From Bugula neritina (lineage: Eukaryota; Animalia; Bryozoa): DNA of 64,000 nucleotides. Shown here piece by piece: positions 1 through 64,000 of the stretch (position 1 is its first letter; every line of letters starts with the position of its first letter). Below the pieces are notes generated by a model. It searched no databases and was not told where the DNA came from. It saw only the letters and a program-made list of their open reading frames with translations. The DNA is taken from NCBI GenBank assembly GCA_964035545.1, contig OZ037766.1:8360722-8424721 (forward strand). Reading direction: 5' to 3'. The position numbers and the translations under genes were made by a program.

Positions 1-1681
1 AACATTGTTCTTTGAACTTACTATGTATACCAGTTACTTGATTAGAATTCACTTGTTAATTATTATTTCAATATACTAATAGGTTAAAGGCTAGATTCAT
101 GTAGGTCTAAATTAAAACAGCAGTTTGTGATCAACCAAGCAACAAAAAACGGTAGAACAATTTCTAATGATAACTGCTTGTCACAATGCAACATAGTTAC
201 TGATATAAGCTATAACAATAATTATTATGTTCTATGATTAAAGAAATAAAATTTAAGTAGTTAATTATAAGCCTTGTAATAAAATTGTGCAAACTTGCAT
301 GTTATTTGCCTAAAGCAGTTTGTTATAATATAGTTAAATGTAACTGCATACCAAATTTCACAAATGCTTATTTCGATTTGGTATTTGACTTTTGGGATAA
401 TAATATGTAGCAATTCATCTACCCTAGACAAATACATGAAGATAAGCATTATAAAACAAAACAAAGTTTGTGGAAACCAATGCATAGCTGCTAAAAGATA
501 GTCTTTAAAAATCTTTGAAAAAAAGTTTTTATGTCATGACGTAATATATGCACACAACAATTGCTGGTTGTACTTTTATGCACTCTAGGTTCTTTGCATA
601 CATCATCTTTGTGTATAAATACAATAACTGCATGCATTTAATTACTTATTTATTAGCCATTATGAAACATTCATCATATATATAGCAATGGATATTATAT
701 ACACATTTAATATTTCATATTCACTACATTTAGTATAAATGACAGGAAAAATAAGTTGAAAGAAATACTTGACTGGGGAGAGACCAAGTAAATGGATCAA
801 TAGCTTCATATAGCATCACTAGTAGTTGGTGTGTATGACACATAAAGCAGCTTTTCAACTAGTCTCAGTATAACTTCATATATGCATGTAATATTGATTT
901 CTTCATGCTACAGAAGTATATACTACAATATTAGTAGTTGTGTGTATCTAGAGTTACTGCATTGAACATCCTAGTAATCATTTTGTTTAGCTAAAGTTGT
1001 TGTTGGGTGAGCATATACTTACTGCATTTTATTCTAATACTTAGCAGAGGTAAGTCTTATGCCCATCATTGTAAAATTTGTATTAGTTGACTAATAAAAT
1101 TACCCTAAAACTATAGTAACTGGGCAACTTAGTGTCAACATGAATAACAAATCACTTTAAATTTGCAAGTTGAAGTTTATCTACTTCAGATTCTTCTGCA
1201 ACAAGATTTTCTGGTATAGTGCACAGGTGTGGAAGGTATACAAAAGCTACCACACCTGCTGATAGATACAAAGAGAATTCCTAAGGGAATGTGATTGGTC
1301 CTCATTAGTACACTTTATTTTTTATATGCACCTTGAGCACTTTCGTAAAATGTCAACTAACATACCTTTTGGCTAGTATGGGATTGACAATGTGCCATTT
1401 GCTAACATGTTTTCTAACAAAGCAGACGTGTTTTGACATAAGCAGTGAAACATGATGATTTCAGTGATGCCGTGTGTGAGAAAAATAGGTTTTAAATATT
1501 ATGTTGTCTGTTGCAGATATGTAAGTATATGAAATTAAATATCCATTGATAATTTGCATAAGCGCTATCTCATGCTACTCTTCACAGTTCATATAGAAAC
1601 AAATGCTGTTTATAAATTAGCTTTATGCATTGAAAGTTTAATGTCTACTGTTTCTCTTCCAGGTCAGTAACAGTAAACAAA

Positions 1682-4600
1682 ATGGCTTCTTTTATAGCCA
1701 AACAACTTGTTGGAAAACAGCTAAATGCTGTAAAAGGTTGGTGTAAACATAATATTGTCATATATTTAGTTTACTAAGACATAATTGATTTAAAAGTTGA
1801 ATATACTACTTAAATGGATTGCCAAGTGTATATATTATTACAGCAATACAACAGAGCTTACTTACAGAATATATTAAATTATAACGGCTTACTACAAACT
1901 TTTGCTCAATTTTTGTAAACAGCATTTGTTCACAAACTCAGCTCCTTTCTGTCATACAACTGGCTGTTTTCCCATACTATTTCTCAAATTTTTGAAGAAG
2001 TTTGAGCTGTTAGACCCAATGGGCTATGTTTTGAAATAGTATGTAATATATAATAATGTTAAAGCAATATGGAAGAGGTCTAAAGTAAAGATAATTATTC
2101 CATGTAAAACATTATGCAATGGGGAGTTCTTAGTTTATCGAAAGCAATACTGCTACCCAGTTATTTTTTTTTATTAAAAACATGTTTTTATAACTAACTT
2201 GAAGTGTGTAAAGTATATATATACTTGGTAAAAAATAATAGTTTCAACTTATAAAAATACAGATAGCTCTCATTGTTTGAAATAAAATTAGATTGTATAC
2301 CTGTTTGTTATAAATCAATTCATTCCTATTTGTCTATGCAAATAAATTTAGTGTATGATTCACTAAATATATTCGTATTTATCAATTCACATAAGGTATC
2401 ATATTAGTGTAGGCAAGTACCAGGGAAGTTGTAAAAACAAAATATTGATTTACCATCAAGAGTAATGCAATTGACTACAAATTATCCTTTACGAAAATCA
2501 ATAGTTTAACAGCGGATCATTATGTGATTTTACAGCATTTGAAACTCGCTAAAGTTTTGATGCAACTGCTATTTACTGCATATTCTATCAACATATATAA
2601 AATTTTTAACAGCTTTCAATTCACCAATGCTGGTTTTTACCATTTGCCAAAATAATTTTTCTAAACAGCCATTGCACTCCTGCTTTATGATGCTAAATAT
2701 AAATTAAAGAACAAAGATGTAAATAACTTGAGTATGAATAATGTGTGAAAGTTTTAATTAAGCTTTATTTAATGCTGTCGATTGCCTTCACAAGATTTTT
2801 ATTTGCTTTATATAGGTACTTATTTTAGCATCTGACCAATTCTTTTGATTTTATTATTTCATTCCTGACTTACATAAATAGCATATAGACTCTAACACTA
2901 ACAAATCATCTCACTATAACATTCCCAATAAACATAAGCATTATTATAAACCATAGCAAGATATTTTGCTTTCAAACATGCTCAATGTTAGTAGACTTGC
3001 ATTGCCCCACCATATACCAGGTCTAATTTTGCCATTTTTTCAAAACTTTTCAAGCAATAATTTGGAACTAGTTGATGTTCTTAAATTGATTGCTTTGAAA
3101 TTATAGGAAAAAAAAACTTTCTCATATAACAGAAGAACCTTCTCTCTATAATTTGGAAATATTCAGTTGAAAAAATAATAATAAAAAAAAATGTTGTTTT
3201 AGTTCTCTATCCTGTGCAGCATTAAAATGCAAGCTTGTGTTCCCAATCATTGGATAATATCTGTTTTGATATTTTTTGAATAATTTTAGGGGCTGTTGGG
3301 GGAGGAGGAGATGATAAAAAAGATGAAGACGAGAAGAAGACGGAAGATGGAGAAGATCTGGAAGTATTAGAAGCGCGAAGAGAAGAAGAGGAAAGAAGGC
3401 GAGAGAGACACAGGAAGGCAGAGGAAGAGCGGGAGGAAGTTAGAGCTCAAATCCGTAAAAAGGTCAATAAAACAGCTTGTAGTTTACCGATATAACAGCA
3501 TATGAAACCAGCATATTAGATTACAAAAGTTGTATAATTAAAAAGCAAATTTACTAAGTTATGGTAAACTTTTTGACAAGTTGTATAGGCATTGAGCTGA
3601 CGAAACATGTGAACACAATTTTTATTTCGCTTTTTTAGTAGTCTTAGCTTCTTAACCCTTCTGGTTCTTGGTATGAAACTTTTATAGAATATAGTAGCAA
3701 ACAACAATGAGTAAACAATTAAAAGGTTTTAGATTTAGCAACATGAGATATTAAAAATACGTATAATTATATTGAAAGTACAAAATTAATAAGCAACAAT
3801 ATCCTGCCGTTTTCTTTATCATATGTACAATTATCTACAGGTAAAAACCTAAGCAGTTAAGTTTAAATCTCAACCCAATCAATATGAAGCAGGCATGTGC
3901 TGAGCCTTCAACAATATCAGTAATTATTGATGAAATTCAGTTAATGATAGCAATGTTTAGATGAGCATTACCTGAGCAACGTTGTAAACTCTCTATTAGC
4001 AATCGATCAGCACGTTATGTCATTACAGTATAACATAAAGAAAAAAGAAACATTTTCAGCAATGGAAGATCCAAACAGGGCTGGTCAAATAGGAAGAAAA
4101 AGAAAAACACCAGAAGAATTGGCTGCAGAAGCTCGCGGAGAGTCTACAGAGGACGATGGTTAGTAAGAGCAGAGCGTAGTTGAATGAAATGAATTTAGTT
4201 AATTATCCTATAATCTAAATCTGACAGAGAATTTGCTAGTGTTGAACTAAATTTCTTTGCATCTTTTTTATTGAAAACCTGTCTATATTTAGTTATTTTT
4301 TGCAAAATAATTGTAAAAATTTGCATTATTGGTGTACATTATTTAAATGTAGTAAAATGTTTCCTTTTCCAGGTGGTCAAGGTATACTGTGTATTTCAAT
4401 TCTAGAAACAACCTATATTTTACATTTTAGTTATCTTATATTTTTGTTGGGTGGTTTTTCCTAAATTAAGATATGAATTAGTTGTGTACTCTTATAGGGT
4501 GTTACTGCTATTCAACCATGCATGGCAGTTATAGACCATCTTATTAAAGCGTTGGGTTTATGTAGATGTCTTATATATAAGCACATTTGAACCAATAGAA

Positions 4601-5220
4601 AGGAATGCAGATTAAGATTTAAAACAGCTAAAAGTAATGAATTCTATTGTATAGAAATTATGGTTTGAAAATTTTATATTATAGACATCAAACAATGGAA
4701 ATAAATGGAAATATGGTCTAGCTGCAGTAATGGTGATTTCTTCTTAACACTTTCCCATGTTGATCATATTTTATGTTTCTTCCCTTTCTTCTACTTTTAG
4801 TGATGAAGTTCATTCTTCCAATAGCTAGTTTATTGTTTTACTACACAAGATGTACATGTATATTGTAGGGTGGTAGGAATCAAATGAACTTGTTTGTTTT
4901 AGAGTTGCTTACAAAGCTATAGATTTATCTTCTCAATAAATGAATCTACAAATTAATACCTAGAATGCAGTTACTATGAAAGTTCATACAAAAAATACAT
5001 ACAACATGGCTATTAATTACAACTAGTTTTTCAGCACACTATTCAGTGTATCGCACTCTTTGATGTTCAATGCCCTCTGTGCTAGCACACCATACATTCC
5101 CTTACACTGCTTATTGCAGGTGGATTTCTCCCAGGCAACATGTCAGAAATGCAGGCTAAACTAACTGAAGGACCTGGCCAGTTGTTATCTAGTGCTCAAG
5201 AGAAATGTTTAGTCATGTGA
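1682..5220 (+). CDS. cplx: Complexin (synaphin), 4 coding exons: 1682-1736, 3290-3462, 4029-4158, 5120-5220
   Basis: Spliced translation MASFIAKQLVGKQLNAVKGAVGGGGDDKKDEDEKK...LEARREEEERRRERHRKAEEEREEVRAQIRKKYNIKKKE...GRKRKTPEELAAE...SSAQEKCLVM*. It has a complexin N-terminus, the charged central SNARE-binding helix (EREEVRAQIRKKYNI) and a C-terminal CAAX. All introns are GT-AG and phase-consistent. Not in the ORF track because the exons are short. Confidence 0.93.
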
Positions 5221-6512
5221 CCAGTGACTGCAGACTGAATACCTCTTGAGTTACACATTATAATAGGGAGGTTTTTAAAAATAGCAAGTATTGCCAATAG
5301 ACCACCTGCTAGATTTTCATGTATAATATAAACTTCCATAATATTATAGTATTGAGTATTGTATATTATTTTGAAGTTTAAATATTAGAGTCTGGCTGTT
5401 AACTTGTTATACTGGAAGAAAAAGATACTAATTATATTCTCGATTAATTACTAAAACTTTTTGAAATTTTATGGCTGGCTGAAAGAGTTGAAATTTGTTA
5501 CAGGAAAGCTGCAGACCTAGCAGATATGCTTTCTTATTGTTTTCATATTTTAGAAATATAAAGGACAGGTAATTTTTATCTAAAAATAACTTCATAATAC
5601 TTGTATTTTTGTTGAAGTTTTATTTTTAATTTTGTTTTTTTATAGTTACTATAAAAATATTTCATAGTTAATGTCAAGAAAATCCTAAAGCAGTTGATAA
5701 AATATAAACCAGGAATCTTAAAAAAATATAAAACATGATTTCAACTGAAGTCAGTTATAGGCAAGATTCTTGTTTCATTCTTCAACAATATATTTCTAAG
5801 TATTCAGAATGGCCTCGTGGTAGAATGTATTCCAAATGTAACATTAAACTTGAAATGTTTTCAACTTGAATTTATCAAAAAGCTAGATGAGTATTATATA
5901 AGTATCAAATAAAATATCACATACACATATCCATTACATAAAATAAAAAGAGGCGGTTCAAGTAAATTAAAAGTGTGCCTTGGCCCAGAAAGTATCAGTT
6001 AGCAAAAATTTAATGCTCCATTACTGCAAAAATTATATAATTTGGGACGAAAATATCTGTTGAAAAATTAATAATTAAAGAGAGCATAGCAGGCAGTGAC
6101 GTTTAACTAAAGAGCAAGAGTGGGGTCAAACAAGGTGATACTTGGGCTTTACATTTCATATAATAGTTGTGAAGAAATGTTCAATGTTGTATGAATTTAA
6201 ATAGGCAGTAGTAACACAAATATATTTTTATGGGTCAACGAATGAAAAAGTACACCGTTAAGTATACTGTTAATGTTGCCTATTGTATTGAAGCATTAGT
6301 TTCAAATATCATATTTCATTTTTCCTCATTAAAAATAATAATAGAGCTAATTTATTCAAAAGATAACAAAATTTTAAAAATGAATCTCTAGATGTTTAGA
6401 TGACATTTGGTGTTCGTAAATTGAAAAAATAAAGTCTATCAAAAATGTATACCACATGCAGGCTAAAAATATACAGGTATGCTGCTCGTTTGACTATATC
6501 AAAGCAATACAT

Positions 6513-9078
6513 TCAACGTTTTTGAAATTTCATGTCAAGCAATGCCTCATCGGGATCATGCTGTACAATAGGGTGTTCAACTAAAGTCTTTCCGTCCCAG
6601 CAACTTTTACTACAGGAATATATAATTACAGTTCCTACATCCAGATGAGTAGCTTGATTATTCATAGCAAGAGACTGCATAAGGGAGGGCATGAGTTGTA
6701 CTTCAAACACCCTTTGACTTCCACAGTTTTGACAGGCAGAGATATTTGAGGTGTTTATTGATGTCATGGGTAAAGGATTTCCACCGTAGTCATATCTATG
6801 GGTAATAGAGATCACAAAATGTCAGTCCTTGAAACTATAATCTGTCATCATGACAATGATATATACATATTATTATTAAATTATAATATAGCACTTTTTC
6901 TATAAGCAGATAAAGCAGTATATAGCAACTTACAATACTAGCATTATATTGCTGTTTATATTGCAAGCTCACACTTGTTAAAAGTTTTTCATCCCTTAAA
7001 ATTCTAATGTTGATAAATAATGGCCAATATTTAAAGTTGAGCTAACATGCCTGCCTAAAATATAAATCCTACTTGTGCTGGTTACATGATGAGCATTTTA
7101 ACCTTGATTAACATACCTTATAATTTGAGAGGGGTTTTTGCTAAGAGCTTTCATAAACTTATAAAACACAGTATCTCCATGGGCTACATGGGTTTTTTCA
7201 TAATGTTCACCATTTGTAGCTGATTTAGTAGCAGCACCTCCTTTTCTGCAAGTAAATAATTAATATTATACAACTATTACACATATATGCAAAATTATGA
7301 TTTGCAAAAAATATCATACTTCAATTATAGAGGAAGGCATTGCTAGTTATTATAGATTAGGATTTACATCAAAAGTTATTTGGCATTCTGATACACGGAA
7401 CAAATAATGCATATTCTTGAACAACTGAATAAGCAACACAGACTGAAAACAGAATTGGGCCATAGAGAATATTTAATACTAAAAACCTGTTGGTTAAACT
7501 TGCATCTTCTAGATTGTAATCATCTAAAAGTTGTCTATCTTGTTTAGAAAGTTTGGGTTGCGAAATAACTTCTTCAGAAACAGAGACATAATAAGAGTCA
7601 AAGCCGACACTATCAGTTGAAGAGCCCAGAGACAGTCCATTAACAGCATGTTCCAAATCATACACGCTAGTCTCGCCAACACGTGACGCTTCAGATGCCT
7701 TCCATGTATCAAGTGGGGGAGTACTGTGCGGGGAGTTATCATCCCAACTACATTCAGAATTCTCCTGTGAATCTCCCCAGTCGTCAGCGTCTCCCACACC
7801 CCATTCTATGTCAAATGCTGCCGATTTGGTTGGGTGTTCAAGTTTATCTGAAGCTGTGACATTGGACACCGGCTGCTGTATCCGTAAAACTTGCCAACTA
7901 GATAAAATTATGAACAAATTGTGTAATAAAATTAACAACAAAATTAGCATTTAGTAAAGCATTGGCTTTTAAAATTTTTACCATTATGAAAACCGAATAT
8001 AAAAATAAAAGATCACATTCATTTAAAATTTTAAATCATTGTAAAATTTATCACAGAATGAGAGCTTCACAACGAAATAAAAGAGCTGCTTACTTCACAA
8101 CTAACTGACCATAACGTAGCCGACGGCATTTCTATGAGTGTCTTGCTTAAACACGTTCAGCAGCAAGTTATTACTTTGATAAAAAATACAATGTCAGGTA
8201 AAATTAGAAAGCAAGCCATTTCGTTGGAGGATAATTGAAAAGATAAAAAGTTCTAAAATCCAAGAGATTTAAAAACAGTGTGAAGGTTGTGGCTAAAATC
8301 ACTATTCAGCAACAAAACAAGTCTTCATAATCATAACAATGCTAGTTGCATATTGCAATTTTGTAGTAGAGATTATATAAACATGAATGGAGTAATAGAT
8401 AAAAACTAGAGCCAGTTTTAAAGATAGCTACAAAATGTTTGATGTGGTGTGAAACCCCGAAGGAATAAATATACTTGAATTGAAGTACTAATTCATTTTG
8501 TGCAACATTGCACTAGGATCATCCTGGTATTTATGTAGTTTTGTCACAAATAATTAGGAGGGGATATCTAAAAGCCAATATAAGATGTCAATTTTCAATG
8601 CATTCTTTTGCAAAAAAATCACCTTTTATAAATTAATATATTCAAGTATTACAAACATTCAGGAAAATGGCTAAAATAGCTATGATGGCATATAAAATGT
8701 GTTTATATTAATCCTATAAATTTCTGAGTACTTTTCTTACCCTAGGTTAGTTTTGTAGCAAGATAAGTTGGAACAGGAAAATACATATAAAGTTCTATGA
8801 TACTCATCATCAACTGGACAATACAGCTGACACACCAGGGTGCAGTCTCGCACTGTGCAGCAGCGACACTTTAAAGAAACTGCTTTGCCATTATATATTA
8901 TCTAAAATGAAAGAAAAATGTTTAGAAATATATTTAAAAAACAGAATTCACACAAAAAATAGACCAAAACAGGTTTCAATGGACTCACCGGTTTGCCTCC
9001 TATCTTGCTTGTATAAGAATCAATTGCTTCGGTGTCAGAAATTTTGCCATCGAGAAACCCAATAAGCAATGAAGACAT
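6513..9078 (-). CDS. PDCD2L: Programmed cell death protein 2-like (PDCD2L/Trus/TSR4 family), 5 coding exons approx. 9078-8989, 8901-8741, ~7898-7487, ~7246-7118, ~6795-6513
   Basis: MSSLLIGFLDG...SKIGGKP / ...CTLVCQLYCPVDDEYHRTLYVFSC... / WQVLR...DADDWGD / YEKTHVAHGDTVFYKFMKALSKNPSQIIRYDYGGNPL...CQNCGSQRVFEVQLMPSL...GTVIIYSCSKSCW. This is the PDCD2_C domain with no MYND finger, which fits PDCD2L rather than PDCD2. Confidence 0.9.
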
Positions 9079-9529
9079 TGTATCAGTTATCTGAAAGAGT
9101 TTGAGATGAGTTAGTCAATAAAATATATAAAAATGCAGCAGCAATAATTAGTAGTCTTGCAAATATTGAGCCAGTCAGCAAGCGAATAAAAGGCAAACTG
9201 ACATTCCAAATAAATTCAAGACATGTGTGCACAATATTTATTATAAAACTAATTGGCTGATTGGATGGTAGCCAAGATATCTTTATCTGTGAATATCTTG
9301 ATAGTATTCATGCTGCATAATGATAAATGTCAGTCGTCAAATATTTCTCAAACTTAGTTATTAAAAGCACGCATAGTTATCAATTTTTGTCTGTCATGTA
9401 AAAATCTGGCCTCTACAATGAATGAACTATAATTACTAATATTAATTACAGTGTTATGATTGAGTTTATATTATTAGTACATTCAATAGATATCGTGATG
9501 GTAGACGGTATATAGTAAAACTAGTTGTT

Positions 9530-10100
9530 GTTGTTAAACTATAACTATAAGTAAGAATAAAAGTTACATTCAATCCTTATCTTAGAGTTAATCAGTTAAT
9601 GTTATACTTAATCTTATACAGTATTACTATTAGTATAACTTGTACTGATAGTAACACTAACGCTAATAGTAATACTAATAGTTATACTTATGTCTTATAC
9701 TAATACTTGTACTTATGGTAATCATTATTAATATGATTATCAGACATTTATTTTTAATTTTATAAAGTCAAACTCAAATAGAAATGCAAGTGTTACTATT
9801 ACTATTAGTATAAGTATAACTACAAATATAAAAATAAGTATTAGTCTCAGTATATAGACAATAGACACAATCATAATTACTGTTACTCATTAGTCATTAG
9901 TGATAATATTAATAAATATAATTCCAATTCATTATTGGATTTGAAATGTATTATGTAAATAATAAATTACAATTACATATTCATATTGATATTGAATTTG
10001 ATATGGAAAAAGACTGGCAAAATTTGTATATCTAACAGTAACACTAATGCTGTGACAAAAAGGATTTCTATCACTATAAGTATAAGTATAACTATTAAAC
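9530..10100. repeat. Degenerate 6-bp-periodic array in the PDCD2L first intron
   Basis: Runs such as aatagt aatact aatagt tatact tatgtc and attact atact attagt ataagt ataact; ACT/AGT recur every 6 bp. Confidence 0.6.
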
Positions 10101-10422
10101 TTAATGGTCTACATAGCCTGGGAAATGGGAGGGGATACAAGCTGAAGCAACTGTTATGAGCATATTATTAATATTATTATAAACATAAATAATATCTACT
10201 TCAAGTTCGACACGCTCCCCAGAAACGGATATTTTGTATAAAAGAACTTATTCGACTCGGTGGTAGAAAAAATTCAATCAATGGGTATTGAACTGGAAAA
10301 GTTGTGAGCTCAGTGGTATTAATATTATTTTATTTGATATTATTTGAATAGTGACAAAATATGTGATACAACCATTCATTAACAAATTCAATGATAATAA
10401 TTAATTATTATTCTTTTATTAC

Positions 10423-10686
10423 CTGATATAAATGATGCTTTATTAAATAAGTAGACGGCAAAAATGTCGTCATTCAAACTATCAAAGGCGAAAACTAACC
10501 AAAGACGTACGTAGCTTGATAAAAAAGACAACGCGCGAAAACCGAAGCTTGCATAATAACTGGAGGAACGAAGTCACGTTTATTTACATGGCTGAGTTAG
10601 AGTAGGCCAGCCCAATCCAGCAAATCACCTTTTGTTCGCCTGTTACTGCAGACTCTCACTCTACAAGGCCTTTACACCAGCTCCAG
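10423..10686. promoter_or_regulatory. Bidirectional promoter and first non-coding exons of PDCD2L (-) and WDR76 (+)
   Basis: Locally GC/CpG-enriched island bounded by outward-facing splice donors (minus CAG|GTAATA near 10422; plus CAG|GTAAAT at 10687). The ATG-bearing exons of both genes are preceded by acceptors, so upstream non-coding exons are required. Confidence 0.6.
10533..10540 (-). promoter_or_regulatory. E2F consensus site TTTCGCGC
   Basis: GCGCGAAA on plus is TTTCGCGC on minus. It is an exact canonical E2F motif in a CpG-poor genome, at the centre of the inferred promoter. Confidence 0.5.
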
Positions 10687-10769
10687 GTAAATTATAAATT
10701 ATTCTAGCCAATAATTTCAATAATGAATGAATCATATTTTGAAAATAATTGATAAATCATTAAAAGTAA

Positions 10770-11030
10770 ATTATAAGGCCTAGGCCTAAGGGCTAAGCCT
10801 AAGCCTAAGGGTAAGACCAAGTCTAATCACCAAGTCTAACACTAATCCTGTCTAATGAGTAATGACTATTGACTATCACTATGAGTAATCGCTAATCTGG
10901 ATCAGCATCAGTAAAACTGATTCAACAAATGCAATGGAGTAACTGTAAGTTACTAAAACTGATTATTATAATGATAATCATGATGATGATGAATGAAAAT
11001 GATTATCATAATCAGATAATCATTATAATT
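10770..11030. repeat. Degenerate, drifting 6-bp-periodic array in the WDR76 first intron
   Basis: ggccta ggccta agggct aagcct aagcct aagggt aagacc aagtct aatcac...aatgagt aatgact attgact atcact atgagt. Confidence 0.6.
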
Positions 11031-12051
11031 GTAACTGGCTCCGTATGAGTACACCAGGATTTTCAAACGCAGAAGTTTATTGTAGGCTATACTTGCTGTT
11101 GAACTTGCTGGTAAAAACTAAATAAAACAAAACAAGAGTTATATAAATGATTGCATGCATAAATGTAGTTGAAAATATCAAAGTAATGCTCACAAAAACC
11201 ATGTACAAAAAAGCCATAAAAGTATTTATTACATAATGATAATTCAGATAATAATATGAATAAAAGTAACCAACCTCTTGGGTCTTTCATACATAGCGCC
11301 AGTAAATAATATTGTAAAAACAGTAGATTAAAATAGTAACAGTTTTGTTAGGAGTGGTGCTAACTGATTATAATAAGTTTGTCAAGAGTTTATATACTAT
11401 GATTGTTGTTACTGTACCAAGCATAAAGTATGTTGCATAAACAAAAAATTGGTCTTAAAATATCACAATGATTGTGTCCCAAAATATAGTAAACACTTAC
11501 TGGGTAGCCTCAGGGTACCAACCTAGCCCGGCAGAGGTAGGGCAAGAATGAGGGGCACCACAATGACTTGACCACAGATTTAATAGTCAGCACAAGGCAA
11601 ATGAGTAATGCCTAAACATAAATAAGAAGTTGATGAGGTCAATAGTTCTTTATAGTGGGTAACACACAACTAGTTATAATAATCCTAATTATTTTTACAC
11701 AAAATTAAATATTGTCAAGTAACGGTAGTTGCAAAAGTTTTACTGTAAAACTTAAACTATAGGTGAAAGCTCAAGGTTTTAGGTAGGTAGGTTAGGTAGT
11801 CTTCTATAAGTATAATTTGATTGTTAATTTTCAATTCAGTTTTGCAAGTTTTTATTTATTTGTTTTATTTTAGTTCTTTAAATTTTTATTAATATAGATG
11901 CTGCCTAGGTTAAGCATGACTATACATTTTTTATGTTTTATTAAATTATATTTTCTTCATTTGCAGACAACTATCTTGAGTAGTGGGAGTTATTCACGAT
12001 AGTGATACTTTCAAGTAATTCATTCAAAGGTGCTTGTTTTAACAAGAAGTT

Positions 12052-15000
12052 ATGCCTGCAACAACCAGACGGCGTACATGGGATAAGTGCTTGCTTGATG
12101 CTCCTGAAGATTTTAAAGAAGTCAAAGTATGACTCATTTGTTTGAAGCAACAATGAATGACATAAGTTCAAATTGATGCTCTAATTTTATAGCTTGTGAT
12201 GGATTTCATTCATTTATTTTAATAGAAAAAGTTCACTGAAAACAAGTCATGGTTTGAAGAAAGAAGAGAGGAAAACTTGAAGGCCAACGCTGCATTTCTT
12301 GCTAGCCTTAATATCAATGATGTGAGCCTATTTTATATTGGAATAATGATTATTATTTACAACATTGCCTTGTATTCAGTTTTAAAATTGTAATATTATA
12401 ACCATTGATGAGTTAATTAGAAGGAGTTTAGATAAATATGTGAACAATCTATATTTATGATGCAACATATATTTGATTGTACCTAGTAAATATATAATTT
12501 TGTCTTCCTTTTTTATTAGGTAAAATTGAAACTGAAGCCTAAAGTTGAACCCAAAAGTTTATCTTCTCGCGGTATCAAAACGTGAGTTTTGTGTGTTACA
12601 AATTGTTAAAAATACATTAACTTTAATAAACATGTGCATCTTATCACCACAGAGAGTTTTTGATTTCATGCATGAGTCAACCTATTCATTGGCCAACTCA
12701 AAAGCTGTAAAAATAGTAAAATATGGAGAAAATGAAGGCTAGCTGCTTGATTCAAATATTTTTTAGTTTATTGAATTTTTTTATATGAATTTAGTAAGTC
12801 TGTGATGGAGCCTCGAACCTATGAGCTGCGTCCTGTAAGACGTCCCGTCACCCGGTCATCAGTCCTGCCAGAAGACGGGGAGTCACAAGTTACGCTGTCT
12901 ACGTCTAGTCAACCGCGATCAGAGTCATCCAATAGGGGCGTTGGCCCTGTCTCTTCAGACACTATGCAAAATACTGTGAGCTACTTTCATCATAAGAAGT
13001 TGAATCGGATTGGACTGAAGTATGTTTTGCAATGCTGCTTCATTGCTATTTTGTGTCGCTGGCCTGTAAGTCAGCTCTCTTGTTTTGTAGGCTCAACTCA
13101 CTGCTCCAGTCATATCGTGGGAGGACTGCATAGTACCCAAGGGGTGCTCTTACTCTCAAACACTCACCAACAGACTTGCTGCTTCTTGTGGTACGCTAGA
13201 AAATGCATAATTTATAGATTCACATATTTGTACATTTTTCGATAAATTTGTTTTGCAGTAAGTTTGTTAAAGATATGTATATATTACTTAAAAATGTGTT
13301 GTTATTCTGCATGAACTTAATACAATATATAACCAGAATGCATTTAAGTCTATATTTTGTAGATCGAAAGCCATCAGTGACAGAGGATTTGGTGGACTTT
13401 GTTAACATTTGTTCCTTGATGTCAATCAACTCGAATCTCGTTGCTAAGGTGACACCTCATCGCATATATTCCGTAGACTTACACTCGTCATTACACAACT
13501 CTCCTCTCGTGGCTGCTGGGGACAAGTGGGGACACGTTGGACTGTGGAATGTAGTGAGTTCTTCATTAGCTCTTTTCTACCATTACTTCAAATAAGTTGT
13601 TTTTACTCTTTTCTAACATTACTTCAAATAAGTTGTTTTTGCAAGTCATTGAAATATTTAGTTTTTTTTTCTGATATTTTTTTATGTCTTCGAATCTATT
13701 TCATAGCCTTTCCCTTCTAGATCCCTGAGGAATCATCAGCTAATGATGGTGTGTGCCTATTCAAGCCCCACGTGTCTCCAGTAAATTGTGTTAAGTTCTC
13801 AGACTATGACCAGTCTACCCTTTTCAGTTCCTCTTATGACGGCACTGTAAGAAGATGTGATGTTAACAAGCAGCAGTTTGAACTCGTTAGTTTCCACCGT
13901 CTTTTATACTTACGTTATCAATTCAAGTAAATATATTGCTTACTTGTTGGAAAAAACTTTGTGTTACAGTTTTCTAAAAATTGTATTTATTAATTTTATT
14001 TTCATAATTTTTAAAAGCAAATTATATTTTCTGTAAAATTTGTACTCTTTGTTAGTCAAGTTAAATGCTATTCTCCAACACAATTACTTTGTTTATAAAC
14101 CGTATGGCACTAACACTAACTACCTTGATGCAATAAAAGTGGCCCCAGTAATAAAATATGATGCTTGATTAGATTTTTAAGTTTCTGTTACAATGTTGTA
14201 TTTATCAATGCAAAATTTTCGATATTTGAATAAGTCATTAGCCTCGATTTTTGTTATATTTTTCTTAATATCTTTGTCCACAGGTATACAGCACACCTGA
14301 TGAAGACGATATTCAACACATGTACTTGAGTGAGGTGGATATGAACAGAGTGTGTGTGGCATCAACTGATAGCTGCGTAGCGTACATTGACTCCCGGACT
14401 AGCAGTGTCAGGTGGTGTAAACACAGCTGCTACAATCCATGCATTTTTATTTCTTTTCATTGCTAGCGCATGCTAATCACACCCAACTTTCAGCATATGA
14501 TTCAAACAAGATGATAAATGCTGTTTAAAACCATAACAGATTTCATTTATTACTCTTCAACATGCACTATTATTTATTACATATTAGCATGCCTTCAGGC
14601 ATTTATGATGAGTAAAAACCATTGCCCTAAATGTGTATATAACTCCAAGATATGATAAAAATCCAAAACTCATGACTCATGAGTTTATAGTAAAACACGC
14701 TTCATACAAATATAGTTATTATATCTGTATATTCACATACATTTACCTGTTTTGTAGATCGTTTGATACACAAAGCGGTAAACTGAAGTGTGTTAGTCAT
14801 CACCCAATAGAGAAACACTATTTTATCACTGCCTCGGTCAAAGGTCACGTGGACTTGTGGGATGAGAGATACTTGGCTAAGTCAAGGTCATATCTAACTA
14901 GACTGCCGCACAAGAAGGGTGTGCTGTCTGCCTTCTTCTCTCCCACATCTGGAGACAAGATTCTCAGCTGCTCTGCTGGTGACGAGATCAAGTACGTTCA

Positions 15001-16585
15001 ACTTTCACTACTTCGCTTACGTGATGTAGTCTGAGAGTCTGTTTTTAACGACTCAAACGGGTCTCAGACTATGGCTTGTCCTGCAATGTATTCTTAAAGC
15101 TGGATGGTTGGAAAAAATGATTACAATATTAGTTTTTGCTTCACTTTACTAGTGAGGTTTTTATTAGTTCTCGGTTGGTTTTTAAACTATGTAAGTTTTT
15201 ACGAGTAGATTTGGGTTAATTTACTTTTTTCAAAAATTTATCAAGTATAAAAGTTTTGTTATTTGAATTTCGTAAAATGGAAATTTTTGCAAACTATATC
15301 GCATTCAATTATTTGTTTCTTTAATAGTATATTGTATTTTTCCCCCTCCCAAATAATACAATATCATTCAATGTGTTGAATTATTTATTTTGAGTCTTAT
15401 TTTTGCTGTAGCTTCAACAAATGTATACTCTTGTTTCTGAATGATAAGATAACTTTCAGCAATGATTGGGAAAACTCATCTTTTGAATTTATTTCTTTTA
15501 ATGACTAATGTTATGTGTATATTGTGTGTTGTATTTAAATTACCACACCTATTCTCTATGTAGGTTACATGTTGCACAGATCTCCCCCAGCATTACGGTT
15601 TGTTTGCAGGGTGTATAATTCTACAGACATGACTAATATAAAGACTGAATCCTCCTTCTATCACAACAACTTCACTGGCAGATGGTTGTCCAACTTCAGA
15701 GCTACTTGGCACCCTTCCAGAGAAGACTGCTTTCTGATTGGCTCAATGAAACATCCTAGACAAGTAATAATCATCACAAAATATGCAATGGAAATGTTTA
15801 TGCACTGTAGTAAGCCTAGGGCCACACGGTGCGTATTTTCGCATGCGAAAATTAAAACCACGAGTAGCAAAGGTGTCCACTGTATGCGTTGAGAAAACAT
15901 TCGCACTTGTCGCTCAGCATTCTGAACGCAAGTGCGAATCGTCTCTGTCGTCGTCACCTAATTGGTTGGTAGTTATTTAGCGAGCCCAATTATTTTATTT
16001 TAGTGCTACATTCCAGTAAATTGCGTTTTATTGAAAGCGAGTGCGATTTAAAAGTGAAACTTCATTCATCCCGCACTTGTAGCCATAGCAACAAGGCGAG
16101 CAGTAAAGTTAAACGCAAATATTATTAGCTAGTAGTTTTCCGATCTCATTGACGCTACAGTGGACACCTTTGCTACTTGTGGTTTTAATTTTCGTATGCG
16201 AAAATAAGCACAGTGTGGCCCTAGGCTAAGCACGAATAATTGTGTTTGTCAAGATGAACATATGTGCTCCAGAATAGAGTCAAAATTAAGTCAAATCAAG
16301 TTCATGTAGTAGGAATACCTTGGCTGTACCCCTAGCAAATTACTTGTATGCATATATCTCAACTTATCTTATGTTACATTATTCAAAAACTTTATTTTCG
16401 CATTGATTTTGCAGATAGAGCTCATTGGTTGTGATGGAAAATTGCTGCATACGTTCCACGATAATGGCGAGTTACTACAATCAGTGACTTCCCTCAACGC
16501 TTTCCACCCTTCTCTTCCAGTTATGGCTGGCGGTAACTCGTCTGGTAGAGTGTTTGTGTTCATGGCACAGTTGGACTGCTTGTGA
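12052..16585 (+). CDS. WDR76: WD repeat-containing protein 76 (Cmr1/DDB2-like), 11 coding exons
   Basis: N-terminal SWFEERREENLKANAAFLASL motif; VAKVTPHRIYSVDLH...LVAAGDKWGHVGLW; SSSYDGTVRRCD; HKKGVLSAFFSPTSGDKILS; HNNFTGRWLSNFRATWHP; FLIGSMKHPRQIE; SLNAFHPSLPVMAGGNSSGRVFVF. Exons approx. 12052-12126, 12226-12321, 12520-12581, 12795-12975, 13091-13190, 13363-13553, 13721-13885, 14284-14411, 14758-14991, 15610-15762, 16415-16585, all phase-consistent. Confidence 0.92.
13571..13640. repeat. Short tandem duplication (~36 bp x2) in a WDR76 intron
   Basis: tcttttcta(c/a)cattacttcaaataagttgttttt occurs twice in tandem. Confidence 0.8.
15814..16226. mobile_element. MITE, probably PIF/Harbinger (Tourist-like), in the last WDR76 intron
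   Basis: ~70-bp terminal inverted repeats (GCCTAGGGCCACACGGTGCGTATTTTCGCATGCGAAAATTAAAACCACGAGTAGCAAAGGTGTCCACTGTA...TACAGTGGACACCTTTGCTACTTGTGGTTTTAATTTTCGTATGCGAAAATAAGCACAGTGTGGCCCTAGGC). Flanked on both sides by TAA (15811-13 and 16227-29). No coding capacity. Confidence 0.85.
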
Positions 16586-16590
16586 GGTGC

Positions 16591-16945
16591 GTACTACCAG
16601 TATTATACTACTACCAGTGTTACACTACTACCAGTATTACACTACTACCTGTATTATACTACTACCAGTATTATACTACTACCTGTATTATACTACTACC
16701 TGTATTATACTACTACCAGTATTATGCTACTACCACCAGTATTATACTACTACCTGTATTATACTACTATCTGTATTATACTACTACCAGTATTATACTA
16801 CTACCAGTATTATACTACTACCAGTATTATACTACTACCTGTATTATACTACTACCTGTATTATACTACTACCTGTATTATACTACTACCAGTATTATAC
16901 TAATATCAGTACTATACTACTCTCAGTATTATATTACCACCAGTA
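16591..16945. repeat. 17-bp minisatellite (CCWGTATTATACTACTA)n, ~20 copies, at the start of the WDR76 3' UTR
   Basis: Directly visible tandem units starting a few bases after the WDR76 TGA. It explains ORF-track entries 16554-17072 and 16582-17061. Confidence 0.92.
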
Positions 16946-18347
16946 TTTTAACAATTATTTTGATCAAAACTGCAACAATTTCAAAGAAAAAAAATATATC
17001 AAGAAATGCATCTTCATTTTCTATTTGTATATTATTATTCTCATATTGGTTTGTCATATAAAGACATTTTAAGCTCTATTTTCCTGAAAAGCTTATATTT
17101 ATAAGTAATTTATTTACGATTTCCTAATGTATTGTTTGTAGGCCTGAAATGTTTGAGTGGAAGTTAAAAGCAAATGGTGCTGCTCAATCTTACAATAGCT
17201 TCGAATAGTTTGTTACTTTCAGTTATAGTTTTTTACTGTAATTCCTAAACAGTTTTTATCGTGAACTGCTTAAGCGAACATGTGGTTTAATATCTACAAT
17301 TTTTGTGCCATTGCATAAAAAAAAGTGAGAATTTTATAAGTTTTTCAACATTTATTGTTAAATCTACATTTTATTTATTTAGAGTAATAAAGATCAGTTT
17401 TATTGCATAAATTTTGTTTTGGTGAATTTTATTTCCTCTAACACCAATCATAAAAAATAGACCAACCCTTTTAAATATGAAAAATATTTAAAATGTCAGA
17501 TAGCGAAGCTTTTTTTCTGCCCAACAAGAAATAGAAAATTACAGAAGCATAATTATTTTGTTTTCCTTTTGCTTTTTACGAATTGCAATAGATATGCCAT
17601 TTATGATGCTCTGAATCATCACCATTGAGACTACCTTACAATGTACAGTACTTTTGTAATGTATAAAAATGTGTTTATGTCTCTCATATAATAGGATGTT
17701 TTTTATTAACTTTATATTAGGTAGGTTGATTGATATAAATAAAAATTGCAGAAAACCCTTAAATTTTTCTTAAAGTAAAGTGCATTCTTTCTATCATACC
17801 AGAATGTAATTAACACAAAAATCTATTGCATCACATTGATTGTTCTGTGATTGTTCTGTTGAAGCCATCAGTTTAATGCGGGCTCACTTTAAGGTAAGAT
17901 TTCTAACTTTCTTATCCTCGAAATTAATTCAATCGATTAAATTTCGATTATAACTCAATTCTGTGGAACAGAATTATTCAAAAAACATAGTAAAATGGCA
18001 GAAGGAATAATTAGAAAGAACTTGACTACTATTCTAATAGTTTTGATACAGGTTCATATTATTATGAATCTTCTACCACAGATCGGCTTGAGTATTACAT
18101 TTCCACTTAGAATGTTTGGTAGAGTTTTAAAGTCTTTTATGCTACCAATTAAATTTATGACTGGCTATGGAGTAGAAGACTTAATCAATCATAATGCATA
18201 ATGGTGAGTGATTTTGTGTCCAGATTCAAGTGGATATAAACTGGTAGCGCAGCACACTTAAACCAGAAGCAGCTAAACAACCCCCTAATTTTTCTGATTT
18301 TATTTTTAGACTGAAAGTTCCCATAAAAACAGAAAAAGTTAACAAAC

Positions 18348-21300
18348 ATGGCAGGTGCTAAGTGTAAGTCAAAATGTTGCCGAAGACACTCGAAATCCCA
18401 TCCAACCAGCAAGAAAAATGTTCAAGCAGCATTCCTTGGCATCAAGTAAGCAGACACAATTAATACTTTTTGCATTTATCTGTGCTGTTTTTGCAAAATA
18501 ATTCTATCCCACTTTACACTTTTTGTATTTTTTAACTCAACAGTCAATTTCTGTTATCCAAGTTTCTAACGGGCTAAACTCAAATCGATAACTTATTATC
18601 ACTCAACTTTTGCATACAGAAGTGTGATAATATTTTTAGCTGTTGTGATGTAGATGTGTAATACTTTCATATTTGTCTTACTGTGTGTTATTATGCAAAG
18701 CATGGGCAGTTTAGTCACCTCAATATTAAACAGTTTAAAAAATATCTTCATTACAAAATAGGAAATATTTGTTTTGCAGTCTATAGTTTTGTGGTATTTC
18801 AATCTTTGCAGGAAAGCCTACCTTCCCGGTGAACAACTACTTTTAACCTACGTCATAAATGGCAAATATGAAATGAATCCTGGAGATTCCGTTGCCCTAG
18901 AAAAATGTGGTGTGAATCTGCCTCATGAGCTGAACCCATACCGGTGGCCCGTGTCTACCACCCCTGTTGGCAATAGCTACAGAACCCGCATAGCTCTTCC
19001 CGTATGTTGACAGTATTTATTTTGTTGAAAGTGAAGTTGTAATTTTATGTCTTTTCCCACCTCTCTCATTTTGTATTATTAAATGGGTAGTTTATATAAA
19101 TATTTGTACTAGGAAAATTCAATCTCATTATATAACAGAGTGCATCATCAAATACGTTAAATAATACCTTACCAACACTTAGAGACAAAACTTGTTTTCT
19201 TATGGTAAAAAATGTATTTTACAAAGTGTAATTGGAATATAGTTAATCACAAACTCTGCAATGATGAGAAAGTTGCAGGCGGCAAAAGATCTTTAAACAT
19301 AGTTTCTTTTGAATAGGATTTATGGCTAAATTCTTTAAATTTTAAATTTGTAAAACTTTGGATATCTACAGAAATTTTTTCTGCTTCATCTAGGGTCCAG
19401 TCTAACTTCATCTTGTATAAATACCTGCTTTTCTCTATATCCCAACTTTTGCAAGTTTAAAAGAATTTAGTAGTAGTATTTGTTACATGAGTCTTTTATA
19501 TTCCTAACTGCTGCTGCAGCCTGAAACTACACTTAGAACTAGTATATGATAATCTGATGGCTGTGTTTTTCAGAATCCTGATAGAAAGCTGAAGACCAAA
19601 GAATACCAGTTTGTATATATTAGCTATGAAAGTGGAAAAGTCATTGGCCAAAGTCACCAATTTAGAATTGAAGACATCATTGATTTGGATGATGAAACAG
19701 ACATTGAAGGTGTGACATGACATATATTACTTGCAGCTGTTACTCAAACCTCTAACTAAATGTTGTAAATTAGCGTCATACATCTTACAGTGTAGTTATT
19801 GGTATTGTCTGTTCACAAACTCTAATCACAGTTACTTTGGTAGAAGATATATCAGTTGAGCTGACGCTGGAAGCAAGTAAAGTTAGTCAACAGGAATTGC
19901 TCCGAGAGCCGCTCACACACCCACGACCTGTAAGGGCTGCCAGCACCACCAGCTCAGTTGGCTCTGTGCAAGTATGTGAGAGTCGTCTTCTTAGCTTCGC
20001 TGCATTTCTCTCTTATAGGATTGGAGTTATCTTCCTTATCTATATGTCCTGTATATGTCTAGAGTTGATTTTAACTTCTTCACAGACATTCTTTACTATG
20101 TTATAAAATATAGAAAAGCTAAAAAAAGTCTTAATCTTTTAATTAGAGATTACTTTTAAAGACTTTTTTATATGACAGTTTCACAATAAACACAATGGTA
20201 GCATATGTGACCTATTGCTTGAATTTCTGTTCTTAAACCTTCGTCTGAATTTGTTTTTTATATCAGTAGATAGCCACACTGTTTTGAAATTGCTTTTATG
20301 TTATATCATGTATACATGCATTGAGTTGTAGATATCCCAGTTAAATTTGCATAGAAGTAAAGTTTTATAGTATGACTATATTGATCTATTTGCTATATCA
20401 TCATATTTATGTAATATAGAGTGACCCAGAAACAAGCACGTATAGTGAGATTAGCACACGAGTCCAGCCAACCTCTTCCACAGAGAGTATTGCCAAAGTC
20501 GCAGAATTAATAAAGCAGTATGAAAAGATTAACCACTCACGAAACTCTGTTCCACGTCCTTTGAAACTGGCAACCAATGACAACCGAGTGCTGGTTAAAT
20601 CTCCGGAGAGGTCATTTGTTTCAACCGTATGTAACTTAGACTAGTACTGCTTTATACGCCATGTACTATGCTTTAGCACTAAACAGTTGACTAGTCTGTG
20701 AACTTGGAGTTGTCCTCTCTATAATATAGCTGCTAGTATGCTGTATTTAGTGGAACATTTTAGTTTACACGACAGATTTTTCTAGGAAATTTGTATATGT
20801 CTGATGATTTAGTAAATAAGATTGCTAGTCACAAATATTATTGCAAGGCGTGCCTTATTTTTTACTTTTTGAAGTCTAATAAAATTTATCAAAGCCATAT
20901 ATTATTGGAGTTATCTTACTACATATATGTAAATGTTTGACAACAGACCAAGCTGACAGAGATATTACAAGGCTTACAGAGAGGGAATGTGTCTACCAGG
21001 GGAGTTCCAGTGGCAGCGCTGTCTCCAGACGAGTTGTTCATGGACAGTTTCTTACTGCCCTTTATAAACGGTGTACTTGAATATCTCACCAAAGATGGCT
21101 ACTCGACTATCATCTGTAGAGATGACAGAAACGTGTTCCTGGAGAATGGCAGCGGTCAGAAGACTCTAGACTTGAGGTATTACTATCACTCATCTACACG
21201 TAACTTAATGTAGCTGGATTGAAAGGATTCGTTGTACTGCAACTGGTTACTTATGTTAATCTGGTTAATGCTATCTTTCATATCCATAGCCATTATTTTT

Positions 21301-24300
21301 TGTGATTTATTTTGAATACTGAGATAAATATGTATATATTTTAGTTTGAAGTTAAATCTTGAAGTTGTATGCAAGCGCGCTCTGACACTAACTATAGTAA
21401 TAGCCATAGTTATATTGATAGTCACAGCAATAGTCATATTAATAGTAAATGCTGCAGGCAAAACTGGACGATCAACAAGGAAAATGCAGCGAAGCCACAG
21501 ATTCTGTATCACCATGGTTACACAGTTGATGAACTGACTCAGCTGTATCAACAACTTGAAGATGACCTGGAGGAGTTTAAACACGACAGGTAGTCGGCAG
21601 CTTTGGTTGTCTGGATGTGTATCTAGATATATTGTTTTATACCATATTTGGCTAATGGTAGGCATATCACTTGTATTGAGATGGTCTTGTATAAGTTTCA
21701 AGCTAGGTAAACATCTCTCCAGGTTATTTTAGAGTATATCTTTATAGATTAGTCACTTGGAAAAGAGTAACTTTGTTATAGACCTAATTGTATAATTGCT
21801 ACTTTTTCAAATCTTTTCATGGAAAGTGGTGGTAAATTAACATAGTACATCTCTCTTATGCACAACATTAAATTTGTTTATACAGTGCAACAATTTTTTG
21901 TTTTTGTAAATGTTATTTCATGTTACTCCAGTTCATTTATGCATCTTAATTCAGTGAAGTTAGAGAGCTGAAGTATGCGACGCAACTACATTCCTCCCAT
22001 GCTAAAGAGATGAGAGTTGTCAACAGAAAGATTCGCAAGCTGGAGAGACAGATGAGAACAGTTCTACACTCTTCCAGGACTACAAGTAAATGCACCAAAC
22101 ACCAGGTACTTACTTAGATAATAGTTTTTAAAGGTCCTCTGCTACTAGTCACTCATGGAAACTTGAGTAACATTAACTATTTCACATAAAGACATGTGTG
22201 TAAGAAAAATAAGTTCTATGTTATATAAAGTGAAGGCATCGCTATGCGAAATCAAGTGACACTTGCATGACATCTTATTTTTTACATGTGACATCTCTCT
22301 ATATTACTGAATACATTTTTCCAATATATATACTAAGCAGTGTGATGACCTTCAAATAACCTAACGAAATGCTCAGAGGCAGACAACCTTTATTCAGATT
22401 GAAGTTTTAATACATTTAGACAAGCCTTCAGTTTGAATCGTTCATATAATTTAAAAAGCCCTACTATAAGTCTGAATAAATTATAATATATATTTTATTG
22501 TAAAAGTGCATAACAGAAAATTTAAGCAATTAAATTTAGTTTTTTATGTTAAATTTAAACCGATATTATTGGGTTGCAGGATCATATGCAACAGCATCAA
22601 GACTCAACATTGAAAGACATGGAGCTGGAGGTCATGAACTTGCAGAGCATAAATGAGGTGCTCGTCTCACACATAAAGGTTTGTTGATAAGTTTTAAGTA
22701 AACCTTCTTTCTGCTGCCTTACAACAGCTCTATTCTATAATACTGTTTGGCATCATAATATGCTTTGTAATTAGGCCTTGGAGCAAGAGCTGGCTGAAAA
22801 GACATCTGAATACGGAAAGTTATGCCAGCTGTTCTTAGACAGTCAACAATTGCCTGCAGAGCCTGCAGCCACTTCAGCTGAGGTGGGCTTAGATTTGCAG
22901 TTTCTTAGTCTATATAGCGTCAGTTCCATGAATATCTGTAGCATGACAAGTTTCCTGTCTGTGAAACTACAGACTAAACTTGAACACTCACATGAAATTG
23001 CTAAAGATTAAAAAATATATACGTGTCCATGTGATGTTAGTTTAGGCCAATGGACAGAATTATGTTGCATCCTTGAAACTACAATGTGGGAGAAAAATTA
23101 TCTTGGAACTGTTTTAAATCTAGTATATGTTTTAATTTTTCAATCTGTGAAAACACACAGCTTAGTTGGGCAAAACACACTGATCATTTTGATAATCAAG
23201 CAATGATAAAAACATGTGTTACACATGATTATTAGGTATCAAGTAGTTGTATCGTGTTGTATATTTGTTGCAGGGAGCTGACTATAGCAGTGCTGTAAGA
23301 AAGCCGGTCACCAACAAGCCACTCGTGCAAAAAGCTACAAGTTATGCTGCTACTTCTGCAGCAGACAGTGAAAAAACTGTTTCTAATGAGGACAGAAAGC
23401 CCACCACGACGTCCGAGAGAGGTTTGTGTGTTGCTCTATATCTGAACATGCAGTAAACTAGTTAGTAGTATCAAAGCTGTTCTGGTTGTTCAATCAACTG
23501 CAGCACTTTAAATTTCTCCATTTATAAGGTTTTTCTAAATGCATATTTTTGAAATGTGACTAAAGTTTTTCCAAAATAGTTATTTTTTATAAAAGTTGCA
23601 TACAGTTATTACATACTAGGGCTGCTAATCAGCTTCAAAGTTTGATAGTAATACAGTTTATAATCCAGTCACCAACGCTATGTGCTCAACTTAGTTTGTT
23701 TAGTGTGTGATCATACAGGTATGCATGTTGTACAAGTTACACACTAATTTTGGTAAATATGTAACCAAATGACACCCATGCAATGATGAGCTGATTCTTG
23801 TAGAACTATCGAATTCACCAGACCAAGAAGAGTGGCTGAAGCTACTGAAACGTCTGCTCAAAAGTAGGTCTGCAACTGCTTTACAAGAAACACCAAATGT
23901 CAATAAAAGTGAGAGTTCGGATTCCCTAGCCGTAGCCATGAGGCGACTTTTCAACGTCTGCTCCTCTCCCAGTCTGGCCAGCACATGCACTAGTCATCAC
24001 TCGCTGAGCTCGAATGACTCAGTCCTGGAAGCTATCAGAAGTATGTTTGGTGATGAGTCACCAGCTTCTAGTCTGCCGGTTGGCTCCTGTCCCGTAACTC
24101 CTTGCAACAGTGCCGACAATGTTGGTAAGAAGCAAAAGGTCAAGGCCAATATACTTGACCACTCGTCGAGTATGAAAAATGTACTACGGTGGCTATTTGC
24201 AGCGAGTAGTGAAGATTTGAAGAAGGCTTTGCCAGGTGCCAGTAATGAGAGCATCTCGTCGCTTGGTGAAGCGATGAGAAGGATGTTCAATGAAGAAGGG

Positions 24301-25513
24301 GTGGAGGAAAAGTTGAAGGAGGGGTTGACCACAAGTAATGAGTCATTGTCCGAAGCCATGCATCGACTTTTCCAAACGATTTCCCAGCAAAACCTCAATA
24401 ATCAGCAGCTAAAGAACTCCAAGTCTTCAACTTCTAGTTTCGAATCGGTGTTGTGGGCTTTGACTGATTCCACACCGGAAGAGTATAAGAATGTTGACAT
24501 TCGGGAATACAACATTCAGAGACAGAAGAACCACAGGGAAGCAACTCCTACCACCTGTGGGTGCTCTCAGGGAGTGAAATGTGAACGGAAAAATCCCTGT
24601 TTTTCAACTGTTATTCGCTCTTCATCTCCTGACGAAAATGTTAATATTTCATTCCCTAACAGAGCAGCTCTGAGCCGATCACCAATAGCTCGGAGGACAA
24701 CTCCTCACAACCAGCCCAAGGAGCACAGCTTTTCGGATACTATGGTATGTTACAATTTGTTTTATTGCTAGCAGCAATGTTAGTCTTTATAAAACTTCAT
24801 TGTTTTGAGCTTAAAAGGCTTTCACATTTTTATTCTTCATTCCAACAAGTAAATTAGTGACAGAAACTAGGGCATAAAAATATCTCTCGGAATACTTATA
24901 AGAGTAAATGAAGGCTTCAAGTACAAATTATATTAACATGTTACTTTTCATTTAGATTTTGATGGGTTCAAGTTTTAAGATCTCTAAAGTTATTTATAAA
25001 CAATGTTGCAGGCTACTGCAGAGGAAATGAAAAGCAATATGCTGTCAGAAAGTTTGTATATTGGCGGTAGAGGCAGAAGTAAATCCAAAAAAGCAAAATA
25101 TTTTAGATCTTCCAGGTTTGTTCTTTTTCTTTGTCATTGAACTTATTATTGGGATACATTTAAGCATCTCCCATAGTTTAAATATTTTAATCAGTATAAT
25201 TATTATGGGTTTGGTTTTGTTGATTTTACAAACTTGCGACAACTGCATAGCTCGTTTTCTAGAAGAAGAAGAATTGGTACACAGTCTTTCTGATTTAGTA
25301 GCGTAGGTTTGGAAAATTGTTATTTCATGTTGCTAATTAAAATTATTTTGATAAAATTAAAATGTTTAAGGTAAAAGTTTTGTTCTGATTTCAAATATTT
25401 GATATTATTTTATATGTTGTTGTAGATTAGCAAAGAAATTGTGCCCCTATTGTCATCAAAGTGTCACCAGGTTGAGGCAGCATCTTCAGTCAGCACATCG
25501 CAGGTGCCTGTGA
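18348..25513 (+). CDS. Divergent SKICH-domain / coiled-coil / C-terminal C2H2 protein (TAX1BP1/CALCOCO/NDP52-like architecture), 14 coding exons, ~920 aa
   Basis: Exons approx. 18348-18445, 18812-19001, 19574-19709, 19844-19971, 20420-20626, 20947-21176, 21458-21588, 21955-22105, 22580-22678, 22775-22882, 23273-23421, 23804-24744, 25012-25115, 25426-25513 splice in one open frame. The N-terminus AAFLGIKKAYLPGEQLLLTY...EYQFVYISYESGKVIGQSHQFRI resembles SKICH (VIF.NV.K.YLP...YQFCYV...G.S.PFQF). There is a heptad-rich middle and a C-terminal KLCPYCHQSVTRLRQHLQSAH. Confidence 0.72.
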
Positions 25514-26164
25514 GTTCTCACCACACTCATCTACCTATCAGCACATTAGAGAACCTGCCTTCATAGCAACTCTAATCACAAATCTTTATATTTTCAAACT
25601 TTATTATAGGATTTAACTTGTACAACCGGAAGGGATCATTTCTAAAAGTAAACAAATAAACACCTGCAAAATTGCATATCTATGACCTTCATTTATAAAA
25701 TGCTATTCAATTGCACCTGTGTGAAACTCGAATACATTCATTTTCTGCTAGTAAAAATCTAGTTTACCTATACTTGCAAAAAAAATTGTGTTATAAAAGA
25801 CATCAAAATTCATCAATCTTTCTATATACACCATTACCATTAGTACTAAATGCTACAACAAACTTGGTTCAGTTATTTTTAAAATTAAGCTTAATATCCA
25901 ATAACAAAACAGAGATGGTGAATGTGATCTACCAACTATAGAAATACAGCTTGTTGAATAATGTAAGGAGGCTATTGTCCAGTTGCTTTAATTATTGCAA
26001 AACAATAATGACCATCCTAGTTGATACATAACGAATCACAAAGCATTTGTAGAGATTCTAGGTCTAAATAACACTTGAGGAAACATGCATAAAGTTGTCA
26101 AAAAAGTTTCTCAACAACTATAACTAATTGTTGCAGTTTACCCTGTAACAATAATAAATTAAAG

Positions 26165-29100
26165 TCAGGACTTTTTGACTTTTGTGTCAGTAGCTACAAC
26201 TCCATTAACAGGTTCAGTTCGGGCTCTCCTCAATGCGTCCCACATGCCGCCAAAAATTACAGAGCAGATTAGGTTTTCGAATGGAAGGAATGGGTCCTTA
26301 GTGCTGAGTAGCATCATAGAAAGTCTTAGGTAAATGAGTACAGCCATTGAGCAAGAGAAGAGAACCGAGTGCTCTACGTGGATGACTTCAGCGGATCTCA
26401 GTACAAACAGCAACGAAATAACAGTACTGGCCTTGGCTACGCTGCAAAACCATAGAAATATTATGTATGCATACATTGACATCTAGAGTACATACAATTC
26501 TTCATTCAGTTATAATATTAGTCTTAGTCGTATATTAACACTTGACAAAAACCAAAATAATTTTTGCAAAAATGAAAAGTAAAAGTGTGGTATTCGTAAG
26601 CTACTTGATACAGAAAAAAATTGAAGCATGCATATTATAACATACATTTACTATAAATATTTAAATATTTCACAAAGTTGAAACATGCACACACTGCAAT
26701 ATGACATTTAGTAATACAGATGCATAAGACAAAAAAGACAGCTTTCAAAAGGCAGGATGAAGACTAAGTAGAGCAAACAAAGAAATAACAATTTTCTAAA
26801 GAGATACTTGATTGCTAAAACCCATCTGTTGCTGCTACAGTTAGAGAGATTGAACTGAATAAAAAATTAGCTTTTTGCAATTGCAAAGATGAGGAAAGAG
26901 AAAATATATTTCAATGTTTAGATATCTATGAAATTACTAAGTGAATCGTTCGTAAAAATACCAAATTTGGAACAGTATTTTATGATCATATCATATTTAT
27001 TATACACCGACTTTGAATGAGAGGCACAAGCTCTAAATTATAATGCATAAAAAGAAAGGCAATCTCTACATAATTATACTTACAAACTGGGTTGCAGTAG
27101 CTCATTGCTGTTGGGTGCCCAGTAGCCACGAACAAACCTTTCGAAAGGTTTCATCCAAACATATGAACTTCCTAAAAGCAACACAAACTACATAGGTGAC
27201 AACATTTCTACTTACAGTGAGTGAAGGATAGGTGTAGAACACAATAACACATGCATTTAGTGTAAATCACTTGACAGCAGCTTGAGTAGTTTTTACAAAA
27301 ATATATTACATTATTTGTATTACTTATAAACGAAATAATTAGGTACAAAATTCCTGAGTAACAACTCAACACTGTAGAATACAGGAGCAGACAAACCTTT
27401 GAGCAGACCGGCTACAACTTGCAGCAGATATTGAGTTGGAAATTTCTTATACGCAAGAAGAACTCCGGCATTAATTCCGTAAACACGATGAACTTCCTTC
27501 ATTAATGATATAATTAGCTTGAAGAGTTTAAATGACAGCAGACGATAAACAATGTCAGCTGGAGTGTAGTTGATAGCATACCTGCAACAGGCAGATATTG
27601 GGCTATAGATGAGCTTATAGATGCAACTATAGTTTGAACAGTTATTTAGTTTATACAAGTATATACTGTAATCTGTATACAGTTTATATTAATATAATTA
27701 TAAGTGATACACATACAATGCATATGTATTGCAAATTATAGATTATATAACTTAATATAATATGGAAATTATTGCCTACATAACTATATATACATTCATT
27801 TAGCTCTATAATTGAAAAAAATGTGCTGTCTTGCAGCTTCTCATTCAAACAACAAACATGTTTAACTGGTAGCATACTAAACAAAGCAAGTCCAAGGCAA
27901 GCTGTCAATCGTTGACAAGCCACACCCTGCACTATTCCTTAACCACACCCTATCTAAAGGTCACTGAGTGGCCATGTACTAACTAGAGTGTGAAAATAAT
28001 ATTAATAAGTTAACTAAGAAAGATAGGAACCTACTAAGTGCAGTGTACTTACCACACAGCCGTGGCTATGAGTATGCTGTGAGGATTATTTAGCAGAGAG
28101 GCTAGTGGGGTGTTGAAGAGCAGACATAGCCAGATCTGACTGGCAAAGCACATGAGCATACTGCTAAACCACAGGGCCAGTGGGTGGTGCCTTGAGAATG
28201 GGAATGCTGCTGAAAGTTCATAGTAATATCATTGTTAGAATGCACCAGTAAAACAGTGCATAACCTGGTTAACAAATTTCAAAATTGCTTTGCCAAAAAA
28301 CTCAGCAGGTTGACATGCAAATTGTTCATGTTATGTAGCTTAGTTAAATGTATACGTAGAGGTGTCAGTAACTAGTTAATTTTTCCACACTTTTTCAAAG
28401 TAAATATAAAAATTCAAAACCCACGATGCACACATCAGGTAAAATCTTAGGAAATGACCAACTAATGAATGCCTTAAGTATAATTTAAGAGTTTTACAGC
28501 AATTTCAATAAAGTTATATATAAACACAATGATTTATCATTTTATAAAATATTCAGAGAGAATTATAGACGCAGATTCAAACAGTTTGTACACAGGCAGG
28601 GTGATAAGAAAACAAGCGACAAAGCCCTACCAACAGTAGCTTCTCCATCTAAAAAAATACAGCTCTTTTAAAAGGAACTCGACACATTTTGTAGTATAAA
28701 ATTGTTACATAACAAGTTACAACCAACATGTACTTTTTGATAGAAAATACATTATTGTTGTTTACCAACACAGCCTGTCACTTATACATTGTCTAAGTCT
28801 TAGTCATTCTCAAACAGACAATTTAGAACAAATTCAAAGGAATTATACAAGAAAAAGAGTTGACTATACAGTCTATATTCTATGGTATATATTACAAATT
28901 GTATATATGCTCCATATAATTCTGTATATACGAGTATATTGCATATACTCTACATACACTGTGCATATAGTCTATAACTTTCATGAACTTTTAATATAGG
29001 TGATGTTTATAACTCCTACTAAAGCATTATTAGCAAACACGTAGCAAACCACCAATCATAAATTAATAAGTATAAATGCTGACTGACTAACTAGGGAATG

Positions 29101-31989
29101 AATAGAGTATAGACACGTGTAGTTTAGCACATTACATTGCAGGCTGCTTCCTCAGGCTGCTAAGAAAACTTAGGAATGTTAGACATAATATATTCTTTTT
29201 TAAATTATGGGTTGTGAATTCTTGTTCAATCTGCAAAACCCCAGACATGCGCTTCACTTGAAATCTTAACAGTGTCGAGCAACATATTTAAAATATGCAT
29301 ATTAAATAGTGCCACTGCTGGTTTTATCTAGCTGCTGTATAGTTATCATAGTACTGCATTATGTTCTTCAATCTACAGCATTAAAAACTAAAGTGAATTA
29401 GCTACAATACTCCTACAGATATTTTTACTAGATTGGACCAAGCTTTTGGTGGTAACTAAAAAGTAATTTGGAGTAAAATCTGGCAAAACTGATCAGATTT
29501 TAACCCAAAGCTTTCTTTTTCAACAAATATTTTAATGAGCTCCTCATAATAAACTTTATTTTAGTGTTACTATATTTATTATATTAGTCCTTGATGATAC
29601 TGGTATATACATACATGATACTATAGCTGTAGTAAGTAACTAGTATACACAGACTATAGCTGTAGTAAGTAACTAGTATATACATACTATAGCTGTAGTA
29701 AGTAACTAGTATACACAGACTATAGCTGTAGTAAGTAACTAGTATATACATACTATAGCTGTAGTAAGTAACTAGTATATAGTATATACAGACTATAGCT
29801 GTAGCTGACTATCTTTCTGTGGCCTGTAAACGTGGGTTTGACATTTATGTGAGTTGGTAAAGTATGAAAGCTGGTGTAAGCTATTACAGGGCCTCCTCTG
29901 GGATATACTGATTAGTTTGCTGTATAAAGTGACAAGTGGTAGGAAGGGCAGTCTCTGAAATTTCATTTAACATACAGTTGACAGGTGGTAGGCGAATGCA
30001 GAGGTCCGAGTTTTAGTTGTGATACAAACTAAGCAATCAATCAGACTAGGTGGTTCAACAGTGCCTGGCTGAACTACCATCTATGCCTGTTTCAGTAAAT
30101 TTATCACTTATTTACTAGTAGACATGCTTCACACTGCAACATATGTTTTACATATAAAAAGTTACACAAAATATTATATCTTGTATTATAAAATACTGCT
30201 AATTATTAGTATAATAAATATAAGTGTGCCACTTGACCAATCTCTTTTTACACAAACCAAATATTGTAATCATTAAAGCACACATACAAGACTGCCGATG
30301 TACATTGTTTGGACATTATATACCATATACGGTTTGAGTAGCTCATATGTACATGCATCTTCTCCTGTGATTTGCATTGGCTAGTAGTAGATGCTCATTT
30401 TACAATAAATGCTAAGGAATAAAGTTGGGCTACCATGTGGTATATGCAGTTCATTATGAGAAACAGATTTCAATTGAAAAATTACTATGAAATAGAGCTG
30501 GTAATGTGCTTGCAGTTCCCAGTTAATGAAGCATCTACTGGACTACTAATTATAGGAAAATGAGAGATGGGTGATAATTATAGTCTATAGTAGTACTGCA
30601 AGCAAGTCCATATTCTAGAAACTAGATTAACAAATTAACATCAGGCAAACTATAACAGTGTATAAAGAATATAAAGCCTTTACTATAGGAGCTGTTAACT
30701 TTCACAATAAGTTCAGAAATGATATAATAAGCTAAAAAGTTATCTTCTAGCCTTGCAAAAAGTAGGTCTTTAACTAAAAGGCAAAAAATAAAAAGCAGCT
30801 TGGATTATGAGCAAGATCTTAGATTTTATATTCCAGAAAAATGACTTAAAACTAGTTATTCTTCTGTCATGTGGCTAGCTTTCAGAGAAATAAACAAGAA
30901 GTTACCCAAGACACCCATCTATTATAAATTTGATAGAATTGAAAGATGGCATATGTCATTCATTAGCTTTGTCAATCGATGATCACTCATTTAAATTTTA
31001 ATACAAGGAAATCCTTACAACGAAAAGTTTTGAGTTTTAAATACGTATAAATCAAATTATTCTTAACCTAAACTATCTTGCGATAGTTGTAAAATAATTT
31101 TTATTGCAGACTTGACTAACTTATGCAATGTTTTAGAAAACACTTTGCTACTGTTAGCAGTGTTTTAGTTAAAATTAAGAATATGCGACTACTTTTTAGG
31201 ATAGGTGATCTATTGCAACACAAAATCTATTTTTTAGAATCTATCAGTTTTGGGGAGATATACTAAAAGTTGAACCCTTTCAAAGAGAGCTTGTAGGAAC
31301 TTAATTTTCAGAGTAGAGAAACTATTTAGTTTGAGGCTAAACATTGAATTTTGTGTTTATGGATTAATATAATTGTAAGGAAATAGTGTACCTGGATTCT
31401 AATTAAATAATATATTCACAAATGGTTGCATAAAAGCAATTAAATATACTTGCTATCAGAGTAGAATTTCTAGAGCCAATAATCTAGTATAAGATGCAAA
31501 GATGGTTATTTATTTTAATGTTGTTTGGTTAAGCAAACTAAAAACTTTCTAAAATTAAACTAGGCTAAAAACAGTTTATGCACCTATATCCCATAAACTG
31601 GCCCCAGACTTAAATTGAATTTGCAATTGAAGTGATTTAATGTGAAAATTGATATTTTTCAATGTGCTGGCAAATAATGTCATTTGTACCTTTATGCAAT
31701 AATTAGATTGCATAATGATAAAGGTGAAAATGTACAAAAATCATGTGAAGACTAAAAGAGTAAACATATATCTACTAAGTGTAAGCCCTCAAATATTATG
31801 GTATTGGGAAAACCTGCAGCTACGATACCTTCAAGTAGAGGGATATGCATTCTGAAACTTCATGGAAAACTCACCTGATTTTTGAACGTCTTCTTTCACA
31901 TTGATGCACATCATAGTGTAGTGAATCACATCAAAAACTGGGTACATTTTCAAATGAGTAGCTGCATCACAGAGCACATAAAAATCCAT
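26165..31989 (-). CDS. TMEM38: Trimeric intracellular cation channel (TRIC/TMEM38), 5 coding exons approx. 31989-31875, 28209-28052, ~27582-27398, ~27171-27084, ~26441-26165
   Basis: MDFYVLCDAATHLKMYPVFDVIHYTMMCINVKED...FSRHHPLALWFSSMLMCFA...ATAVWYAINYTPADIVY...MKEVHRVYGINAGV...KGSSYVWMKPFERFVRGYWAPNSNELLQPSFVAKAS...DPFLPFENLICSVIFGGMWDALRRA carries the TRIC family hallmarks. Exon 2 has a NAGNAG (CAGCAG) acceptor. Confidence 0.92.
29620..29804. repeat. 33-bp minisatellite (~5.5 copies, alternating A/B variants) in TMEM38 intron 1
   Basis: ACTATAGCTGTAGTAAGTAACTAGTATACACAG alternating with ...TATATACAT. Confidence 0.9.
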
Positions 31990-32245
31990 CTTTACTTATG
32001 AAAACTTATGTTTAAAAGAACAGAATTAGATATCCAAATACTGATTTTTCAAGTTTAAGAATTTCAACAGTGGTGTGTCATATAGACTGTATTATTACTA
32101 TACGACTCCGAACAGCCAACCTTCCGAAAAAGACCTGCTTTATCCCAAAATCTGTGGACCTTTGAGCTGTTAAAGCTCAATACGCTGTTGAGACCACCCC
32201 CACAGACAACTATGCTCCGGTTGATTAGCTTTACTAGTTGAATGA

Positions 32246-32253
32246 TCACGTGA
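32246..32253. promoter_or_regulatory. Palindromic E-box TCACGTGA (USF/MiT-TFE/CLEAR-like) upstream of TMEM38
   Basis: GTCACGTGAT on minus, ~260 bp upstream of the TMEM38 ATG, in the short gap after the TBC1D9 3' UTR. Confidence 0.4.
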
Positions 32254-32871
32254 CAAATGATTGACTACACAAAAGACAACTCCAAGTTGATTTTTGTGTT
32301 TAATAATTTTAAAAATATTTCCAAATGAAACACTTTTTTGTATCTAAATGGCTGTCATAAATATTTATAACAACGAACTACACTACAATACACAATTAAG
32401 TGGACTAAAATAATAATGCATGCCTCTTGGCTATTATAATATCAACAAACAAAAATTTGATATGTTTTGCATAAAATTTGCAGGGTTACACAAACAATAA
32501 AAATGTTGAGAAAGACAATCAAACTACCTCACACCAATATATACTCATTTTATGTTCAACAAAATTAAAAAACAGATCTGAAAATTAATTTTTCCAATAA
32601 AAATAAGATTTTTCAAGTGATGAAATGTAGCAATACGGATATAAGTGAATACCACAAAATAGTAATTCAAATAGCCAACGACTGCAGTGCACCTTGCAAT
32701 ATGGTGAATAAACTAAAGACTTTCACACACAGTCTTTGCACCTCAGTTTAGTTGCACAAATGAGATGCACGTTGATTTGTTGTAGAAAAATCGGAATGTT
32801 TCCAGAAAAGACGAATCACAGTAGTTATATGACTAGTGTAATATAATGTGTACATATGAATCCAAGACGGC

Positions 32872-35800
32872 CTATTTATTAAAAATAGAGTTAGTAGTAA
32901 CGACATTGTCGTCATTGGATGGTTTTAATCTCCTGTGTCGATAATTCTCTGCGACTTTAATAATATCAGTGTCTTTTTCGAAGATAGCCACCAGGTGAGG
33001 CTCGGTTAACATGGATGCTAAGAATTGTTCAAAGTTCACAGACCAATTAGGATCTGGTTGGCTTTCTTTTGAAGGGCTAGCTGACCCTTTCAACGTGTCG
33101 GCAGCGTCATCAACTGCTACTTCCTCTTTCATATAACACCTTTCTAGTTCCCGGACCACTTCTTCAGACTCGGGATCTGTTTCCTCCCCCTGACTGTCAG
33201 CTGGATGGAGTAACGGATCAGCCTTCTGCAATGAGCTGTGGACACTGTCCCCTTTGGCATGAGTGTGAGGACTGGAGTTGGCATCTCTTGTTTCTAGAGA
33301 CTCTACATCAGTTGTGTTGTGAGGAGAGTTGAATCCACTCTTGTACTGCTTACCCACCTCTCCTATCTGAAGCAGTAACGTAGCTACGGTGGATATAGAA
33401 TGATAAAGTTGTTGCTCATCAGGTGACCCCGTGCACATGTCATACAGGGTCTTCCACATCTGTATAAACTGCACCTGCAATTTAAAAAAAAATTATTTGC
33501 TGAAAAAAAAATTATCACAGTTTTGGTACAGCTGCTGCAACTGTAAGATAGTTTGTCGCCTAATCTAAAAATACCCTCTAACAAAAATTAAATACAAATT
33601 AATGTGCAATAAACTAGCTAACAAACTTATCAACATGACAGAAAACCTGCATATACCTATAAATTAATAAAATTTCAACAAATTTCTCTCATTACTACAG
33701 AAGCATCATTCAAATTTAGTAAAATGCACACAAAAGAGTAAAGAACGAATAACATAAATTGACTTTGAGTACTTTAGCACAAATATTTGTACAACTAAAG
33801 ATTTGTAATGGGCTGTCAATAGTGCTAGTGACATTATTGCATATACTGTGAGACAAAAACAGTACCTGGTTCATATGTGCCACATTCACCACGTCTGTCC
33901 TGCACATATCTGAGCTATCTAAACTTCTTTGTTTATACATCTCTAAAATACACATTAAAAAAACTTTAATCAAATAATGGTCTTTAGTGCAGAATAAAAA
34001 CTAATAAAATTTAATAAAACTAATAAAAACTGATATACAATTTAAATATATTTCTAGTTTTTACCCACAAAGCATTTATTTGATGTTGGTACTTGATACT
34101 ATTAAACATTGTATTGCTATCATGTAACAAAACCAATTAACAAAAATAGCTAATACTGTCAGTATACATAGCACAACTATTAATATTATTTTGAAAATAA
34201 ATTATAATGCATAATATTTATGCTAAAAAGTTCCAATAAAACTAATTTTATATATTAAGAACTTGATTAAGACTAAAGGTGCTGCATGTACATTCAAATG
34301 CAACAACATGAACAAACAACCTACCAATACTTGACGCCCTGAAGCTGCCGCTGGCTGGTGAATTGTGTTTAGACCGTGGCTGGGCAATGCTGGTAGGAAA
34401 TGACTTAGAGTGAGAGACTGATATTGGTTTAGAACTTGTGTGTGGAGAGGTTAAGTTCTCTATAGCCTCTGTGCCATCAGCTACAACAATTGGATATTGA
34501 AGAATACACAGGGTTTTGCAGACGACTGTTGGCTAACTTGAAGTTTGCAAGAAATGGCAGTTACTGAGAGTTTATTATATCAACAGCTATGATATATCAA
34601 ATAGAAGAGTAAAGTTTAATTTTATATTATATAATATTAATATTCACCAAGTTGCTGCAGCCACCATGAATACAGACACAAAACGTAATGTAAGCCAATA
34701 AAGAAATAGCAGCGTCAAGGTGACAGCGCCTAAATTATGCCATTTATTAGACACAGTTTAAAGTCTAACCATCTTTGGGGTCAGGTTCTGAAGCCTCAGC
34801 GCTGTTATCCGTCTCGCTGTCGGGAAGGGCAGGTGGTAAATGCAGTTTATAGAAGAGAAGTAACTTGTCAGCAAGATCTGATTTACAAGTGACACCAATG
34901 CACCAGGCAAACTGCTTGAAGTTGACAGTGTTCTGATTGTTTTCATCCAACAACTACAAGATCAACGTACAATATTATAACATAATACATAATATTTTTG
35001 CTATGCTTTGATATCTTAAAATTGATGCTGTACAATGCACACACTCTAAGGCTGTATCTAAGCTGTCTAGCAGTCATGTTTTTCATGCAACTACAGTTTT
35101 TTAAAACACACACTGCCATGCCGATTGTGCAGCAAGGTTAACTGTTTGTATACTGCAGGTGGAAACATTCACATCAACTATCTTGCCTAGTTAGTTAAGT
35201 ACAGAGATGCATGTTTGGTTTGGAGTTCAATTGCTTTTTTCATGTTCACATAAATTTTCATGCTACAAATTTCTGATAAAACTAGTATTGTTTAAAAAAC
35301 TGCAACTCTACTAAAAATACGTCTGTTTACTATTTCTAATTTAATCACACATAAATTGTACCAACTATTGACAAAATCAATCATCTCCCAAATTCTGGTG
35401 ATAAAAGAACAACTCAAAAACTGGTAGGCAATACAGAATAAGAATAATTATTGTCCTGAAAGTGTAACATTAGGCAGTAGAAGTGACAAAAATTTCACAC
35501 CAGCAGCTTTAAATATTTAAAAGTATAATATAAAAGAAATCATTGCAATTAATGGATGCACTTATAATGCAGGAGATAACTTCACTTATTAGTTGAATAG
35601 AGCAAAGCTGCAGCTGACAGCCTCAAATCATGTAGGACTAATAATCATTTTGAGTTAACTTATTTAAGGGAAATTAAAGGCTACTTGAGTTAGTTTCTGA
35701 AGCATAGCTTTTCAAGCACCAAAAACAAACCGTACTTGAGCCATGATGACTTAAAGGCAATAGGATTGGAGAGTAGCTGGTTGCATTGGTGAATTCTATT

Positions 35801-38800
35801 AAATACTACACAGTTGAAAATATTTAAAAAATACAGGTGGCATAGTTTGTAAAACTTTTTATAATTGGTTGATTTGTCAGCCAAAAATGAAAGAAAAACT
35901 TTGAAGATTTAACACCATGTGACACTGTTATGTAGAATTAATTATATAGCTCATGGTAACATGGCTGCATATTATAAACTAAATCAGCCACCAGAAAGAA
36001 TAGGAACGGCAAACTTATATATCAGATCCATAACTTAAATATAATAGCCCAAAACAAAATTTTACTTTTTAAAAAAAACCCTATACTTATACCAGCTGAA
36101 CTGACAAAATCAACTATTTAATACTAATGCTGTTAATGTGTTTTGGCTAACTATTTGTGCAAACTACCCCTTTACCTCAATTCTTACAGTATCGAGTATA
36201 TTTATAGTAAAATCAACAGTTAGTTTGGAGATGAGTTGTTAGGGCTATGCTATTCCTCGTCAGTGATTGTGCCGTGAAGCCACTAGCCTAAACAGCTAAA
36301 CCAAACTAAAGATTTTAGACAACAAGACGAACATTAAAACAAAGAAGCCAACAAATTTGGTTGCATCTGGAAGCATCTCACTATTTACCCGGAACATCCT
36401 CAACTCAAGGGATGAAGTAGTTTTGCTCTCCTGATATAAAAACTAAAAGCTGACATGCTGCGTAGTAACAGTTATTATTTCATCATCACATATCATTGAC
36501 ATTCTTTATTTAAAGGAAGCCAATGATATAAATACATCATTAAAACATTCTATTACAATGTAAAACATGCCTACAAGATACAACGAGAAGGATCTGGGGA
36601 TACCCCTTGCTGTAATGAAGTATACAAATCAATGTTACTATTTCACCAAACAGATCAGAACAAGATATATACCAACTTATTAGAATAGTGTAGATGTGCA
36701 TTTTCTATAGAGAATGGTAATACAAACCTTAAAGGCTTTCACACAAACTGGCTCAGGCGCTACACCTTGAGCCCAAGGGCATAGGGCCAAGAACAGTGCC
36801 TTGAACTGTGTGAAATCAACCCGATAGAGATCATAGTAAGGTCTGTTAGGATTGTATTCCTGTGTTACATCAGCAGGCTTTTCACCAGTTCTCCAGTATA
36901 TTGAAGCTTGGTACTCCTCCTGTATGTAGTGATAGGGCAGGAATAACAGATATATTGATGAGAGCAGACAACTCATGTATTCAGCTGTACCCTTACAGCA
37001 ATCATTACCTGCTCCAGTTAGTGAAAGAGGAAGGAGCAGAATATGATACTTCAGAGGTCTAACAAACATTTAATGTTTAATTTAATGTTTAAATTATTTC
37101 CATAAGTTTTACAAAGATACTCCAGTACATAGCCTACTTGCACTATCAGAAATAATTTAGGACAAATGCAAACGTTGTTTGGTAGATGTTGGGGCCAGCT
37201 TGAATGTAGGTTTTAAATTAGGCTAGTTATCCAAGGGTCACTTTTGTGCAATCATGAGATGTGAATTTAGCCTTCAACACCACCCTGATCTGAATGTAAT
37301 GTCAATGCGATCAAACAACAAAGTAATGCCAATTATTTTAATCCCTTCAAGAAATATCAACTATTACCATGGGATTTGAAGTTACACATCATAATTGTGA
37401 GTAACAAAAACTAAAGTTTTCCCTATTCCAGATGTGTGTGTTTGGATGCTTTGATCTAGCAGTAGGTGATGCTTTAGACTGCATGCAATGGCCACGATGA
37501 TGTAATAATTTACCTTGTAGAGTGTGAAAAGAGCAGACAACTCATGAATATCAAAACAAGTTTCCCCATCAAGGCTCCGAATCACATTCTTCATTGTTGT
37601 TTCTTCAATACCCTGAACCTGTAACATGTAAAGCTGATTGAAAGTTTCCATAGTTGAGCTGCAAATGATTAGTTTATCTAATAGAGAAATGATAAAATCA
37701 TTGTTAACATGTGAATAATATTTTATAACCATTTTTAATATTTAGCTTGCAGACAAAATTTCATATTGTTAAAGTAGCTTGAAGGTATAAGCAAAGGCAA
37801 ATGTATCCATTAGATTACATGTTTAGAAGTACACCTTGCAATGTTAAACAAACTTGTGATAAACATGATGCTTGCCCCCCCCCCCCCCATTGCTAAGCCA
37901 GTTGGTGCTGCAAGGGGTTAAACTCAATGGAAAGCAATTCACTAGTAAAATATTACACAAATTTACACCATCCCTGCTCCTCTGCACCATTATTGTTGCT
38001 AGATGCTATTACTGGGCACCCCATCTGCTAAAACTATCAACTCATTTGAGAGATGTGTTTTTCACATCACAGTAGCACTACTGAGGGAAATAATAACCAA
38101 ATCTTAGAAAGTTATAAAGTATAACCAATACATTTACTTTTCTGACAAACAGTGACTACATGTCATATAACGCAGAGAACACAACCCTGTATCTGATGGT
38201 TTAGATTATATTAGTTTAGTTTGTGATAACCAAGTAGTGAGAAGATAACAAAGAAAAGCATACCACACTAAGTCTTTGTCGTAATCTCAATCTGTCAATT
38301 AGCTCATTAGTGATGACATCGCCAAACTTCAAATACGCATCATTTATTAACAGCGAGACATCAATGGACGTTTCCTGTAACACAGTACATGATGTCTATA
38401 GAGTACATGATGATGTCTACACAGTGGCAAGAAAAGAAGTTATCATATAAATAGTAGCCTTCAAGTGAGAATAAAGCATCAATTTATATAATAGCAGTTA
38501 CTGCAATAATAAAGTAAAGCAAATATCTGCAAAAAAGTAAGACTAAAGTAACCAGTCAATATTAAAAGTTTTTAACAATTTGTAAAGAAACAAAATATTT
38601 TCAATAGAACACTGAAAGCAAATGAAATACAATAAAACAGGATTTGAAAAAATTATATAATATTTCTTTTTGTATATTATCATGAAGGTGCAGCTTACAA
38701 CAGACTTAGTAGCCTTGAGTATTGGTTCAGCGACATCAGCATTGGTGACACCATCTACATACTGTGTTAACACAGATATGGCTTCACCGTCATCCTTACA

Positions 38801-41800
38801 CCTGGCCAGCTTGTCTGAACACGCGTCCAGTATTGCAAGCGCTATCTGGAAGATCACCTTAGCACCGTCACAGAAAAAACAGTCCAGAATGTTGACAGCA
38901 CTTTCAAATGGCATCACACTGCAATAATGATTATATTCCATGTGTAGGTACTGTTACATAATATCAGGACGATGGACAAATAAATTATCTAAAATAATAT
39001 TAATTGGCTACATTAAAATACGACATTTTAATTTTGTGTATATAAATTGATAATTAATATTTAAATACATTAAATCAATTGTATCACAATTATTATTAAA
39101 AGAATGCTTTAGTGACGTATGATGAAATGGTAAAATCTACACGGTGCATGGTAGATGATATATCCGAGGGCGTGTTAGTGGTCCACGTAGCCACTTGATG
39201 TCATACCTGAGAAACATGGTTAAAAACCAAGAAAGAGCTATCATGGAGAGAAGACCAGTGGTGCTGTAATGTCCATGCAGGTGAGGCAAGTGCTCACTGA
39301 TCAGTTCTTCCAGCACACCTGCGTGTTGAAAATATCACATGAAGAAATCGTCAGCTAAACCAACTTCAGTTTCAAACAAGTATTTTGATGACAAGCATAT
39401 TGAAATTATTACAAACTATAAAAAATGTACTAAAATTATTGTTAGACTAAGATAAAATTTCAACTACAAAAAATGCAATAATTGGGAAAGTCTGACAGGA
39501 TAAACTTAACACATGCTTAGTGAAGGAATATACAATTACTATGTCATCTCTATCTGTACCTTGATCAACTAGTGCTCCTACTACTTTAGTGTTATAATAA
39601 TCAGGCAGCATTCTCTCGCATAAGGCAACCAATAGCCAAAATGCTTCCTCTTCATTAGCGAATAAGAGCAGTACACTAGTCACTATGTTCATTGCCTAAC
39701 AAGAAGGAAGCAGAAACATAGTATTGAATTTATACATTACAGCAAACAATGTCCCAATAGTACATATTTATTATCTGTTGCTTGTACTACTCATTTTTTA
39801 CATTCTATTGCAAAATCATCACATGATATCAAGCTGATATTTTCCATATTTTTGTCAACATTTCCTGTATTAAACGTTGTAGATGTAGCGATGATTGCAC
39901 AAAATTCACAAACAGCCACTAAACATGTAGACAGTACCTGACAATAACCAATGTGTGGGTTTCTAAAAGCATAAGCTGTTAAAACTCTTCTCAGAGCATC
40001 TATGCCAAGGTTAGACTGGAAAGCTTTATGTTCAGGAAGTGACCTGGAAAATACAATCACACATACTGCTATACAACACCACACTAGCTGACAAGTGATA
40101 CTATTTAATGGTTTTTATTGGCACCCTGCCTGTCTATATTATTCTTGCCTGACAAGCTGTAGATTTAAAGCATACATATTCGAGAACATGTGGCTGCAAT
40201 ATTAATCCACCAGGATCTTATCTAAACTGTGTGCTGCTAATCACAGCCAAACAGTTGAGTTAACAATAGATGCAACATGCTGTATTCAAGATATTGGAAA
40301 CAAAACCTCTTTTCTATAGACTAATATAAGACTGCGTGGTTATTCTTCTATTTTGAGACTAAATAACTACACACTCACACCTGTCAGTATTCAATTTAGT
40401 CAGGATAGATGTTTGAAGTGATAAATGTTACAGTTTATATTTGGTTAAGAGAGATACTATTCAGACATATCCAGCCAATAGCAAATCAGCATACATCTTA
40501 CCTGTGTAAATCTCTTTCTATTTCATCTGTAGCTATAGTTGTCTTCCCTTGAGTTTGTTCAACTAACGACTTATAATAACCTGGATTAGTTGCCATCTAA
40601 AATAAATCGAAATTACAAAAACATAGCATTAAACTAGTGATAGTGGCTAAAACTACTAATGGAAAACAGGTGTTTCAAGTAGTAGGAAGTAGTTTAACCA
40701 CAACTACATCATTACAGAATTAGAACTATCAAGGATGTAGTGTTCTGCTGCTATGATAAAGCACATTTGGAGTAATGCTGAAGTCTCGTTGGTAGCTTAG
40801 AATAGTGGAACTAGATGGTACCTCAGTTACTACTGCATATTGTTACTTCACCTCATTGATAGCCCCAGAGTAGACCATCCACATTTCACCACGGAGGGAA
40901 TCAGGTAAACCCCGCATAATCTCATCATGTATCTTTTTGGTCCTGTACATGCAAACACCTCTACCATATTCGGCAAACGTTGTTCTCCACAGACTTTCTC
41001 TGGCAGCATCTTTTGGTGACATACTATCGGCAGATTTAGGGCAGAAGTGCTCATGAAGCGCGGGAGACAAATCCAAAGTAAACTCGCTACTTCCTGTATT
41101 TGTCTATAAATAGTAACATTTTGATAATTCCATATCTATGTAGATTTATTAGATTTATTTCTGTAACTTGAAATACATGCATGTTGAAATTGAATACTGC
41201 AAAAAGCCCAAAAACACATGTGGTATGATATAATATAAGTATTGAACTATAAAACCCTCTACTGCACAAGTAATATGATTTACATACATGTTTAGGAGAC
41301 GGGGGAGGCGAAGGGGGTGTAGAAGAGGCACCTTGTGAGTTATCAAATGAAATATCTGTACTATTTTCATCGACGGAGGTGGTTATCTGAGTGAGTGATT
41401 TACCTATAGATCTCCTACAGCATAGAGATTACTTGTATACGGTAACTATTTATGTGTAGGATATATGTGTATCATTAGTATATATCTGTATTATTAGTAT
41501 ATATGTGTACTAGTATATATGTGTATTATTAGTATATATGTGTACTAGTATATATTATGTGTATTATTAGTATATATGTGTATTATTAGTATATTATGTG
41601 TATTATTAGTATATATGTGTATTATTGGTATATATGTGTATTATTGGTATATATGTGTATTATTGGTATATGTGTATCATTAGTATATTATGTGTATTAT
41701 TAGTATATATTATATATACTATTAGTATATATGTGTATTATTAGTATATATGTACACTAGTATATATCATATGTATTATTAGTATATATGTACACTAGTA

Positions 41801-44800
41801 TATATTATAGTATTATTAGTATATATGTGTACTAGTAGCCTATATATGTGTATTATTAGTATATATGTGTACTAGTATATATTATGTGTATTATTAGTAT
41901 ATATGTGTATTATTAGTATATTATGTGTATTATTAGTATATATGTGTATTATTGGTATATATGTGTATTATTGGTATATATGTGTATTATTAGTATATAT
42001 GTGTATTATTAGTATATATGTGTATTATTGGTATATATGTGTATTATTAGTATATATGTGTACTAGTATATATTATGTGTATTATTAGTATATATGTGTA
42101 TTATTAGTATATTATGTGTATTATTAGTATATATGTGTATTATTGGTATATATGTGTATTATTGGTATATATGTGTATTATTAGTATATATGTGTATTAT
42201 TAGTATATATGTGTATTATTAGTATATATTATGTGTATTATTAGTATATATGTGTATTATTAGTATAAATGTGTATTATTAGTATAAATTAGTACAACTC
42301 ACAGCCTGTAATCCTGCTGCTGACCCAACATGTCCGCCAACTTCAACAACATACTATTCTGGTCATACAAGTCGGTAAACAGAAAGTTTGATCTCGCACT
42401 TGTAGATATCAACAGCGCGTTGTTTATCTCATTTTCCTTGTTTCCGGTCTTCTCAACGCAAGTCACCATACGGAGTGGAATGACCAGCTGAACATCATCC
42501 TGATCCTACAGCAAATTTCACCAAATATAAGCAATCCTCCAATCAGAATTGAGCAAATGAGAAGATTGCGCCAAACTTATGGCACCACAGCTTGAAGGGA
42601 ACAAATGATTTATTTTATACTTTAACAAGTTTTAAACAATGAATAACTACCTTGCTGTCAAAACACACGTAGTTCTTAGAGACGTACAGTCGCCCACTGG
42701 TATGAGTCTTCTTGAAAGGCAACCAGAGACAGCATATAGTATCTCCATCCAGTCTCTCAGCTATCGGCAGCCTGAACAGAGTTCTATAGGCTTCACTGCG
42801 GGCTCGTGCATCTAAATCCCTCTTGAGACTGGGTATCTTCTTTTTCCTTCTGTAAAATTATAACAAACAGATAAATCACTCGTGTTGAAGAAAGTCGAAG
42901 AAGAAGCTGTATTTCAAAAATGAAAAAGTAATGACCAGTTTCTCATACCCTGCGAGTTAAAAAAACATTATTTTTCAATAAAATTGAAGAGAACTGAAAT
43001 ATTAAAAATGGTAAAAATTAACAAAGACGATGAAATAGTGTGCCACCTTGTAAACTACTTTACTTATATTCGACATTACAAAACATTTCTTAATAATTCT
43101 ATCTAATAGAAGAGAAAGAGGTGAAATCACTTAAACTATCATACTTATTTCGAGCTGGAGGTAAGGTTTTATCTTCTTCAAACCCTTCTTCTACAATTAA
43201 CCTGAAAGAGTAGCGTAACAAATAGCATAAACATTTACTTTCTTTGATTTCAGTTACTCCACAAATATTTCAACACTATAGCTGATCATTTACAAAGCTA
43301 TTGCAACAGACAACTTCCATTAGAATCTATGACATAGCATTTCATCATAATCATAAAATTTGTTTGCAAATAAAAACTTTAAAATGGTGCCAAAAATAAA
43401 TCACCATAATGGAAAACTTATAAGAATACAAGATAAATTATTATACAATACAACTATAAAGTTGCAGAATGAACTTTACACATTAATTAGTGCACATTAC
43501 AGAAAGACTTACTGGTGCATAGCCATATTCGTAAGCTGCTGCATCAACTTGTATGCATCTTCTTTGCTAACAAACATTGTGAAGTAGTGCTACAAGTATG
43601 TGATAGCAATGAGTAGTTAGTGCATGCAGTTATTTAGTAGTTTGTGTAAGCATGCGCATATACATTAATATTCACACTGAATTATCATCTACTACCTAAC
43701 TTATCTACATTCACATAATGTATATAATGGTTACAATGCTAATACAAATCATTTTTACAAACATCTAATATAAATTTACTAAAATCAGCATATGCTTAAT
43801 TCTACTGGTACTCTATGTACAGAGATATATAATATATATGACTTACATCAGCCTCTCGGGTCCCAACGTGTATTCCGTTAGGAAATAGGATATTTGATTC
43901 AATATCAAGTTGCTAAAACAAGAGAAAAAACAATAAGCTGAACACGAATCTTTAGCCCGGATAACGAAAAATATCAGCCATAATAGCAAAATATCATTAT
44001 TCTTATGGCAGTTGTAAGAGAATAATGACTAATTTTATTTTTCTAACAATTTGACAAAAAACTGTTTACCATGAGCAGAAGCTGTAAAATTTGGTATCTC
44101 TTATACCCTTGTGAAAGTGATGAAAACGAGTTTAATAATTGTGAAGCTACAAGTCAATGCTAAGCAAGCTCACCGGATAAGAAGTACATGTAGGTAAGGT
44201 ACGTATAGTACTGATTCACTTACCATAACATCAACCCATCTTGTGATAATCTTTGACTCTTTTCCCAGAAGAAATGAGTAAAAACACATGTGGTTAATAG
44301 ATAGATAGAGCCAGCCTTGCCGGGGCACTCGACGCTTGACATAACTGCACGAGTAATCTTGAGAGAAAAATAGTTTGAGATTTACACATACAAGAAACAA
44401 CACAAGTTAAACTGTTAAAAGGCAGTGCCTAACATGGCTGAGTTAATAATATGCAATTCAGAAATCTACAAAAAATGTTTGATTCAAAAAAACTAAATAA
44501 CGAGATTAAAATTTTTTTAATTAATATTTTTGGCAAAACAAACTAGTACAGAGTTATGAAGACAATTAAAGAACATATATTTTATATCCACAATAATATC
44601 TACAGTCTTCAGTCTACGACAAACTTGCATCATTACGTTATTAGACTTACAGTTGACAAGTTTTTCTTCTGGGGGCAAGTTGAATAACTTGTGGAACTTA
44701 GCAATAGCGCCTTTAAACCTCTTTGCCTCTTCTTCTTCCTCCCCTATAAGACATCATAGTTGTACCACTGATCAGCATGTATGTAAATGGCAGATGCCCT

Positions 44801-47093
44801 TTAGACCCCCAGAAAGCACAAATTATAATCCCACAGATAATGCTGGCACAACCAGCTTCCAAGTGCATTCAGTTCAAAGTGCTAACGCAGCATCAATCTG
44901 TGAAGCTGTGCACATTCATCAGCAATGCTACACGATCTTGGCAAGCCAAACCCTGACACTTGCCAAGTTTCATTAAAACTTGTAGCATAAACCTGCATAT
45001 TATAGTTAATATAAACCTGTAATTATTTATAGATCTGTTGATTGCACAAGTTTTGAAGGCTGTCAAGTTTCTACATTTCCTCAGCCGCTATTACAAGTCA
45101 TTACTAGGAAATCAATGATAATACTCACCATTCACATCACCATCTTCGTGAACAGATTCAGTCCTAAGACTTTCAATTTTACACTTTACATAATCTGTAA
45201 CCTCGTCTTCACTTTCAAAATCACCTAAAACAACATGCAAAATTACACGTACACTAAAACCAGAATATAAAGTTTAATAGTGTCAAGCTAATGTGGCATT
45301 TTTATAACCCTGAATAAGTAGTGTAAATTAAAAGAATTATTTTATTTGATTCATTACTAAATGCAACGGTGTTTATATTAAACTTGCCCAACACTGAGAT
45401 CATGTTATTCTCTAGCCATTTCCAATGCTCTTCAATTTCGGCAGTGGAGTCTGACTCAGCACAAGCTGGTAAAGAGAACAGTGGTGTCAGTACATACTAT
45501 AATATGGAGGTGTCAGTACATACTATAATATGGAGGTGTCAGTACATATTTTATGAAAGACAACGACTGTGTAACAATAATTTAATTGTCAAACGCTGTA
45601 AATTAATATTGATCTATTTAATATCATGAACATGAAAACGAGTGAAATAACAAATAACTACTACATTTAATCTGCAACATAACAATAGAGCGGATACAAT
45701 TAAAGCAACTTACCCCAGCTTAGTTCACTGTTTTCAGTTTGATGAATAATTCTATATTTGCAACTCTGAAAACATATTAGTTAGTCACTCAACATCAGTT
45801 ATTTTCAAGTGCAGAGATTCAAAAACTGTGGCAAATTTGAAAAAAGTGTGCATAAAAATGATGATTCAAGTATATTTTAGATAGAGTGAGTGAATTTTAA
45901 ATTTCCTAATATTGTAATAATGAGTAAAGTGTGAGAAGATCTTTAAGGCTATAATAAAATACATCAAAAGACATCTGTTTTGCAGAGGAATCTCTACCAA
46001 TGCATGTGAAACAAAAAATAAATTAATGTGGAGCAATAATATATATTTTACTCGACTATCAAGGACGGCATCCATAGTTCCAACAAGCAGTCCAGCTAAG
46101 CCTCGGCCTTTTCCACGACCTTTTCTATGTTGAAGTAAGAAAAACATATTTGCCCTTTCAGTGGTCCTAAAACCAGGTTAATATGATTAAAACATTGGCT
46201 AACTTTACATACGTTCTTTAAAAGTTAATAACGTTCTTTCATTAAATTATAGTGAGGGCTTGAGGTTCAGATATTTGTGTTCCTGTCATTCTGCAAATCA
46301 TACAAAACTTTTTAGGTTTCTAAAGTGTGACATGAGCTATTAGTATATTAAGTGCACTTTTAAATTTATGCTTGCAGTGCAGACATACACAAGCAGATGC
46401 TTAAAAATTTAAACTTTGCCAAGACACAAATATTTTTACGTGCAGTAACTAGTTTCGTGAATACTAGAAATAAAAATGGTTACTTTGTTTGAATTATGAC
46501 TCACACATATGCATAGCTTCATAGAGAGATACTATAAAATCCCACACTACAGTATGCAGAATAGCATTAGTATCACTAAACACTACCAATAGTAACTTAC
46601 AACCTTTCCTGCCGACAAACCACATTTTACAGAGGAAAATAAAGACTGTGCTGACTGTGAACCAGTTATTCTTCTGAACAGACAGAAGAGGATATTCAAA
46701 ACACTAGCTATTTAAAGACTGCAGAAAGGTTTTCCTGTATTTAAGCTACTAACCTAAGCAAGGCTGGCAACTTTCAAGTTAGCAGCTTGCTAAAGATTTT
46801 TCGATAAAATCTCAAGAAGTAAAAAAATGATTATTAGATAAAAACACAAAGTGCATTTTCGTGTGCTTTAAAAATTGATAAAATCCTAAAAGTAAGTCAC
46901 ATTGAAAATGTTTTAACTCATACAATGGAATTTTAACAAAAAGCAACTGTCAGTATATTGAAGTGTGATTAAACTTAAAGCTGGTTAATTAATCAAAATT
47001 TAAATGAACAAATACTAATAAGAAATATAAGTTAATGCAAGTATCTTACCATAAGGCGTGAGCTAACAATATTTCTTCACACTTGACCCACAT
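32872..47093 (-). CDS. TBC1D9: TBC1 domain family member 9/8-like RabGAP (two GRAM domains, TBC domain, EF-hand), >20 exons
   Basis: [31 protein letters not shown]...[16 protein letters not shown]; YSCSY...[24 protein letters not shown] (GRAM); [21 protein letters not shown]; [11 protein letters not shown]; [13 protein letters not shown] (R-finger); [15 protein letters not shown] (Q-finger); [17 protein letters not shown]; [14 protein letters not shown] (EF-hand); [12 protein letters not shown]...[16 protein letters not shown]. Confidence 0.94.
41461..42293. repeat. ~19-bp AT-rich minisatellite (TATATGTGTATTATTRGTA)n, ~40 copies, filling a TBC1D9 intron
   Basis: Directly visible tandem units with variants. 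It explains ORF-track entry 41903-42088. Confidence 0.92.
45483..45548. repeat. 26-bp tandem repeat x2.5 at a TBC1D9 3' splice region
   Basis: ggtgtcagtacatactataatatgga repeated. Confidence 0.85.
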
Positions 47094-47567
47094 CACGAAT
47101 GTCTGGTCGCAGCACTTAAAACATCCTAGCAGTCTAAACGGACAAACTTATAATGAGATTCAAAAGAATTAATGCCTAATCCACAGAATGAAAATGGTAA
47201 TTATTATATATGCAGTGTTAGTTAAAACGCATGCAATTATTTCTGTAAATTATTCTTATGAGCAATTATATATACAATTTGATTAAATTTGACAATAACC
47301 ACATTTAAAGTTATAACATATTTAAACAATACTTGAAAAATGAATAAATTGTAATACGAAATACAAGTTAATGAAAGTTAGGATTAGCTTTTTGTCTTTT
47401 ACCCATACTAATACAAAAACTTATAGTTATACTTATATTTATTGCCAAAACTCAAAACCATTGATAAATACGATTAAAAAGTAAAGACATGAAGGGATAA
47501 TAACCTTAACAATACATGCAATCATGCTGACAGATGATACAATTTATCAATTGCCAATGACTGATAT

Positions 47568-47775
47568 GGGTTCCTGTCGTTTCGTACACAAGTCGTTTCG
47601 TACACAAGTCATTTCGTACACAAACTGGTGTACACAAAATGAATAATGAATTGACCCCCAAACCCAAACAATGAATAAATATCAAAAAGTATGTATTTTA
47701 GTTAATTTATATTGATGTGTACGAAACGGCATGAAAAAGTGTGTACAAAACGACTTGTGTATGAAATAACCTGTT
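47568..47775. mobile_element. Small non-autonomous inverted-repeat element
   Basis: Left arm has three tandem 16-mers GTCRTTTCGTACACAA. Right arm has three degenerate reverse-complement copies (TGTGTACGAAACGGC, TGTGTACAAAACGAC, TGTGTATGAAATAAC). Central CCCCCAAACCCAAAC. Confidence 0.65.
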
Positions 47776-47789
47776 CATGATTCGTATCT

Positions 47790-48480
47790 TCATCATGCTA
47801 ATAGTAATAGTAACTCATATATTTACTTTTAAACTCATGTTGATGTCGTAATCATATCACTATAGATATTCATATCAACCACAAGTATACATTCACCATA
47901 TCAATAATAATAATAAAATTTAGTATCAAACACTTTAATTTGATACTGTATGTTAAAGTGTAATAATCTTATATGTATAGCAATGCTGATAGAGTAGTAG
48001 TGCTAGTTATAGCTTACAAACAATAATAATGACACTTCTATTAGCACTAGTAACTACTAGTACTAGCATAGTGTTGCTGCTACTACTAGTACTACTAACA
48101 ATAGCAAGTACAGTAACAACAGTACAGTAGTTATATATATATACACTTATACTTAAAGTTATGCTAGCAGTTTGAACAAGTTTAAATTTAAATTGAAAAA
48201 ACCTGTCTTTAATTTAACTTTAAATAATGGTCTCACTTTCTACATTTATCAAAAAAGTTTTTGAAAAGGATATGTCCCTTCTCTGTATTTGCTGTTAAAG
48301 CAAAGTCTTACTCTTAAGTTTTCTGTATCAGTATCACATTCACTATTACTAGAACTATCAGTATTACTATTAGTATTAGTAATACTAATACTTATACTAA
48401 CTTAGGAAGTGTAATACTAAAACTAAAAGTAAATCTAATAGTAATAATACTAATCCTTATATTAATAGTTATAGACTTAA
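47790..48480. repeat. Degenerate 6-bp-periodic array in the TBC1D9 5' non-coding region
   Basis: agcact agtaact actagt actagc atagt...; atcagt attact attagt attagt aatact aatact tatact. Confidence 0.55.
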
Positions 48481-49099
48481 AATTGAAAACAGTAAATTTT
48501 TAGAGAGTTAGACTTACTTTTTGGAGTGTTTCTAAAAATAAGTAAGTTAAAATATAAAAGATTTAATTTAATTTAAATTTATTTTAATTTTTAAAAACGA
48601 TATGTTTAAATTTGTATGCCTATGGAAATAACAATAATTGCATTTGAATATGGCTCAGTTTTTCGTAATGTGATGTAATTATAATGATTATCAGATTCCA
48701 AAAACTGAAAAAGTAGCACAGTCGTGTAAAACTAAACTTATGTTATTATTTGTTACTCAAGTTCATGGTTTACTGTTCAGAACTCGGCGTGATGCGTTTC
48801 TAAAAGCTAGACAAGAAATATTGCCTTTGAGTTGTCTTACTTAAAATCGAAATCAGTCTCGTTCCATGTCTAGAAATGTAAGAAACAAAAAGAATAATGT
48901 TTAAATAATTAAAATCTTTCAAATAAATATTTAATATATTTATTAAAATTTTTATTTGTTTTCATTAAAAAATATGCTCAAAATAATTCTAAGTAGACTG
49001 ATAAAAATAAAGCTTTCTCGAGGCTACAGATACGTTACCCAATCACACGATTTGCTATGTGGACTTTTTTCAGGGAGCTGCCATTGCTCAACAAAACCG

Positions 49100-50330
49100 G
49101 TGTATACTAATACTAATACTCATAGCCAAACACATACAGTCGTACTTTATCAAGATATTTTGCTAATACGAAAAGTAATACTGATCGCGTATTATTGCAA
49201 TAAATAAACCGATTTATTTGCAAATTCAAGTACGAACCTCATACTCAAGTATGAGTATCAGACTGAGACTCAGTATCAGTATGACAGTGACACTGACTAG
49301 GAGTAGGAGTAATAGTAATACTAATTCAAATTGTAAAACTAAATTATTATTGTAATTATAGTAAAATACTGACTTTTACTTTGATACCATGACCATCAGT
49401 GAAGGATATGCCTATGGCCGTATGGGCCATGGTAATGCCATCACCATGGGCATGGGCATGTCCATTGGGCTTGGCAATGTGAATGCGATTGCCATTCAGT
49501 TTCAGTTTCACACTGTCAAATGAATGTCATTGTGATACTCATACTCATACTGATAGTAATGCGATAGTGATAGTGATTGGTCTTGGAATTACTGATTGCC
49601 ATTAACTTTAGGTGAATACCATACTGAAACTCATAGTCATACCTCTTACCTCTTCTTCTTTAGTATGCACTAGGTCTAGAGCATGTAGCAAGAGGCACGC
49701 CTCTACAGTTTCTGATTACAGGCCAGCAAGTATTTTCAGTGTGTTGCACTTATGCAACTCTGGTGTATTGACTAATTATTTAGCATAGATTTAAGCTCCC
49801 GGACTGTTTTTGGAAGGAAGCTGCTGTAGTAGGCTGCTGATTTTGCAAAAATGGTTGGGGGATCTTAGTCTTACACTTGCAGCATTTTGATAGTGATACT
49901 GATAGTCATACTCTGTACTCATACTCAGTGTAACTAGTATTATTAGTGTTGGTGTTACTATTACCGTAAGATAAAGTATTACTATTACTATTAGTATTAC
50001 CATTAGACTTAGTATTACTATTATTATTAATAATACTGTTAGTATTAATATTTATATTAGTATATGATGATGATGCTATATGTACTACTATTAGTATTTG
50101 ATTCAATCTGTTAGAGGCTATTACATTTACTTTTACTGTTAGTTTTACTATGACTATTAGTATTACTGTATTGGTATTACTATAAATATTAGACTTAGTA
50201 TTGCTATAAATTTACCAAGCTATTTGATTTTATTATTATAAATATAAGTATTTACTTTTAGTTTTAGTATTTTGAATAGTATAAGTATTAAATTTAGTAT
50301 TACTTTATTACTATTAGTATTTACTTTTAG
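49100..50330. repeat. Two degenerate 6-bp-periodic arrays (49100-49650 and 49880-50330) flanking a GC-richer core between TBC1D9 and STT3A
   Basis: atgagt atcaga ctgaga ctcagt atcagt atgaca gtgaca ctgact aggagt aggagt aatagt aatact; gatact catact catact gatagt; gatagt gatact gatagt catact; attact attact attagt attacc attaga cttagt attact. Confidence 0.65.
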
Positions 50331-50870
50331 CTAAAGCTTGAATAATCTTTAACACAGACACAGTTGCACTTCATTTAGTTTTACCATTCTCACTCTCAGA
50401 CTGTTTGAGGGTTCTATGCTCAACCAATTTTTTTTTATAATAAATTTTGTGGAAAAATGTCTTGAATTAATTTTGAATTCTTATGGCTCTCTGATGCCGT
50501 TTCCAGTCTGCTTTTAAATCTGTGGTATTATTGGAAAACTGATAATGATTATTGCAAACTTTCTTTTTATGCTATTTTTGGCTGCTGCAACACAGCCACA
50601 AGAACACTAGAACCAACTGAGACTGTCATCAGCAGTAAGCAATCAGAAATTTTAAATTGATTTGTTTGAATTTTAAATTGATTATTAAATATTGAAAGAA
50701 TGGTTGTTTTTAAAATTATCTTTTTATGGAAACATTGTGTTTGTTGAGCTCATATATAAATAAATTTATTGGAATTTGTTTAGTCTCAGCTTATTAGTTT
50801 ACTAGCTTTCTATTTTGTTGTGTTTTTCATCAAGTATTGCAAACTTAGTTTTAGGTAAGAGGCTGTCAAG

Positions 50871-56794
<5,924 letters not shown>

Positions 56795-58159
56795 AATAGT
56801 TAACTCTGCTTCCATAGTATGGCTAGGATGATACTCTAGTAGTGTGTAGGAGCGTATGTTCAATCATAAATTTACACACGTGGTCTGTAGCAAGGTGTAA
56901 AATATTGTTGCACTTTTCACATCTTCTGTTCATATCCTGTGAGCTAAAATTGCTTCTTCAGCTTTTGTTTTTCAAGTGGTTCAAACATTGTCTTAACGCT
57001 CACTTAATGTGTATATTATGATTTTTATAACTAGCTTTTTGTATCTTTGCAATGTCGCACATGCATCAGATTTGATTTTAGATTTTAACGTTTGATGAAT
57101 ATGATTAGTAGAAATTAAAATAGCTTGTACAGCAAATAAAGCTATATGCATTCCTGCCAATTTAAAAACATGCTTTAGTTGCTTTGTCTCCAAAGATCAG
57201 TTTTGTAGTCTCTTTTTGAGCAAATCATACTTGATTTTCTAGGTCTAAAAGTAGGATAATAGCTGGTTGGGAGACTTGTAGAGTTAGTCATGAGATTTGA
57301 ATGCAAACAAACTGACAATTATGTGCCTATAGCCTGCTATGCTACACAGCTGCAAATTCCGAGATTATTGTATCAACTAGCTAGAGCTCAGAATTTTTGG
57401 AAGACATCTGCAGTAAAATACAATTTGGTGTACTCTAAAGTTTTACTTTCAAAAATAAATAATTATATACAGATTTGCAAGTTAGAATAGAACAGGCAAT
57501 TATTTATTGCAACCATTGAAATTCAGTGATCGCAACTGCTTAGTGGAATAATCAGAAAATGTACCAGTGAACCACTTATTTACTCAACGGTTTTTTTGTT
57601 TGAAAAGACAATTTGTAAAATGGTGAAATGTGTAGAGGTGGTTGCTTAATGGGTGATGCAAAATGATTGATTTTCACATCATCTTTTAAGAAATTTTAGC
57701 TTATTGTTCAGCAGGTAAGATTTACTTGAAAGTTACAAAATATTTTGCTAAACTAAGCAACGACCATGGATAGGCACGAGAGTTTGTTGCCATGATATAA
57801 ATGGATGCAGAAATAGCTTGCAGAGAGCCACAGGGTGGTTGGACTTTGGAGGGGTTTGGGATTTAGACAACAATGTCTATACAAAATCTGAACTTACTAA
57901 CCCTCATTTGGTACTGCCTCTAGCAGTGTGTGCCTCAGCCTCGTGTAGGCAGAATACAGGAGTTGCTGTCTTTTTTAAATCGAGGTCGTATGGTGCCAGA
58001 CCTGTAGCGCAAATTTCACCGACACACGCAATTTATTTGTGAATAACGTGCCTTGAGACGTCCTGATTTCGTGCAGCCTTTAGATTATAAGAACTTACCT
58101 GCATTGTTTTTACTGAGACTATGAACTCTATTTGCAGAAAGTTTACTGGTCATTGTTAA

Positions 58160-59100
58160 TACTAATAGTAATAATAAGTATAATAATTATTTATTTATGA
58201 TTTAGATTTCAGATCCATAACAGTCAAAATGACTTGAATTACGTCTACTTATAAAAGTATAGCCTTTTCAACAAAATTATTAGCATTGCAAACAAAAATC
58301 TAAAACCCCATCCTTGCAGTTGTATACTCAGACTTATAGATATACTTATAGTTATACTTATACTTATAGTTATAGTAATAGTTAATGTTATTCAGTTATT
58401 GTTAATGTTATACTCATAAGTTATAGTTATACTTATATTCACTCTCATTTTTCAGTCTCATACTCAGAGTCATAGTGATACTCATACTGATACTGATAGT
58501 AATACTGTCTACTGATACTCATACTCATAGTGATAGTCATACTCATAGTGATAGACTTAGAGCACAGTGATAGTCACTCAATGTCATACTCATACTGATA
58601 CTCATAGTTAGTCATAGTGGTACTCTGATAGTCATACTAATACTTATAGTATTACTAATAGTAAATGTAATAGTAATAGTGATACTCAAAGTCAAACTAA
58701 TGAATCATACTCATACTGATGCTCATCCTGTCATAGCCCATAGGCATAGATTAAAGTTGAACCAAATTGAAATTGAAAGGTCAAAGTGCAAGTACTAAAT
58801 TGCTATTGCTATTAGTAATACTGTATTAGTAATACTATTAGTATTAGTATTACTATCAGTATCACTATTAGTACAACTCTTACTATTACTATTAGTAATA
58901 CTAGTACTGTAGTAGTAGTGCTAGTAGTACTAGTATTACTAATAGTACCTTTGAATACCTTTGTAGACATAGTAATGGTTAAATTTAATGTTATAGACTT
59001 ATACTTATACTTATAGTCACAATAATTATAGTAGTAATTATTGTAATCTAAATTATATTTATAAATCATAATCATAATGATTATCATAATCAGGTCATAA
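58160..59100. repeat. Long degenerate 6-bp-periodic array upstream of the GPAT coding exons
   Basis: 58440-58740 has consensus NATAST (catact cagagt catagt gatact catact gatact gatagt aatact...). 58810-58950 is mostly the opposite orientation ATNAST (attagt attagt attact atcagt atcact attagt). Confidence 0.75.
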
Positions 59101-59108
59101 TGGTGTCC

Positions 59109-59335
59109 GGTAAAAATGGCACCGCTAATCAAGGCACAAATGGAAAGGTAGATAAAATGGCACAGTTTCAATATTAGGGTTTGGGGTGGGGTTGGGTCTT
59201 TAGAGATGGAGGTTTAGGTTTGGGTTGGGGTTTAAGGGTTGAGGATTTGAGTTTGGAAATTTTAACATCTGTGTTCCATTTTTTCCTACTTTTCCATTTG
59301 TGCCTTTAGTACATTTTTACCGTGCCATTTTTACC
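59109..59335. mobile_element. MITE-like element with TIRs and a G-run core
   Basis: Perfect 14-bp TIR GGTAAAAATGGCAC...GTGCCATTTTTACC, inner inverted pair GGCACAAATGGAAA / TTTCCATTTGTGCC, and a core of telomere-like AGGGTTTGGGGTGGGGTTGGG...GGTTTGGGTTGGGGTTTAAGGG. Confidence 0.75.
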
Positions 59336-60192
59336 TAAAATTGGTAATGATATTTATATTGATATTGAATTAAATAATATAATTAATAATATCAATAAAA
59401 ATTATATAAATAATAATTATAATATATCCTAAATTATCATTATCATTTGCATTATGATAATTGTAATTATAAAATGTTATGAAAACTATAATCTTGATAA
59501 ATATAATAAGGATTTCTAATAATTACTATTATCAGTTATTCTTAAAATAATACTTATAATAGTTTTCATCATAATGATCATGATTACGGATTAGCTTATT
59601 TTTTTGTTAAAGCTCAAGGTCTTAAATGAGGCTTCAGGTTTACAATGGGAATTTATGTTTAATTTCATCTAAATAATTAAGCAACAATATTCATATTAAC
59701 TATTTTTGATTGTAATTAAATTAATATTAGTATAATTCTATTTGCAAACTAAAATTAAATTGTCTTCAAGTCAAAGGTAAATTTTAGGTATTAAAATTGA
59801 GTACTATGATTATATTATTATATGCAATAATATTAATTATGATATTGCAATTTATGGTAAATTTAAATTACTAAAATTTGTAAATAAGTTTATTTAGTCT
59901 AATTTTTTTATAGAGCATCATCAATGTCACTTTAGAGTTATTAGACTTAGAATACCAGTATAACTTGGAGATAAAATAATCAATAGGTAATAAGGTTATC
60001 AATCAATATGATTTAATATATGCTACAATAAGTCTAACATGCTGAATAAAAATGTAATAATTGTTTTGCAAAACTGCCTATTGCCATCATAATAAATCAA
60101 TCCCAAATCTAAGAAAATTGAGTTTAAAATGGTTATAATCGTACACCCAGGAGCTCTCTATGCACGGTTGACTGAAGGGTTCAGCTTGGAAT

Positions 60193-63100
60193 ATGGCAGG
60201 TATGATGGACTCAATGAATGCTGTCTATGCTAAATGGGACCGTGCTCCTAATGGGAATAGTTTCAGCCCATCAAAGCAGCAATACTCTGCTGATAATGTT
60301 TTGGCAAATGGTAAAAGTGCGTGGAAGACTAAATTTAAGCAGTTGCCTCCTCAACCCGAGCGAAGGAAGACAGCCAAGTCAGCTACAAGGAGGGCAAGAT
60401 CTGTTGCACAACCGGTAAGTAAGCTATAATGCTTACTATTTAGATTGGTCAGTTTGTAGCCTTACATAGTTGTGTATGTAATATATACTGTAGGCAATGC
60501 TAAATTATGTGTACTTGTTGCTTACGTATGATAGCATGTATATTGTAACTTGTAATGCTTGCTTTAGTTATATAGGTTATGCATTATTGTTTCTATTGCC
60601 ACTGTAGTTTTTTGAACTGAAAACTTGCTTAGTATGTACACCTTTGACAAGCCCTGTGCTGGACATTTGTGGTGGTTGGAACTCTATGTATGCTTCATTA
60701 GAATGGTTTTATACTATATTCTAGTTATAATGGCAGGGCTTTATATTATCAAGAAATACATTTCCGATTCTGTGCAAAACATCATTATTTTGCTTACTTT
60801 TCTGTAGCCTATTTCATCAATAGTGGGCGCCTTTAAAGCATCCCCAAGTGTCAAGCCACCTTATAATAGCTGGGCCAGACCTCTCACAGGACAGTGTTGC
60901 AGTTGCATGCCTATAAGCAGGGTGCGTCTCAGTCTCTGTATTCATTTCATATATAGAATATAGAATATAGATATTTTGTGCGATACATTATGTTCATTTG
61001 ATTGTCTTTGGATTTTTTCAGGATACGTTTGTTCATAATGCTGTCCCAGAGATGCCTGATATTACCAATGTTCTTCGTTTACCAGAATTATCATGGTGGG
61101 TTCTGTTGGTTTGTATATCTTTTTTTTAAAAAGGAATTACAGACAAACTGTTGGGCAGATTTAGGGTTACAGATTTCCTGCTAGCTAGCTAAATATTTTA
61201 TATTCAATACTCTAAGCTGAAAGTTTGGGAAGTTCAGGCCAACTATTTTTTAAAACGTTAAACTTTGTATATTCAAATATTTTTAAAGGCAGAATTAATC
61301 ATTAAAATATTAAATGCTTATTGTTTAGTTGTTGGTTTAAATTTCCAAAAGCTTTATATTTCTAATGAGATTTTACACATCTATTTGCACTTATCTAAGT
61401 AACGGCTTCAGCTAATTAGCAGTTGTAGCACACATTTCGCAACATTTTGTCTACCAGCATGCATATTTATTGCTAGTATTTATTGTCTTATTACTACTTC
61501 AACAGAAGTTATTTGATTCAAGTAATAATGAAATAATCTGGCTCTATGCCAATTTAAGCTAATTTTGAGCTGCTCAAGGACTCTAACATTGTAATTCTTA
61601 GTGAAACATATGTATGTATGTGATATGTGCTACTTGTAATGCTCTACCTGATATATTTCAGCCGGCATAGCAAGATACTGAGTGCATTTTGTAATGTCAC
61701 CTACACATATAGACACACTGTAAGGTTTGGATATCCTAATATTACTGAGTCAGTACTCCGAAGTCCTAGATCACAGTTGGCAGTGGAACGCACTGTGCAA
61801 GAACTGCTTGACCAACAAGGTAAATATAATATAAACTTATCCCCCCACCGCAATGGTCAATGTGCCAGCGCGTACTATTTACAACAAGTTTTTAGGGTAG
61901 TAAGTATATATAAGTACTATTATAATAATATTACTCGGTATGTTATTGACAATGGCTCCAAACCATAGACTAAATTCATGTTAAATGTTTTTAAAACGTA
62001 GCCAGCTGTGCTAGCATATGAGTATTTGATGGTTATAGAGATTAGACTTTAGAGTATAGTGTAAATAAGTTAGTATGTATCTGTATATGTATATTTATAT
62101 GTATCTATATATATCAAAGGCTTGCCACTAGATGAAAATAGTAAAGCTTACAAGAAAGAGAAAAAGAAATGTGAAGGGAAGCTAAAGAAGTTATTTCACA
62201 TAATGAATGCTGTGATGTCTATACCTTTGTTCAAGTGAGTAGTTATCTTCTCACTAATATTTAGGTGAGTGTTAGCATTGTACAGAGAATACATGTATAC
62301 AGATTACACAGTTGTTGGCATGTACTTTAATCATGCATTAACTACTAGAATAGTGCATGTAAAACTAAATTATACAGTCAATATCTTTGTAACTGGCAAG
62401 TTTCTAACCTGCTGTCACCTGTTTGATAACCATTAGTGCTAAAATGGGTTGGTAATCAGATTACAATTTGCTACCTGTTGATGCCGACTTAATCAAAGAA
62501 GAAGCCTGCATCAACAGGTAGAAAATTGTATTTTGTAATTGACTTTAGACTCACCGGTTGGTTTCTGAATACAGTACTTGGTGCTTTGCTGAATTCGGTG
62601 CAGGTGCACAACTCACAGCTACTGGTCTTGAAAGACGCTACGCTGGTTTGTTTTATCATTACTAGTTGATGAATGCATTTGTGAATACAGTTTTAACTGA
62701 TTTTTCTTAGTTGTGCTTTATGCCGTCGATTGAATTCTTTAATGTTTTAATCAGTTTAGTAAATAACTTTTAGCATTCTTGTTTGGTTTATCCAGTTCAT
62801 ACTAATTTGTTGTGTGTAAAAACTACCTGAAGATAGACATTTCATCACGTCTATTCTAGTGCGGAAAGCCCGTAGTTTACCTGCCAATGCACAGGAGTCA
62901 CCTGGACTATATACTCCTGACTTACATACTCTGGCATTACGGTATTCGAGCTCCGTACGTCGCAGCTGGTGACAACCTCAATATATTCGGCTTTGGGTGG
63001 GTTGTGCTCAAACTACTTCTATAGAATCTTACTCATTGCTGTGGAATAAATCTGATTTTACTGTTTCTGTAAATGGAGAGTTGTGGTTCCAACAACACGA

Positions 63101-63895
63101 TATTAGTGCGATACATTCAGATGTAAACTTGAACTTAAAGGAAGAGTTTACTGATTTAATGAAACCTTAAAGTGAGTAAATAAAAAATAAAATTCACGTG
63201 AATCTCGTTGTTAGTAGTGTTTTGGAGTTTTTCCACGTAGTCCGTTTAAGCTTGCGACCCAACAGCTGACTGCAAGGCTGACTGCGACAGTTAGTAATAT
63301 TAAACAGACTCAAGATACTCATACTGATGAAAAATACAATTCTGTCTTTTATTTTTACTTACGTGTCTCTTTTGTTTTGATTCGGATAGTTTATTAGTTT
63401 ATTGCACGTATACACTGACAGCTTCGGCTACTTAATGTAGAAACTCAAACTTTAGTTTTGTAATAATAGTTTGGGTCTGTGATACTCTTGCTCCTGGAAA
63501 TATGCGGCAACCTTTAAACTGTTTCCACAGGCGTATTTTGCGTTCACTTGGTGGCTTTTTCATTCGCCGAAGACTGGATAAAGAAGTTGGAAAAAAGGAC
63601 CACCTATACAGAGCTGTGTTGAGTGAGGTTGGCGTCTTGTACAAACTGCTATTCGATTACAACAAGCTAGTCAAGTCCTGATGATAGTCACTCTCTATTG
63701 ATAGTTACCATTACGACTATTGAGATTTAAACATTAATACATTGTAGTATCTTGAGGAGCTGTTGAGACGAGGCCAGAGTCTAGAGTTCTTTATAGAAGG
63801 AGGTAGAAGTAGAAGTGGTAAAGCGTATTATCCTAAAGCCGGTCTCCTATCAATTATTGTTGACTGGGTTTTAGCATCTAGAAATGAAACTGATG
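60193..63895 (+). CDS. GPAM: Glycerol-3-phosphate acyltransferase 1, mitochondrial type (5' part; continues beyond window)
   Basis: RPLTGQCCSCMPISRD (GPAM N-terminal motif); catalytic motif I LPMHRSHLDYILLTYIL; APYVAAGDNL; motif II LGGFFIRR; motif III LEFFIEGGRSRSGK. Nine spliced exons are visible. Confidence 0.88.
62462..62530 (+). other. Intronic hairpin, 23-bp stem (1 mismatch) and 23-nt loop, just upstream of a GPAM 3' splice site
   Basis: TACAATTTGCTACCTGTTGATGC (62462-62484) pairs with GCATCAACAGGTAGAAAATTGTA (62508-62530). Confidence 0.8.
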
Positions 63896-64000
63896 GTAAG
63901 TATTCAGTCATATTTGTTTTAGGCTTACAAGAGTTGGCAATGTAGCGGGTCTTGCAATCTTATGGTTTATATGATGGTAGGAATTCAAAAGAGATTTTTG

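Follow-up and report, generated by a model that had tools for sequence, protein, structure and literature searches.

Complement swaps between neighboring units of hexamer micro-arrays in 5′-proximal noncoding DNA of Bugula neritina

Neighboring units of the hexamer micro-arrays of Bugula neritina obey a substitution rule that is newly noted here: a base standing between mutually complementary neighbors (A.T or T.A, where the dot is the base) is replaced by its own complement. As a consequence of this exchange, ACT and AGT are interchangeable in the arrays at 50:50, and so are TCA and TGA. We show the rule by comparing in-phase units of arrays in a window of 64 kb (the whole stretch of DNA analyzed here, AT-rich with ~33% GC) with a baseline from paralogous copies retrieved from the 216-Mb assembly. 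The arrays surround a nonperiodic segment between a TBC1D9-like gene and STT3A; the segment had been taken for the core of a divergent promoter, and it is a fragment of a transposon.

The complement-swap rule and its controls

In-phase neighboring units differ by C/G exchange (128 differences) and A/T exchange (115) far more often than by A/G (54), C/T (44), G/T (43), or A/C (26). The baseline from diverged paralogous ordinary DNA (L005, L006, and L008) is A/G 120, C/T 100, A/T 108, G/T 46, A/C 32, and C/G 18, so that C/G exchange makes up 31% of the differences between neighboring units vs. 4% of those between paralogues, where it is the rarest class. Swapping depends on the flanks. With complementary flanks (A.T or T.A), a C/G center was swapped in 51% of the comparisons (394 swapped, 373 same), and with noncomplementary flanks in 9% (11 swapped, 115 same; Fisher's test: P = 1e-21); the corresponding values for A/T centers are 20% (141 swapped, 553 same) and 7% (81 swapped, 1117 same; P = 9e-18), both P values being nominal because the pairs overlap and are not independent. 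The same rule is visible within the arrays of 49100-50330 themselves (29 swapped and 28 same vs. 1 and 13). Only the immediate neighbors matter, with 57% swapped where the symmetry extends over three bases only and 55% where it extends over five. No larger palindromes were found around swapped bases in the arrays, and no larger mirror (fold-back) symmetry was found in the strings of C/G states, where few centers qualified. The ratio of C to G is ~1:1 in each array and in each flanking context, with no strand bias.

Both states occur frequently at T.T sites (CC 15 and GG 33) and at A.A sites (CC 18 and GG 12), and neighboring units agree there. One-way mutation toward an absorbing state at these sites was rejected because both states are common there, and physical inversion of three bases was rejected as well (1/376 and 8/1611). 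Relative to independence at local composition, the ratio is 1.05 for C/G centers, which are fully randomized, and 0.53 for A/T centers, which are half randomized; the remaining sites are clearly inherited, with ratios of 0.23-0.29. Pairs of units that have a private variant in common are already randomized at C/G (22 swapped, 19 same), whereas very recent copies of 18 and 36 bases inherit their C/G states; where copies are very similar, these states pass on together at lags 18 and 36. Swapping is therefore fast, but it takes time and need not accompany each copying event. With respect to the relative rates of copying and swapping, the randomized private-variant pairs and the inherited 18- and 36-bp states conflict.

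The rule does not extend to other tandem repeats of the window, where none of the 62 comparable pairs in 17-, 19-, and 33-mer arrays was swapped. Between paralogues on contig C8, A[C/G]T and T[C/G]A sites had 7 C/G exchanges and 31 other changes, with 214 sites conserved. Assembly noise does not explain the swaps, given the 99.9% identity of two of the paralogues, L006 and L007, across the period-6 zone. The flank pattern, together with the 0/62 control, rules out simple context-dependent mutagenesis and argues against chemical context effects. Swapping is high at A.T and T.A and low at T.T and A.A, and an agent that reads the 5′ and the 3′ neighbor on one strand independently cannot be the cause, because the product of the A.T and T.A rates would then have to equal the product of the T.T and A.A rates. 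It follows from this interaction of the two flanks that whatever causes the swaps must read the duplex as a structure of two-fold symmetry.

Arrays, genes, and transposons in the window

A sliding scan of lag-6 identity over the 64 kb returned eight stretches with lag-6 excess: 9513-10191, 10755-11104, 21304-21516, 47762-48539, 49157-49681, 49814-50399, 58144-59129, and 59342-59617. One hexamer micro-array field of ~2.6 kb (47.8-50.4 kb) fills the middle of the TBC1D9-like/STT3A intergenic region. The original prediction had placed the arrays at 49100-50330; arrays are present there, but they extend well beyond these limits, over 47762-48539 and 49157-50399. Lag-6 identity in the arrays of 49100-50330 is 0.51-0.56, with other lags at ~0.2-0.3, and in 500 dinucleotide shuffles per stretch the observed lag-6 value was never reached (0/500; z = 7.8 for 49100-49390, z = 10.2 for 49390-49640, and z = 10.6 for 49880-50330). 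These values bear out the claimed 6-bp period on both sides of 49650-49880, and two further claims hold equally: the period is not an effect of AT composition, given that the GC-richer block 49395-49512 (49% GC) stays periodic (lag-6 identity = 0.54, z = 6.5), and the units drift progressively in the manner listed, so that the period outlives the unit sequence. Phase, which was said to be largely kept, is kept only within short blocks (median 21-29 bp, maximum 43-70 bp), and beyond them a phase-coherent Fourier scan over 240 bp gave no peak. The fields are patchworks of blocks of 3-10 units with no long-range phase. Lags 6, 12, and 18 alone stand out, lag 10 being at background, and the units are of mixed bases, with no A or T tracts.

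The composition of the units changes along the field. In its left part (47790-48539), units such as TTASTA and TAATAS (S is C or G) form blocks of 18-70 bp. The micro-arrays at 49100-49649 include the GC-rich block 49395-49512, with CATGGG, CATTGG, and AGTTTC, followed by SATAST at 49532-49577 (triplet counts over 49100-49649: ACT 23, AGT 19, TCA 20, TGA 19). Those at 49865-50399 begin with SATAST and continue with ATTAST, TASTAT, and ASTTTT units, are T-rich on the plus strand (ACT 27, AGT 24), and return periods of 6, 12, 18, 30, and 36 with TRF. For a useful census of TRF periods the arrays are too degenerate. A[C/G]T recurs in 46% of cases at +6 and still in 27% at +24.

The start-codon exons of the two genes both lie outside the field and are 3.8 kb apart. 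The ATG exon of the TBC1D9-like gene (47052-47094, minus strand) was read directly from its translation and is followed on the minus strand by the donor GTAAGA; GRAM and RabGAP-TBC domains were identified by Pfam on minus-strand exons further downstream. The start-codon exon of STT3A (50871-50957, plus strand) has an acceptor-like ttttag 16 nt upstream, and the next exon (51143-51322) matches STT3 (PF02516) proteins with up to 98% identity. Acceptor-like sites are thus found immediately 5′ of both ATGs. An exact scan of metagenomes with a 25-base pattern from STT3A exon 1, for another individual, gave no match, and neither did an Rfam search of 49000-50500. The other two array clusters of the window are flanked by a PDCD2-like gene (minus strand), a WD-repeat gene (plus strand), and a GPAM-like acyltransferase gene (plus strand). 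Three gene pairs in the window carry arrays in their 5′ intergenic or 5′-proximal space, and the distance from the arrays to the ATG exon downstream is 400-2000 bp at all three array-bearing loci. The arrays may accordingly precede the transcription start or fall within a 5′-UTR intron.

The segment 49650-49880 is indeed nonperiodic, as predicted (z = -1.1 for 49650-49864). It is, however, no unique sequence specific to a promoter: it is the 3′ fragment of a LINE inserted in the array field. The fragment (~215 bp, 49650-49864, minus strand) is the 3′ end of a 5′-truncated element with at least 40 copies at 88-95% identity; these were retrieved by a search of the assembly with 49640-49885 as query, and most of the matches lie on contig C8. 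The copies have a common sharp left end at ~49650, preceded by a short TACCTCT repeat, of which the window copy has two units as a short tail at 49640-49654. In the alignment the window copy loses homology at ~49864 and other copies continue rightward; the copies are fragmentary in differing ways, with a common 3′ end and variable 5′ truncation. Directly upstream, in the orientation of the element, the fuller copy L003 has pieces of RVT_1 (E = 1.9e-10 and 4.4e-7), and copy L017 has an endonuclease-like open reading frame that was recognized by eye and has no Pfam match. The fragment resembles known 5′-truncated LINE insertions in consisting of the 3′ end only, in its many copies, in the reverse transcriptase upstream, and in the short repeat tail. 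A putative target duplication, with TAGTCATAC on the left similar to TAGTCTTAC on the right, may be due to chance, both flanks being arrays of the same kind. The array units on the two sides of the fragment are alike (SATAST), which fits insertion into one continuous field. Period-6 DNA stands just past the 3′ end in all four independent LINE copies that are readable there, in a family of ~50 copies located mostly in one cluster on contig C8. LINEs in simple repeats likewise adjoin simple-repeat DNA, and a preference of this family for hexamer arrays would be drawn from these four copies only.

Two MITEs accompany the arrays. The one at 47565-47775 abuts the left edge of the field, has terminal inverted repeats (inverted arms I2, I7, and I24), and has at least 163 candidate genomic copies at 74-90% identity. 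The other, at 59108-59345, occupies a gap inside the arrays of the GPAM locus and also has terminal inverted repeats, with at least 670 candidate copies; its center is telomere-like and rich in GGGTT. The 64 kb therefore include three transposon insertions in or beside arrays. With a LINE inside the field and a MITE at its edge, the arrays behave as DNA that tolerates insertions, unlike symmetric arms on either side of a promoter core.

The TBC1D9-like/STT3A region had been described as the second head-to-head promoter of the window with the same layout. Both head-to-head intergenic regions do hold arrays, but the gaps between the arrays are of different types, the nonperiodic gap being unique DNA in the other region (9.5-11.1 kb) and a transposon at TBC1D9-like/STT3A. 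A single-copy and only weakly periodic gap is present within the field at 48540-49100 (lag-6 identity only 0.38), with a CCAAT box at ~49038. The unique gap at ~48.54-49.16 kb is a likelier candidate for the bidirectional promoter and first exons than the LINE fragment is; the candidate first exons would end at 49099 on the plus strand and begin near 48841 on the minus strand. No promoter motif common to the nonperiodic gaps of the window was found when these were compared. The unique gap of the other head-to-head region ends at 10687 with a strong donor (CAG/GTAAAT), and a weaker, possible donor (CCG/GTGTAT) is found at 49099/49100, the exact start of the array.

Origin of the arrays

We lean toward the view that the arrays are not a selected periodic signal but a mutational scar that arises locally, perpetuates itself, and is left by a process of copying or repair. 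The anatomy of the arrays suggests that blocks of 3-10 units would grow by duplication in multiples of six bases (6, 12, 18, and 36), with in-register duplications spanning one to six units. Misalignment within a periodic tract would be possible only in register, and growth would then keep the period while point changes make the units drift. The most plausible process for the swaps would be very short template switches between strands at N.N′ sites (a base, any center, and the complementary base), although a high rate of template switching on so little complementarity (one base) has, to our knowledge, not been established. The copying or repair process would be active in the 5′-proximal noncoding DNA of the genome. 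The earlier alternatives were a chromatin or licensing signal and the footprint of 6-nt slippage; a footprint at the DNA level fits better, but ordinary 6-nt slippage alone leaves the swaps unexplained. A more specific version, which we put forward tentatively and with distinctly less confidence, is that an undescribed DNA-level process, concentrated within about the first kilobase near gene 5′ ends, builds hexamer lattices and copies them strand-blind, so that bases between complementary flanks become randomized in orientation. The rule would demand either machinery of two-fold symmetry or very short template switches between strands. Such a strand-blind process, if true, could mark recurrent breakage, replication initiation, or transcription-replication conflict. 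If the arrays are scars, they are a natural recorder of sites of unusual repair or copying in an animal genome, and the complement-swap rule offers a precise signature with which population data and other phyla can be screened.

Selection alone is a poor fit, because A/T identity is inherited in units whose C/G states are already randomized. We consider it rather unlikely that the arrays are a PATC-like chromatin or licensing signal with a 6-base period, in which selection keeps the weak/strong pattern and not the sequence, even though such a signal would agree with a period that survives large differences in unit sequence and GC content, with the arrays being located in the 5′ regions of housekeeping-type genes in the window, and with the weak/strong recoding giving the strongest lag-6 signal (0.76 vs. 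0.65 and 0.62 for two other recodings); moreover, the duplex has the same set of dinucleotide steps before and after a swap, which is compatible with a physical constraint blind to the strand. Phase coherence is nonetheless lost past 3-10 units, six bases are unrelated to the helical repeat, and the arrays of the 64 kb have tolerated three transposon insertions inside or beside them. Very old arrays would be needed to have C/G randomized and A/T inherited, yet private variants point to recent copying. Among the closest matches to the STT3A exon, locus L042 (42% GC), which may well come from an unrelated organism, is devoid of such arrays, and this counts weakly; locus L041 has 184 bp of upstream sequence. 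Arrays that proved to be selected after all would represent a new kind of cis signal, blind to the strand and independent of sequence. A protein of two-fold symmetry, blind to the orientation of the central pair and bound to dense T-A-[C/G]-T-A sites, would account for the enrichment of ACT/AGT (2.0-fold) and TCA/TGA (1.4-fold) in the arrays relative to the remaining window, for the consensus T(72%)-A-S-T-A(53%) around the central C/G, and for the equal frequency of C and G in every context. This explanation is nevertheless quite improbable: there are period-6 blocks devoid of the motif (CATGGG and AGTTTC in 49395-49512, and GTTGAC/CTTCAA in a 200-kb sample from elsewhere in the genome), the pentamer is irrelevant beyond the immediate neighbors of the swapped base, A/T centers swap as well, and ACT/AGT in the 17-mer array do not swap.

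Within the class of scars, the main rival to a copying or repair process is a nuclease with a fixed 6-base stagger that cuts at short two-fold symmetric sites, such as a transposase leaving footprints or a LINE endonuclease in abortive insertions, each event duplicating six bases and making new targets. The fixed unit length regardless of sequence would be explained, the swap rule demands a two-fold symmetric cause, period-6 DNA adjoins the 3′ end of the four readable LINE copies, and two MITE families are present in or beside arrays. Hairpin-forming transposases such as Ac/Ds classically leave complement changes beside the break as their footprint. We still regard the nuclease as a rather improbable origin, for we identified no element that has AST termini or duplicates six bases of its target, the evidence for a target duplication at the LINE copy is equivocal, the LINE family is small and mostly confined to its C8 cluster, the arrays seem to have grown most recently in steps of 18 bases, and the matching superfamilies that we know of add 5, 7, or 8 bases, not 6. 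An enzyme acting on single bases is a still poorer candidate. In antibody gene hypermutation and in switch regions, cytidine deamination is followed by REV1-type bypass, and TACT/AGTA fits the WRCY/RGYW hotspot; C/G swaps could accordingly arise from an AID/APOBEC-like cytidine deaminase on transcribed 5′ regions, with uracil removal and such bypass. One open reading frame of the NAD1 family was detected (G000 C3:14308235-14308645; 46 bits, above the cut-off). NAD1-type deaminases are known in lophotrochozoans (PMC5889660). The genome had no match to APOBEC_N, A/T centers swap too, and there is no strand bias between C and G. Above all, swaps are frequent at A.T and T.A and nearly absent at T.T and A.A though both states are present there, which an enzyme reading its neighbors independently cannot produce; the deaminase model was rejected by this argument in spite of the NAD1-like frame, and we regard it as very unlikely. 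Least credible of all is an assembly or consensus artifact of quasi-palindromic, low-complexity DNA. The lattice is nearly self-complementary and reads could align in the wrong orientation, but L006 and L007 are almost identical through the zone, diverged paralogues have retained their AST and TSA sites, the 18- and 36-bp higher-order copies reproduce the C/G states faithfully, and the arrays are <1 kb long and flanked by unique DNA.

Known systems and genomic distribution

The original prediction likened the arrays to the PATCs (periodic An/Tn clusters) in introns of C. elegans germline genes, as a case of a maintained period. The likeness lies in noncoding, gene-associated DNA in which the period is more conserved than the sequence, but the analogy fails on every structural feature tested: the period is 6 and not ~10, A/T tracts are absent, phase is kept over 3-10 units only, and transposons are tolerated. 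Cryptically simple sequence, degenerate micro- or minisatellites, and promoter tandem repeats, which have been described in yeast and human, are closer in having short head-to-tail units in patchy local families, with higher-order copies (12-36 bases) and an intergenic or 5′ location. They differ from the arrays in that here hexamers dominate, many independent micro-arrays are packed side by side, and neighboring units differ mainly by C/G exchange and not by the ordinary substitution spectrum of the genome. The swaps themselves resemble template switches at quasi-palindromes and minute inversions of hairpin loops, in which the complement likewise appears at the center of an inverted repeat, strand-symmetrically and recurrently. 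Such mutations occur in bacteria, yeast, and chloroplast DNA and need stems of several base pairs, whereas in the arrays only a single base changes, one complementary neighbor on either side is enough, and no larger palindromes were found. Immunoglobulin switch regions are also kilobase-long, degenerate short tandem repeats with a self-complementary hotspot, downstream of promoters; this is a resemblance only, since the deaminase model fails the flank test in the arrays. Full-text literature searches and keyword look-ups of bryozoan genome papers returned no description of such arrays; in the passages reached by keyword, one genome paper had no entry for tandem, simple, or hexameric repeats and another gave overall repeat content only.

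In the assembly, a 551-bp array query matched other arrays on all large contigs, and only over short lengths (~50 bp, range 35-109 bp). The arrays are, judging from these matches, a genome-wide kind of sequence and not copies of one element. A single transposon-borne satellite, which the original prediction had named as a refutation, was rejected, with no long array homologues elsewhere and with the flanking gaps 48530-49160 and 10195-10750 both single-copy in the genome. Density was sampled in one unselected 200-kb block (C1: 5.0-5.2 Mb), which had two such array clusters only, the remaining lag-6 matches being dinucleotide repeats or a coding repeat; altogether, only five or six clusters were seen within 264 kb. 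One of the clusters in the 200-kb block is 2.1 kb long and coincides with a switch of AT skew from plus to minus. A test of gene orientation by AT skew around 16 array clusters gave the expected direction in 11, which is not significant. For annotation, the lesson is that nonperiodic islands in such fields are often transposons and not promoters: among the three island-type gaps of the window that were checked, two are transposons (the LINE fragment and the MITE at 59108-59345), and the one at 10195-10750 is unique.

Genomic copies of the LINE and their flanks

The non-LTR retrotransposon (the LINE) whose 5′-truncated 3′ end sits at 49650-49864 inside the array field has further copies in the genome. 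About 35 copies of its 3′ end lie on a single contig of the genome assembly (C8, 0.15-4.5 Mb; loci L005-L008), irregularly spaced at ∼30-150 kb and with homologous flanks; two of these loci, L006 and L007, are 99.9% identical. The C8 copies together with their flanks resemble a repeat family of large size, either dispersed or segmental. In all four independent copies that were readable (L002, L003, L004, and L005), period-6 DNA follows directly past the LINE 3′ end, and from these copies (n = 4) the LINE may have a target preference for hexamer arrays.

Longer tandem arrays and a deaminase-like frame

Two well-kept tandem arrays of longer period lie inside or beside gene bodies: a 17-base array with 21 copies (16592-16947), and a 19-base array with 43 copies and a higher order of 191 bases (41457-42286). 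Neither shows C/G swapping of the kind seen in the hexamer arrays (exchange of C and G between adjacent units at sites with complementary flanks), although ACT/AGT sites are present in them. An open frame of 185 aa on the minus strand of contig C3 in the assembly (G000:C3:14308235-14308645) matches Pfam NAD1, a family of AID/APOBEC-like deaminases (46 bits, E = 5.7e-10); APOBEC_N had zero matches across the whole genome.

Array surroundings, skew, and an STT3A homologue

The AT skew of the window switches sign at 49200-49600: on the plus strand, A is in excess left of this point and T is in excess right of it. The switch falls within the array field and at neither ATG exon. The hexamer array to the right of the gap between the PDCD2-like and WD genes opens with a short telomere-like array (10774-10826) whose units, GCCTAA and GGCTAA, read TTAGGC and TTAGCC as reverse complements. 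In L042, an ENA metagenome contig (6804 bp, 42% GC) carrying a homologue of the STT3A second exon with 97% amino-acid identity, period-6 arrays are absent from the 3.9 kb upstream.

MITEs in and near the arrays

The "gap" that interrupts the arrays 5′ of the GPAM-like gene is a MITE (59108-59345) with terminal inverted repeats of ∼14 bases (GGTAAAAATGGCAC...), at least 670 candidate copies genome-wide, and a centre filled with degenerate telomere-like GGGTT(T) hexamers. A second MITE family, with at least 163 candidates, is represented at 47565-47775 and contains a 16-base triple repeat, GTCGTTTCGTACACAA. Its word TTTCGTACACAA recurs at ∼1740-1760 of L032, a locus in the 200-kb sample, where a (TA)n(GA)n repeat lies close by.
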